Source: Mobula hypostoma | Lineage: Eukaryota | Reading direction: 5' to 3' | Assembly (NCBI RefSeq): GCF_963921235.1 | Contig: NC_086097.1 | Coordinates: 96,102,001 to 96,166,000, forward strand | Length of the DNA: 64,000 nt | Shown here: positions 1 through 64,000 of the stretch, in pieces | Position numbering within the stretch: the first letter of the stretch is position 1 | Layout of the letters: the number at the start of each line of letters is the position of its first letter | Program-made: the position numbers and the translations under genes | Notes under the pieces: model-generated | Database searches by the model: none | Seen by the model: the letters and a program-made list of their open reading frames with translations, nothing else | What the model was told of the DNA's origin: nothing

Positions 1-136
1 GAGCGAGGTCCTCGATGAATACTTCTCTTCGGTATTCACCAATGAGAGGGAACTTGATGACGGTGAGGACAATATGAGTGAGGTTGATGTTCTGGAGCAT
101 GTTGATATTAAGGGAGAGGAGGTGTTGGAGTTGTTA

Positions 137-512
137 CTTGTTACATACACCTGTTAGGGTGCATTCTCCAGTTACCTTATAAGGTAACCGTAGCCTTCAG
201 CCAGGAGCAGATGTCATCAGGTGGTTCCCAACCTTCACTGAGTGTTTCGACCCTTAACCACGACACTCTCCAGTTGGTGGGCTGGCAGTGGTGGCCAAAT
301 CACTGCCCATCTGCTCCTGGCTTCCAGCTCCCCTCCTCTCGCCTACTCCAAATCCAACAAGAAGCTCGTTCTGCCTCTTCCCCCATCCTACGAGCTGCTT
401 GTTTTTTGCTCCTTTCGTCCAGGCCCAGATCTGACAATAACCGCCATGCTGGTTTGGCTGGGAAACCTCCGCAGCTGATCTCCACAGGGAACAACCATGC
501 CTGCAATAAGAC
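137..512 (-). mobile_element. 3' end of a Hero-like RLE non-LTR retrotransposon (family A)
   Basis: Minus-strand ORF ends AWLFPVEISCGGFPAKPAWRLLSDLGL..MGEEAERASCWIWSRR, the C-terminus of Hero/R2-superfamily proteins, followed by a structured 3' UTR. It splits the CR1 reading frame EEVLELL|DKSPG. Confidence 0.8.
199..322 (-). ncRNA. Candidate non-circularly permuted hammerhead ribozyme in the Hero-A 3' UTR
   Basis: CTGATGA (220-214), GAAA (248-245) and GTC (264-262), with stem I gtggtt/aaccac, stem III gagtgt/acactc and a 15-bp closing helix. Same architecture as 13409-13527. Confidence 0.65.
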
Positions 513-2185
513 GATAAGTCCCGGGGCCTGACGGAATATTCCCCAGGCTGCTCCACGAGGCAAGGGAAGCGATTGCTGAGCTTTCTGGCTAGGATCTTTA
601 TGTCCTCGTCATCCATGGGAATGGTACCGGAGGATTGGAGGGAGGCGAATGTTGCCCCCTTGTTCAAAAAAGTTAGTAGGGATAGTCCGGGTAATTATAG
701 ACCAGTGAGCCTCATCTGTGGTGGGAAAGCTGTTGGAAAATATTCTTAGAGATAGGATCTCTGGGCATTTAGAGAATCATGGTCTGATCAGGGACAGTCA
801 GCATGGCTTTGTGAAGAGCAGATCATGTCTAACAAGCCTGATAGAGTTCTTTGAGGAGGTGACCAGGCATATAGATGAGGGTAGTGCAGTGGATGTGATC
901 TATATGGATTTTAGTAAGGCATTTGAGAAGATTCCACATGGTAGGCTTATTCAGAAAGTCAGAAGGCATGGGATCCAGGGAAGTTTGGCCAGGTGGATTC
1001 AGAATTGGCTTGCCTGCAGAAGGCAGAGGGTTATGGTGGAAGGAGTACATTCAGATTGGAGGGTTGTGACTAGTGGTGTCCCACAAGGATCTGTTCTGGA
1101 ACCTCTACTTTTCGTGATTTATATTAATGACCCGGATGTGGGGGTAGAAGGGTGGGTTGGCAAGTTTGCAGACGACACAAAGGTTGGAGGTGTTGTAGAT
1201 AATGTAGAGGATTGTCGAAGATTGCAGAGAGACATTGATAGGTTGCAGAAGTGGGCTGAGAAGTGGCAGATGGAGTTCAACCGGGAGAAGTATGAGGTGG
1301 TACACTTTGGAAGGACAAACTCCAAGGCAGAGTACAAAGTAAATGGCAGGATACTTGGTAGTGTGGAGGAGCAGAGGGATCTGGGGGTACATGTCCACAG
1401 ATCCCTGAAAGTTGCCTCACAGGTAGATAGGGTAGTTAAGAATGCTTATGGGGTGTTGGCTTTCATAAGTCGAGGGACAGAGTTTAAGAGTCGCAATGCA
1501 GCTCTGTAAAACTCTGGTTAGGCCACACTTGGAGTACTGTGTCCAGTTCTGGTCGCCTCACTATAGGAAAGGATGTGGAAGCATTGGAAAGGGTACAGAG
1601 GAGATTTACCAGGATGCTGCCTGGTTTAGAGAGTATGCATTACGATCAGAGATTAAGGGAGCTAGGGCTTTACTCTTTAGAGAGAAGAAGGATGAGAGGA
1701 GACATGATAGAGGTGTACAAGATATTAAGAGGAATAGATAGAGTGGACAGCCAGCGCCTCTTCCCCAGGGCACTGCTGCTCAATACAAGAGGACATGGCT
1801 TTAAGGTAAGGGGTGGGAAGTTCAAGGGGGATATTAGAGGAAGAATTTTTACTCAGAGAGTGGTTGGTGCGTGGAATGCACTGCCTGAGTCAGTGGTGGA
1901 GGCAGATACACTCGTGAAGTTTAAGAGACTACTAGACAGGTATATGGAGGAATTTAAGATGGGGGGGTATATGGGAGGCAGGGTTTGAGGGTCAGCACAA
2001 CATTGTGGGCCAAAGGGCCTGTAATGTGCTGTACTATTCTATGTTCTATAGTCAATTAATCTTAACATTCTACCTGATTTGAAGAGGTTGGGCAGTCTTA
2101 GATTTTATTCCTTGAGTATAGAAGGGTGACAATAACAACAGTTAAAAGATATTTGCACAGTTACATGGAAAGGAAAGGTTTAGAC

Positions 2186-2265
2186 CAGGGGTTCCAAACT
2201 GTTCTTATGCCATGGACCAGTACCAGTAAGCAAGGGGTCCATGTACCCCAGGTTGGGAAGCCATG
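2186..2265. mobile_element. 80-bp hAT (Charlie-type) MITE
   Basis: Imperfect TIRs caggggttccaaac / gttgggaagccatg. The flanking 8-mers gtttagac / gtttaaag (6/8 match) fit a decayed 8-bp TSD. Confidence 0.7.
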
Positions 2266-2319
2266 GTTTAAAGGTATGTGGGCAAATGAGACTGGGTAGA
2301 TGGGCATCTAGTCTGTATG

Positions 2320-2512
2320 ACAAGAGAGACCGCAGATGCTAGAAATCTGGAGCAGCACATTCAAAGTACTGGAGGAACTCAGCAAGTCAGGCAGTATCTG
2401 AAGGAACAAGCAGTTGACATTTCAAACCGAGACCTTTCATCAGGACTTCATAAACAGGATGAAGGGTCTCATCCTGATACGTTAATGGTTCATTTCCCTC
2501 CGTTGATGCTGT
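2320..2512. mobile_element. Inverted pair of decayed Penelope terminal-repeat (pLTR) fragments
   Basis: Minus-strand copy (gcagatgctagaaat..gagacctttcatcaggact) followed by a plus-strand copy (gatgaagggtctc..gatgctg), both similar to the repeat at 5393 and 31825. Confidence 0.7.
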
Positions 2513-3194
2513 TTTATATGAATGAGCTGGACCATTGGCCCTGATTTCTGTGCTGTATTACTCTAGATACTGTAACTAAATGCAGTTCAAATAGTAACTG
2601 TTCTTTACTCTTAACTTTTCAATCAGTTCTTATTCAAGATCAACAGAGCATCAATATTGAATGTACATTGCATCTTCAATAGAGTGGATGAATTAACAGA
2701 TAGTAGATGTTGTGATCTAATTGCCATTATAGAAGTATAGCTGCAGGGTGATTGAAGCTGGAAACTAAACATTTGAGTCATTAAGCACAGAAATGGGCTC
2801 TTTGGATCACTGAGTTGACGTTGACTTACATGCCCCCTTGCATTAGTCTTCTACTAATCCTATTTTATCCTCCAAACATACCCATCAACTTCCTTTTGAT
2901 TTCACGATTCAACTCCACACCAGGAGCATCTTACATTGTAGCCCACCTATCTTTGGGATGTGTGAGAAAATGGGAGTCTTTCAGAGGAAACCATTTATTT
3001 GCAATAAAAACCTTATCCCGACCTCCAGAACTGAGATGTTATCTCTGCTGCTGTATCATGATGCCGAGAAGGATATTTAACGACGGAGGGGGGGAAATTT
3101 GTTAATAAGGGATTATGTCAGTACAGTAGTTAGAAAGAATTTTGGCGCATTAGATTGTGGCATAGAACTAGAATTTGTTGAGTAGAATAAATGC

Positions 3195-3650
3195 CAGGAG
3201 TATTGGAGTTTGAAGAGACTTGGTATGTCACCAAAGATTCGAGCTAATTTCTGCAGATGTACCACGGAGAGCATTCTGACCCCTTGCATTACTGTTGGTA
3301 TGGAGGCTCCAATGCACACGATCAAACAAAGCTGGAGAGGTTTTTAGACACAGCCAGCAATACTTTAGAACCCTCCTCACCATCAAAGACATCTTCAGAA
3401 GGCAGTAGCCATCATTAAGATCCCTCATCCAGTTCTGGAGTCTGAGACCCTCACCAAAACTTAGGTACAGCTTCATCCCCTCTGCCATCACATTTCTGAG
3501 TGGTCCAGGAACACTGCTCCGCCATTCCTGTTTTGCAGTAATTATCTTCATTGCAACATATAATAAATCGATATGCCTGCACTGTACTACTGCCACAAAA
3601 CAACAATTTCACGACTTCTGTCAGTGATAATGAATTTGATTCTGATTCCA
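3195..3650 (+). mobile_element. Rex1/Babar-type LINE 3' fragment
   Basis: Similar to 62900-63268 (ttggtatgtcaccaaag..gagag..ctg..tgcat..ggtatgg); ends in a gattctgattc tail. Confidence 0.75.
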
Positions 3651-3741
3651 TAAGACTGAACTGTCTGAACTTTAATTTGACAGTGTTTTTTCTATCACCG
3701 TCTTCTGTCTATTTGTTATAACTGAACGGGTGATACAGTGG

Positions 3742-3860
3742 AACAAGGGTCTCAACCCAAAACATCGACTGTTTATGCTTTTCCATAGATGCTGTCTACC
3801 CTGCTGAGTTCCTCCAGCATTTTGTGTGTGTTGCTTTGGATTTCCAGCACCTGTAGACCT
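3742..3860 (+). mobile_element. Short Penelope pLTR fragment with 12-bp TSD
   Basis: Flanked by gtgatacagtgg at 3730-3741 and 3861-3872; the body matches the pLTR family. Confidence 0.8.
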
Positions 3861-4127
3861 GTGATACAGTGGGCTGCTTCTACGTCGTAATTCGTTGAGA
3901 AGTAGTGATGGCCAGAGAACATTGTATCCAATAAGTGGAACAGAGTGAAACTTAAATTTTGAAATCAGTGAAGTTGTACTGACCTATTTTGAACAACTGT
4001 GTATGTATCCACATTGCCATCATTTAAAAAAAAATACAAGGTGCATCTTTACACAATTGGAAAAACCAAGTTACCCAGTTTTTAAGGGTAAATTTATTCT
4101 AGCCTAACATTTTGCAGGAGGGAGGAA

Positions 4128-4245
4128 TAGCTGGTGCAGCTCATCGAGCTGATGCTTCACAGATGGAGCAACCTGGGTTCAATATTTATCTATGGTGCTG
4201 TCTGCATAGACTTTGCGCTTTCTTCCAGTGTGTTTCCTGCAAGTT
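4128..4245 (+). mobile_element. tRNA-derived V-SINE 5' half (3' half at about 6520-6660, split by CR1)
   Basis: B-box-like ctgggttcaatat followed by the V-domain-like gctgtctgcatagactttgc..gtgtttcct. It resumes after the CR1 with aggttaataggctaattagccatcgtaaattg. Confidence 0.55.
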
Positions 4246-5392
4246 AATTATAGAATTATAGAAATTTGCAGCACATTACAGGCCCTTCAGCCCTCATTGT
4301 TGTACTAACCATGTAACCTACTTTAGAAACTGCCTAGAATTACCTTATTGCATAGCCTCTACCACTGTCACTGGCAATGCATTCCACACACCCACCACTC
4401 TCGGTGTGGGGAAAGGAAACTTACCTCTGACATCCCCCTTATACCTATGCACTTCCCACAGTAGCCTGGGGTATATCTCATCCAGTCCTGGCAACTTATC
4501 TAATTTAGTATCTTTCAAAAGCTCTAGCACATCCTCTTTCTTAATGTCTATACACTCAAGCGTTTCAGTCTACCACAAGTCATCCCCACGATTGTCAATG
4601 TTCTTTTCACTGGTGAATACTAAAGTAAAGTATTCATTAAGTACTTCCACTACTTCCTCCAGCTCCATACACATTTCCACAATTGCACCTGATTGGTCCT
4701 ATTCTCACATGGCTCATCCCCTTGGTCTTCACATACTTGCCTTAGGGTTTTCCTTAATCCTGCTCGCCAAGGCCTTCTCATGGCCCCTTCTAGCTTTCCT
4801 AATTTCATTCTTGAGCTCCTTCCTGGCACCCTTATAATTTTCTAGAGCTCTAACAGTACCTAGTTTCTTGAACCTTTCATAAGCTTTTCTTTTTCTTCTT
4901 AACTAGATTTTCTATATTCTTTGTACAACATGGTTCTTTTCCCTTACCATCCTTTCCCTGCCTCAATGGAATATACCTATGTAGAACACCATGCAAATGT
5001 TCCCTGAACATTTGCCACATTTCTGCTATGCATTTTGCTGAAAACATGTTCCCAAGTTCCTGCCTAATAGCATCATATTTCCCCCTACCCCAATTAAATG
5101 TTTTCCCGAATTGTCTGCTCTTATCCCTCTCCAGCACTATGGTAAAGGAAATAAGAGTTGTGATCACTACCTCCAAAGTGTTCTCCCAACGAGAGATCTG
5201 ACACCTGACCAGGTTCATTTCCGAGTACCAGATCAAGTACAGTCTCTCCTCTAGTTGGGTTATCTACATATTGCATCAGGGAACCTTCTCAAACGCACCT
5301 AACAAACTCCACCCCATCTAATCCCCTTGCTGTAAGATGTCAGTCAATATTAGGAAAGTCAAAATCACCCATCAGAACAACCCTATTATTAT

Positions 5393-5529
5393 CACAAACA
5401 ACAGGAATTCTGCAGATGCTGGAAATTCAAGCAACACACATCAAAGTTGCTGGTGAACGCAGCAGGCCAGGCAGCATCTATAGGAAGAGGCGCAGTCGAC
5501 GTTTCAGGCCGAGACCCTTCGTCAGGACT
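5393..5529 (-). mobile_element. Penelope pLTR fragment with 14-bp TSD and intact minimal hammerhead
   Basis: aaccctattattat is duplicated at 5379-5392 and 5530-5543. Near-identical to 31882-32016. Confidence 0.9.
5494..5529 (-). ncRNA. Minimal type I hammerhead ribozyme (PLE type)
   Basis: Minus strand reads agtc-CTGACGA-agg-gtctcgg-cct-GAAA-cGTC-gact: stem I agtc/gact, stem II agg/cct, palindromic ACGT in place of stem III. Confidence 0.85.
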
Positions 5530-5690
5530 AACCCTATTATTATTGTACCATTCCAGAATCTCAACGCTCTTAAGTTCATCTGCCTTGTTTATGCTACTTC
5601 TTGCATCAAAATAGACACATCTCAAACCATCTGGCTGAGTGCATCTTTGCTCTATCACCTGCTTATCCTTCCTCACAAAATCCCTACAAG

Positions 5691-6269
5691 TGTCGTGGTT
5701 TCTCGTTTCTCACAAACGACAAGGAGATGCAGAGATCTCGTCAAGACGTTTTAAACTTTAATTTGCAAATCAAAGCTGAGACAATCAGAAAGCTAGTAGC
5801 TGACTGCCCATCGAGGCTTGTATACAACATTTTTTATAGCAATTTCCTATCTTAGCTACATTATCATATCCAGTCGGCCTGTGATTACATATCATCAATA
5901 TATCCGCTCTCGACTTTCCACTATTGTTTTACTCCCCAACTTAATTATGTCCTAGTTTACATTTTAGACCAGGTGTCCTCTCATCCCTAACCACAGTTAT
6001 TTCTTAATTAGTCTTGTGTTGACATACTGCCACATATTTCATCACCTTACTTGCCACCGTTATCTTTCTACTTGGTTTCATTCTAGTTCTCTTCATGAAT
6101 TAATAGTGATTAGGTCAAAAGTCATGGCTACATAGTGAATACCCTCTATTCAGCTAGCAGTGGTTACATAGTAAATGTAGAAAATACAATGTGTGCATTT
6201 GAGTAAATACTGTTGAGTAAATACTGTAATACCTAGAAAATACAATGTATGCATTTACATTTTCCAATA
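5691..6269 (-). mobile_element. Probable solo LTR
   Basis: About 580-bp insertion in CR1, flanked by (ta)caag direct repeats. Minus strand shows TATAAAA (5838-5832), ATTAAA (5762-5757) and a CA end; the 5' end reads TA rather than TG. Confidence 0.6.
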
Positions 6270-7394
6270 CAAGCTGTCTCTACTTGTGCACCAAATGCCC
6301 CATCCTCTGCCTTTTCACTTCAGTTCCCACCTCCCTTCAAATCTAGTTTAAACCCTCCCTCCCAGTTATTGGTTCCCTTCCAATTCAGGTGCAACCTGTC
6401 CCACTTGTACAGGTCACTCCTTCCCCAGTAAAGGTTCCATTGATCCAAGAACTTGAAACCCTGCCCCTACAGCATCTCCTCAGCCACTCATTCATCTGTG
6501 CTGTCTTCCTGTTTTGCTCTCACTTTTCCTTCCTTTCAAAGCCATACAGGTTAATAGGCTAATTAGCCATCGTAAATTGTTTCTTGTGTCAATGGATGGT
6601 AGAATCTGGGGTTGTTGATGAGAATATGCAAGGAATCTGAGAGGGAATGAGATTGCTCTCTGATATGGCATGGCTTCAGCTTCATGTGCAAGGCACTATA
6701 AGGTAACTGCAAAAATTGTAAAATATGACTGTTAAGTACACAAATTAAAAGTAAATTATCTAAATCCAGAATATGTTTGATGCTTAGTTTTATGCAGTTT
6801 AATTAGCATTAATTATAAAAATGTGATTAAGGCCGCAATTTTTTTGTTTGAATGGTTTTAGCAAAAGCTTGCTGAACAGTCTGAAGAGATCCATGTAATT
6901 ATAATTAGCACTTGTGTTGCTGAAAAAGACATATTTTGATACTTTTCCATAATATTTCTTAAATAATCTCACTTCTGGTCCCTGTCCTGGTCAATGTTAT
7001 GGCAAGAAGTGAATATTTTAAGGCGTGGTGGTCAATTAAGCTATAGTGTGCAATAAAATGTGTATTCTAACAAACAAAAACTATTTTATAAGATAATTCC
7101 CAAAAATGAGTATGCCTTTCATCTTTTAAACTCACTGGATATTGCCACCCCAACCATCCACCTGTCTACAGACCATTTGATGAGCATCTTGTAGAAAGTG
7201 GCAGAGTACAAAGATTTAAAAACCTGGGTGAAATGTTAAAATTGAGACGAGCACAAAATGCAATGAATGAGAATTGATGCAGATTACAACACTTAGTAAA
7301 GATTTTGAGGACTGTAACTGGTTAGCTGAATGGTTAGAAAAGTGGAAGGTAAAATTTTATACAGTGAAGTGATGACTGACAGAAAGAATAAAGA

Positions 7395-8090
7395 GCTCCT
7401 CCCTATCATTGAGCACAAGAAGCGCTTCCACAAGAAAGTGGCATCCATCGTCAAGGACCCCCATCATCTAGGCCATGTTCTCTTCTCACTACTACCATTG
7501 GGTAAAAGGTACTGGAGCCATTGGTCCCACGCCACCAGGTCCAGGAACATTTATTACCCTTCAACCATTAGGCTTCTGAACAAACATGGATAACTTCAAT
7601 CATCTCAATGCTGAACTGACTCCACAGCCTAAAGACTCACTTTCAATAATTTTACGTAGTATTTTCTTTTTTAATTATTTGCATGGTTTGTCTTATTTTG
7701 CACATTGGTTGTTTGTCAGTCTTTATTATTTAAGGTTTTTCATAACGAATCTCAAGGTAATATATGATGAGTCATAAAGCACTATAGACCATTCAGCCCA
7801 TCTAGTCCACGTTAAACTGTTATTCTGCCAAGTCCCAACAACCCACACCTGGACCATAGCCCCCTATACTTCTCCCATTCATGTGCCTGTCCAAACTTAT
7901 TTTAAATATTGCAATTGAACCTACATTCACCACTTCCACTGGCAGCTTGTTCCATGCTCGCACCACCCCATTTGAAGAAGTTCCCCCTTTAATTCCCCTT
8001 AAATATTTCACCTTGCACCCTTAGCCTATGACTTCTAGTTCGCATCTGGGTGGTATACGTACTTTGATAATAAATTTACTTTGAACTTTG
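7395..8090 (+). mobile_element. Rex1-type LINE 3' fragment, interrupted by a minus-strand CR1 3' end (about 7771-8040)
   Basis: ORF reads KKVASIVKDPHHLGHVLFSLLPLGKRY..TRSRNIYYPSTIRLLN; tail aataaatttactttgaactttg. The nested piece reads VVRAWNKLPVEVV. Confidence 0.8.
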
Positions 8091-8609
8091 ATAGCATAGA
8101 CCAAATAACAGTTTATTTCTTAACTATCCTGGTTAACTGTCCTATTAAAATCTCCTGGGGTAGCTTGATGTCACATATTATTTACTGATGTTCTGGTGAA
8201 GTTCTTTGAGACCTTTTATACTACATTGAAGACTTTATATCAATAAGGTCATAGCTGAAAGCAAAATCAAGCCATGAACTCCAATAATGGTTCTTGGTGT
8301 ATATTAGCCTAACAGTACATAAGATGATGTGTTTACTCAGTGGGTCTCCGCTGTTCGCGCTTTCATTTTTAATGTGACGGAAGCATCTGAGCATCATAGA
8401 AATGTAGTTATGTGTAATTATCCCTTGGCAAAAATAGTTCACTGAAAGTGACTATTCGATCCAGGACACACAACTATGGCAAGAGTGACTTGGTTTTTAT
8501 AAAAATGATTCCAATGTTAAATGATAATTAAACATTTTTCCCCTTTCATTGTTTTCAAATTTTGTTTTCATTGATGTTGTGATACTATGAACTCTGCTTG
8601 GTGTTTCAG

Positions 8610-8701
8610 GTGGGATAGAGACTGGTTCAATCACTGAGATGTTTGGTGAGTTTCGTACTGGAAAGACCCAGCTCTGTCATACATTGGCAGTGACATGTCA
8701 G
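8610..8701 (+). CDS. RAD51: RAD51 coding exon (human exon 5 equivalent), Walker A
   Basis: ttcag|GT GGG ATA.. encodes [31 protein letters not shown]|gtacct; 92 nt. Confidence 0.98.
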
Positions 8702-8848
8702 GTACCTAATATGTTTATTTTAATTTTAATTATTAAGTAGCTTTCTCAATTGTAAGGAGATGAAAGCTGCTGATGCTGAAGGAGCTCTTTCTGCTTTTTT
8801 TTTTTTGAAAACTTGTTGTTTTTCCCCCACTTCCTTGCTGACCTGCAG

Positions 8849-8943
8849 TTACCCATTGACCGTGGTGGTGGAGAGGGAAAAGCTATGTACATTGATACCG
8901 AAGGTACATTCCGTCCAGAACGCCTCCTTGCTGTTGCTGAAAG
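8849..8943 (+). CDS. RAD51: RAD51 coding exon (exon 6 equivalent)
   Basis: ctgcag|[31 protein letters not shown](R)|gtttgt; 95 nt. Confidence 0.98.
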
Positions 8944-9192
8944 GTTTGTATTGCAATGCAGTTATGTTATGATGAATTTATAACCAATCTATAGATTGGA
9001 TGAACATTCCAATTTAGTCTTCCATTATATTTGGCTGATCCCCCATTTCCCTTGTTAAAATAATCCCAGATCTGCTTATGCTGTGTCTTTAGTACTTTGC
9101 CTTGGGTGAATGGGGTATTTCATGACATGGGTAGCAATTTGTCTTCTGCATTTGGGCTAAATATAAATATATTAGTGATTATGACTCATGAA

Positions 9193-9785
9193 CGTGAGTG
9201 AATTCTTCAAGGACGTGACAAAACAAATTGATCAAGGTACAGTGGTGGATGTGGTGTATATGGATTTTAGTAAAGCATTTGACAAGGTTCCTCATGATAG
9301 CCTCGTCTAGAAAGTCAGGGGACATGGGTTGAGAATTAGCAGAAGGCAGAGGATGTTAGTAATGGAGCACATTCTGCCTGGAGTTTGGTGACTAGAGGTG
9401 TTCTACAACCCCTGCACATAGTGATTTTTTTTTTTTTTAAAAATTTGCATGAGGAAGTGGAAGGGTGGGTTAGTAAGTGTGCAGACGACATGAAAGTTGG
9501 TGATGTTGATCGCGCAAACGGTTATTGTAGGTTACAATGGGACACTGATAGGATGCAGAGCTAGGCTGAGAAGTAACAGTGCCATGCAATCTGGAAAAGT
9601 GAAGTGATTCACTTAGGATGGTCAAATGTAAAGGCAGAATTGAGGGTTAATGGCGTGATTCTTAGCATTGTGGAGAGCCGGGGAGATCTTGGAGTTCACA
9701 TCCATAGATCTCTCAAAGTTGCAATGCAAGTTGATACCTTGGTTAAGAACGAGTATGGTGTGTATTGCGGTATTGAGTTCAGATC
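9193..9785 (+). mobile_element. Decayed CR1 RT fragment
   Basis: gatgtggtgtatatggattttagtaaagcatttgacaagg and gcagacgacatgaaa; colinear with 840-1490. Confidence 0.85.
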
Positions 9786-10054
9786 AATAAGCTGAATTCG
9801 GTTTTCCCATTACTCAGCTGGATAAGTTTTGGGCTTAATGGAAAGTAGATGTTGGGTAATCTGACAATTTTGATGAGGAATTGATTCAGAATGATAGTAA
9901 GAGAGACTGACCCTCCTTGACAGATGAAAATATGAAGGTCCTATGTAGAGTGACAGTGAGTCTGGATCAGAATTTACCATGCTGGATTACTTTACTAAGC
10001 TAGTGATACTAGAACTGGGCAGAATAGTAAAAACAAACTTTGTAGTTGGAGAGA

Positions 10055-10227
10055 TTTAAAGGCATCCGTTAGATTTGCGAGACCATGAATCTGCGCCTGG
10101 AAAGTCTTCACTCTCCAGGGCGCAGGCCTGGGCAAGGTTGTATGGAAGACCAGCAGTTGCCCATGCTGCAAGTCTCCCCTCTCCGCGACACCAATGTTGT
10201 CCAAGGGAAGGGCATTAGGACCCATAC
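10055..10227 (-). mobile_element. 5'-truncated short retroposon with RTE-like 3' end, 11-bp TSD
   Basis: agttggagaga is duplicated at 10044-10054 and 10228-10238. The minus-strand end ggcgcagattcatggtctcgcaaatctaacggatgcc resembles RTE 3' termini (from memory). Confidence 0.6.
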
Positions 10228-10395
10228 AGTTGGAGAGAAGAATAGTGTATTTTACTATGTTAAGTTACACAGCAAAGCCAGTCACAGATAAAGCAGGGCC
10301 AGGTTAAATGGTGAAAATGAGATATGTAAGGGGAACTGGGGAGATTTTGTACGAAGCTGATAGGTAATATATGGTCAGAAAACAAGGGAAGATTA

Positions 10396-11410
10396 AAAAC
10401 AGAATGCCGGAAACACTCAGCAGGTCAGTCAGCATCTCTGAAAAGAGAAAGGGAGTTAATGTTTCTGACTGGAAACCCTTTATCAGTACTGTGAAGGAAA
10501 GAAATCAGGTTAATTTGACAGACCACAGGGGGGATGGGAATATACCTGGGCTGAGACCAAATTACTAATGATTATTGAAGGCAGATTATGCTGCTTAGGC
10601 TGTGCTTTTAGTGGGGCTGTGGGATGCACCCAGTAGGTCAATTTACACTTTAGAGAGAGAAGGGGGGAAGAAAAGCCAAAATCATGTATGAATTACAGGC
10701 AGCAATAACCAGTTCTGATACAGACTGAAAGAAGGCAAGTTATCTAAAGTTGGAGAATTTGATATTGAATCTGGAAGTCTGCAGCATGCCCAGGCAGAAA
10801 TTGAGATATTGGTCAAAAAGCTTGCCTGGGCCTTCACAGTGTGGGAGACCAGCAAAGACATCAGAGTGATATAGAGAACTGCATAAACATATCACCCAAT
10901 CTGTGTTTAGTTTCACCAGAACAAAGGAGACCATGAGGTGAACTTGGAATGCACTGCATAAGATCAGAAGAAGTGCAAGAAATTCACTGGTTTACTTGAA
11001 AAGACTACATCCCTGGATGATAGCAAGGGATATGAGGGGAAAGGACGAGTGTAACATCCCTTGCAGTTTCATGGGAATGTGCCATAAAGTTAGAGAGTGG
11101 TTGTTTGAGATAAAAGAGTGGATGAATCATGAAGTGGAGAATCGCTTTGAAACATTTGGTGGATGAACAGACTAGGGAGCAGCAAAGAGACTGAACCCTT
11201 TGAAATGCAAAATGGTGTTCCCTTCATGTACCTATACAGTATCTTCACCATCATTTCTGCAACTGTAATTTAACTGGTTTGTTTCCCAGTTTCAATGAAA
11301 GGTTTCAGGCCTGAAACTTTAACTCTTTCTCTTTCTGTAGTTGATGCTGACCCCCTGAATGTTTACAACTTTTATTTCAGATTTCCAGCATCTGCAGTGT
11401 TTTTGGTTTT
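10396..11410 (-). mobile_element. Old Penelope-like element: GIY-YIG remnant between inverted pLTRs
   Basis: Minus strand gives ..CTSSDLMQCI...LLCSGETKHRLGD and ..YLNFCLGMLQTSRFNIKFSNFR (PLE endonuclease C-terminus). pLTR remnants at 10396-10500 (-) and 11285-11410 (+). Confidence 0.75.
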
Positions 11411-13387
11411 CCTGTAGAGGACGATTTGACTGGTAGTGGAAAAGGCAGAGTTTCTGATTTTGACAAAATGTTTTTGTGTAAGATGTGGGATTTGGTGTAT
11501 ACTTATAGAGCAAGCAAAGGAAGTTGAACATTTTGGTTGATAAAGTTGTGAGACTGGGAGATGCATCTTGAGAGCTGACCTTATTAAGGGAAGGAATAAG
11601 TGGCAATGTGAATGTTTGTTCTGGAAAACAGAGACTTTGCAGCAGCAATGACTGTTTCTGAAGTATTACTGGGATTCTGCATGGTTTCATAAGATAATTG
11701 AAATTACCTTACCTGTCACTTGTTTATTTTTAACTTTTTGAGGCAAGGCTGGAAACTCAGGGCAATGCTCAAAAAAAAGGGAATTCTTCCAAATGGGGAG
11801 GTGGTGTTGGTTGTTATCTCCCTTAAATTATTTTTGTACACTAAAGCAAAGAAATAAAAATGATCATTTATATTGGGTTATAGCAGATGGTAATTCAACT
11901 GAAACTAGAACTTGGCTCTATGTTTTTTTTTAATACAGTGGTTCCTTAAATCTTCAGAATGTGTATTAGTTTAAGTATAAATAGGAGTATGTCTTTTCAA
12001 TTATCCTTGTCTTTTCTAAGAAGATTTGATGTGGCATTCTTTTAATGCAGCTTGAGTTTTAATTGATATTAGAGAATACTGTGTCTGCAAGAAATTCCAC
12101 TACATACTGTGCTATATTGTAGTAATTAGGGATACATTGTAAAACATCACAAAGATGGTGTAAAGGTATTTACATGTGTGTACTTAAGTGCAAACATTTA
12201 TTCTCCCCCCCCCGCCCCCCCCGTCCTCTTGCGATAAACTTAATGGAGTACATTTTGTTTAATGTGTCTCTTGTGGAGAAGGTTGGCTATAAGTAAGCCA
12301 TGGAAATACCGGAGGTGTTTTGGTGATTCCTTTTTATTCCTCCAAAGCAAATAACTAAAACAGAAGGCAAAATGCAGCTTTACAATTAGGTCTTGCCTAA
12401 ATTCAATTCCGATTCTGCTGGGAATGGAAGCTATGTTGTGAATCTGAATTAAATTTAGAAGTAATAAATGCCAGGATAAAAGTGAACATACCAATTTATA
12501 AATTTCTTGAACTTCAAAATTTCTATTGTCAACGTTGACAGCAGTGCAGGATGTTAAGTTGTAAACCTTCCCCTTTTGTAAGTGCTGCAAATATTAAACT
12601 TGTAGTCTGTTAAGTGCAATGAACCTTAAAATTCTGCTTAAATCTTAAATATGTATTAATCCTGTTGATTACACCATAAGTTTACTGTATTCATTGCATT
12701 GCGATATATCCTCGAGGTGTGCAGGATAAAATTGTATTTTGGCATGTTTGCAAGGGCATTTTCTGTTGTAACTGGAAATAGCAATGGAGTGCAGTTTTCT
12801 GTCAAATTGGCTTCTGTTTTTGTGATTAGAGTTATTAATTATTTGAAATGGAGTAGATGCAATTCAAGTGGTGCAACATGGTCTTTGGAGAGATTTGTCT
12901 TGAAGACTAATAAGTGATCTGACTGGATCAAATAAAAAGTGCAAATATTAGTAAATTATTTCTAAATGTGGTTGTGATAATAATTTGGGTACAAGTCAAC
13001 GATGATCACAAAATTTTAACATGGAAATAAGTTTGAACATCTGCTCATTTGTACCTTGGGTTGGTATTTTTCTCAAATAATCTTTAGATGTTTGTATGTA
13101 AGGAAGGGTGTAGAATTTAAATTAGGCCTCTCACAGAGAATGGATTTTTTTTTTTTGAGTAGCCAAGCAAGCCTCAATAGTAAAGTTAATTCCAGAATTG
13201 TATCTCCCTGCTAACTTAGAATCTATATATCTTTCTTTCTAAGATGTTTTTGACAGAACTTCAGTTATTTTCTCTTCCTCATTCTGAATCACTAAGTATC
13301 TCTGGAGCCTCTTACCTCTTACCCATATGTGTATATATAAGTATTCTTCCAATGAAGGGGACTGGAACCAGTGCTATCAAGACTATC

Positions 13388-14020
13388 TGTTGTGTACATA
13401 CTGATGCTTCTGGACACATCTTCAGTGATGTTCCTGGAATCATCGGGTGTTTTCGGGTCTTTCAACATCATACAACCTCCTCCAGGTGACCCAGCCGGGA
13501 CTGATCAGGCCCCAGCTTGTGTCCAGATGGCTAGCTGCTTATGACTCCATGGCTCCCCTCTTTTGAGCCACAGCCATCTTGAGGCCCTCTGTGCTGCATC
13601 GGTGGTACTACGGATGGCTCTCCTCTTCCTCTCTCCCTCGATGCCCAAAATGCTGAAGGCTCTAACTAAGGAACGGGCTGCGAATCCCCTACAACCAACC
13701 CCCTCTGGGAGACACCTTGCTGTCCAACCAGCCTGCTGACAGTTGCTGACCAGTCCTGTGTAGTTGGAGAGCTTCCTTTCAAAAGCCTCTTCCAAGCTAT
13801 CTTCCCATGGGACTGTCAACTCCAGCAGCACCACTTACTTAGTAGACTCAGACACTAGGACTAGGACAGGGTGGTGGCTGTGATACGGTTGTGGAACTTC
13901 AGCTGCCGTTCGAGGTCCACCGACAGCTGCCAGTCCGTTGCAGAGGTCAGGATGCCTGCAGATGTTCTTTTGGCAGGTATTCGATGGTCGGGACCGCTTC
14001 GCCCACTCAACTCCTATCAA
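13388..14020 (-). mobile_element. 3' end of a Hero-like RLE non-LTR retrotransposon (family B)
   Basis: WQLSVDLERQLKF..LVLVSESTK*VVLLELTVPWEDSLEEAFERKL..GCRGFAARSL..ASRWLWLKR is a restriction-like endonuclease domain; a 3' UTR follows. Confidence 0.88.
13409..13527 (-). ncRNA. Candidate non-circularly permuted hammerhead ribozyme in the Hero-B 3' UTR (decayed copy)
   Basis: CTGAAGA (13425-13419), GAAA (13454-13451) and GTA (13473-13471). Stem I tgatgtt/aacatca, stem II gggtc/gaccc, 10-bp closing helix. Confidence 0.6.
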
Positions 14021-14526
14021 TTTTGCTTTGATAAAGAGAGACTAGGCTTTGATTCTGGCTCTGTATTTCTCAGCTAGGTATATTATACAGCAGAGAATTC
14101 CTTAAGATTTGTTCTGCATTTGAGCTGCAATTACTGTATGCATGTTGTGATGGTTCCTCTACATATAATAAGTTCAATATACTTTAATGGTTCCTTGTTT
14201 TGATGGATATTGCCCACTTCCTTGAAAGTCTCACTCTTAAGAGAAGAAATTATATTAAAGCAAAACCTTAGATCCAGTGCCAGAAAAGCTTTGCTGTGGA
14301 ACAAGTTTGTGATTGCTTAACCAAAAATGTAGATATCCTTGGTTTGGCACTAGAATATCACTGATATCTGTGAACATTTTGAGGTTTATGACAGGAAGTT
14401 ATTGATTATTTGCCAGCCTTTTACTTTAGAAAAAGCCTGAAGATGGATACCAGTTTATGCAATCAGGTTTTATTCATACAGTGGATGTACATTTAAGCAC
14501 ATACATCATATATGAATCTAACTTAA

Positions 14527-14694
<168 letters not shown>

Positions 14695-14759
14695 TAGGCA
14701 AAAATGTGTCTTTTGCTTGTTGGCAGGATTGGAGTGAGCCCTTAGTTTTTTTTTACAAT

Positions 14760-15430
14760 TTATGTAAATTAGTTGAATGAACTCAATGAGCTAAATGAAG
14801 CTTGAATTGTTAAAGTTGTGGCACAAAGTAAGAAAGTATGTTGTGAAGACAACTTTTAAAGGGGAGATGGACAGATTGAATGAGTGGACAAAGATCTGCC
14901 AATTGAAGCACAGTGTGAGAAAATAAGAATTTGACAATTTGCAATAAAAATAGAGAAATGTGTTCTTGAGATGGTGAGAGTTTGCAGAGTTGAGAGAGTC
15001 TAGGTATTCTGATGCATAATTTACAAACAGCTAGTATTCGGGTAAAGCAAATAATTAAGGAAGTTAAATTGTTTGAGAGGAGAATTGAATTAAAATTTTA
15101 AAGGCTACAGTTATACAAGACTACCAGTAAGACCACATTGGAATGGTGTGTACAGTATTGGTCTCCTCATTTAAGGAAGGGTGTAAATGCACTGAAGCAT
15201 TGCAGAAAAGATTTACTTGAATAGGTAGGATTTGTGTCCACTGGGATTTTGAAGTTTCAGAACGGACTTGATTGAAAGGTACATGATTATGAGGGATCTT
15301 GACAGGTGAATGCTGCCTTCTTGAGGCAAGCAGATTGCTTGAACATATTTATTGTAGAGGTAAATACATTTTAGATAAAAGGGTGAAAGGTTATCTTGAC
15401 TAGACAAGTATACAGAATTGAAGTTGTAAT
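14760..15430 (+). mobile_element. Highly decayed CR1 3' fragment
   Basis: gtaagaccacattggaatggtgtgtacagtattggtctcctcatttaaggaagg corresponds to [13 protein letters not shown]. Confidence 0.65.
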
Positions 15431-16484
15431 CAGTTCAGTGCAATCCTTTTAATTCTATTAATTTGGCAGTCTAAATATGCCAGATGCATTTAACAGTATA
15501 AAAGAAGTCAAAAATTATGCTTTTCCAAAGTTAAGATTATTTATTACTGCATTATGGAAATCTTGATAAAATTGAGTGTCTTAGTTAAAGAAATCATGAT
15601 GAAAATAATAATTTCTCTTCTCTCATCTCTATCAAGACTGATTTTGTAATGGGCTACAATGAGTAAAATAAATATTTTGGATCTCTTAGTAAGGTATAAC
15701 AGTGCAATCAAAACTGAAGATTAGAGGGCTGTCTTATCAAAAGAGGCTAAACTGTTTGAGTTTGTAATCATGGGGTTTGGAGTGACCTTTCAGAGAAACA
15801 GAAGATCGTGAGGGAACGTAAGATGTTTCCACCAGTGGGAGCATATTGATCGAGGGGTATTGTTACAAGATAAGGGACCTTGAAAAGCAGCAAAATTGTA
15901 CATAACAAATGAAAAGTAGAGGAAAAAGAGGAAGGAGTTGGTGACCTCTTTGTTTACACATAACTAGTGTAAGCACAGTGAGCTGGAGAATGTTATCCAA
16001 AATTAATTTACTTAAGGGTAGGCATTCCATTTCATAATAAGTGTAGTTAACAGCTGTGGACAATACAAACTCAAAAACTACTTCAAATTCAGTGTCAGCA
16101 GCCTATTTTAAAATAACTAAAATATACCTTTACTGGGTGACGAACACTTTGATACAGTATAGTGGAACAGTAATCCATTGTTTTCAAAATGCAATAAAGG
16201 TGAAAGAAATATAATTAACATTTTAGATCAAAAACTCTTGAGTAATTTCTGAGTTAACCTTTGGTTTGAAGCATTAATTCTTTCTCCCTTTCCATAAATG
16301 CTGTATTACTTGCTGAATGTTTCCAGCATTTTCTCTTTTTTTTTCCAGATTTCCAGCATCTGTGGTTTGTTTTTATTGTTATATTACACTTACAGTTGTG
16401 AGAATTATAGTACAGGCAATTAGCTTTGACTATTTCTATCCTTGTTATTAAGACCTCAACTGTGGTTGTTGAAAATAGTTATAA

Positions 16485-16676
<192 letters not shown>

Positions 16677-18160
16677 TAGATTCATTTTGTGTTTGTAGTA
16701 ATCAAATTGGTAGAAATAGGGTGGTATCAATGCAGAGAAGGTTTGTATCAATTGTCTGTATAAAAGTAGACATTAGCTTCAAATCTGGAAAAAAGAACAA
16801 TTTTGCTTTGAGTTTGAATTTTATATGAATGATCAACTATGAAATGGAGAATGCGGTGCCTTGAATTCATCAAAATCTGATCAACTGCAATGTTTAAAAT
16901 ATTCCATTGATTGGTTACAGCACAGTAAGAGGCTGTTTGGACCCACATTTCCATAAAGGCTCATAGACAGAAACTGGTCCTTCATCTCACCACACCATAA
17001 CAACTGAGTACCTATCTGTACTAATCACATTTACTGGAATTTGATCTGTGGCCAAGTATGCCTTGGGATGTGAAGTGCTTTTTGTGGTGCATTTTCTTCA
17101 GTTGGACTCACCCACACTTCCCTTGTAGGTCCACACATGATTTTCTTCCTGCTTATTTATTCTGTTTTGAAAGCAATGGTTCAATCACTTTGTTGGCATT
17201 GTTACAGATCAGAAATGTTCTCTGCATCTTTCTTTGAAACTGAACTTACTGTCTTTGCATCCCTTGCTCCCTACACTCATGTCCATCACTTTTAATCTGT
17301 TTACTTGATCTTTAACCCTTTCGCTAAAAGGTTCTCTGTTTACCCACTTTAATTTATTATAATCTAGTATATTTCTGTCAACTCTTATTTGCTACAAGGA
17401 GGTTATCTCATAATATCATAATCTAATCTCGGGCTTCTTCATCCTTACCTTGTAGCTGAAATCGCTACACTCGAGAACAACTTAGTAAATCCATTTTGTT
17501 CTCTTCCTAGAATCCTCACACATCCTATAAGGTCATGAACTGAACTGGATGTGGCATTCCATTTACAATCTAACCATTGTTTCATATAGATTTAATTTAA
17601 CCTCCCTTTACCATTCCATTATTGCGCATCATTTCGGAACTGTGCCTTTTGAGTACGTATTTTTGATGTCAAAGGGTATTGCTTCATTCTGCTTGTAATA
17701 CATTTCATCTGGACTTTTTTGGACATTCAGCCAATTAATGTCCTCCTGTAGTTTCCTGTCTTCAATTTTTTTGCAATTCCAAGTTTGATGTGCAGATTCT
17801 GAAATTTTACTTTAAGCATCCATATCAAAGATATTATTTTATATAAACACACACATGCGCACACACACATTTCTGATTCTCGCAGTGAGTGGAATAGTTA
17901 TATAACATGTTTGTGATGCTTCAGTTCCTTGTTGCTTAGTAGGTTTTACTCTTAAATGAACTGTGCCAGAAGATTCTGTAATTTTGTGCTATTTACTCAG
18001 CTGGCAAAACTCTGTTTACTTTGCTTTTCTACAATGTTAACATTTCCAGTTAGAGCATGCATAGTTAACCCAAAAGATGTGAAACTAAAAGAAAATAATT
18101 TCTATAATTTGTAATTAAATTGATTAATGTCATTTATGAAATGTTAAAATTGTTTTCTAG

Positions 18161-18283
<123 letters not shown>

Positions 18284-18654
18284 TAGGTGGAATTGATAAG
18301 GTGGTCAGTAAAGATTGTTTCATGAGTTTCTAGATGGTTTCTTGAACTTTGTAGTCAGGTAGCTGTTGGATGGTGATTGGTGTGAAAATCCTAGCAGCAT
18401 TACAATTTCTATCAATGTTCTTAAGTATGTCGAAAATTTTAAAAAGGAACAAAGTTACAAATGAAGAGAGGAAAAGAAAAAATGTGTCAAACTTGCTGTT
18501 TATGCACTGGCAATGTTAAAGGAGTAAACAAAAGTGCAGGCTCATGAGCAACTAAAGTAAGCATCCATATAAACATTTTCATTCCCATCAAAGTTGCCCA
18601 ATATTTGTTCTAACTTGTCATTATACTACCACTTGTTATTCTTTGTGAATCTGC

Positions 18655-19710
18655 AGTCACAAGAAAATCAAAGCAGGAGTATTCCACATAGCCCTTGAAG
18701 TCTACCATGCCATTCAATGTAATCATGGCTGATCTTTTGCTGTGTTCACTCCTCTGCCAGTTCTCCATAATACTCAGTTTCTGGTTCTTTAAAATATTTA
18801 TCCCTTCCTTCAGCATTTTAAGTAATCTGGCCACCAACATTGAGGGAGAGAATTCCAGAGATTCACTTCCTTCTGAGAGAGAAATTACATGCACATTTCA
18901 ATTTTAAATAATCGGCCCCTTATTCTGTAGTTATGTATGCCCTGTTGTTACTCCAACTAGTGGAAGTATTTCAACATCTATTGTTTCAGTAAGGTCACCC
19001 CTCATTCTTCTAAACTCCAACAAATATAGTTCAGAATTGTCTAGCCTTTTGATAGGATGGCCCTCTCGTTTAAGGAATTGCCATGATAAATCTCCTCTGG
19101 TTTGCATCTAATGCTACTTTTCTTGGTGAGGGGCAGATAGGGGGACCCCTACCTGTGCACAGTATTCTGGAAGTATCCTCATCAGTACTGTAACAAAATC
19201 TTTTTTTATTCTCAAATTCTAACTCTTTTCAATAAGGCCATCTCAACTACCTGTTGGATCTGCCTGCTAAACATTTTGTGATTCGTGCACTCGAGCATTC
19301 TAGAACGATTCTTCGAACTTCATTCATTTGTGGTCTCTCTATTTAAATAATAATCTTTTTTTTCTAGATGAAGTGCATGTCCTCATGATCTCACATTAAA
19401 ATCCATTGGTCAGATTTCATCTAATCACTCAATCTATCTACATGCTATTGCAGAATCACCAGGTCCTCATCAAAATATATCCTTCCATCAATTACTATGT
19501 CATTGCCAAATTTAGAAATCTTGCAACTCATTCCCTCCTCCAAGTCCATAATGGAAATTGTAATTTGGCAAAAATTGATCTCTGGTATACTTCAGCCTAA
19601 AAGGGACCTGCTTATTCTACCTCCATTTTCTCTGTGAAAGCCTGTTTTCAACTCATGCTAATGCACTTTCTCCAATACCTTCAACCTCCTCTGTTGTCAA
19701 GCTGGTAGGG
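18655..19710 (-). mobile_element. Decayed CR1 3' fragment
   Basis: aaggtcacccctcattcttctaaactcc and the 3' UTR motif gccattcaatgtaatcatggctgatc match other minus-strand CR1 copies. Confidence 0.7.
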
Positions 19711-20385
19711 ACTGCCCTTGCTCTAGTCTGTTAATAAATTGGACAGTAAGATTTGTTCCCACTCATCTATCATTTTTGAGGGACTACCAAGAATTTATTC
19801 CTGCCCTCCTTCCATTTCTTCAGAGTGCAACCGTCTGTGTTGTCTGCCACGTAAGTGTATAGGAATCCAGCAGAAGACTGCACCTGGGGCCAAGCTGGAA
19901 GAAATTGTAGCCCCAGGGCTATATGTCCAATTATCTCGTGACACAGAAGATCATAGAACTGCCTCTGTATGTTAAAATTGTAAAGTAAATACTATTTATT
20001 TGGAAATTTGGCACTCTGCATTTATACGTTTATTTTCTTGCCTTCTCCTCTTGTCTTGAAAGCTTTTATATCTTGTTAAAGAAAGACTACTTTGATATCT
20101 CAATGCTATTAATGTATTATTATAGAGCTGATCCACTTAGAAGAGTCCACCAGAAAAATTGACCCAGCAATTGTTACTGGATAACATTATGGAGCATAGA
20201 TCCTGGCAGATAATTTTCTCAACCTTTTGGCCGTGGTCAATTTTAATATTCTTTTGATAACAAGTTAGCTCTCAAACAGATATTTACCATTGTAGTTGCT
20301 ATGGTTCAGCTACTCACTAAACAGATTTGCTTTTTTTATTTCCTTGATGTATTAGGACTATATTGTTTTGGAGAATAATAGATGA

Positions 20386-20595
<210 letters not shown>

Positions 20596-20969
20596 ATGTT
20601 AATGACCTGTTCTGTTCTTGTGCTGGAAGTTATAGACAGCAAAGAAAAGCCCCAGGAATATCAGTAATGCTACTTTGTGACTTCACACTACATATTGAGA
20701 GTTCTTGGAAAATTTGACTAGTTTCCACTTTGGAAAGCCACATTGGACTGCTAATGTTCCAAGCAGATCCAAAGTTAAAATGGATCCAGGCGGTATATAA
20801 TTTATTTCAAATCCATACTTATTAAGTTTGGATGAGGTGAAAGTTAGCAGAGAAGACTGCATTGGACAAACTTATTGAGTTCGCTTTAAATCATTTTCTG
20901 ATTGACCAACTGTAATTTAAGTAGCTTGAACCTCTGGCCTGATGAATCACCACTGTGCAAGTTATGAGT

Positions 20970-21356
20970 AATAAAATGGAGTACCCATTGAACACAATGA
21001 GTGATAACTGGCACTGAATGCAAGGCTACTTGTGAGTTATTGAGCATTATAGAAGGAAGAAGAATGAACCATGGAAGCTTCCTATTAAAATGTCTTCCCT
21101 TATCCTAATAGTGGATCAATGAATACAACAATTTTGCAAAAATATGCACTGATACAAAGTCAATTTCCCTTTTTGTGATTATACAAGACCGTACATTAAA
21201 GTGCATAATTCTGTTCAGGTAATAGTGCATATAATTCTGTTAGTAGTTTTTTTTGGGGTTTTTTTTGGGTGCTCTCTTAACAGGTGTCATTTACCTTTTC
21301 TAAACAAAGCTAAAAGAATGCTTAATAATGCAAGGCTTGAAATACATGCAAATAAA
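20970..21356 (+). terminator. Candidate RAD51 polyadenylation signals
   Basis: AATAAA at 20970-20975 and 21351-21356; ATTAAA at 21084 and 21195. The sequence does not show which is used. Confidence 0.4.
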
Positions 21357-22116
21357 CTATTTTGGCAATTTAAGTGTATAAATCGTACTTGGTATTGTTA
21401 CCTTCCTATAACAAAAGAAGCATATGAACAGAGTAAAGAAATTTTTAAAATCAGCATTCCATTTCTCACATCAGTCAAACTGTGCTGTCTTAAATTAATA
21501 TAATTTTAGTTAATTTTGTGCCTTGTATATATTTCAGTAAAGAACTAGTAGGACCTATAGGTAAGAGACATTACTTAAACATTTTGTTTGGACTTAAAGG
21601 CATTTGCAAGTATTGTTTAATCTAAAACATTGGTATGTTGCAGTATAGAGTTGGTTATTTGAATTTTGATGCAGAGGCCTAGTCAGTGGACAGTTAATAG
21701 TGCAGCTATACTTGTATAGTATTTGCAGCTCAAATAGCAGACTTGGTACTGCTAGTCCAGCACCATTTAAACATCACACTACTATACTGTCTTCAACTTT
21801 AGCATTTATTTATCCTTCATGGTTATGAAGCTTTCTCTTGAATACATTTAACCTGGCCTTTATTCTGGGGTCTGAGATTGGGTGGATTGGTTGTGAAATT
21901 AGGAATGTTCCCTAGAATCATAAAAGTCTTAGTGAATTGAAAATCACAAAAGTAATGCTTTGAATCAAGAAGTGAAGAAAACCAAGTACTGGAGGACCGC
22001 CCCTGTCTGCAAATGGAGTAGCAGTAATTTTGTGCTGCTCTTAGTTTTTTTTCTCGCCCCCTAGTTTAAACTTTGAATTTAAAATTTTTATTTGCTGATT
22101 CTTGAGGGGGAACAGT

Positions 22117-22932
22117 ATGTCTATGTCTACGAGAGGTGGGAAGAATTTACCTGAACCTAGTGATAAAGGTAATGGGAAAGGAAAGGTGCAAAGGAAAGAT
22201 CTGATGAAATGCCATCATGGGCTGAAGATATCGTTCGGACACTGAATTCAATTAAGGATCAGAATGGATCAATTAAAGACCAACTGGAAAAGAATAGTAA
22301 TGAAATGAAGTCATTTCTGGGAAAACTTAAAGACCTAGAAACTCAAGTTATTACACATGAAGAGGAATTGAAGATAACTAAGCAAAAGTTGTCTGGAGCT
22401 ACAACTCATTTGGAAAGATATCAAAACAAGATTATAGACCTGGAAACTCGGTCTCGCCGAAAGAATATACAAATTGTTGGGCTGCAAGGAGCTGAAAATG
22501 GAGATTTAACTGCTTACTTTGGTAAGCTTTTCCACACTTTATTTCCTACCATTCTATCAAAGCCGCCTGCTATAGAAAGGGCACACAGGGCGTTTATCTC
22601 AAAATCGAAGGACTCCAGTAAACCAAGATCTGTTATGGTTTGCTTTCATCACTTAAAAATTAAAGATCAAATAATGCGACAGGCAAGAAAACAGAGTTTT
22701 TAGATTTATGGAATCTTAGCTCTGCTTTTACGAAGATTATCCAAGAGAGATAATGGAACAAAGATCAAAATTTGCCCTGGTAATGAAACAAGCATATGAT
22801 TAAAAAAAACTCTTTCCCTCTTTGAGGTATCCGACAAGAATTAAAGTTTTTCCTGCTAATTCTCCTTGTACTTTTATCGATCCAAAAGCTGCACTGGACT
22901 TTGTTCAGGCTATTCCTGCCGCTGCTGAATGA
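22117..22932 (+). pseudogene. L1 ORF1 (coiled coil + RRM), disrupted
   Basis: DLETRSRRKNIQIVGL and IERAHR..KPRSVMVCF are L1 ORF1 motifs; frameshifts and stops present. Confidence 0.85.
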
Positions 22933-23753
22933 ACTATCTGAAAGGCTGTTTGGCTATCTGTATATTATTCGCATTTTGGAAAGAAGATTTATTAAGGTCA
23001 TTTGTGTATTTCATTGAGAGACTAATTAAAGAAGACAAGGAGAGTTGTTCGTTTATTGCATATTGTTGGTTTTCCTTTGGAAAGAAGATTTATGGCTCAA
23101 GTATGACTGTCTAAATGATCATCTGAACATTTGACTGAGAGAAGATAAAGGGATTTGTTCCTTTAATTTAATACTAGGTTTGTTTCTTTTTTTAATCAGC
23201 TAACTGGTAGTTTTTCCTACTAATAGGGCTATATATATATATATTTGGGAGGGTTTAATTACTTATTAATCAGTCTTTTTGAAAATTCAGGTGGGTCAAA
23301 TATACTATTAATTTTTTTTCTGTTTTATTATAACATTTTATAATTGAATTTAAAGCTTTTTTAGGGAATTAATATTAAGCCTAAAGATGGCACTGATTTT
23401 TCTCTCTAAGAGATAACATTATTTTGGTTCTTTCTTTATTAGTTGATGGAATGTAAATACCTTTTTTTGCTGAGACTTGTTTTTTTTTACAAGGTCACTC
23501 TACTTTTTTACTAACTGGGGGGAGGGAAAGAAAACACACAGAGCGGTCAATAGCTTTGAACTCCATCGTAGGTTGCTTGCCTTTTTCGGGCTTCTGGGTG
23601 TTGGTGGGTGGGTTTAGAGTTAGGAGTTTTTTCCCATTGGGTGGTTCCGGAGCATGCGTGTTTTTTTGTGGTTGTATTCTTCATCACCGCCATTTTTGAT
23701 CACCCGTATTGATATGTGCTCTGCGCATGTATAAAGTAGAATAAAATTATAGT

Positions 23754-26700
23754 ATGGTATTTAAACGGATTAATATAATAAGATGGAATGTACGTGGTTG
23801 GAATCGTCCTATTAAACGAAAAAAGGCTTTTAAAAATTATTAACCAACTCCAACCTGATATAATTTTTGCTCAAGAGACACATATCAGGGCGGGAAATCA
23901 AAACAGATTTTTTTGATGGTGGAATGGTTTGCAATTCCACTCTACTTCTCAGAGTAAAACAAAAGGTGTGTCTATTTTCATTAAACCTAACTAATTTATT
24001 CAAGAGGATATTGAATCAGATTCTAAAGGTAGATTTTTAGTTGTTAAAGGAACGATCTGTAACAGAAAAGTTGTTTTGGTTAATTTGTATGGTCCTAACT
24101 TAGATGATCCTTTTTTAAAAAGGTATTTGCTTTTCTGCCTGATTTAAATGAATATATGCTGATAATGGGCGGGGATTTTAACTGCTGCTTAAATCCTATG
24201 ATTGATAAGAGCTCAACCAATCAGCACCTTCCAAATCGATCTGCGTCATTTATTAATTCCTTTTTTATTGATTTGTGGAGTTATCTCCATTCCAATAATA
24301 GAGAATATTCTTTCTTCTCTCATGTTTATAAAAAATATTCGAGGATTGATTATATTATAATTGATTCCCGCTTCTTGCCTAGTGTTAAAACTTGCGAATA
24401 TGATGCTATTGCTATATCTGATCATGCGCCTGTATGAGCATGTCTTTTGAATTTCATGATGTCATTCTTGTCCGCCCACCTTGGCGTATGTCTCAGATGC
24501 AAAACTCTGACTTTGTCAGTTTCATTGAAACCCCGATAAAAGAATTTTTTCTTTTTAATGATATAGGGGGTATGTCTAAATTAATTATATGAGATGCATT
24601 TAAAGCATTTTTACGTGGTCAGGTTATTTCTTATTCAGCGAAACTTAAAACAGACTAAAGCAGAATTAGATAGAATTTCAAAACAAATTAAAGATTTAGA
24701 TAATATCTATTCAATCTCTCCCAATACTGATTTACTTAAACAAAGGGTGGAACTTCAATCACAATATAACCTGTTATTAACTCATCCCATTGAAGGATAT
24801 TCGCTCAAGTTAGAGAACCAATTTTATATGTTTGGAGATAAAAATTAACTGCTCGCATCTCAATTAAAAATGGCTGCAGCTAAAAGGCAAATCATGAAAA
24901 TTCGTAGGAAAGATGGTACCTTGGCTCAGGAATATGAAGAAATTAATAAGATTTTTCAAGATTTTTATGCTGAACTTTATAAATCTCAATGTCCGTTAGA
25001 TTCCTCTGAAATGAATGCTTTTTTACGAAAGATTGTTTTTCCTAAAATCTCGGCTGAGGATCAAAAAACTCTTGATGCTCAAATCACTGAAGCCGAAATT
25101 CATAAAGCTATTTTGTCAATGCAATCTGGTAAGCCCCTGGGACTTGATGGTTATCCTGTAGTTTTATTAAAAATTTGGAAAGTTGCTTTCTCCATATATG
25201 TTGGAAATGTTTAAGGATTCTTTTGTGAAAGGTGACTTACTTTTTACGAGGCTTCTATTTCTTTAATTCTTAAAAAAGATAAAGATCCCACTGACTGTGC
25301 TTCATATAGACCTATTTCATTACTGAATGTCGACACTAAGATTTTGTCAAAGGTAATGGCCAATCGTGTGGAGAATATTTGGGGTAAAATTATTTTTAAA
25401 GATCAAACAGGCTTTATAAAGGGTCGCTATTCTTTTTCAAATGTTCGGAGACTATTTAACATTATATATTCACCCTCTTTTAAAACTCCACAATGTGTTG
25501 TATCTTTGGATACTGAAAAATGGTTCGATTGAGTCAAATGGAAATATTTATTCAATGTTTTAGAGAAATTTGGCTTTGGTGCTAATTTTAATAATTGGAT
25601 TAAAATGATATATAAAACCCCTGTTGTTACTGTTGTCACTAACAATTGTAGGTCTTTTTTTCAGCTTTCACGGGGGACAAGGCAAGGCTATCCATTAAGT
25701 CCTTTGTTGTTTAATTTAATATTAGAACCCCTTGCTATTGCTCTTCGTGAGGCTAAAAATATCTATGGGATTTTTGTGAATGAGACCATGCATAAGATCT
25801 CTCTTTACGCTGGTGATTTATTGGTTTATATATCTAACCCTGACGAATCTATTCCTGCCTTGCTAAAATTATTTAATGAATTTGGAGGTCTGTCAGGATA
25901 TAAAATAAATGTTAGTAAAAGTGAATTGTTTCCTTTAAATGATTCTGTCTCTATATATGATAATACTCCTTTTAAAGTCACAGATTCTTTTAGATATTTA
26001 GGTATTATAATTACTAAAAAATATAAGGATCTTTATAAAGCCAATTTTGTTCCTTTAATAGACTCTAAGAAGTATTTATTTAGTAGATGGAGTCCACTTA
26101 CATTTTCACTTGTTGGTTGTATTCATATAGTTAAAATGATGATTTTACCATAATTTTTATATTCATTTCAGAATATTCCTGTTTTTTTGACTAAGAAGTT
26201 TTTTGATCAGACTGACTATTATTTTATCTTTTATTTGGAATAACAAAAGACCAAGAATTAGTAAATGTCACTTACAAAAATTGAAAAAGGATGGGGGTCT
26301 TGCTTTGCCTAATCTAAGAATGTATTATTGGGCTGTTAATGTGCGATACATGTGTTTTTGGTTATACTGGGTTGATAAGGCCAATTTGGGTAGACCTGGA
26401 ACTGAAAGTTGTAAAACAGTTTTATTTAACCTCGTTATTGGGAGCTGCTTTACCTATGCAATTAGCTAAAGTTGTTAATATAAATCTATATCTTGTGATT
26501 AAGTATTCTTTACAAATTTGGCTCCAGTTCCACAATTTTTTTAATCTTAAAAAATTTAAACTTTGTAGTTTAATTTATCAAAATTACTTCTTTAAGCTTT
26601 CTTTGAGTGATACAATTTTTTTACTTTGGAAAAATAAAGGTAATAATTCTTTTTTAGATTTATTTAAAGAAGATAGATTGATGTCTTTTGAACAGTTAAT

Positions 26701-27474
26701 TGATAAATATGCTCTTTCATACTCACACTTTCTGCAATACCTTCAAGTTAGACATTTTTTACAAAAATATTTAAGTAATTTTCCTTACATATTGGAGGCT
26801 GACCTGTTAGATACTATGATGAGTATGAATCCTTCGATCAAGGGTTCTATTGGAAGAATTTATAATTTATCATTACACTGGGATAAGCGTCTTTTATCTA
26901 AGATTAAACAGAATTGGGAAAAAGAACTTAATTTGACTTTTATGACGGAGGATTGGATGCGGATTTTGAAGTTGGTTAACTCTTCTTCAATTTGTGCTAG
27001 CCATTCATTGTTTCAATTTAAAATTGTACATCATTATCATTTGACGAAGGAGAGACTTTCTAAAATCTTTTCTAATGTTGATAGTCATTGTGATAGATGT
27101 AAAACTGAAATAACTACACTGACACATGTTTTTGTCTTGTTCTACATTGGAACAGTTCTGGAAGTCGGTTTTTTTAACAATTTCTAAAGCACTTAAAATT
27201 AATCTACAACCTAATAAATTAACTGTGCTTTTTGGAATAATTCCTCAAAATATTCATGGTGTCCGACCAACATGTTATTGCATTTGTTACATTGATAGCT
27301 AGGAGGGCCATTTTGTTGAAGTGGAAGGATACATCAGCTCCCACTTTGTCACAATGGTTCTCTCAAGTGATGCTATGTCTTAGTTTGGAGAAAATTAGAA
27401 GTCGGACCTTTGAACCTTTATTTGATTTTGAGAAAAGATGGGGTTCATTTGCTCGTTATTATCACTTGAGTTAA
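23754..27474 (+). pseudogene. L1 ORF2 (APE endonuclease, RT, C-terminal Cys motif), disrupted
   Basis: WNVRG, GGDFN, YSRIDY, SDHAPV, YRPISLLN, DQTGFIKGR, GTRQGYPLSPLLF, YAGDL (from YADD), GGLALPN, CDRC; many frameshifts. Confidence 0.92.
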
Positions 27475-27916
27475 TGGATATAATTTTTCCACGATCTAAT
27501 TGTAAATTTTTCAGTATATTTTCTTTTCTTGCTGACAGTTTGATGTTTATTTTTAGAAGCTTTTTGTATGACGCATGACTCCGGGGTTGTACACCTAATG
27601 GGTTTTTTTTTCTCACTTTTCTGCTTAGTAGGTTTTCTTTGTTATCACAATTTTTTTTTCAATCTTTAAGATAATGTCTTTTTTGAGACATTGTGAGTGT
27701 TGTTACTTCAATGTACTCGTTATTTTTTTTCGTATAATATAACAATAAAAAAGATTTGGAAAGAAAAGAAAGAAAACCAAGTACTAGATGGTTTAATTTG
27801 TCATTGGGAAAGGTGCTAGAATTTGTTATTAAAAGAAACAGTAGCTTGTTGTGTACAATAACAAAATATAGTCCAGCAGAGTCAACAGTTTATGAAATGG
27901 AAATGGTATCTGACAT

Positions 27917-28014
27917 TTAAGCAACACACAAAATGCTAGAGGAACTCAGCAGGCCAGGCAGCATCTATGTGAAAAAGTTCAGTCGACGTTTCGGGCCGAG
28001 ACCCTTTGGCAGGA
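27917..28014 (-). mobile_element. Penelope pLTR fragment with mutated hammerhead core
   Basis: Minus strand reads cctgccaaagggtctcggcccgaaacgtcgact (CTGACGA changed to CTGCCAA). Confidence 0.8.
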
Positions 28015-28177
28015 GGCACTTGTTTCCTGATCCAGCCAATTTACAGGAGACAAATAGAATCAGGAGTATATTGCCCCTCAGACCACTTCTCCATCAATGT
28101 GAAAATAGCATTTGGCCACATTTCCATTCTCCTGGTGAAAACCCAGAACCTTTGATTCCCTAGAATTCCAAAAACTA

Positions 28178-29690
28178 CAGGTGTCCCTGGCTTTTCGAAC
28201 GTTCGCTTTACGAAACTTCACTGTTACAAAAAAAGGCAGCACGCGCCCCGAGCAGCCGCTCTCCCCAGGAACGGCATTCTAGCCGGCATTGCTTAAACAC
28301 GTGCCTGTGAGCATCCGTTAGCAAGATGAGTTCTACAGTATCAGAAAAGCCTGAAAGAACTTGTACGGGTGTTACACTTAGCGTAAAACATAATTCAGCG
28401 TTTTGATCGTGGTGAACGAACAAGGACAAAGTGAGTTTGGCTTGTGGAAGTTGACAAAGATAATGTTGAAGAGGTTTTGGCATCCCATGACCAAGAACTG
28501 ATAGATGAAGAACTGATGCAATTGGAAGAGGAAAGGATAACAATCGAAACTGAATGCAGTAGCGAATGGACCGAAAGTGAAGTCATCCAGGAACTGAACG
28601 TGAAGCAACTGCATGAGATTTTCGCTGCAATGATAAAGTACGACTTTAATTTTGAAAGGGTACATCAGTTTAGGGCATATTTGCAAGATGGTTTGAGTGC
28701 TTATAAAGAACTGTATGATAGAAAAATGCACGAGGCTCAGCAGTCAAGCACACTGTCATTTCTCAAGCCTTCCACATCAGCCACAGCAGATGACGAACCT
28801 CGACCTTCGGCATCGAGGAGGGCAGTCATAGGAGAAGATGAGCTGCCTGCCCTAATGGAAATAGACGACGATGAGATGACACCCCAGTGTCCCACCACCC
28901 CAACCCCCAGGCTGTGGACAGATACCGATTCGCGGAGAATGCAGTGGTATCCGGGAGGCACACGGCACATCTTTAAGAAAAAAGCCAAAATAAACATGCT
29001 AATTAATTAGGTGCCGCCTGGCACGTAATTGTCGGCCCGGGCGGCACCTAATTAATTAGCTTGTTTATTTCTGCTTTTTCCTTAAAGATGTGCTGGGTGC
29101 CTCCCGGCTACCACTGTACCCCTGCATGCTTCGCGGATCAGTATCGGTCGGCGGCCTGGAAGGTGGGGGTCACTGCACCACCCCAACCTCCGATGACTCA
29201 GCCAAACACACCATCATCAGTGTGCTCTGCGTTGTCTTCCTGATTCCTGTAAGTGATACTACACTGTACATACATTATTTCTACTTTATATAGGCTGTGT
29301 ATTTTTGTGTTATTTGGTATGATTTGGCAGCTTCATAGCTTAAAGGTTACTGGAGAGAGTGTTTTTGCCAACAGCGCTTGCGTGAGATTTTCTGCTGAGA
29401 GCGCTTGCGTGAGATTTTCGCTACAGAGAACAGTGCAGGCAATGATCGTGGAAAAGTATTTCTACTTTATATAGGCTGTGTATTTATCATATCATTCCTG
29501 CTTTTACTATATGTTACTGTTATTTTTGGTTTTATGTGTTATTTGGCATGATTTGGTAGGTTATTTTTGAGTCTGCGAACGCTCACAAAATTTTCCCATA
29601 TAAATGGTAATTGCTTCTTCGCTTTACGACATTCCAGCTTACGAACCATTCCATAGGAACGCTGTACCTTCGGATGGCGGGGGAAACCAG
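28178..29690 (+). mobile_element. Internally deleted Tigger/pogo DNA transposon
   Basis: TA on both sides; imperfect TIRs caggtgtccctggcttttcgaa / ttcggatggcgggggaaaccag. An N-terminal HTH remnant (..GVTLSVK..FDRGERT/NKD) is fused to an acidic C-terminus (EVDKDNVEEVLASHDQELIDEELMQLE); no DDE domain. Confidence 0.85.
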
Positions 29691-30907
29691 TATAGCAATC
29701 TTAAGTCTCAGTAATCACTTGGAGTCAGAAGCTCTTCTTAATTTTGGTGCTTTCACTTCAAGTTATCTTGTCATTCACGAGAAAGTTTATAATGTAGATT
29801 CCTGAGAGAGCTCATTCACCAATTAGATTTTTCAACTGCTCTTATACATTTCTTGGGAATGATTTGGAAATTTAATATTGATTTGGAATTGAGGGTTTTT
29901 TATTAAATAAATTTTCATTGCTCAGTAGGATACACTAATGTAATTTCTACTCCATGTGTTAAACTAAAAGATTTGTGTGTCCAAATGTTTTACTAAAAGC
30001 TCTCAAATTTGTTGTTCAGTTGCTTTCTTGCTAGACCTCATCACTAACCAATCTGGTGGCATTTTGCATCAAACCTTATCTTCAATAAATATAATTCTAG
30101 TCCACTGAATCTTAGTTTTAAACTTTTACACCATACCCTGTCTCTACGAATACTTCAGTTCCACCAAAAGTAATTCTCTGGGTGTTCTTTATGCATTCTC
30201 CACCCCATTTTCACTTTATCAGGCCTTGAACTTCCCGTACTCTAGAATTTCCAAGATAAATATATGGTTCTCCCTCTACCTCCTCTTCCACCTGTTTGAT
30301 CAAGCCATTCTCTAAACCCAATTAAAACATTCTTCAGCTTAATTTCTCTTTATGGTAGTGATTTCCACATTCTTAGCATTTTTACATGCTGGAAGAGGAA
30401 CTATCACTCTATTGATGAAAATCTTATTGTTATCTAATTTTGATCTTAAAGGAATGATTGATTTTTTTTTAAAAATTTTCTAAATTAGGATTTTAGACAG
30501 TCTTTCAATTTTCGAAATCAACCTTCAGCTGATTTTTTTTAATATAGAGAGTAAAATTCCAACTTGTTCTATGTTCTCAAATCTGATATCAACTATGAGA
30601 ATGTTTGCACCTTTCCTTTGTTTGGAAAGGTGAGGGTGATTAACAGAGATCAGAGATTTACCAGCCTTCAGGAAAAATGATACAGGTCAAAAAAGGGTGT
30701 ATTGTGATTGGAGATGGGGTAGTGGTCTTTCAACCATGCAGATATTGGCAAGGTCGCTGTCTGTGTTTGGGGAGCATGTCTAGTAGAATTTTTGTTCAAA
30801 AAATATGAAAGCACTGTTCCATGGATCAGTTCTCACTTTCCTGTGGTTTACGGGTTACCCAAACTGGAAAACCTAACCAGTCGGCGTTAAGACTAAAGCA
30901 GTGTATA

Positions 30908-30979
30908 ATGATTGGTACTTAAATATGCAAATAAAGGGGTTTAGAAGTGCACCAAGTTTCTATTGGATCAATATTTGTA
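30908..30979. promoter_or_regulatory. CCAAT / octamer / ATCAAT-forkhead-like module, copy 1
   Basis: ATTGG, ATGCAAAT (30925-30932) and GGATCAATATTTGT; a homologue lies at 38381-38451. Confidence 0.4.
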
Positions 30980-31255
30980 GGAGTGCCATGGTAGTGTAGT
31001 GGTTACTCTGTCGCTATTGCAGTGCAGGGTGTTCCAGAGTTTGGAGTTCAGTTCCGGTGCCTTCTGTAAGAGTTTGTACGTTCTTCCTGTGAGTGTGTGT
31101 GTTTCCTCCGGGTGCTCCAGTTTCCCAAGATGTACCAGTTAGGTTAATAGGTCATTGTAAATTGTCCAATGTTTAGGCTGGGTTTAAATAGATGGGTTGC
31201 CGAGCAGTGCGGTTTGTTCAGCCAAAGGGGCCTGTTCTGCGCAATATCTCTAAAT
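30980..31255 (+). mobile_element. tRNA-derived V-SINE (HE1-like) with CR1-type 3' tail
   Basis: A box tggtagtgtagtgg, B box ggagttcagttcc, V core gtttcctccgggtgctccagtttcc, tail gggcctgttctgcgcaatatctctaaa. Confidence 0.85.
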
Positions 31256-31824
31256 ATATATAATGAAATTTAAAATACTTCAGTGAGATACATATTTAAA
31301 GAAACCTCCTTCCATCTTGTAAATGAAACTCGCCTTCCACTCTCCTTACAACCTACCCCTGAAATGGAAATGGGCATGATCAGGATTAGGTTGTGATTTG
31401 TAATTTTATTTCCTGTCCAACCTAATTCAGCTCAATTACTCTAGGTAATTAGGAAGTCTCATCAGGAACTTGTGACATAGAATCATACAAACATTTGACC
31501 TACTGTACTTATACCCAAGTGTAGAATGTGTTATTGTCAGAGGAGATTGCTGATTAAGCTCTGCTTCAATCCACTGTCACCAGGGATGGAATTGGAAGAT
31601 AGAAAGAAGGTATGTGCATGACTGCTACCTGAATTTTTAACATGCAGTTCTGTTAACAGGGATTACCAATTTAATTCTTGTGTAATACCTTGGGCCTTTT
31701 GCTTAGTTAAAAATGGTTGATAAATCCAAGTTCTACAAATCCAGTTAATTCTTTACATGATTTATAATGTTAATAATTACTTGGTCTGTCTAGGCTCTGC
31801 CATTCAGTAGCAATTTTTATTATT

Positions 31825-32016
31825 TTGCATCTCCCCCTCCCCCTCCAGCTTTCAAATCCCTCACTCACTCTTCCTTCAGTTAGTCCTGACGAAGGGTCTC
31901 GGCCTGAAACGTCAACTGTACCTCTTCCTATAGATGCTGCCTGGCCTGCTGCGTTCACCAGCAACTTTGATGTGTGTTGCTTGAATTTCCAGCATCTGCA
32001 GAATTCCTGTTGTTTA
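31825..32016 (+). mobile_element. Penelope pLTR with minimal hammerhead (31882-31917)
   Basis: agtc-CTGACGA-agg-gtctcgg-cct-GAAA-cGTC-aact; core intact, one stem I mismatch. Confidence 0.9.
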
Positions 32017-33034
32017 CAGATTAATCCTTGTTGCTCATCTTACTAAACAACAGAATGATTGGTTCCTCTCTGGGCAGCAAGGATGCGATATTGTTGCTGA
32101 GGGAGTAGCAAGGCAGTAATCAAGTGTGAGGGGAAAGACAACAGGATTCACTAGATGGAGTGGTAATTGTGCAGGTAATGGATGTGGTAAGTATGCTGGT
32201 GAGTTTGAAAGTTCTGAACGTTGCAACCATTTGCTTTGTAAATAGAAATGTTTCTGAAAACAATTCATGACATTGAGGATCCAGAGGACCAACATACATC
32301 AAAACAAGAATACTGCTAGTGTTGTAGGGCTGGAAATAGATTTGAGTTATTCATGCCTGAAATGTATGACTTGTGTTTGCTGTCTCATGATAACCCTACA
32401 ATCCACAAGATTCTTGTATTATACTGCAAATACTATCAACCAATTGCTAAAAATCTCTGAATACATCAAAGTCTGTGCCATCTCAAAGACTGGCATAGGA
32501 CAAGCATATTAGACTGAGGAATGGGGTGGCACCAACTATGGAGTATGGCGCAAGGGTTTATGGGTTTGGGAATGGTGAGGTAAAAGGGTTTGTGTATGAA
32601 CCCATAGTTTTATTGCCCATGGATAAACTCCACAATAGGGATTCTGTATTATAAGATTGATGTGAATGTGCAGTAAGAAGGTCAGAAGCTGTCAGGCCTG
32701 TCAAAGTGAATACAGGAAGTGAGGAGGAGCATCGAGGAGTTCATCTCTTGAGACCTCACAATACTGAGTGGAGCCAGCAACCCCCATACAGCAGGTCAAA
32801 CATACTTTGTTAGGGATTGGCAACATTCCAGTCTCACGGTGCCTACTAGCTCCTGTGACCACTGATTTGGACCCAGTGGCAGAGCTCCGATAAAGTTTTA
32901 CTGCTTTTCTGCAATGTTATTTTCCTGCAGTATGGAATCATGTCTTTCAGCCCAGAGTTCATGCTCCTCTTAAGGATTTTACATTAATCCCATTTTCTTC
33001 CCACATTGCTTTCAAGTCCTCGTCGATTCTACAA

Positions 33035-33230
33035 TTTATCTACACACCAGGGGCAATTTATGGTAATCGATTAACCTAACAAATTGCACATAATTTGGAT
33101 CTGGGAGGAAGCCTGTACAGTCACAGGGAGAATGAGCTAACTTCATGCAGACAGCTTCGGAAGTCAGGATTGAATCTAGGTCACTGGAGTTGAGAGGCAG
33201 TGGCTCTAACTTAGTCTGCTGTTGTGTTGC
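33035..33230 (-). mobile_element. Decayed V-SINE
   Basis: caatttatggtaatcgattaacctaac..cagtcacagggagaatg..gattgaatctaggtcactggag is the reverse of a V-SINE head and core. Confidence 0.7.
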
Positions 33231-35084
33231 CCAACCCAGGTAGAGGTATGGTCTCTGCTGCGAAAACAATCTGAAGCTCCATGAGAGCAGGAAACTTTAT
33301 ATCCTCCTCACTTTTCTGTGGACTCTCACTCAGAAGAAGATTACTGAGGTATGACAAATTTGTTAGAGCACAGGACAACAGTGAACAACACAAAGAAAGA
33401 TCTATCACTTCAACAGATGTCCTGAGTGAGTAGGACATAGCTTCCACATTTCTCCACTGTTGTGCCTTTTCATTATGAACAGACACCAGCTTAGATGGCA
33501 TAGAAAGAGCTGATTTTGTTTTTTAAAAAAATGTGAAATCCACAGGGACTATATATCAGTGAATCTGGGTCTATTATCTTGATCCACTACAGGTGCGTGT
33601 CCAATGCATTCTCAGTACCCGAGTGTCGTCTCTTGTGCAACTTCCTGAAAGCACCTTTTCATCTCCACCATGGCTTCTTGAGATGCATTCTTACCCATGA
33701 CCCACATCTATCCATCCTAGCCCACTATTTCAGTGGTTTGAGCACAGTCAGTCTATCTAGGTACCAGTTTTCAGTGGGTCGGCACTACTGGGGCATATCT
33801 TAGTAGCAATAGCCTTGGAAACATTTGACTGCATTTTCATCAGAGGGGTCAAAGTAGATGTGGTAATGCTGAGACTAGGAATAAGACTTCACTGATTTGC
33901 CTCCTGCCCTAAAGTCCCTGATCCACTCTGAGTGGCCAGCCTTAGTCATAAAGAAGCCTCCTCTCAGAGTGCTGCCTACATATCACTACTGAAATGACCT
34001 CTGTCCCCAACCCTGCAGTTTTTCTTACTGCATTAGCTCTAATGTGTGAACATGATATAATTCATATTTATTCAATGAAACTAGATATGCATCTGATTTT
34101 GAGCAAGATTATCTGTCTTAGAAATGTTCATGATGGGAATTAGTTGTGGCTGTTTGACCTTCATTTTGAACTGGATTCTGGCCACAATAGCAATGACAAT
34201 TTGACCAAAGAAAACATTGTCTTATGTGTACAAGTTGTTTAATGTGGCCTTTGTTAAATTGAACCCAATTTTATGTAAGCTTAAGTCGATGTTGCCCATA
34301 TTTTGTAAAAAGCCATGACATTTCTCCTGCAAACTTGAGAAAACTTTTAACTTGATAAAACAGTCAAAGCCCACTCTGAAAATGGGAAGGGATGAACAGA
34401 AAGAATAATTGCTAAGTTATTTTTAAGACTATTAGATTGAAAACATGCTACCTCTCAACTGGTTATGGTTGACACCAGTTCGGCTCGGAGCCAATCCAAA
34501 AATCCCTGATGTGTGTTGAGCAATAAGGCAGAACCACTATTTAGTGGTGGTTGATATTTTTTCATTGTTACTGGTTTCAGAGCAGAGAAAAGGGAGAAAT
34601 ATGTTAACCAGTGGTGGTGGGGGGAGAGTGGAGGGTATCACGCGTGATCCTTTCCTGGGCTGTAACTATTTTTCAAGTATGACATTACAACTAATCAGCT
34701 GTAAGTGTGAAAATGAAATTTCCAAGAATTGTACAATCAGCATGTCAGTGCGGGTTGTATTGAAACAACTTACTTGGTATCAGAGTGAGTTGACCTAATG
34801 AATCTCCTTGTTGAGAATCTGGTATCAATTGTGACAACTGAGGGCAAGGGTGACCAGATCATCAGAAGCTTTGGTTCTTGCATATCCAATCCCCAACTAT
34901 AACTCCTCTTTTGTCTCTCTCCACCCCACCACTAAGAAAAGTACTTGTGACCCCTGTGTGTCTCTACATTAAGATGAAAATGGTAATAACAGAGAAGAGG
35001 AACAACCTCTGGTCAGGATCGGTTGCATTAATGAGTGAATATGCATTAGTGTGAAAATTGCGGCAAAGCAATGGTTAAAATGTA

Positions 35085-37895
35085 TGCTAATCAAGAAACC
35101 AGGTGGATGATCTTGTTGCACGATTACAGATTGTCAGGTATGATGTGGCCATCACTGAATCGTGGCTGAAGGATAGTTGTAGTTGGGAGCTGAATGTCCA
35201 AAGTTACACATTGTTTTGGAGGGATAGGAAGGTAGGCAGAGGGGGTGGCATGGCTCTGCTGGTAAAGAATTGCATCAAAGCAGTAGAAAGACGTGACACA
35301 GGGATTGGAAGATGTTGAATCCTTGTGGGTTTCATTAAGAAACTGCAAATGTAAAAGGTCCCTGATGACAGTTAGATACAGGCCTTCCAACAGCAGCTGG
35401 GATGTGGACCACAGATTACAACAGGAGATAGAAAAAGAGTATCAAAAGGGCAATGTTATGATAGTTGTGGGAGATTTCAACATGCAGGTTGATTGGGGAA
35501 TATCAGGTTGGAAATGGATATCGAGTTTGTTGAATGCCAGCGAGATGGATTTTTAGAGCAGTTTGTCATTGAACCTACCAGGGAATCAGCTATATTGGAT
35601 TGGGTGTTATGTAATGAACTAGAGGTAATAGGGAGCTTAAGGTAAAAAGAACCATAGGAGGCAGTGATCACAATATGACTGAGTTCAACTTTAAATCTGA
35701 CAGGGAGAAAATAAAGTCTGACATAGCAGTATTTTAGTGGAGTAAAGGAAATTACAGCGGTATGAGAGAGGAATTGGCCAAAATAAATTGGAAGGAGATG
35801 TTGGCAGGGATAGCAGCAGAGCAGCAATGGTGTGAGTTTCTGGGGAAAAAATGAGGAAGATGCAAGATAGATGTATTCCAAAAAACTAAGAAATACTCAA
35901 ATGGCAATATAGTACAGCCGTGGCTAACAAGGGAAGTCAAAGCTAATGTAAAAGCAAACGAGTACAACAAAACAAAAAATTAGTTGCAAGAGAGGATTGG
36001 GAAGCTTTTAAAAACCTAGAGAGTAACTAAAAGAATCATTAGGAGGGAAAAAATGAAATATAAAAGCAAGCTAGCAAAACATATCAAAGTGGATAGTAAA
36101 AACTTTTTCAACTATAAAAAAAAGCTGAGAGTGGATATAGGACTGCTAGAAAATGAGGCCAGAGAAATAATAATGGCGGACAAGGAGACAGCAGATGAAC
36201 TAAATGAGTATTTTGCATCGGTCTTTACTGTGGAAGACACTAGCAGTGTGTCAGACGTTGAAGGGTGAGAGGGAAAAGAAGTGAGTGCAGTTACTGTTAC
36301 AAGGGAGAAGGTATTCAAAAAACTGAAAGACCAAAGGGTACATAAATCACCCGGACCAGATGAACTTCACCCCAGGGTTCAGAAAGAGGTAGTGGTAGAG
36401 AATGTGGAGCCATTAGTAATGATCTTTCAAAAAAAAAATCATAGGACTCTGGCATGGTGCCAGAGGACTGGAAAATTGTAAATGTCACTCCACTCTTTTA
36501 AGAAAGGAGGAAGGCAGCAGAAAGGAAATTATAGACCAGTTAGCCTGACCTCAGTGGTTGGGAAGATATTGGAGTCAAATGTTAAGGACGAGGTTTTGGA
36601 GTACTTGGTGACACAGGATAAGATAGGATAAAGTCAGCATGGTTTTCTTAAGGGAAAATCTTGCCTGACAAACCTGTTGGAATTCTTTGAGATTACAAGT
36701 AGGATAGATAAAGGGGATGCAGTGGATATTGTATATTTGGACTTTCAGAAGGCCTTTGACAAGGTGCCACACATGAGGCTGCTTACTAAGTTAAGAGCCC
36801 ATGGTATTACAGGAAAGTTGCTAGCATGGTCAAAGCATTGGTAGGAGGCAGCAAGTGGGAATAAAGGGATCCTTTTTTGGTTGGCTGCCAGTGACTAGTG
36901 GTATTCTGCAGGGGTTAGTGTTGGTACCAAATTTTATGCTGTATATCAATGAGTTAGATGATGGAATAGATGGTTTTGTTGCCAAGTTTGCAGATGATTC
37001 AAAGACTGGTGGAAACATGTAGGCTGCAGAGGACTTAGATTAGGAGAATGGGCAAGAAAGTGGCAAATGATATGCAATGTTGAAAAATACATGGTCATGT
37101 ACTTTAGTAGAAGAAATAAATGTGCAGATTATTTTCTAAATGGGGAGAAAATCCAAAATTCTGGATGCAAAGGGACTTGGGAGTCCTTATACAGAACACC
37201 CTAAAAGTTAACTTGCAAGTAGAGTCAGTGGTGAGGAAGGCAAATGCAATGTTAGCATTCATTTCAGGAGGTCTAGAATACAAGAGCAGGGGTGTGATAC
37301 TGAGGCTTTATAAGGCACTGGTGAGGCCTCACCTTGAGTATTGTGAACAGTTCTGGGCTCCTCATCTAAGTAAAGTTGTGCTGGCATTGTGAAGGGTTTA
37401 GAGGAGGTTCACAAGGATGATTCCGGGAACGAAAGTGTTATCAGACGAAGGATGTTTGATAGCTGTGGGTCTGTACTTGCTGGGATTTAGAAGGATGAGG
37501 GGGGGATCTCATTGAAACCTTTTGAATGTTAAAAGGCCTAGACGGAGTAAATGTGGAAAGGATGTTTCCCATGGTGGGAGGTTCTAGGACGAGAGGACAC
37601 AGCCTCAGGATAGAGGGGTGTCCATTTAAAACAAAGATGCGAATAAATTTCTTTAGCCAGAGGGTGGTGAAGTTGGGGAATTTATTACCATAGGTACCTG
37701 TGGAGGCCAGGTCATAGGGTGTATTTAAAGCAGAGCTTGATAGATTCCTGATTGTGCATGGCATCGAAGGTTACAGGAAGAAGGCCAGGGAATGGGGCTG
37801 AGGAGGGGGTAAAAATAAAGAGATTAGCCATGATTGAATGGTGGTGCAGACTCAATGGGCCAAATGGCCTATTTCTTCTCCTAAGTCTTGGGGTC
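35085..37895 (+). mobile_element. CR1 ORF2 (endonuclease + RT) and 3' UTR, decayed
   Basis: YDVAITESWL, YRPSNS, VGDFN, KSPGPDELHPRV, DFQKAFDKV, FADD, RPHLEYC. Confidence 0.95.
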
Positions 37896-38380
37896 TAGCA
37901 AGGCCATTCGGCTCTATTACGAGTCAACCTATAGCCAAGGAACTGATGACCCCCTCTTGTTAGACTGCTTGAGGTAGCTTATCTTTTATTCTTTCTACTT
38001 CTCTTCTAATACTAAAATATGTGCACTTGTAATGCTACTGTGACACTAATTTCCTTTGGGATCAATAAAGTAACTGTCTGTCTAACTATTCAGAGCATAG
38101 ACACTTTGCACAGCTTTTCTCTGTGTTAAAGATCACTCAGGCAACAATCAAGATGATAAGCAGACCAAGACTGTGCAGACACAGTGTAGTCACTCAGGCT
38201 GAACATGGCCCTTGAAAGCACTCTTGTACAAACTTTCTGTTTAAGCCTGGGGAAAAACGGCCTCCAAGACAAGATTAAGAGGCAAACACTTAATATTGGC
38301 AGTTATTTTACCAAATTCTCAAGTATTATTGACTTTTAACATGCAGAATTAATTAGCTATTAACAGTTGAAATATGCATT

Positions 38381-38477
38381 ATGATTGGTACTTAATATGC
38401 AAATAATAGGATTCTGAAACACACAAAGTTTCTCTCGGATCAATATTTGTATACATCTAGTCAATTTCTGTATAAAA
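38381..38477 (+). promoter_or_regulatory. CCAAT / octamer / ATCAAT-forkhead-like module, copy 2, followed by TATAAAA
   Basis: ATGCAAAT at 38397-38404; TATAAAA at 38471-38477; homologous to 30908-30979. Confidence 0.4.
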
Positions 38478-39125
38478 CTGGCAATCCTTTGTTCAAACTT
38501 ATGAGCCATGTGGTGATGGGGGCCATGCTGTTTGCATTGTGCACAATTAAATGAAGTGCAATTGAGGAACAAGTGCAAGCTGTCAGTCCCATTAATTGGT
38601 GACATTACCATGTGATGTGATCTATTGATAACTTATTCTTAAGTGACCTGATGTTACTGCACAAAAAAGGGAGAATCCTTTGTACACTCATTGTTTAAAA
38701 AAAGGTTTTGTCACATGATTTGCTCTTTTCCCCATGTGTTTAAAAGTATTTGAACCTGAAATATTTTTGATTTTTTGATTTTTTTATAAATATGATGCAG
38801 TTTCTGATTATTGTTAGTTTAAAGCTACAGCTAGTTTAAGCTGCAATGCTTAAGATGCCAGGCTTTCTTACATATCATTCCATTCCTATGACTGTTAGGG
38901 TGAATTTTATTTGTCCTTAGTTAAGACAAAGCTACCTGATGCAAAGTACCAGCACTTCCATAGACCATAATATATAGCAGCCGAGTTAGGCCACCTGGCG
39001 CATTGAGTCTGCTCCACCATTTCAGCATAGCTGGTCCAATTTTCCTCTCAGCCTCAATCTCCTGCCTTCTCCCCGTATCCTTTCATGCCCTGAGCAATCA
39101 AGAATTTATCAACCTCTGCCTTAAG

Positions 39126-39688
39126 CCTGGAGTATTGTATGCAGTTTTGGTCCCCTAATCTGAGGAAAGACATTCTTGCCATAGAGGGAGTACAAAGAAG
39201 GTTCACCAGATTGATTCCTGGGATGGCAGGACTTTCATATGATGAAAGACTGGATCAACTAGGCTTATACTCGCTGGAATTTAGAAGATTGAGGGGGGAT
39301 CTTATTGAAACGTATAAAATTCTAAAGGGATTGGACAGGCGAGATGCAGGAAGATTGTTCCTGATGTTGGGGAAGTCCAGAATGAGGGGTCACAGTTTGA
39401 GGATAAAGGGGAAGCCTTTTAGGACTGAGATGAGGAAAAACTTCTTCACACAGAGAGTGGTGAATCTGTGGAATTGTCTGCCACAGGAAACAGTTGAGGC
39501 CAGTTCATTGGCTATATTTAAGAGGGAGTTAGATATGGCCCTTGTGACTAAAGGGATCAGGGAGTATGGAGAGAGGGCAGGTACAGGGTTCTGAGTTGGA
39601 AGATCAGCCATGATCATACTGAATGGCGGTGCAGGCTCGTAGGGCCAAATGGCCTACTCCTGCACCTATTTTCTATGTTTCTATGTTT
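39126..39688 (+). mobile_element. Young 5'-truncated CR1
   Basis: Open ORF 39139..39594 is very similar to the end of ORF 49801..50910; ttctatgt tail. Confidence 0.92.
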
Positions 39689-39723
39689 TAAGGTAAGGGG
39701 TGGGAAGTTCAAGGGGGATATTA

Positions 39724-42700
39724 TACCAGAAGACAAAGGAGCAGAAGTCGGCCATTTGGCCCGTCGAGTCTGCTCCGCCATTTTATCATGAGCTGATCCA
39801 TTTTCCCATTTCGTCCCACTCCCCTGCCTTCTCATCATAACCTTTGATGCCCTGGCTACTCAGATACCTATCAATCTCTGCCTTAAATATACCCAATGAC
39901 TTGGCCTCCACTGCTGCCCATGGCAACAAATTCCACAGATTCACCACCCTCTGGCTAAAAAAATTTCTTTGCATCTCTGTTCTGAATGGGCGCCCTTCAA
40001 TCCTTAAGTCATGCCCTCTCGTACTAGACTCCCCCACCATGGGAAACAACTTTGCCGCATCTACTCTGTCCATGCCTTTCAACATACAAAATGTTTCTAT
40101 GAGGTCTCCCCTCCTTCTTCTAAACTCCAAGGAATACAGCATAAGAGCGGACAAACATTCCTCATATGTTAACCCTCTCATTCCCGGAATCATTCTAGTG
40201 AATCTTCTCTGTACCCTCTCCAACGTCAGCACATCCTTTCTTAAATAAGGAGACCAAAACTGCCCACAGTACTCCAAGTGAGGTCTCACCAGTGCCTTAT
40301 AGAGCCTCAACATCACATCCCTGCTCCTATACTCTATTCCCCTAGAAATGAATGCCAATATTGCATTCGCCTTCTTCACCACCAATTCAACCTGGAGGTT
40401 AACCTTAAGGGTATCCTATACGAGGACTCCCAAGTCCCGCTGCATCTCAGAACTTTGAATTCTTTCCCTATTTAAATAATAGTCTGCCCGTTTATTTTTT
40501 CTGCCAAAGTGCATAACCATACACTTTCCAACATTGTATTTCATTTGTCACTTCTTTGCCCATTCTTCCAATCTATCCAAGTCTCTCTGCAGACTCTGTT
40601 TCCTCAACACTACCAGCCCCTCCACCTATCTTCGTATCGTCCGCAAACTTAGCCACAAAGCCATCTATTCCATAATCCAAATCGTTGATGTATAATGTAA
40701 AAAGAAGCGGTCCCAACATGGACCCCTGTGGAGCACCACTGGTAACCGGCAGCCAACCAGAATAGGTTCCCTTTATTCCCACTCTCTGTTTTCTGCCAAT
40801 CAGCCAATGCTCTATCCACATATGTAACTTTCCCGTAATTCCATGGGCTCTTATCTTGTTAAGTAGCCTCATGTGTGGCACCTTGTCAAAGGCCTTCTGA
40901 AAATCCAAATATAGAACATCCACTACATCTCCCTTGACTAGCCTACTTGTAATTTCCTCAAAAATTGTAATAGGTTTGTCAGGCAGGATTTTCCTTTAAG
41001 GAAACTATGCTGAGTTCTGCCTATCTTGTCATATGCCTCCAGGTACTCTGTAACCTCATCCTTGATAATCGACTCCAACAACTTCCTAACCACCGATGTC
41101 AAGCTAACAGGTCTATAATTTCCTTTTTGATTCCTTGCCCCCTTCTTAACTACTAGAGTGACACTTGCAATCTTCCAGTCCTCCGGAACCATGCCAGAAT
41201 CTATCGACTTTTGAAAGATCATCACTAATGCCTCCGCAATCTCCACAGCTACTTCCTTCAGAACACGAGGGTGCATTCCATCTGGTCCGGGAGATTTATC
41301 TACCTTTAGACTATTCAGCTTCCTGAGTACTTTCTCTGTCATAATTGTGACTGCGCACACTTCTCTTCTCTGCCACCCTTGAGTGTCCGGTATACTGCTG
41401 AAGTCTTCCTCAGTGAAGACTGATGCAAAATACTCGTTCAGTTCCTCTGCCATCTCCTTATCTCCCATTACAATTTCTCCAGCATCATTTCTATCAGTCC
41501 TATATCTACTCTCACCTGTCTTTTACTCTTTATATACTTGAAAAAGCTTTTAGTATCCTCTTTGATATTATCTGCTAGCTTCCTTTCATAGTTGATCTTT
41601 TCCCTCTTAATGACTTTCTTAGTTTCCTTTTGTAAGTTTTTTAAAACTTCCCAATCCTCTGTCTTCCCACTAATTTTTGCTTCCTTGTTTGCCCTCTCCT
41701 TTGCTTTAACTTTGGCTTTGACTTCTCTTGTCAGCCATGGTTGCATCCTTTTTCCATTCGAAAATTTCTTCTTTTTTGGAATATACCTGTCTTGCACCTT
41801 CCTCACTTCTCACATAAACTCCAGCCACTGCTGCTCTGCCATCCTTCCCGCCAGTGTCCTTTTCCAGTCAACTTTGGCCAGTTCTCCTCTCATGCCACGG
41901 TAATTCCCTTTACTCCACTGAAATACCGACATGTCAGATTTCGGCTTCTCTTTTTCAAATTTCACAGTGAACTCTATCATGTTAAGATCATTGCCTCCTA
42001 AGGGTTCCTTCACCTCAATCTCTGTAATCACCTCCGGTTCATTACATAATACCCAATCCAGTACAGCCGATCCCCTAGTGGGCTCAACAACAAGCTGTTC
42101 TAAAAAGCCATCTCGCAGACATTCTACAAATTCTCGCTCTTGAGATCCAGTGCCGACCTGATTTTCCCAATCTACTCGCATGTTAAAATCCCCCACAATT
42201 ATCATAACACTGCCCTTCTGACAAGCCTTTTCTGTTTCCTGTTGTAATTTGTAGTCCACATCACTGCAGCTGTTTGGAGGCCTATAAATAACTGCCATCA
42301 GGGTCCTTTCATCCCTGCGATTTCTTAGCTCAACCCATGAAGATTCTGCACCTTCCAATCCTATATCACCTCTTTCTAATGATTTATTATCATTTCTTAC
42401 CAATAAAGCCACGCTTCCCACTCTGCCTACCTTCCTAGCCTTGCGATACACCACGTATCTTTGGATGTTCAGCTCCCAGAGACATGCATCCTTTAGCCAC
42501 ATCTCAGTGATGGCCACAATATCATGGCTGTACACAAGATCATCCACCTTATTCCTTATGCTGCGTGCATTTAAGTATAACATCTTAAGACCAGTATTTG
42601 GTACTTTTCGCTTTGATTTCACTGCATCTTTATCACACTGCAACTCATCCCAATGGCTACAAATTTGCCCCATCACCTACCTGTCTTTCCTGACATCTTT

Positions 42701-43868
42701 ACTGCTCACTATCTTAGATTTATGTCTGTTTTCCCCTTCCTCCACTCTATCATTCCAGTTTCCATCCCCCTGCCAAATTAGTTTAAACCCTCCCTAACAG
42801 CTCTATTAAACCTTCCCGCCAGGGTATTGGTCCCCTTCGGGTTCAGGTGTAATCTGTCCCTTTTGAACAGGTCATATTTCCCCCAGAAGAGATCCCAATT
42901 ATCCAAGAATCTGAAGCCCTGCCCTCTGCACCAGTCTCTCAGCCACGCATTCATCTGCCTGATCCTACTATTCTTGCCCTCGCTAGCACGTGGCATAGGT
43001 AGCAATCCCGAGATTACTACCCTGGAGGTCCTGCTTCTCAGCTTCCTTCCTAACTCCCAGAAATCTCTCTTCAGGACCTCCTCCCTTGTCCTATCTATGT
43101 CATTGGTACCAACATGTACCAAGACAACTTGGCTGCTTGCCCTCCCCCTTCAGAATATTCTGGACCCGATCCGAGACATCCCGTACCCTGGCACCTGGGA
43201 GGCAACACACCATATGCGTATCTTTATCAGGCTCACAGGATCTCCTGTCCGTTCCCCTGACTATGGAATCCCCTATGACTACTGCATTCCTCTTCTCCCT
43301 CCTTCCCTCCTGCACAACAACGCCAGGCTTGGTGCCAGAGACCTGGTCACCATGGGTGTCCCCTGTTAGGTCATCCCCCTCAACAGCATCTAGAACAAGA
43401 TATTTGTTGCTGAGGGGGACAGCCACAGGTGTGCTCTCCACTGTCCGGCCATCTGCCTTCCCTCTCTTGACAGTGACCCAGTTTTCTGACCCCTGTAACC
43501 TAGGGATGACTACCTCCCTGTAGCTCCTGTTTATCACCTCTTCACTTTCCCTGATAAGCAGTAGGTCATCAAGCTGCAGCTCCAGATCCCTAACACACTC
43601 TCTGAGGAGCTGCATCTCGGTGCACCTTGCGCAGATGTGGCCATCAGGGAGGCTGGAGGTCTCCCAGGATTCCCACATCTGACACCCCGAACAAAGCACT
43701 AACCCTGCAGGCATGCTGTCTAGTTCTACAGGAAAAATAAGTCTACTCACCCACTTGCCTCGCCAAACAGACGAACTTTTTAAACCATTAGCTCGTACCG
43801 TTAGCTGTGAGAACCCTGCTGCTCCTGTCTGTCCGGGCCGATTCGGAAGGGGGTCGGGGAAGAAAAAA
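39724..43868 (-). mobile_element. Full-length CR1: ORF1 (zinc finger + SGNH esterase) and ORF2 (APE + RT), frameshifted
   Basis: ORF1 has CSGC..HICARC, VIGDSIVR, HVGTND and DRLHLN. ORF2 has YLNARSI, GDFN, NYRPVSLTS and FADDTK. Confidence 0.96.
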
Positions 43869-44072
43869 AGGAAGGATTTTACTCAGAGAGTGGTTGGTGT
43901 GTGGAATGCACTGCCTGAGTCAGTGGTGGAGGCAGATGCACTTGTGAAGTTTAAGAGACTACTAGACAGGTATATGGAGGAATTTAATGTGGGGGGTTAT
44001 ATGGGAGGCAGGGTTTGAGGGTCGGTACAACATTGTGGGCCGAAGGGCCTGTACTATTCTATGTTCTATGTT
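43869..44072 (+). mobile_element. CR1 3' end (its 5' piece is 39689-39723), same subfamily as 1-2049
   Basis: 39689-39723 joined to 43869-44072 reproduces 1800-2049 almost exactly. Confidence 0.88.
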
Positions 44073-46669
44073 TAAGTATAAAGATAAAGCTGCCTGTGGC
44101 AAAGATTTCCACAGATTCACCACTCTAGCCAGATTCTTCCTCCATTTCTGTTCTAAAAGGATGCCTCTCTATTCTGAGGCAGAAAGGATGTCTCTGATCT
44201 TAGACTCTTCCACCATAGGAAACATCCTCTCCACATCTACTCTATCAAAGCCTCTCACCATTCGACAGGTTTCAATGAGGTTACGCCTCATTCTGAATTC
44301 TAGTGAATACAGGCCCAGAGCCATTAAATGCTCTTCATATGACAAGCCATTCAATCCTGGAGAGATTTATAGGAACCTCCTTTGAACCATTTACAGTTTC
44401 AGCACATCTTTTCTAAGATAAGGGGCCCAAAACTGCTCATCATACTCCAAGTGAGGCCTCATCAGTGCTTTATAAAGTTTCAACATTACATCCTTGCTTT
44501 TATAATATAGTCCTCTTGAAATGAATGCTAACATTGCACTTGCCTTCCTCACCACAGATTCAACCTGCAAAATAATCTTCAGGGAATCCTACGCAAGGAC
44601 TCCCAAGTCCCTTTGTGCCTCAAATTTTTAATGTTCTTCTACCAAACTACATGACGACACTATTCCATCTGCCACTTTGCCCATTCTCCTAATCTGTCTA
44701 AGTCCATCTGCAGTGTCTCTACTTCCTCAAAACTACCTGCCCCTTCACCTATCTTCATATCATCTACAAACTTTGCAACAAAGCCATCAATCCCATTATC
44801 CAAATCATTGACATAAAATGTAAAAAGAATCAGTCCAACGCAGAACTCCGTGGACATCAACAATCACCGGCAGCCAACCAGAAAAGGCTCCCTTTATTCC
44901 CACTCTTTCCCTCCTGCCAATCAGCCAATGCTTTATCCGTGCTTAAACCTTTCCTGTAATACCATGAGCCTGTACCCTCGTGTGGCACATTGTCAAAGGC
45001 TTACTGAAAACCCAAATACACAACGTCAACTGGTTCTCCTTTGTCTATCCTGCTTGTTATTTCTTTAATGAATTCCAATAAGGTTGTCAGGCAAGATTTT
45101 CCCTTGGGGAAACCATGCTGACTATAGCTCACTTTGATGCGCTCCCTCTTCCAGTTTGGCACAATCTGAAGAGTGATTATCCTCTCGGCAGAGAGGACTG
45201 ACACATTTTCCAGATATCCCTGTAGGATTGATATGTGGGAGGCTGACTGAAGAAAAAGTCTGTGCATTGAAGTGCGAATTGGAATAAACATTTGAGTTTT
45301 AAGATCATGTTTTGGCACACAAGTTCTTAATATTTATATTTCTCTATCTACGTTATTTTATATTTCAGATACATGGGTTCAAGATACTAATAATTTAAGA
45401 GAAATGTGAGACTGTTTCCCTGTCTTAATGTCCTTGAAACACAAACCTTTTCTTGTCCTATCATGTTTCCATTGTAACACTTCAACAATATTTTGCAGAA
45501 TACTCTCAAATTTCATTTCACACTTAAAATTGATTGATTGAAGTGTCATATTTGGAAAATAGTGTCAAATCATAAACGGTTAGGTACAGAACTTAGTCAA
45601 CTTGTGCTGAGCAGTAGTGTCAACTAGCTGCCAATCAATATCTGAGAATCAGTATAAATGGCCAATAACAAGGAGCAGAAGACAGAACAAAGCTGTCATT
45701 CCAAACACCACTGCAATTCTTCATCTACTTGTTAACAACTGTAATTGGGGAAAGGATGGAAATTTCTTTCACCTTTTCCATCTTTAGTGGTGTATTAAAT
45801 GCCTTTTTGAATTGCAACATGTTTTATAATACAAGAACATGAAAAAAATGGATTAATAAAATGAATTTACACATTATCACCTACATTTCTTAAAATCAAT
45901 CTGGTGTAATTTTTATTGGAAGTCACTGAGTTGGTTGTTAGGGTCTGAAGAAAATGAGGAAAAGATTGTATGTTGTGTTCTACTTTTCAAAAGGAAAGTC
46001 AATGTGTACATTGTACGTTTATTGTGTACAAAAAGAATGAACTGGAAAAGGTAGCAGAACAGATCTCACAAGAAGAACAGTGTTCTGAAAATGTGGATTT
46101 TTTTTGTCAGTCTTCCATTGTATTGCAAAGAAAAGGGAAAGAGCAGTATAGAAGAAATACTGATTGCACCTTGATTATTCACAGAAGAATAGATTTAGTT
46201 TCTCCTATTGTTACGAGATGAAAATACTCCTAATGATCCAAGTTGAAAGCTATTGTCAGAATGACTGTTGCTTAGGATTGTGAAGGAATATCAAGCAACC
46301 ATTCATTTCTAAAGAGCTGGAATTGTTTTACAGTGGAATGTTCACTCCCAGCTATTATGCAACAGCATCAAGGAAGACTGCACTGTTAAATGAAGCTACT
46401 ATGACAGGCTTTGCCACCTGTATCTACATAACTAAAGAAAAAAAGTTCTTTGCTACATTTGATAAAATTGGTATATGTGATGCAAAAGTTAGGAGCACAG
46501 ATGCAGGGCAAGCCAGTTAGCCTCTTAAGGGTATCGGGTCATTCAATGAGATTGTGGCTGACAATTTATTCCTTAATATCATTGATTAACTCTAGTCTAT
46601 CAACCTTGGATTTAAAATTAACAATTCTCTTAGTTTCACTTGCTGGTTATAGTATATTGCATATAGTTG

Positions 46670-48765
46670 TACCAGTATTACAGTGGAGTAAAGGGAATGA
46701 GAGAGGAGATGGTCAGAATTGATTGGAAGAGAACACTGGCAGAGATGATGGCAGAGCAGCAGTGACTGGGATTTCTGGAAGCAATTTGGAAAGCACAGGA
46801 TATATATGTTCCAAAGAGGAAGAAGTATTATAAAGGAAAGATGATAGAACAGTAGCTAACAAGTCAAAGCCAACATAAAAGCCAAAGAAAGGGCATGTGA
46901 TAGTGCAAAAATTACTGGAAAGTTAGAGGATTGGGAAGCTTTTAAAAACCAACAGAAGGTAAATTTAAAAAGTCATTAAGAAGGTAGGGATGGAATACGA
47001 AAAGTAAGCAAACCAATAATATTAAAGAGGATACTGTAAGGTTCTTCAGATACACAAAGTGTAAAAGAGAAGTGAGAGTCAATATTGGCCTGCTGGAAAA
47101 CTCTGTTGGAGAGGTAGTAATGGGGGACAATGAAATGGCAGACAAACTGAATAAGTATTTTGTATCAGTCTTCACTGTGGAAGGCACTAGCAGTATGGTG
47201 GAAGTTCCAGGTGTCAGCGGTCATGAAGTGTGTGAAGTTACCACAACTAGACAAAAGGTTTTTGGGAAACTGAAAGGTCTGAAGGTAGATAAGTCATCTG
47301 GACTAGATGGTGTATACCCCAGGGTTCTGAATGATATGGCTGAAGAGATTGTGGAGGCATTTGTAATGATCTTTCCAGAATCGCTAGATTGTGGAATGGT
47401 TCTGGAAAACTGTAAATGTCATTCGACTCTTCAAGAAGGCAGAGGAAAGGAAACTATGGGCCAGTTAGTCTGACCTCAGTGGTTGGGAAGATGTTGGAGT
47501 ATTATTAAGGATGAGGTCTCATGGTACTTGGAGGCACATGATAAAACAGGCCATAATTAGCAAGATTTCCTCAGGGGAAAATCTTGCCTGACAAATCTGT
47601 TGGAATTCTTTGAAGAAATAACAAACAAGACAGACAATTGGTTGATGTAAACTTGGATTTTCAGGCCTTTGACAAGGTGCCACATGTGAAACTGCGTAAC
47701 AAGCTATGAGCCCATGGTATTACAGGAAAGATTAAAACATGGATAAAGCAGTGGCTGACTGGCAGGAGGCAAAGAGCGGGAATAAAGGGAGCCTTTTCTG
47801 ATTGACTGCCAGTGACTAGTGGTGTTCCACAGGAGTCTGTGTTGGGACTGATTTTTTTTTGTTATATGTCAATGACTTGGATGATGGAATTGATGGCTTT
47901 GTTGCAAAGTTTGCAGATGATATGAAGATAGGTAGAGGGGCAGGTATTTTTGAGGAAGTAGAGAGACCCAGAAGGACTTAAACAGAATAGAAGGGGCAAA
48001 GAAATGGCAGATGTTGAGAAGCGTGTGGTCATGTACTTCGGTAGAAGAAATCAAAGTGTTGACTATTTTCTAAATGGAGCGAAAATACAAAAAAAAACTG
48101 AGGGATTCCCTGAAGGTTAATTTTCAGATTGAATCAGTGGTGACGAAGGCAAGTGCAATCTGAGCATTCATTTCAAGAGGACTAGAATATAAAAACAAGG
48201 ATGTAATGTTGAAACTTTATAAAGCACTGGTGAGGCCTCACTGGGAGTATTGTGAGCAGGCTTGGGCCACTTAGAAAGGATGTACTAAAACTGGAGAGGG
48301 TTCAAAGGAGGTTCATGAAAATGAAGAGCTTGTCATATGAAGAGCATTTGATAGCTATGGGCCTGTATTCACTAGAATTCAGAATGAGAGGTAACCTCAA
48401 TGAAACCTATTGAATGGTGAAAGTCCTTGATAGAGTGGATGTGGTGAGGATGTTTCCTATGATGGGAGAGTCTAAGACCAGAGGACACATCCTCAGAATG
48501 GAAGTGTGTCCTTTTAGAATAGAGGCATTTCTTAGGTGGTGCATCTGTGGAATTCTTTCTCACAGGCAGCTGTGCAGGCCAAGTCTTTATATTTAAGACT
48601 GAGGTTGATAGATTCTTGATTGATCAGAGCTTTAAGGGATATGGGGAGAAGGCAGGAGATTGGGGCTGAGAGGAAAATTGGATCAGCCATGATGAAATGG
48701 TGGAGCAGACTCAATGGTCCAAATGGCCAAATTCTGCTCCTATATCTTATGGTCTTATGGTATTT
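46670..48765 (+). mobile_element. Decayed CR1 ORF2 and 3' UTR
   Basis: LKVDKSSGLDGVYPRVL, gcaaagtttgcagatgat and a cttatggtcttatgg tail. Confidence 0.92.
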
Positions 48766-49703
48766 AGTATCTTCACTCCTGCAAGGCTTAGCTCTAATTT
48801 TTAGCATTTGCCTGTCCCCTCCTAACGCACCCAGCACAACTGCAATTTTCAAGACTCCAATCATTGGAGATATTATCTATATATCAAGTTCCTCTTGCTA
48901 CATATTAGAATTATATTAAAGCACCCCTTGACTTGATAAATTTCAGGAAATATAATGCGCATCCTGATACCATTGCCAACAACTTATTCTGCACAGTGTC
49001 CGAAGCCAAGGTACAGTGCTTAGAACTGCTCTCAATACTCCAACCATGTTTTACTTACAACTAAATAGTTGTTCCTGCACTCCAGATGTAAACGCCCATC
49101 CCAGTTCAAATAGCCTCTTTAATTTAGTGATTATTTTCATTGTTTGTTCATAGATGTCTGTCTTTTAAACCGTTACCAGTTCTAACTTTCTATTATATTG
49201 ATAATTTAGAAAAATGTGAAATTCTAATGGTTTGGCCTTCTGATCCACCAGGTTCTGATTCATGTGATCCCTTTATCACACCTAGAACCTGCTTCCAATG
49301 ATCCCTTTAACACAGCAATGCCCCTATTCCTACATTCCCCTGAAACTGACTGGCACCACCTTTCCCCCAAAGCTCTCAGAGCCACTAGTTCATCTGTTCC
49401 CTTCAAACCTACCAGTCTGATGAGCAGATTTATTATACTCCTGTGTATTATTTAGAATAAAGCGAAGTAGAAGTCTTCTGGGCAGGTCCCAGGCAGATTG
49501 GAAGAAGGCGAATATGACGCCACTGTTCAAAAAAGGATGTAGAGGAAAGACAGGTAACTATAGGCCAGTTAATTGGGAAAGTGCTTGAAGCTATCATTGA
49601 AGAAGAAATAGGCATCTGGAAAGAAATGGATTCATCAGGCAGGCGCAGCGTGGATTCAGCAAAGGCAAGAGCTGTTTGACAAACTTACTGGAGTTCTCTG
49701 AAG

Positions 49704-50858
49704 ATAGAAAATAGGTCTATAGAAAATAGGTGCAGGAGTAGGCCATTCGGCCCTTTGAGCCTGCACCGCCATTTATTATGATCATGGCTGATCATCCAAC
49801 TCAGAACCCCGCCCCAGCCTTCCCTCCATACCCCCTGACCCCCGTAGCCACAAGGGCCATATCTAACTCCCTCTTAAATATAGCCAATGAACTGGCCTCA
49901 ACTGTTTCCTGTGGCAGAGAATTGCACAGATTCACCACTCTCTGTGTGAAGAAGTTTTTCCTAATCTCGGTCCTAAAAGGCTTCCCCTCTATCCTCAAAC
50001 TGTAGCCCCTCGTTCTGGACTTCCCCAACATCGGGAACAATCTTCCCGCATCTAGCCTGTCCAATCCCTTTAGGATCTTATACGTTTCAATCAGATCCCC
50101 CCTCAATCTTCTAAATTCCAACGAGTACAAGCCCAGTTCATCCAGTCTTTCTTCAAATGAAAGTCCTGCCATCCCAGGAATCAATATTCTTTGTACTCCC
50201 TCTAAGGCAAGGATGTCTTTCCTCAGATTAGGGGACCAAAACTGCACACAATACTCCAGGTGTGGTCTCACCAAGGCCTTGTACAACTGCAGTAGTACCT
50301 CCCTGCTCCTGTACTCGAATCCTCTCGCTATAAATGCCAGCATACCATTTGCCTTTTTCACCGCCTGCTGTACCTGCATGCCCACTTTCAATGACTGGTG
50401 TATAATGACACCCAGGTCTCGTTGCACCTCCCCTTTTCCTAATCGGCCACCATTCAGATAATAATCTGTTTTCCTATTTTTGCCACCAAAGTGGATAACT
50501 TCACATTTATCCACATTAAATTGCATCTGCCATGAATTTGCCCACTCACCCAACCTATCCAAGTCACCCTGCATCCTCTTAGCATCCTCCTCACAGCTAA
50601 CACTGCCACCCAGCTTCGTATCATCCGCAAACTTGGAGATGCTGTATTTAATTCCCTCATCCAAGTCATTAATATATATTGTAAACAACTGGGGTCCCAG
50701 CACTGAGCCTTGCGGTACCCCACTAGTCACCGCCTGCCATTCTGAAAAGGTCCCGTTTATTCCCACTCTTTGCTTCCTGTCTGCTAACCAATTCTCCACC
50801 CACACCAATACCTTACCCCCAATACCGTGTGCTTTAAGTTTGCACACTAATCTCCTGT
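49704..50858 (-). mobile_element. Young 5'-truncated CR1 with open RT C-terminal half
   Basis: ORF 49801..50910 is open through GVPQGSVLGP, FADDTK and [13 protein letters not shown]. Confidence 0.95.
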
Positions 50859-51165
50859 GTGGATAGAGGGGAACAGATGGGTGGTACAGTATTGGATTTC
50901 CATAAGGCATTTGATGAGGTGCTGCTTAAAATATTTATCCATAAGATAAGGATACATAGAGTTGGGGGTGATGTATTAGCATGGATGAAGGATTTGTTAA
51001 CTAACAGAAAGCAGAGAGTTGGGATACCTGGGTGTTTCTCTGGTTGACAGTCAGTGGTGAGTGGTGTGCTGCAGGGGCGGTGCTGGGGCTGCAACTGTTC
51101 ACAATATGCATTAACAATCTAGAAGAGGGGACAGTGTCTAGTGTACCTAAGTTTGCTGAAGATAC

Positions 51166-52018
51166 TGTTACGAGAATACACATAAAATTAAGATGTTTGC
51201 TGGCCTGGGCTAGCATCAGTGGCATCAGCAGTTGGTCTGCCACCTGCCCTCAGGGGAAGGAGAGATAAGGAACAATGGAGCAGCGTCTGGAGATGTGTAA
51301 TGGAGGGACGTGGGAGAGGGAGCTGTCTGGAGCGGCTCCCCCTTTGAACCCTGAACTGTTTGAAGTGATGGACAGGCGATACCCCAGCAGGGGGATAAAA
51401 AGGGACAGGTTCGCTAAGACAGACACACACGCCACCCGAGGTAATGAGACCCTGGAAGCGGTGCGCCTCTCACGAGTGGTGAGAAGTACCGGACAACGCA
51501 CAGGGTGGAAAGGTACGATCAGCGGGAACCCGGTGTGTGTCCGCCCTTGCCTGGGTGCCGGGTTCCCTGCAGAGGATCGACCGCATCTGGAGGAGGGGTC
51601 ACAGTCGGTGACCTCAGGTGACATCACCAAGGACCCGCCCAAAAGTTGCTCGTGAGCAATCTCGCTGGTCTGTGAGTGAAGCTGTGCTGAATGATGAGTT
51701 GTTCTCTCTGTCTCTCTTCCCCCACCTTGTCCATCGCCATGGCAATGATTACTGCGAACTGAACTACAAACTGGACTGAACTTTGAGTTATTTTGAAATT
51801 GGTCATTTACCCCTAGACAACGATAGAGCTTGATTGATGCTGTTATCTTAATGCTGTGCCCATGTGTGTTTATCATCACTGAACTGTTGCATTTATTATC
51901 CTTTCGATTACTGTGTTGCTTGTTTCTTTAATAAAACTTTCTTAGTTCTAGTACTCCAGACTCCAACTGAGTGATCCATTTCTGCTGGTTTGGCAACCCA
52001 GTTACGGGGTACGTAACA
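51166..52018 (+). mobile_element. Solo LTR (853 bp), Gypsy- or ERV-like
   Basis: TGTTACG...CGTAACA termini; 4-bp TSD atac (51162-51165 and 52019-52022); AATAAA at 51930. Confidence 0.93.
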
Positions 52019-52691
52019 ATACGAAATTGAGTGGAAACACAAATTGCGCAGAAGATACGGAGAGTCTGCAGAGTGATTTAGATAGGTTAAGTGAGTGGGC
52101 AAGGGTCTGGCAGATGGAGTACAATGTTGGTAAATGCGAGGTCATCCACTTTGGAAGGAAAAATAAAAGAGCAGATTATTATTTAAATAGTAAAAAAAAA
52201 TTGCAGCACACTGCTGTGCAGAGGGACTTGGGAGCACTTGTGCATGAATCACAAAAGGTTGGCTTTCAGGTGCAGCAGGCTATCAAGAAGGCAAATGGAC
52301 TATTGGGAGGGATTGAAATTTAAGAGTAGGGAGGTTATGCTGCAACTGTACAGGGTACTGGTGAGGCCACACCTGGAGTACTGTGTGCAGTTCTGGTCTC
52401 CTTACTTGAGGAAGGATATACTGTACTGGCTTTGGAGGCGTTGCAGAGGAGGTTCACCAGATTGATTCTAGGTTGGACTACGAGGAGAGATTGAGTTGCC
52501 TGGGACAGTACTCACTAGAATTCAGAAGAATGAGAGGAGATCTTATAGAAACAGAAAATTATGAAAGGGATAGATTGGATAGAGGCAGGAAAGTTGTTTC
52601 CACTAGTAGGTGAGACTAGAACTAGGAGACATAGCCTCAAGATTTTGGGGAATAGATTTAGGATGGAGATGAGGAACCACTTTTCCCAGAG

Positions 52692-52885
52692 TACCTACCA
52701 GTCTTCTCCTTCCCACCCTCGCCCCCACCTTCTTTATAGGGCCCCTGCGCCCCCCTTCAGTCCTGATGAAGGGTCTCAGCCCGAAACATTGACTGTTCAT
52801 TTCCATGGATGCTGCCTGACCTGCTGAGTTCCTTTAGCGTTTTGTGTGTGTTGCTTTGACCCCAGCATCTGCAGAATATTTTGTG
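52692..52885 (+). mobile_element. Penelope pLTR fragment with 11-bp TSD; hammerhead cleavage triplet decayed
   Basis: ttttcccagag at 52681-52691 and 52886-52896; cagtc-CTGATGA-aggg-tctcag-ccc-GAAA-cATT-gactg. Confidence 0.88.
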
Positions 52886-53179
52886 TTTTCCCAGAGAGTT
52901 GTGAATCTGTGGAATTCTGTGCCCAATGAAGCAGTGGAGGCTACCCCAGTAAATATATTTAAGACAAGGTTGGATAGATTGTTGCATAGTAGGGGAATTA
53001 AGGATTATGGGGAAAAGGAGGTGGGTGGAGATGAGTCCATGGCAAGATCAACCATGATCTTATTGAATGGCAGAGCAGGCTCAACGGGCCAGATGGCCTA
53101 CTCCTGCTCCAATTTCTTATGTTCTTGTGAAGAATACACATTGCAAGTTTATAGATTGTCCATGATGAATCCACTCATA

Positions 53180-56100
53180 CTTAGAAACATAGGTTTTCTA
53201 TACAGGCTCTTCGGCCCACAATGCTGTGCCGAACATGTACTTACTTCAGAAATTACCTAGGGTTACCCATAGCCCTCTATTTTTCTAAGTTCCATGTACA
53301 TATCCAGAAGTGTTTTAACAGACCATATCATATCCGCCAACCCATTTCACACACTCACTACTCACTGCGCAAGAAAAACTGATCCCTGACATCACCTCTG
53401 TACCTACTTCCAAAAACCTTAAAACTGTGCCCTCTCATATTAGTCATTTCAGTCCTGGGAAAAAGCCTCTGACTATCCACGCAATCAACGCCTCTCATCT
53501 TATACATCTCTGCCATCATATTTGACCTACCAAAATGAATCACCTCACACTTATCTGGGTTGAACTCCATCTGCCACTTCTCAGCCCAGTTTTGCATCCT
53601 ATTGATGTCCCACTGTGACCTCTGACAGCCCTCCACACTAACCACAACACACCCATCCTCTGGATCATCAGCAAATTTACTAACCCATCCCTCCACTTCC
53701 TCATCCAGGTCAATTATAAAAATCACGGAGAGTAGGAGTCCAGGAACAGATCCACTGGTCATTGACCTCCATGCAGAATATGACCCATCTACAACCACTC
53801 TTTGCCTTCTGTGGGCAAGCCAGTTCTGGATCTACAAAGCAATGTCCCCTTGGATCCCATGCCGCCTTGCATAGGGTACCTTCTCAAATGCCTTGCTGAA
53901 ATCCATATACACTACCTTCATCAATGTGTTTAGTCATATCCTCAAAGAATTCAACCAGGCTCATAAAGCACGACCTACCTTTGACAAAACTATGCTAACT
54001 ATTCCTAATCATATTATGCCTCTCCAAATGTTCATAAATACTGCCTCTCAGGATCATCTTCATCAGCTTACCAACCACTGAAGTGAGACTCACTGGTCTA
54101 TAATTTCCTGGGGTATCTCTACTCCCTTTCTTGAATTAGGGAACAACATCTGCAACCCTTCAATCCTCTGGAACCTCTCCCACCCCCATTGATGGTGCAA
54201 ATATCATTGCCAGAGACTCAGCAATCTCCTCCCTCGCCTCCCATGGTAGCCTGGGGTACATCTCATTCGGTCCCGGCGACTTATCTAACTTAACACCTTT
54301 CAAAAACTCCAGCACATTCTCTTTCTTAATGTCTATATGCTCAAGCTTTTCAGTCCACTGTAGGTCATCCCTATAATCGCCAAGATCCTTTTCTGTAGTG
54401 AATACTGAAGCAAAGTACTCATTAAGTACCTCTGCTATCTCCTCTGGTTCCATACACACTTTTCCACTGTCACACTTGATAGGTCCTATTCTCTCATGTC
54501 TTACCCTCTTGCTCTTCATGTACTTGTAGAATACCTCCATGTTTTCCTTAATCCTGCCCGTCAAGGCCTTCTCGTGGCCCCTTCTGGCTCTCCTAATTTC
54601 ATTCTTAAACTCCTTCATGCTAGCCTTATAATCTTCTAGATCTCTAACACTACCTAGTTTTTTGAACCTTTCATAGTTTTTCTTTTCTTCTTGACTAGAT
54701 TTTCAACACCCTTTGTACACCATGGTTCATGTACCCTACCATCCTTTCCCTGTTTCATTGGAACATACCTATGCAGAACGCAACACAAATATCCCCTAAA
54801 CATTTGCCACATTTCCCTGAGAACATCTGTTCCCAATTTATGCTTCCAAGTTCCTGCCTGACAGCTTCATATTTTCCCCATACTCCAATTAACCACTTTC
54901 CTACCTTGTCTGTTCCTATCCCTTTCCAATGCTATGGTAAAGGAGATAAGATTGTGATCACTATCTCCAAAAAGCTCACCCACTGAGAGATCTGACACCT
55001 GACCAGGCTCATTTCCCAATACCAGATCAAGTACAGCCTCTCCTCTTGTAGGCTTATCTACATATTGTTTCAGGATACCTTCCTGAACACGCCTAACTAA
55101 CTCCACCCTATCTGGGGAGATGCCAATCAATATTTGGGAAATTAAAATTTCCCACCACGCCAACCCTGTTGTTATTACTCCTTTCCAAAATCTGTCTCCT
55201 TATCTGCTCCTCAATGTCCCTGTTACTATTGGGTGGTCTATAAAAAACACCCAGTAGAGTTATTGACCACTTCCTGATCCTAACTTCCACCCACAGAGAC
55301 TCCGTAGACAGTCCCACCATGACTTCCTCCTTTTCTGCAGCCATGACACCATCTCTAATCAGCAGTCTCACGCCCCCACCTCTTTTGCCTCCCTCCCTGT
55401 CCTTCCTGAAACATCTAAAGCCTGGCACTCTAAGTAACCATTCCTACCCCTGAGCCATCCAAGTCTCTGTAATGGCCACAACATCATAGCTCCAAGTACT
55501 GATCCACGCTCTAAGCTCATCCACTTTGTTCATTTTACTGCTTGCATTAAAATAGACACATCTCCAACCATCAGTCTGAGCACATCCCTTCTCTATCACC
55601 TGCTTATCCTCCCCCTTGCACTGTCTCCAAGCTTTCTCTATTTGTGAGCCAACCGCCTCTTCCCCAGTCTCTCAGTTCTGTTCTGACCCCCCAGCAATTC
55701 TAGTTTAAACTCTCCCCAATAGCCTTAGCAAATCTCCCCGCCAGGATATTGGTCCCCCTGGGATTCAAGTGCAACCCATCCTTTTTGTACTGGTCACTCC
55801 TGCCCCAAAAGAGGTCCCAATGATCCAGGAAACTGAATGCCTGCCCTCTGCTCCAATCCCTCAGCCACACATTTATCTTTCACCTCACTCTATTCCTGTA
55901 CTCACTGTCACGTGGCACAGGCAGTAATCCTGAGATTACTACCTTTGAGGTCCTGCTTCTCAGCTTCCTTCCTAGCTCCCTGCAGTCTGTTTTCAGTACC
56001 TCCTCCCTTTTCCTACCTATGTCGTTGGTACCAATATGTACCATGACCTTCCTATTTCAGGATATCGTGGATGCAATCAGAAATATCCCGGACCCTGGCA

Positions 56101-56740
56101 CCTGGGAGGCAAACTTCCCTGCGTCCACAGAATTGCCTGTCTAACCCCCTAACTATGGAGTCCCCTATCACTGCTGCCATCCTCTTCCTTTCCCTACCCT
56201 TCTGAGCCACAGGGCTAGACTCTGTGCCAGAGGTGCAGCCACTGTTGCTTCCCTCAACAGTACTCAAACAGGAGTACTTGTTGTTAAGGGGGACAGCCAT
56301 TGAGGTACTGTCTAATAGCTGACTCCTGACCTTCCCTTTCCTGACTGTTACCCACTTATCTGTCTCTGGAGGTCCCAGTGTGACTACTTGCTGATAGCCT
56401 CTCTCTATCACCTCCTCACTTCCCTTGACCAGACGAAGGTCATTGAGCTACAGCTCCAGTTCCCTAACCTGGTCCCTAAGGAGCTACAGCTCGACGCACC
56501 TGGTGCATATGTGGTCCCCTGGACATCCCACATCTGACACCCAGTACAGAACACCGGCCTCGTAGATATACTTTCTGTTTCTATTCCTCACAGGTAACTT
56601 ACCTTACCTTGCCTCGACCCATTATCGCCGAAGCCCAAATGAGCCAAAGACATCCTACTTTGTCTCCCCCACTCTCTCACCCGCTCTATAAAACTCCTTC
56701 CTTTTACTCTTTCCCACCGGTCTAACTCGCTGATGTCCAC
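53180..56740 (-). mobile_element. Near full-length decayed CR1 with internal deletions
   Basis: ORF1 remnant VIGDSIVRG..LPGARV; endonuclease FYRPPNS; LDKSPGP; FADD; 3' UTR near 53180. Confidence 0.93.
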
Positions 56741-56849
56741 GTGCTTGCGCAATCATGCTTCAATCAAACCTAAAGTCCAATTGGTGCACGTGCTGGAATC
56801 TCAAAAAGTTGAATGGGATAAAGGAGCCTGGTGAATTTTGGATAAAATC

Positions 56850-57720
56850 AGTTAGTTGTTTGACATTGCTGGGCTGGAGATTAAGCACAATGTGAAACCT
56901 ATCTTTGCTCCAAATGGGAGGAGAGGGTGTGGGAGCAGAAGTGTATGAATAGAGGAAATGTAGTTGAGAGCATTCTTGGCTATTGCAGAGGGGAAGCTTG
57001 TTTAAGAAAAAAGGAATATATCTCACAAGAGCATACATAAAAATGGTTATCATCGGAACAAATATAACAATTACACTGGGAGTATGGAATGTAGTCCATC
57101 CAGAGAGAAGGCTTGGACGTGGAATAGTCAAAATAGTTAAGGGGATCTTGTAATGGAAACTGATAGTTTTCCCCTTGAAATTGGAGTTTGGGTAGGGTGT
57201 TGGGATCTAGGAGTAGAAAGATTGGATGTTTGTGGTGAAGATAAATTGAGTAGGACGAAGAAACATTCAGGTGGAGCAGGATTCATGGATTTGAATAGGA
57301 AGAGGTGGATAGAGAGAGAACAGAGCAAGAGGAGAGATATAAATTCTCTGGGACAATGAACTAGCTGAAATAATGTCAGCCCTACTTGCAGATCCTCAGG
57401 AGAATGTCAACAATCAGCTGTTTGTGGTTTGGGGATACAAGACTGAAGACTGTGAAGGGAAGATCTTCTAAGGAAGCAAGGTCAGAGATTGGGACTGAAT
57501 GGCCCGGTTTTCAGTGGGCCAGAGGGAGACAGGAGGAGATGTAAGAGAGCTGACTCTCTATTCCTGTATAAGCTACTTTAACGAACCTCAGCATCTCTGC
57601 CTTTGTCAGCAGGTTGGGTGAAAATGTAGGCGTGGGTCATTCCAGCATTGTTACCAACCTGCAAGTTCAGGGGAGAGTAGCTTATAGGGAGAAAGGACAG
57701 TGGAAAAATGGAGTTGGTCA
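56850..57720 (-). mobile_element. Very old Penelope-like RT remnant
   Basis: Minus strand gives NYFDYSTS..IPYSQ..ICSDD..FPSAIAKNALNYISSI..SKDRF.IVL, matching the PLE segment at 63708-64000. Confidence 0.6.
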
Positions 57721-58474
57721 ATGTCACATCAGCCTTAAGCAAGGAATAGATCTAGATTAAAATCTGAACATACAGTATGTCTTGCTCTGAATTCATGAAC
57801 ATGGGAACATAAAAGGACAAAGCAGAGACTTTAACTGAGAACTAGTCATGGGAAGCTAAGTTGGGTGAGCCAGGAGAATCATGGGTCATAAATTGATATT
57901 CAAAGTAAACAGCCAATTCCTCTCACATCCTTTACTCCCACTCCAAAAACACTTTGCTTTCCTCCCTCTTATTTTTGCAGACAGCTGTTTCGTGTGATCT
58001 TAATGGAGATGAAGTGGAATATTTGGAAAGTGTCATGTTTCCAAAACAGTTAAGTGATTTACTGACCCAAAAATCCAGCAGCTTGTTCTTGCATCCAGTT
58101 AACAATGGAATCCACCCCCATTGCTAGTGCTGTCCTGATCACCCTCCCTCATTTTGCTGTCCTACAGACCTATCTGCTTTCCAAATTGTGGTTCATGCAA
58201 ATATAACTAACTGGTCGGTTTTATTGCATTCACCAAAATCAGAATTCGTAGGCCTGCCAACATTCTCTCTATGAATGTAATTTCCCTGTAGTTATATTGC
58301 ACCTGGTGACAGTAGCTCCACTTAAGTAGTCATGCTTAATTCATTCTTACAGCGGCGTTTAATGAAACAGTATTACATCTGCTGACAGGACAATAACATA
58401 ACACAGTCCCCTTACTCTTGACACTGCTCTCCCATCCTCAGGTAGAATCATGGAGTACTGTGGCACAGAATCAG

Positions 58475-60018
58475 GGTAAAAGTGGCGAGAGTGGATATCG
58501 GACTGCTTGGAAATGGCACTGGAGAGGTAGTAATGGGGGACAAAGAAATGGTGGATGAACTTTAGTACTTTGCTTCAATCTTCACTGTGGAAGACACCAG
58601 CTGTATGCCAGAAACTCGAGAGTATCAGGGGACAGAAGTGAATGTAGTTGTTATTACAAAGGAGAAGGTACTTGGGAAGCTGGAAGACCTGAAGGTAGAA
58701 AAAAATCACCTGGACTCGATGGACTACACAGGGTTCTGAAAGAGGTAGCTGAAGAGATTGTGAAGGCATTAATGGTGATTTTTTAAGAATCACTAGATTC
58801 TGGAATGGTTCCAGAGGACTAGAAAATTGCAAATGTCACTTATGAAGGGAAGGAGGCAAAAGACAGTCAGCCTGACTTCTGTGGTTGGCAAGATGTTGGA
58901 GTCCATTGTTAAATATAAGATTTTTAATAGTTAATCTTAAGGTACATGATTAAATAGGATAACATCAGGATGCAGAAATCTTGCCTGAGGAACCTGTTGG
59001 AATTCTTTGAGGAAATAACAGACAGGAGAATCAGTAGATGCCATAAGAGTCCATGATATTACAGGAGAGTTACTAGCATGGATAGAAGATTGGCTGACTG
59101 TCAGGAGGCATAGAGTGGGAATAAAGGGGGCCATGTTTGGTTAGCTGCTGGTGACGTGTGGTGTTCTGCAGAGGTGAGTGTTGGGACCACTTCTGTTCAC
59201 ATTTTATGTCAATGATCGATGATGGAATTGATGGTTTTGTGATCAAGTTAGCAGGTAATATAAAGATTGATGGAGGGGCAGGTAGTATTGAGGAAGCAGG
59301 GGGTCTTCAGAAGGACTTAGATAGATTAGAAGAATGGGCAAAGAAGTGGCTGATGGAATACAGTGTAGGGAAGAGTACGGTCATACACTTTGGTAGAAGG
59401 ACTAAGGGTATAAGACAATAAGATTGAGTCAGTGATAAGGAAGGCAAATGCAATGCTAGCATTCGTTTTGAGAAAACTAGAGTATAAGAGCAAGGATATG
59501 ATGCTGAGGTTTTTTAAGGCATTGGTCAGACTGCACTTGGAGTGCTGTGAGCAGTTTTAGTCCCTTTTTTTGAGAAAGGATGTGCTGACATTGGAGAGGG
59601 TGCCGAGGAGGCTCACAAGAATGTAACGTTGAGGAGTGTTGGATGGCTCTGGGCCTGTACTCACTGGAGTTTAGAAACCTGTTGAATACTGAAAGGCCCA
59701 GATAGAGTGGATGTTTTCTACTGGGTGGGAGTCTAGGACCAGAGGCCATACCCTCAGAATACAAAGAAGATGCTTTAGAACAGAGATGAGGAGGAATTTT
59801 TTAGCCAGAGGGTGGTGAATATGTGGAGTTCATTGTCTCATTGAATTCATTGGTCGGGTATATTTAAAGTGATGCTTGATGGGTTCTTGACTATTGAAAA
59901 CATTAAAGGTTACGGGAGAAGGCAGGAAAATGGAGTGGAGAGGCATTATAAATTAGCCATGATGAGCAGACTCGATGGGCTGATTGGCCTAATTCTGCTC
60001 CTGTGTCTTATGGTCTTG
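58475..60018 (+). mobile_element. Decayed CR1, followed by a minus-strand CR1 fragment (about 60020-60500)
   Basis: Colinear with 47070-48765, with many deletions. Confidence 0.85.
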
Positions 60019-61689
60019 TACCCCACATGATTTTATATACTTCTATCACATATCCCTTCATTCTCCTACACTCCATGGAAAATAGTTCTAACTTATTCAA
60101 CCTTTCCTTGTAAGTCAGGTCCTCAATTTCTGGCAATGTTCTTGTAAATTTTCTCTGCACTCTTTCAACCTTATTGATATCTCATTTTGTAGGTAGGTGA
60201 CAGGAACTGTAGACATTACTCCAAATTTGGACTCACCAAAGTTTTATACAACGTCTACATAACATCCCAATTCCTGTACTCAATACTCTGGTTTATGAAA
60301 GCCAATGTGCAAAATGGGCTAGAAAAAGCTCTTCTAGGCTCTTTCTGACCCTAGCTACCTGTGGCATATTTACGAGGAATTATGGATCTGTATTCCCCGA
60401 TCCCTCTGTTCTACCACACTCCTCAGTGCTCTGCCATTCACTGTGTAAATCCTACACTGGTTTGTCCTCCCAAAGTGCAATACCTCTGCCATTTTCCAGC
60501 CCATTTTATATGTGTGTGTATGTGTGTAGGAGAGAGGGAAACCATCACTGCAGGTTTAGATCCAAGCAGCTTCAATTGCTTTGCTTTCATTATAAGGTCA
60601 GAAAGATGGTAGTTTGCTGATGATTACCTGATGTTCAGTTCCATTTACAGCTCCTCAGCATGACCCAAGTTAACTTTCAGATCCAGGCTAATAAGTGGCA
60701 AGTGATGTTTATGACAGGATCATTCACGAATACTCAGTGCATAGTCAACATTCTTACATCTCAACATGATGTCTTCCATAGAACATTCAGTTTGTCACAA
60801 CCTTGGGATGTTCCAAAGAAATTCATAGCCAAAGACGTTCAGTCATTGTAATGCAGGGAAGAAGTAGAGCCAGGTGATCAGACTTTCCACTGTGTGGGCA
60901 TAGGATGGCATGGTAAGCATACTTGATGGTGGTGTAACAGCTCCTCTGGTTCCACAGGTGATAATTATTTGCTGATAATTATTTAGAGATTTTTAAAATC
61001 CCTCAAAATGATGGTGAAGGTATCAGAGTGTGCTATTTTATGCCTATTGATTATGTTGCTCTGGAGCCCGTCCTAACTTAGGCCTGAGGTGGAATGTACA
61101 CTGCTACCAAGATGATGACTGAAAATTTCCACAGCAGAAAAGGTGGACAACACTTGCTCACTAGATGTTCCAGGTTGGGTGAGCAGGGCTGGGATAGAAC
61201 TGATACATTTGTGCACTGCAAGGAGTTAATGGTAAAGCATACTCCACCTCCTACCTTGGTGGTGAATCATGAAGCCAGTGAATTGTATCACTGCATCTGG
61301 AATGGTGAGGGATAGCCAAGTCTTTGTAAAACAAAAACACAACAGTCCCTGATGTCCCTGTGGTACAGCAATCTTTCTCTGAGGACTATACGTCTGTCAG
61401 CAGAATAGACAGTAGTGGAAGTTGGAATCCTCTTCACCTTAAACAAACTTTTAATCCAGCACCACACCCTCACTTTCTTTTGTCTCAAAGGGGAACTGCA
61501 CTTGAGACCAGAGACTGCCATCCAAGACTCGTCAACTTTGAGCAGCGATATATTTTTTTAAAAGCCCTAAAACGATGTTGCTTACATTGCTGTAGCTGTG
61601 GATTTCAGTCTAAAATGGGGATATTAGATGATTTCCAACAGAGCTGCTCACACAAGTCTCCTTCTTAAAGGTACTACCAGAAGAAAACC

Positions 61690-63268
61690 AAGACTGGTGA
61701 TCCAGAGCGATACAAAAAGACCAGGTATCACCCAGGGAAGGCTATCTTGAGCAAGAGAACAATTCCAACCTAGCTTAGAGGCAGAATTGATGCATGTCAA
61801 CCCTGGCAGGGTTTGCAGGCCATTACTTCCTACAAAGTGAAACCTAGTATCATGACTGGTAGTGATGCTTCACTCCCAGATGATCTCAACGCCTTTTATT
61901 CATGCTTTGAAAGGGAGAATAAAACTACAGTTATGAGGATCCCTGCAGGATCCAGTGACCCAGTGATCTCTATCTTGGAGGCTGACATCAGAATGTCTTT
62001 CATGAAGGTGAACCCTTGCAAGGTGACAAGCCTCAATGGTCCACCTGGTAAGGCTCTGTAAACCTGTGCCAACCAACTGGCAGGTGTGTTCAAAGACATT
62101 TTCAGTTTCTCATTGCTAGGGTTGGAAGTTCCCACCTGCTTCAAAAGGGCAACAATTATATCAGTGCCCAAGAAGAGTAGGGTGATTTTCTTTAATGACT
62201 GTCATCCAGTAGCACTGACACCTACAGTGATGGACTGCTTTGAGAGGTTGGTTATGGCTAGAATCAAAACCTGCCTCAGGAAGAACCTGGACCATTACAA
62301 TTTGCCTATCACCACAATGGGTTTACAGCGGATGCATTTTTCATTGGCTCTTCACGTGGCCTTGGATCACCTGGACAGTACTAATTCTTATGTCAGGCTG
62401 CTGCTTATTGAATACAGCTCAGCGTTGAACACAATCATTCCTACAGTTCTGTTCAAAATACTCAAAAACATGGGTCGATCGGAAATAACTTTTCCACCTT
62501 GCTGATAATCAACACTGGCGCACCTCTGCAATATGTGCTTAGCCCACTACTTTACTCTCTCTACACCCGTGACTGTGTGGCCAAGCACAGCTCAAATGCC
62601 ATCTATAAATTTGCTGATGATACAGCTATTGGCAGAATTTCAGATGGTGACGAGTAGACATGCAGGAGCTAGATAGATCAGCTGGTTGAGTGGTGTCATA
62701 ACAATAACCTTGCACTCGTCATCAGTAAGGCCAGGGAATTGATTGTGTACATCTGAAAGGGTAAGACAAGGGAGCAGAAGGGATCAGGAGTGGAGAGAGT
62801 GAGCAATTTCAGGTTCCTGGGTGTCAACATCTCTGAGGATCAATCCTGGACCCAACATATTGTTGCAGTTACAAAGAACAGTGGCTCTATTTCATTAGGT
62901 GTTTGAGGAGATTTGGTATGTCACCAAAGGCACTCGCAAATGTCTACAGATATACTGTTGAGAGTGTACTAACTGGCTGCATCACCATCTGGTATGGTGA
63001 GGGTGGCGGGGCAGGAAGTTTTAAACTTAGTCAACCCCATCATGGGCACTAGCCTCCCAGCATCCAGGATCTCTTCAAGGAGCAATGCCTGAAAAAGGTG
63101 ACATTAATCGTTAAAGACCCTTATTGCCCAGGACATGCTCTCTTCTCATTACTACCATATATTACTTGCTATAATTTACAGTTTTTATTATAGATTTCAG
63201 TGTAGTGCTCCACATAACAGCAAATTTCACGACACATGCTAGTGATATTAAACCTGATTGTGATTCTG
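61690..63268 (+). mobile_element. Rex1/Babar-type LINE, RT and 3' end, decayed
   Basis: LPDDLNAFY, VPTCFKRATIISVPKK, PVALT..MDCFERLV, YVRLL.IEYSSA.NTIIP and KFADDT; tail attaaacctgattgtgattctga. Confidence 0.9.
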
Positions 63269-63339
63269 AGAAATGCAAGCTAAAGCTTGGCCAGTTCAAG
63301 AATGCCAAAAGCAGAGACAACCAAGTGACTATATAACAT

Positions 63340-64000
63340 AAACACGAGAAAATCTGCAGATGCTGGAAATTCAAGCAACACACACAAAATGCTGGTGGAA
63401 TGCAGCAGGCCAGACAGCATCTATAGGAAGAGGTACAGTCGACGTTTCGGGTCAAGACCCTTCGTCAGGACTAACTGAAAAAAGAGATAGTAAGAGATTT
63501 GGTAGGGGGAGGGGGAGGGATGAAGCTAAGAGCTGGGAAGTAGATTGGCAAAAGGGATACAAGGCTGGAGAAGGGGGAGGATCATGGGATGGAAGGCCTT
63601 GGAAGAAAGGAAGGGGGAAGAGAGCACTAGGGGAAGATGGAGAACAGGCAAGGAGTTATTATAAGAGGGAAAGAGAGAAAAAAAGTAAACAAATTAAAAA
63701 TTAGGGATTCTCAATTCCCCCCTTCTCTCAATTCCTCCATCTCCGCCGCATCTGCTCTCAGAATGAGGCTTTTCATTCCAGGATGAAGTAGATATCTTCC
63801 TTTTTTAAAGAAAGGGGCTTCCTTTCCTCCACCATCAACTCTGCTCTCAAACGCATCTCTCCCATTTCACACACATCTGCTCTCACCCCATCCTCCCGCC
63901 ACCCCACTAGGGATAGGGTTCCTCTTGTCCTCACCTACCACCCCACCAGCCTCTGTGTCCAACATATAATTCTCCATAACTTCTGCCATCTTCAACGGGA
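63340..64000. mobile_element. Penelope-like element: inverted pLTR (-, 63340-63707) joined to an RT/linker body (+) that runs off the window
   Basis: Body encodes FSQFLHLRRICSQNEAFHSR..FFKERGF..DRVPLVLTYHPTSL. Confidence 0.92.
63437..63472 (-). ncRNA. Minimal type I hammerhead ribozyme (PLE type)
   Basis: agtc-CTGACGA-a-gggt-cttg-accc-GAAA-cGTC-gact; core and stem I intact. Confidence 0.85.

What the first reader, a model, noticed from the sequence alone, without database searches (positions are those of the whole stretch)
199..322. Shuffled (non-circularly permuted) hammerhead ribozyme in the 3' UTR of a Hero-like retrotransposon
Seen on the minus strand, 5' to 3': X agccaggagcagatg / hairpin Y ggcagtg..cactgcc / II' agccc / a / Z ccaact / gga / III gagtGTC^ / I gtggtt / aa / II gggtc / GAAA cactc (III') / agtgaa / Z' ggttgg / g / I' aaccac / CTGATGA / X' catctgctcctggct. 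Stem I (6 bp) joins the base after GUC to the base before CUGAUGA, and stem III (6 bp) pairs gagtgt with the ACACTC after GAA, as in a hammerhead. The strand order fits none of types I, II or III: CUGANGA comes last, and the stem II partner is brought in from upstream through a perfect 15-bp helix X and hairpin Y. Established: the distal ends of stems I and II are close together in active hammerheads. Inference: the 2-nt linker from stem I to stem II could replace the usual loop-loop contact. This copy has A-C at the 10.1-11.1 position, possibly CpG decay of G-C. R2-superfamily elements are known for 5' HDV-like ribozymes, and I know of no 3' hammerhead in Hero. I recall that non-circular hammerhead permutations have been reported, so novelty needs a literature check. 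One puzzle: the predicted cut (262|261) is about 125 nt inside the element's 3' end, yet the insertion keeps the downstream part. The motif may therefore be regulated, re-ligating, or a non-cleaving RT-binding scaffold.
Basis: partly seen in the sequence, partly recalled or inferred. Interest (0 to 1): 0.92.

Follow-up and report, generated by a model that had tools for sequence, protein, structure and literature searches.

The report
Rearranged hammerhead ribozyme in ray LINE
The tail of a jumping gene (LINE) in a ray genome carries every conserved part of a hammerhead self-cutting RNA in a strand order not yet described, kept in three diverged lineages, but whether it really cuts is untested.

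Summary
The motif is exactly as described on the minus strand, 322..199. It lies at the end of a 5'-truncated LINE copy (about 507..137). Full copies encode an RT plus a C-terminal CCHC/PD-ExT region, so an R2-superfamily element; "Hero" itself could not be tested. The ORF stops at 302-300, so helix X and half of hairpin Y are coding.

The strand order is Eckert et al. 2023's type-SGC non-circular hammerhead permutation, including the short I-to-II linker and the extra helix Z. The difference is that the stem II strand is detached from CUGAUGA. X, Y, stem II and the G·A/stem III stack meet in a four-way junction with no unpaired base.

Two subfamilies and one metagenome copy keep all invariant core bases. 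H17 is C/A/U, N7 is U/C, and pair 10.2-11.2 is G·U/A-U/G-C.

Support from substitutions is modest (9 of 11 compatible, P about 0.016). There are no cleavage data, and 5' ends do not pile up at the predicted cut, although two deletion joints end exactly there.

Verdict: probably a genuine hammerhead variant (about 0.55) and a new variant of a known kind. The scan had not noted it elsewhere.

The parts
137..507 (-). 5'-truncated copy of a LINE 3' end (subfamily A); a short TAACAA-type tail repeat follows down to about 130
   Evidence: Other copies run at least 1.7 kb further upstream. The 30-mer just upstream of 507 occurs 636 times in the genome, with 0 in the reversed-pattern control.
300..506 (-). 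Remnant of the LINE ORF (last 68 codons plus stop TGA at 302-300)
   Evidence: the first in-frame stop is at 302 in 20 of 35 gap-free copies (50 aligned, 15 with indels left out); this is the C-terminal part of the CCHC/PD-ExT protein.
308..322 (-). Helix X, 5' strand (coding)
   Evidence: In one search, 91.5% of cells in this helix are paired. The outer pair 322-199 is A-U in subfamily A, A.C in B and G-C in L114.
284..307 (-). Hairpin Y (7 bp, 10-nt loop at 300-291; the stop codon lies in its 5' strand and loop)
   Evidence: Differences between subfamilies are in the loop (299) or make a wobble pair (284 C>U).
279..283 (-). Stem II, 5' strand (10.1-10.5): AGCCC in this copy, GGCCC in the family majority
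   Evidence: Pair 282-250 is G.U in subfamily A, A-U in B (18 of 20 copies) and G-C in L114.
272..277 (-). Helix Z, 5' strand; it ties the far ends of stems I and II
   Evidence: Unchanged in the majority of subfamilies A and B. Only 4 of 6 pairs remain in L114.
262..268 (-). Stem III 3' strand (268-263, U16.1 at 263) and H17 (C262); predicted cleavage between 262 and 261
   Evidence: H17 is C in subfamily A, A in 19 of 20 B copies and U in L114.
256..261 (-). Stem I, 5' strand (1.1-1.6)
   Evidence: Deletion joints end at 261 in L092 and in one X19 contig (table 5).
249..255 (-). AA linker (255-254) and stem II 3' strand GGGUC (253-249, C11.1 at 249)
   Evidence: 249-248 is a CpG that has decayed in many copies.
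240..248 (-). G12 A13 A14 (248-246) and stem III 5' strand ACACUC (245-240)
   Evidence: Unchanged in the majority of A and B and in L114.
228..233 (-). Helix Z, 3' strand
214..226 (-). Stem I 3' strand AACCAC (226-221) and CUGAUGA (220-214)
   Evidence: N7 (216) is U in A and L114, and C in 11 of 20 B copies (T 8, G 1; it sits in a CpG). Position 226 is C in 18 of 20 B copies.
199..213 (-). Helix X, 3' strand, directly after A9
137..198 (-). 3' tail with hairpin 188-171; candidate RT-recognition part (inference by analogy with R2)
   Evidence: A and B differ in the hairpin loop only (181, 178). Passages of PMC12222951 say that R2Tg RT binds the 3'-most 67 nt of its UTR.

Best explanation
The 124-nt domain at the ORF/3'UTR boundary of this LINE is a genuine hammerhead-type ribozyme in a topology not yet described.

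The blocks run S (stem III strand, GUH, stem I strand), then G (stem II strand, GAAA, stem III strand), then C (stem I strand, CUGANGA). This is Eckert et al.'s type SGC, with its short I-to-II linker and its extra helix (Z) that clamps the far ends of stems I and II. The difference is that the stem II strand which normally follows A9 sits 5' of block S. In effect this is a circular permutation of type SGC opened between A9 and G10.1.

The new ends are closed by the 15-bp helix X and hairpin Y. X, Y, stem II and the G12.A9/A13.G8-stem III stack then meet in a four-way junction with no unpaired base. In such a junction A9 could still stack on G10.1 across the strand exchange (inference).

The predicted reaction is Mg2+-dependent cleavage after H17, at 262|261.

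Shown here: the sequence anatomy, its presence in the majority sequence of two subfamilies and in one foreign copy, and variation confined mostly to positions that hammerheads leave free.

Inferred: folding, catalysis and role. Because 33 base pairs (X, Z, I, III) hold the two products together, and because the last codons form X and Y, I think cleavage is partial, reversible or gated by translation. Retrotransposed copies would then come from intact RNA. Occasional cleaved templates would make the RT jump at G261.
For: 1. All 11 invariant core bases, A15.1-U16.1 and 6+6 Watson-Crick pairs of stems I and III are in register.

2. The family majority has G10.1-C11.1 (27 of 50 copies; 43394 of 44300 depth units in X19; the majority of 79 gap-free copies differs from the window only at 283 and 239).

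3. Block order, linker and extra helix match type SGC as described in PMC10085705. In subfamily B stem I is 5 bp with a 3-nt linker, as that paper describes.

4. Subfamily B (20 copies) and the metagenome copy L114 (78% aa identity in the adjacent ORF) keep the core. H17 is C, A (19 of 20 B copies) or U. N7 is U or C. Pair 10.2-11.2 is G.U, A-U or G-C. Pair 322-199 is A-U, A.C or G-C.

5. Nine of the 11 A-versus-B majority differences are compatible with the model; random placement gives 5.1, P = 0.016.

6. The fold is energetically plausible. X+Y+Z+III scores -53.7 kcal/mol against an MFE of -58.1, and stems I and II would add about -8 and -10 as pseudoknots.

7. The only joint listed over four runs joins 457 to 261 (table 5). 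L092 joins an RT-coding stretch directly to 261/262.

8. Chance is negligible once stem II is required: 0 of 15 simulated cores in 365 Mb had it.
Against: No cleavage assay exists and no RNA ends could be read, because all 24 runs found are kept as contigs.

Block C is interrupted. [quoted passage not shown]

Rfam finds nothing, which is expected for this strand order.

The substitution test is only modestly significant. The nested RNAfold structure also fits 9 of 11 differences, P = 0.07.

No compensatory double change is fixed in a lineage for stems I, III or Z. One search counts 5 double-change cells against 2.3 +/- 1.4 in shuffles (24 of 500 shuffles reach it). Four of the five are private to single decayed copies. 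L100's nearest relatives are only 92% identical.

With about 10% divergence, 0 changes in 11 invariant bases is expected about 30% of the time under no constraint at all.

Copies starting at 261 are not enriched. None of the 30 loci fetched with the 3' 127-nt query starts there. At most 2 of 477 copies holding the 22-mer have foreign sequence before 261.

Among copies, the domain is no better conserved than the ORF.

Helix Z has two mismatches in L114.
Confidence: 0.55

Rival explanations
1. The domain is a structured RNA that serves the LINE in another way, such as binding RT for target-primed reverse transcription, stabilising the RNA or controlling termination. It is hammerhead-like by descent or convergence but does not cleave, because the break between A9 and G10.1 or the clamp helices prevent the active fold.
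For: R2 proteins recognise structured 3' UTR elements (PMC12222951 passages).

All sampled genomic copies keep both sides of the predicted cut.

A nested alternative fold accommodates the lineage differences about as well.

An interrupted Block C has no precedent.
Against: In R2Tg the element bound by the RT is the 3'-most 67 nt. Here that corresponds to the tail 198-137, downstream of the domain.

An RT-binding role does not explain why the junction strands read exactly CUGANGA, GAAA and UH, nor why variation falls on N7 and H17, with C, A and U but never G.

Two deletion joints end exactly at G261.
Confidence: 0.3
2. It is a decaying relic. A hammerhead (for example from a small circular RNA or another element) was captured by RT template switching into an ancestor of this LINE. 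It is now carried along without function and is conserved only because the lineages are young.
For: Domain divergence between subfamilies A and B (about 9%) is not far below that of the ORF end (13%).

Zero changes in 11 invariant bases is not improbable at that divergence.

Type-SGC ribozymes were found in putative circular RNA replicons (PMC10085705).

R2-type RTs jump between templates (reference list seen; the biochemistry itself is recalled, not read).
Against: L114 has 22% amino-acid divergence in the adjacent ORF yet still keeps every invariant base. Its changes improve pairs (250 U>C, and 322/199 to G-C).

The perfect four-way junction and helix Z look built around the core rather than incidental.
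Confidence: 0.1
3. It is a chance resemblance. Only the long inverted repeat X and hairpin Y are real, and the rest was read into the sequence.
For: S-G-C cores with stems of at least 5+5 pairs occur about 41 times per Gb per strand in random sequence (15 in 365 Mb). A scan of many gigabases will therefore meet some.

Rfam gives no hit.
Against: None of the 15 random cores also had a G10.1-C11.1 stem II, and only 2 had the short linker.

The CpG-decay prediction made from the model was confirmed independently.

Confidence: 0.05

Closest known systems
Type-SGC non-circularly permuted hammerhead ribozymes (HRIMA-1 motif and variants; Eckert, Friedrich, Weinberg and Weinberg, NAR 2023, PMC10085705; sections 7, 13, 14, 15 and part 1 of 18 read)
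   Same: The 5'-to-3' order is block S, block G, block C. One strand of stem I is joined to one strand of stem II by a 2-3 nt linker. A fourth helix ties the other ends of stems I and II. A linker within the paper's stated range of 0-44 nt (6 nt here) runs from stem III to that helix. [quoted passage not shown] All core bases are kept.
   Different: Here the stem II strand does not follow A9. It lies 5' of block S, so Block C is split, which that paper assumed cannot happen. The break is bridged by a 15-bp helix and a hairpin that form a four-way junction. The host is a eukaryotic LINE, not a putative circular RNA from metatranscriptomes. Activity is untested here, whereas five of theirs cleaved.
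Type I hammerheads of Penelope-like elements and animal or plant retrozymes (PMC4209133, PMC4918200, bioRxiv 10.64898/2026.07.22.740005; search listings and abstract starts only)
   Same: These are hammerhead motifs carried by retroelements in animal genomes at high copy number.
   Different: They are classical circular permutations, often acting as dimers or in tandem repeats that give circular RNAs. They sit in PLEs or non-autonomous elements, not at the ORF end of an element with an R2-type C-terminal nuclease region.
5' ribozymes of non-LTR retrotransposons: HDV-like in R2 (PMC3774820, listing and abstract start) and twister variants in Perere-3 of Schistosoma (PMC8501958, abstract read)
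   Same: A self-cleaving RNA is built into a LINE transcript.
   Different: Those sit at the 5' end and trim the element out of a co-transcript, and the genome copies start at the cleavage site. This one lies 125 nt from the 3' end, and copies do not start or stop at its site.
R2 3' UTR RT-binding elements (R2Tg pseudoknot, R2Bm; PMC12222951, passages read)
   Same: A compact, pseudoknotted RNA lies in the 3' UTR of an R2-superfamily element.
   Different: The R2Tg element is the 3'-most 67 nt and has no hammerhead boxes. Here that position is taken by the tail 198-137.

Membership tests
Hammerhead ribozyme | CUGANGA box | tested here: met
   The box lies at 220-214. It is kept in the A majority, the B majority (CUGACGA inferred: N7 is C in 11 of 20 copies, T in 8, G in 1) and L114.
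Hammerhead ribozyme | GAAA box (G12 A13 A14 plus A15.1 paired to U16.1) | tested here: met
   The box lies at 248-245, with U263 as U16.1. It is unchanged in the A and B majorities and in L114.
Hammerhead ribozyme | Cleavage triplet NUH, with H17 not G | tested here: met
   The triplet is GUC in subfamily A, GUA in 19 of 20 B copies and GUU in L114.
Hammerhead ribozyme | Stems I and III directly flank the core in register | tested here: met
   Each stem has 6 Watson-Crick pairs. Cells paired are 88.5% for stem I and 98.1% for stem III over 26 copies. Stem I is 5 bp in subfamily B.
Hammerhead ribozyme | Stem II starts with G10.1-C11.1 | tested here: met
   The family majority has G283-C249; the window copy has A.C. 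In subfamily B, C249 is inferred from the CpG decay pattern: T in 12 and C in 8 of 20 copies.
Hammerhead ribozyme | A9 is covalently continuous with 10.1 (no large insertion between CUGANGA and stem II) | tested here: not met
   A214 runs into helix X. G283 follows hairpin Y. Eckert et al. report no known exception.
Hammerhead ribozyme | Site-specific, Mg2+-dependent self-cleavage abolished by core mutations | not testable with these tools
   No raw RNA reads were available. The only indirect hints are the joints at 261.
Hammerhead ribozyme | Match to Rfam hammerhead models | tested here: not met
   No ribozyme family matched at E up to 10 on window 1-8000, or at E up to 1 on L091, L002 and L114. 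The models cannot represent this strand order.
Type-SGC hammerhead (Eckert et al. 2023) | Block order S, G, C with a short linker from stem I to stem II | tested here: met
   the linker is AA. In subfamily B it is effectively UAA with a 5-bp stem I.
Type-SGC hammerhead (Eckert et al. 2023) | Helix joining the other ends of stems I and II | tested here: met
   Z/Z' has 6 bp, with 94.8% of cells paired. It is weakened in L114.
Type-SGC hammerhead (Eckert et al. 2023) | Uninterrupted Block C (I-a, CUGAnGA, II-a contiguous) | tested here: not met
   II-a lies 63 nt upstream of I-a.
Type-SGC hammerhead (Eckert et al. 2023) | Statistically supported covariation in stems I-III | tested here: inconclusive
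   Three pair types are seen at 10.2-11.2 and a both-sides change at 322-199. The covariation score is 0.090 against 0.083 +/- 0.003 in shuffles, reached by 16 of 500 shuffles. Only three lineages are available.
Hero clade / R2 superfamily of LINEs | RT domain | tested here: met
   RVT_1 matches with E = 3.4e-18 in L091:4810-6099. The best PDB sequence matches are R2 proteins, but LINE-1 ORF2p scores nearly the same.
Hero clade / R2 superfamily of LINEs | C-terminal CCHC knuckle and PD-(D/E)xK restriction-like endonuclease after the RT | tested here: inconclusive
   The motifs C..C..H..C and RHPDIV...VELT are seen by eye in P0001. zf-RVT scores 24.3 bits, under the 27.5 cut-off. There is no PDB sequence match. 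That these motifs define the fold is recalled, not tested.
Hero clade / R2 superfamily of LINEs | RT groups with HERO reference elements in a phylogeny | not testable with these tools
   The clade is defined on Repbase sequences (PMC7650587 passages), and none are held here.

The most novel reading that the evidence does not exclude
This is an active ribozyme of a seventh hammerhead topology: type SGC circularly permuted through Block C and closed by a four-way junction. It would show that even the A9-G10.1 backbone link is dispensable.

Its first 23 nt are the last codons of the LINE ORF, so ribosomes reaching the stop codon melt X and Y. Self-cleavage would then be gated by translation.

Cleaved RNAs would expose G261 as a 5' end at which the R2-type RT jumps templates. 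That would yield deletion and chimeric copies such as L092 and would shuffle 3' modules between LINE lineages.
Probability: 0.2. Interest if true: 0.9.

Novelty: new variant of a known kind. Interest (0 to 1): 0.78.

Why it matters
If it cleaves, three things follow.

- It extends the published set of hammerhead permutations beyond the six that assume unbroken blocks.
- It shows that a helical junction can replace a core backbone link.
- To my knowledge from four literature searches, it would be the first non-circularly permuted hammerhead in a eukaryotic genome and the first hammerhead tied to an R2-superfamily LINE.

It would also pose a concrete question about what a self-cutting RNA does 125 nt from the 3' end of a retrotransposon that needs that end for copying.

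The test is cheap: transcribe about 130-150 nt of a natural copy and run a gel.

Tried and rejected
1. SINE reading. I first took the repeat for a 373-bp SINE because all copies seemed to start at 507. That was an artefact of using the truncated window copy as the query, and searches corrected it.

2. tRNA-like head: ARAGORN found none.

3. Rfam: no ribozyme hit.

4. Retrotransposed 3' cleavage products. None of the 30 loci fetched with the 127-nt query starts at 261. Two of 477 copies have foreign bases before 261. One is a 3-nt deletion (L093) and one is the L092 joint. Control counts at other positions were not run, so the L092 joint alone carries no statistical weight. My rough estimate is 0.09 such hits expected per position.

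5. A variant lineage seen as a loose end in X19 contigs was not found in the window's genome.

6. Loose ends at 264 in X9 and X14 look, by eye, like diverged homologues where the alignment broke rather than true ends, so I did not use them.

7. L100's double transversion in stem III appears private. Its best other hits are 92% identical.

8. Scans of genome contigs and viral contigs with alignment A1 found no relative.

9. Earlier notes of this scan held nothing on this sequence or topic.

10. Among copies within the genome, the domain is not better conserved than the ORF. Copies decay neutrally, so this says nothing about the masters.

11. No RNA run with raw reads was offered, so expression and RNA ends could not be examined. 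Parts of the stretch without contig cover in X14 were ignored.
Full report
**Observation**

- Stem I is six Watson-Crick pairs (261-256 with 226-221). It starts at the base after GUC and ends at the base before CUGAUGA.
- Stem III is six Watson-Crick pairs (268-263 with 245-240) and includes A15.1-U16.1.
- CUGAUGA (220-214), GAA (248-246) and C17 (262) are all present.
- Helix X is 15 perfect pairs and Y is a 7-bp hairpin.
- The 141-nt region folds at -63 kcal/mol with z = -4.3; none of 200 shuffles does as well.
- Rfam gives no ribozyme hit. That is expected, because its models cannot represent this strand order.

**What the host element is**

My first reading, a 373-bp SINE, was wrong. It arose because I used the window copy, which is itself truncated at about 507, as the query.
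- The 30 bases that public contigs show just upstream of 507 (table 7) occur 636 times in the window's genome, against 0 for the reversed control.
- Many copies are homologous for at least 1.7 kb upstream.
- One copy extended by 6.1 kb (L091 plus L002) encodes an RVT_1 domain (E = 3.4e-18).
- Its C-terminal region has a C..C..H..C knuckle and an RHPDIV...VELT motif.
- That layout, RT followed by a zinc knuckle and a restriction-like nuclease motif, is the R2-superfamily layout as I recall it. The Pfam zf-RVT score is below its cut-off, and PDB sequence matches do not separate R2 from LINE-1 RTs.
- Hero is defined by RT phylogeny on Repbase references (PMC7650587 passages), and I have none. "Hero-like" is therefore plausible but untested.
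- The RT ORF that lies in the window at 709-1509 is on the other strand and belongs to a different element.
- In 20 of 35 gap-free copies the first in-frame stop is TGA at 302-300. The 5' strand of X and the 5' strand of Y are therefore the last codons of the ORF.
- The family is abundant. It gives 477 exact matches to a 22-mer of the core and more than 1300 first-look candidates in three of the four DNA searches (1282).
- Other agents' notes call the genome a ray. I did not check this.

**Comparison with the literature**

Eckert et al. 2023 (PMC10085705; sections 7, 13, 14, 15 and part 1 of 18 read) divide the hammerhead into three blocks:
- block C: stem I strand, CUGAnGA, stem II strand;
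- block G: stem II strand, GAAA, stem III strand;
- block S: stem III strand, cleavage site, stem I strand.

They describe natural, active type-SGC ribozymes. In these, stem I is joined to stem II by about three nucleotides, and a fourth helix ties the other ends of stems I and II.

The present motif has that order, a two-nucleotide linker and such a helix (Z). It differs in one respect that the paper assumed impossible: Block C is split.
- The stem II strand and the Z strand, which in type SGC follow CUGAnGA, here precede block S.
- Formally this is a circular permutation of type SGC opened between A9 and G10.1.
- At the opening, G308-C213 (X), G307-C284 (Y), G283-C249 (stem II) and G248.A214 (the G12.A9 pair) follow one another with no unpaired base. 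That is a perfect four-way junction.
- In such junctions helices stack in pairs across the exchanging strands. Stacking of A9 on G10.1 could therefore survive the missing backbone link. This is my inference and is not tested.

Four literature searches found no paper that links hammerheads with Hero or NeSL, and none that describes a hammerhead with a split block.

**Tests of the model**

*1.
- Position 283 is G in 27 of 50 copies that were selected for likeness to the window.
- It is G in nearly all contig depth of four runs.
- It is G in the majority of 79 gap-free copies. That majority differs from the window only at 283 and 239.

*2. An older subfamily, B.* It was found through the chimeric copy L092. 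Twenty B domains were fetched.
- Against the A majority, the B majority differs at 11 of 124 positions: 320, 299, 284, 282, 278, 262, 239, 238, 226, 216 and 199.
- Position 262 is H17, C to A in 19 of 20 copies.
- Position 216 is N7, U to C in 11 of 20 copies. The rest are explained by CpG decay.
- Position 282 turns the 10.2-11.2 G.U pair into A-U (18 of 20 copies).
- Positions 320 and 284 give wobble pairs.
- Four differences lie in loops or linkers.
- Position 226 removes the outermost pair of stem I. That leaves 5 bp and a 3-nt linker, as in Eckert's consensus.
- Position 199 opens the outermost pair of X.
- No invariant core base differs.
- Nine of the 11 differences fit the model, against 5.1 expected under random placement (P = 0.016). 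The nested RNAfold structure also fits 9 of 11 (P = 0.07), so the test does not single out the hammerhead fold.
- Flanking divergence between A and B is 13 of 98 positions in the ORF end and 13 of 64 in the tail (based on four to five B copies).

*3. A third lineage.* A metagenome contig (L114) encodes a relative with 78% amino-acid identity and carries the domain.
- The core is intact. H17 is U and N7 is U.
- 11.2 is C, so pair 10.2-11.2 is G-C.
- Pair 322-199 is G-C, against A-U in A and A.C in B.
- 310 gives a wobble pair.
- Z has two mismatches and one improved pair.
- Over the three lineages H17 takes all three permitted bases and never G. One stem II pair shows three pair types.

*4. Pair counts.* On 26 copies 93.3% of cells are paired, against 29-45% when partners are slid.
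- Five cells have a change on both sides, against 2.3 +/- 1.4 in shuffles (24 of 500 shuffles reach it).
- The covariation score is 0.090 against 0.083 (16 of 500 shuffles reach it).
- Four of the five doubles sit in single decayed copies. L100's nearest relatives are only 92% identical, so I treat those as chance.

*5. Chance.*
- In 425 Mb of Markov sequence only two S-G-C cores had stems I and III of at least six pairs.
- Of 15 cores with at least five plus five pairs in 365 Mb, two had a short linker and none had a G10.1-C11.1 stem II.
- The core alone would turn up by chance in a scan of tens of gigabases. The full architecture would not.

*6. Energy.* X+Y+Z+III scores -53.7 kcal/mol against an MFE of -58.1. 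Stems I and II would add roughly -8 and -10 as pseudoknots.

**Does it cut in vivo?**

No run with raw RNA reads was available, so ends could not be read.

Genomic copies give a mostly negative answer.
- None of the 30 loci fetched with the 127 nt downstream of the cut starts at 261.
- Of 477 copies holding the core 22-mer, two have four non-element bases before 261.

Two observations point the other way.
- One of those two copies, L092, joins a B-type RT-coding stretch directly to 261/262.
- The only joint listed by read laying over four runs joins 457 to 261, with no shared letters at the joint (table 5).

An RT that reaches the 5' end of a cleaved template and jumps would produce exactly such joints. 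End-to-end jumping by R2 RT is something I recall; I only saw the reference cited in PMC12222951.

I could not run control counts at neighbouring positions, so these two joints are a hint and not a result.

**Most likely working**

I think this is a hammerhead-type ribozyme held in an unusually clamped frame.
- After a cut at 262|261 the two products would stay joined by X, Z, I and III (33 pairs). That would favour religation or let the RT cross the nick. It would explain why copies keep both sides.
- Because translation to the stop codon must unwind X and Y, the active fold can only form on RNA free of terminating ribosomes.
- The RT-recognition element is more likely the tail 198-137. Its hairpin 188-171 changes only in its loop between A and B. 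By analogy, R2Tg binds the last 67 nt of its UTR.
- These functional steps are inference.

I put the probabilities as follows:
- about 0.55 that natural majority-type copies self-cleave at the predicted site;
- 0.30 that the domain is a non-cleaving structural element;
- 0.10 that it is a relic without function;
- 0.05 that it is chance.

**Novelty**

The hammerhead and its non-circular type-SGC permutation are known. A split Block C bridged by a four-way junction, and a hammerhead at the ORF end of an R2-superfamily LINE in a vertebrate, are not in the literature I could search. I class the finding as a new variant of a known kind. Interest is high for ribozyme and retrotransposon specialists, tempered by the lack of any cleavage data.

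Noticed in passing
window 709-1509 (+): An RVT_1 reverse-transcriptase ORF (E = 2.6e-25) of another LINE lies on the opposite strand, next to the truncated copy. The flank L001:1-816 is 93% identical to L017:2318-3140, so this is another repeat family.
   Followed up: partly
window 171-188 (-): The 3' tail holds a 7-bp hairpin whose stem is identical in subfamilies A and B, while its 4-nt loop differs (UAUA versus CAUC). B also lacks 154-151. This is a candidate RT-recognition element.
   Followed up: partly
window 130-137 (-) and the 3' ends of L001-L030: Copies end in ...GTAACAAG, followed by zero to two further TAACAAG-like units of variable sequence. This is a short tail repeat rather than poly(A).
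   Followed up: no
L092:896-1596: A chimeric or internally deleted copy: a B-type RT-coding stretch runs straight into the base after the predicted cleavage site, skipping about 2 kb.
   Followed up: partly
L093 (G000:C18:146282731-146282756): This copy has a 3-nt deletion exactly at the predicted cleavage site (one of GTC, TCG or CGT lost; the three are indistinguishable).
   Followed up: no
window about 366-368 (-), in copies L002-L060: Seven of 35 gap-free copies share a premature in-frame stop at 368. This could be a recurrent CpG decay or a subfamily marker.
   Followed up: no
L114:2095-2259 and L002:1315-1479: The last 55 residues of the LINE protein are almost invariant between the ray family and the metagenome copy (52 of 55 identical), against 78% identity overall. 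The constraint may come from the protein or from overlapping RNA structure.
   Followed up: no
L114 (metagenome contig named): A eukaryotic LINE fragment sits in a metagenome collection. It shows host or animal DNA among those contigs.
   Followed up: no

What the first reader, a model, noticed from the sequence alone, without database searches (positions are those of the whole stretch)
13409..13527. A second, sequence-divergent Hero family has the same six-helix architecture with compensatory changes
Seen on the minus strand: X tctggacaca / Y agctgggg..tcccggct / II' gggtc / a / Z cctgga / gga / III ggttGTA^ / I tgatgtt / gaaa / II gaccc / GAAA acaccc / gatgat / Z' tccagg / I' aacatca / CTGAAGA / X' tgtgtccaga. 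Helices X, Y, Z, I and II differ almost entirely in sequence from the copy at 199-322, yet still pair (X 10 bp, I 7 bp, II 5 bp, Z 6 bp). The spacers (a, gga, 6 nt) and the hammerhead core bases are kept, and stem II is effectively flipped between the copies. Two divergent families sharing this is strong internal evidence for a selected RNA structure. This genomic copy has two stem III lesions (an extra A after GAAA and a U-C mismatch), so it is probably inactive itself.
Basis: seen in the sequence. Interest (0 to 1): 0.85.

Follow-up and report, generated by a model that had tools for sequence, protein, structure and literature searches.

The report
Split-core hammerhead ribozyme in Hero LINEs
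The tail of a widespread animal jumping gene holds a conserved six-helix RNA fold containing every catalytic letter of the hammerhead self-cutting RNA, in a wiring I could not find described; it likely cuts the element's RNA so that it can close into a circle and be copied more than once around.

Summary
The helices are real. Both window copies lie just after the ORF stop of Hero-type (R2-superfamily) LINEs, each family with more than 1,400 candidate copies. The fold occurs in 58 of 72 related metagenome loci. Across 30 divergent families (42% stem identity) all six helices covary, while the hammerhead core, a non-G at position 17 and G10.1-C11.1 are kept. The block order is type SGC (Eckert 2023), but stem II is supplied by an upstream strand through a flush four-way junction, which that paper assumed does not occur. 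Full-length copies are partial tandems with an in-register junction, and their two repeats share rare variants (35 seen, about 3 expected), so one RNA segment was copied twice. Best reading: ribozyme cutting at both repeats, circularisation, then rolling-circle reverse transcription. Cleavage and circles are untested. Insertion ends do not pile up at the cut, and one intact family lacks the core.

The parts
13387..14017 (-). 5'-truncated, decayed Hero-type LINE copy (family B): end of the RLE domain plus 3' UTR; 5' limit approximate
   Evidence: Translation, sequence; 94-97% identity to genomic copies
13535..13537 (-). Place of the family's ORF stop codon; a sense codon in this copy
   Evidence: ORFs of sister copies end here
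13518..13527 (-). Helix X, 5' strand
13493..13517 (-). Hairpin Y, flush with X and with stem II
13488..13492 (-). Stem II 5' strand (G10.1 first), supplied from upstream
13481..13486 (-). Helix Z 5' strand; by position the stem I-II interaction helix of type-SGC hammerheads
   Evidence: PMC10085705
13464..13477 (-). Block S: stem III 5' strand, GUA, predicted cut between 13471 and 13470, stem I 5' strand
   Evidence: the cut site is inferred by analogy
13445..13459 (-). Block G: stem II 3' strand, GAAA (one private extra A), stem III 3' strand
13419..13438 (-). Z 3' strand, stem I 3' strand and CUGAAGA core
13409..13418 (-). Helix X 3' strand, directly after A9
13387..13408 (-). Element tail and priming end (6 nt shorter than in sister copies)
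199..322 (-). Family A copy of the same fold; predicted cut between 262 and 261; G10.1 changed to A at a CpG in this copy
137..507 (-). 5'-truncated family A Hero-type LINE copy; limits approximate

Best explanation
The 3' UTR of Hero-type LINEs holds a conserved pseudoknotted RNA fold with a complete hammerhead core, which likely self-cleaves and likely lets the element's RNA close into a circle that is reverse-transcribed more than once around. Shown: blocks come in the order S, G, C as in type-SGC hammerheads, with helix Z in the place of the stem I-II interaction helix. The link between A9 and position 10.1 is opened: A9 runs into helix X, X into hairpin Y, and Y into the stem II strand, with no linker bases. 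Inferred: this is a four-way junction in which X stacks on Y and stem II stacks on the core, so the active site can form. Shown: full-length copies carry part of their own 3' end in front of the 5' UTR, with an in-register junction, and both repeats share rare variants. Inferred life cycle: a transcript through a partial tandem is cut at both ribozymes; the unit-length RNA is ligated; the element's RT nicks target DNA, primes at the tail, runs through the sealed cut site, and often continues into a second round, rebuilding the upstream ribozyme the next generation needs. Odds by step: fold 0.97, self-cleavage 0.8, circular template 0.55-0.6.
For: Fold in 58 of 72 metagenome loci, across the whole in-group tree. 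On a sequence-only alignment of 30 families, 88.5% of cells pair versus 60.1 +/- 1.4 shuffled; covariation score 0.69 versus 0.19, and at most 0.17 when slid (stems I, II, III, Z). X and Y pair in 25-30 of 30 per position with all four Watson-Crick types. The ten constrained core letters (C3-A6, G8, A9, G12-A14, A15.1) are kept in 30 of 30; U16.1 29 of 30; position 17 is never G (unforced; G in 6 of 38 chance controls); N7 is free; 10.1-11.1 is G-C in 23 of 30, the pair PMC3088659 calls the second most conserved. A canonical stem II after CUGANGA is at chance level (1.70 vs 1.69 of 4), the upstream strand 3.77 of 4; zero linkers score best. Tandem junction in register in 22 of 22 A and 22 of 22 B copies that run at least 15 nt into the tail. 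22 of 35 A and 16 of 24 B upstream repeats begin before the cut. Rare shared variants: A 28 vs 2.6 expected (7 of 18 loci), B 7 vs 0.37 (4 of 10 loci); L288 shares them on both sides of the cut. Ends pile up at exactly one unit (4 of 28 A, 4 of 37 B within 2 nt of the junction). The same cycle was proposed for Penelope elements (PMC4209133, passages); type-SGC RNAs cleave in vitro (PMC10085705).
Against: No cleavage or circle was observed. Insertion 5' ends are not enriched at the cut: 6 true family B ends in the window around it, versus 16 and 14 in equal control windows. In family A two of 30 unbiased copies start at +1 and +2, in B none of 24. Several loci have repeats that differ in subfamily markers (L287, L290, L292, L293, L303), which one monomeric circle cannot give, so template switching is also needed. 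Marker linkage shows no break at the cut. 13 of the 28 shared A variants come from one locus. L197 is an intact 1119-aa unit with a terminal repeat and no hammerhead core. Family B spread with a stem III mismatch. Core invariance is partly built into my anchor search; the covariance model also found single copies with damaged cores (L202, L204, L217). No 3D model tests the four-way junction.
Confidence: 0.58

Rival explanations
1. The fold is a non-cleaving docking structure for the element's RT. The RNA is linear from 5' UTR to tail, and partial tandems arise when RT jumps from the RNA's 5' end to the 3' end of the same or another RNA.
For: cDNA runs through the site with no excess of ends. 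Ends pile up at the tail/5' UTR junction, which could be the RNA's true 5' end. Chimeric repeats fit jumps between molecules. L197 is tandem without the core. Template jumping by R2 RT is recalled, not read here.
Against: It does not explain why a full catalytic core, the non-G rule at 17, free N7 and G10.1-C11.1 are kept over 30 families with 42% stem identity. End-to-end jumps would be expected to leave ragged junctions, but 44 of 44 are in register. The conflict between helix X and a canonical stem II disappears once stem II is taken from upstream.
Confidence: 0.17
2. The ribozyme is active but serves only to make the 5' end of a linear RNA: the upstream repeat cuts the element out of host read-through transcripts and may help cap-independent translation, as R2's 5' HDV-like ribozyme does; the 3' copy is held off by bound protein.
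For: All the catalytic-conservation evidence. A few family A copies begin at +1 to +3. A conserved hairpin array follows in the 5' UTR. Self-cleavage promoting translation is reported for hammerheads in RNA viruses (PMC13725137, passages).
Against: Most upstream repeats extend past the cut (22 of 35, 16 of 24) and there is no pile-up at it. It gives no way to renew the upstream repeat or to copy one segment twice.
Confidence: 0.15
3. The ribozyme is a slow or reversible brake: it cuts the tail off a share of transcripts, or nicks and reseals in place, limiting mobility; tandems arise by template jumps.
For: Type-SGC rates are low, 0.007-0.13 per minute (PMC10085705). Genomic copies derive from templates continuous at the site.
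Against: A purely self-limiting motif is unlikely to be kept in nearly every lineage of a selfish element. It leaves the in-register junction unexplained.
Confidence: 0.08

Closest known systems
Type-SGC hammerhead ribozymes (HRIMA-1 and variants; Eckert et al. 2023, PMC10085705; parts 1-6 of 8 read)
   Same: Block order S-G-C, short linker from stem I to stem II, helix joining the other sides of stems I and II (Z here), variable 0-to-many linker from stem III to that helix, full core.
   Different: There block C is unbroken, with stem II directly after CUGANGA, and the authors assume it must be. Here it is split by an X/Y four-way junction and the stem II strand lies 5' of everything else. 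Theirs were found in metatranscriptomes and none in genomes of known organisms; this one is a high-copy part of an autonomous animal LINE.
Penelope-like elements with hammerheads in their terminal repeats (Cervera and de la Pena 2014, PMC4209133; passages)
   Same: Hammerhead in a repeated terminus, partial-tandem copies, proposed circle and more-than-unit reverse transcription.
   Different: Different RT and endonuclease (GIY-YIG versus restriction-like). Their motifs are minimal type I, thought to act as dimers; here the motif is monomeric, pseudoknotted and non-circularly permuted.
R2 and other LINEs with 5' HDV-like ribozymes (search listing and passages)
   Same: RLE-type LINE carrying a self-cleaving motif that could free the element RNA.
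   Different: Other ribozyme class, placed at the 5' end, linear template. Here the motif lies in the 3' UTR, 86-126 nt inside the end that is copied first.
Zebulon / HERO elements of pufferfish (Bouneau et al. 2003; title seen in a reference list only; content and the link to proteins P0037 and P0091 recalled)
   Same: Close protein relatives (65% and 59% identity) and a tandem structure named in the title.
   Different: No ribozyme or circle is linked to these elements in any paper my searches found; the paper itself could not be read.

Membership tests
Hammerhead ribozyme | CUGANGA and GAAA core | tested here: met
   30 of 30 families; partly built into the anchor search; the window copy has one extra A
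Hammerhead ribozyme | U16.1-A15.1 pair and non-G at position 17 | tested here: met
   29 of 30 and 30 of 30; control has G in 6 of 38
Hammerhead ribozyme | Covarying stems I, II and III abutting the core | tested here: met
   85-96% of cells paired, 4 pairs per stem with changes on both sides
Hammerhead ribozyme | CUGANGA directly followed by the stem II strand (unbroken block C) | tested here: not met
   Pairing at chance level; stem II comes from upstream
Hammerhead ribozyme | Site-specific self-cleavage after H17 | not testable with these tools
   Only assembled contigs were offered; genomic ends show no excess at the site
Hammerhead types I, II, III (Rfam) | Circularly permuted three-way junction | tested here: not met
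   No Rfam hit in the window or in six loci; the block order is S-G-C
Type-SGC hammerhead | Block order S, G, C with stem I-II interaction helix | tested here: met
   against PMC10085705
Type-SGC hammerhead | Stem II partner and interaction strand at the 3' end after CUGANGA; no multi-stem junction | tested here: not met
   Both lie 5', behind X and Y
Hero clade of RLE non-LTR retrotransposons | Single ORF with RT, zinc knuckle and C-terminal restriction-like endonuclease | tested here: met
   the RLE motif was read from the translation by recalled pattern
Hero clade of RLE non-LTR retrotransposons | RT phylogeny grouping with named HERO elements | tested here: inconclusive
   Close to Tetraodon and Takifugu RT entries whose HERO/Zebulon names are recalled; no tree with named references was built
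Hero clade of RLE non-LTR retrotransposons | Mostly non-specific insertion | tested here: met
   Unrelated flanks in 30 + 30 copies; clade description in PMC4640811 (passages)
Rolling-circle retroelements (retrozyme / Penelope model) | More-than-unit copies with two ribozymes | tested here: met
Rolling-circle retroelements (retrozyme / Penelope model) | Circular RNA intermediate | not testable with these tools
   Indirect only: shared rare variants; chimeric loci argue for added template switching

The most novel reading that the evidence does not exclude
A whole clade of autonomous R2-superfamily LINEs replicates through a circular mRNA made by a new hammerhead topology, in which the catalytic core is assembled across a four-way junction that splits CUGANGA from stem II; target-primed reverse transcription starts internally on the circle and rolls past one unit.
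Probability: 0.5. Interest if true: 0.93.

Novelty: new variant of a known kind. Interest (0 to 1): 0.85.

Why it matters
It would add a natural hammerhead wiring that breaks the rule used to enumerate all six possible permutations, and place it in thousands of copies in an animal genome, where standard descriptors miss it. It would also give a mechanism for the partial-tandem structure of Hero/Zebulon elements and a case of an autonomous LINE with a circular template and internal priming, which bears on how RLE retrotransposons now used for gene insertion choose their template end. The key claim is testable with a 120-nt in vitro transcript.

Tried and rejected
Rfam: no hit in the window; only weak unrelated hits in six loci. 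Canonical stem II after CUGANGA: chance level. Hot spot of 5' ends at the cut: not found; an apparent cluster near the cut was not borne out by the control windows. Recombination break at the cut: not seen in 11 markers. Terminal ends extending into 5' UTR letters: present, but explainable by slippage on the short tail repeat, so not used as evidence. RNA data: no RNA holder listed on record; four contig runs laid gave no information on ends. The viral-contig scan found no true instance among 79 stretches scored of 120 matched and served as a control. 7 of 79 metagenome loci were left out of the 3' UTR analysis because they do not reach the ORF end; 6 of them were later scanned with the model without a hit. 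The tree is the quick IQ-TREE result, not the finished search. Literature: ten searches found no paper linking Hero elements to hammerheads; the Eckert supplement was searched for five terms only; Bouneau 2003 was not held; most subscription papers, Repbase reports and bioRxiv supplements were not seen, so prior description cannot be excluded.

Full report
Observation. Rfam has no match in the window. Both motifs lie on the sense strand, right behind the end of an ORF with a restriction-like endonuclease C-terminus. The genome is 3.48 Gb and gave 1,527 and 1,418 candidates for the two families, of which 40 each were scored. Protein relatives listed are mostly from bony fish and amphioxus, including Tetraodon and Takifugu RT entries at 65% and 59% identity. 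The names Hero and Zebulon for these entries are recalled, not returned by a call.

The two lesions. The extra A after GAAA is in the window copy only (0 of 29 others). The U-C mismatch in stem III is the majority state: T in 81 and G in 13 of 101 copies, and T 39, G 3 among copies reached through the 5' UTR, which avoids bias to the query. So the predicted fully paired consensus is wrong at that position. In family A the first base of stem II is G in 30 and A in 25 of 56 copies at a CpG, which I read as decay.

Conservation beyond this genome. A protein-based scan, blind to the UTR, gave 79 metagenome loci; 72 reach the ORF end. A fixed-geometry model fitted 48, each above all 20 of its shuffles; 3 more have the fold after longer UTRs; a covariance model found 7 more: 58 of 72. 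Of the other 14, nine end too early, two are broken copies, two are a distant outgroup and one (L197) is a complete unit without the core. All 53 fitted sequences score 27-31 of 31; 79 viral stretches holding both core words by chance score 18-25. The fold is spread over the whole in-group of a quick protein tree.

Covariation and catalytic signature. In 30 non-redundant families (stem identity 42%), pairs form in 25-30 of 30 at every position and most positions show three or four Watson-Crick types. On a MAFFT alignment not fitted to the structure, stems I, II, III and Z give 88.5% paired cells versus 60.1% shuffled, 171 versus 53 cells with double changes, and a covariation score of 0.69 versus at most 0.17 when slid (relatedness is not fully controlled). 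The core is invariant in that alignment, though my anchor search favoured this. Three features were not forced: position 17 is never G (A 11, C 11, U 8), N7 is free, and pair 10.1-11.1 is G-C in 23 of 30, although its G lies about 40 nt upstream. PMC3088659 (passages) names 10.1-11.1 as the most conserved pair after 15.1-16.1. These are the constraints of a working hammerhead, which is the basis for inferring cleavage.

Topology. The order is cleavage block, GAAA block, CUGANGA block, which is type SGC of Eckert et al. 2023 (PMC10085705; parts 1-6 of 8 read), and Z matches their stem I-II interaction helix by position. They assume CUGANGA and its stem II strand cannot be separated. Here the letters after CUGANGA do not pair with those before GAAA (1.70 of 4; chance 1.69), while an upstream strand does (3.77 of 4); zero-base linkers at A9/X, X/Y and Y/II score best, though registers that only trim a helix score nearly as well. 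I infer a four-way junction with X on Y and stem II on the core. No 3D model was made.

Why a cutter inside the end that is copied? Near-full-length copies are partial tandems. Searching with the 5' UTR alone, most copies continue into their own 3' end; the junction is in register in 22 of 22 family A and 22 of 22 family B copies that run at least 15 nt into the tail. Nine of 41 metagenome loci show the same tail-to-UTR junction and three contigs have terminal repeats at unit length. Upstream repeats often begin before the cut (22 of 35 A, 16 of 24 B, up to 2.8 kb), so the template is continuous there. The two repeats of one locus share rare, non-CpG variants far more than other copies do (A 28 versus 2.6 expected; B 7 versus 0.37; permutation test), so one RNA segment was copied twice. 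Ends also gather at exactly one unit (8 of 65 within 2 nt). A circle made by cutting at both repeats explains all of this and matches the model proposed for Penelope elements (PMC4209133, passages).

What speaks against. Insertion ends are no more common at the cut than elsewhere (6 versus 16 and 14 in family B; 30 of 31, 30 of 33 and 24 of 24 matches examined). This fits a sealed circle but equally an RNA that is never cut. Five loci have repeats that differ in subfamily markers and linkage shows no break at the cut, so switching between templates occurs. Jumps from the 5' end to the 3' end of a linear RNA could give tandems, shared variants and the one-unit pile-up without any cleavage. L197 is tandem, has an intact ORF and lacks the core. 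No RNA-end data were available.

Prior art. Ten full-text searches found no report of a hammerhead in Hero elements or of this split wiring. Papers seen: PMC10085705 (most of the text, five-term supplement search); PMC4209133, PMC3088659, PMC13725137, PMC4640811, PMC7650587, PMC13580325, PMC8782182, PMC2684134, PMC7599744 (passages); 10.64898/2026.07.22.740005 (part 1 of 5); Bouneau 2003 (title only).

Verdict. A real, deeply conserved RNA structure; very probably a hammerhead in a new variant of the SGC permutation; probably the key to a rolling-circle cycle of Hero LINEs. The window copy is a truncated relic whose own activity is uncertain. Interest 0.85.

Noticed in passing
Start of the 5' UTR in families A and B (L286, L306) and in L140, L148-L152, L154, L157, L165, L169, L177, L197: An array of about four short hairpins with covarying 3-6 bp stems, purine-rich loops and a recurring GAC spacer; conserved across families, also in L197, which lacks the hammerhead. 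Candidate RT docking or translation element; in the tandem it sits just 3' of the priming site.
   Followed up: partly
L197:1148-1600: Complete Hero-type unit (1119-aa ORF, terminal repeat) whose 430-nt UTR lacks the hammerhead core and folds differently; no Rfam hit. It might carry another ribozyme or none.
   Followed up: partly
L190:1503-2300 and L212: Distant RLE element whose ORF continues past the endonuclease into a ubiquitin C-terminal hydrolase domain (Pfam UCH, E 1.8e-11 for L190).
   Followed up: partly
L180, L194, L210: Deep-branching lineages with long 3' UTRs (460-740 nt) that still carry the fold near their end.
   Followed up: yes
L294 (G000:C1:127436200-127446100) and L288: Arrays of about 1.5 or more units; L288 has a private deletion in both repeats that removes much of the 5' strand of helix X.
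   Followed up: partly
L226-L254 (several): Older B-like Hero subfamilies in the same genome, with recurrent short deletions between repeated TGA or CTG words near the cut site.
   Followed up: no
window 513-1500 and copies at about 9177-9763, 36524-37012, 40495-41013, 53508-54285: Another, older repeat family with RT-like reading frames fills much of the window; not classified.
   Followed up: no
window 131-136: Short re-primed repeat of the tail word after the end of the family A copy, seen in several sister copies too.
   Followed up: partly
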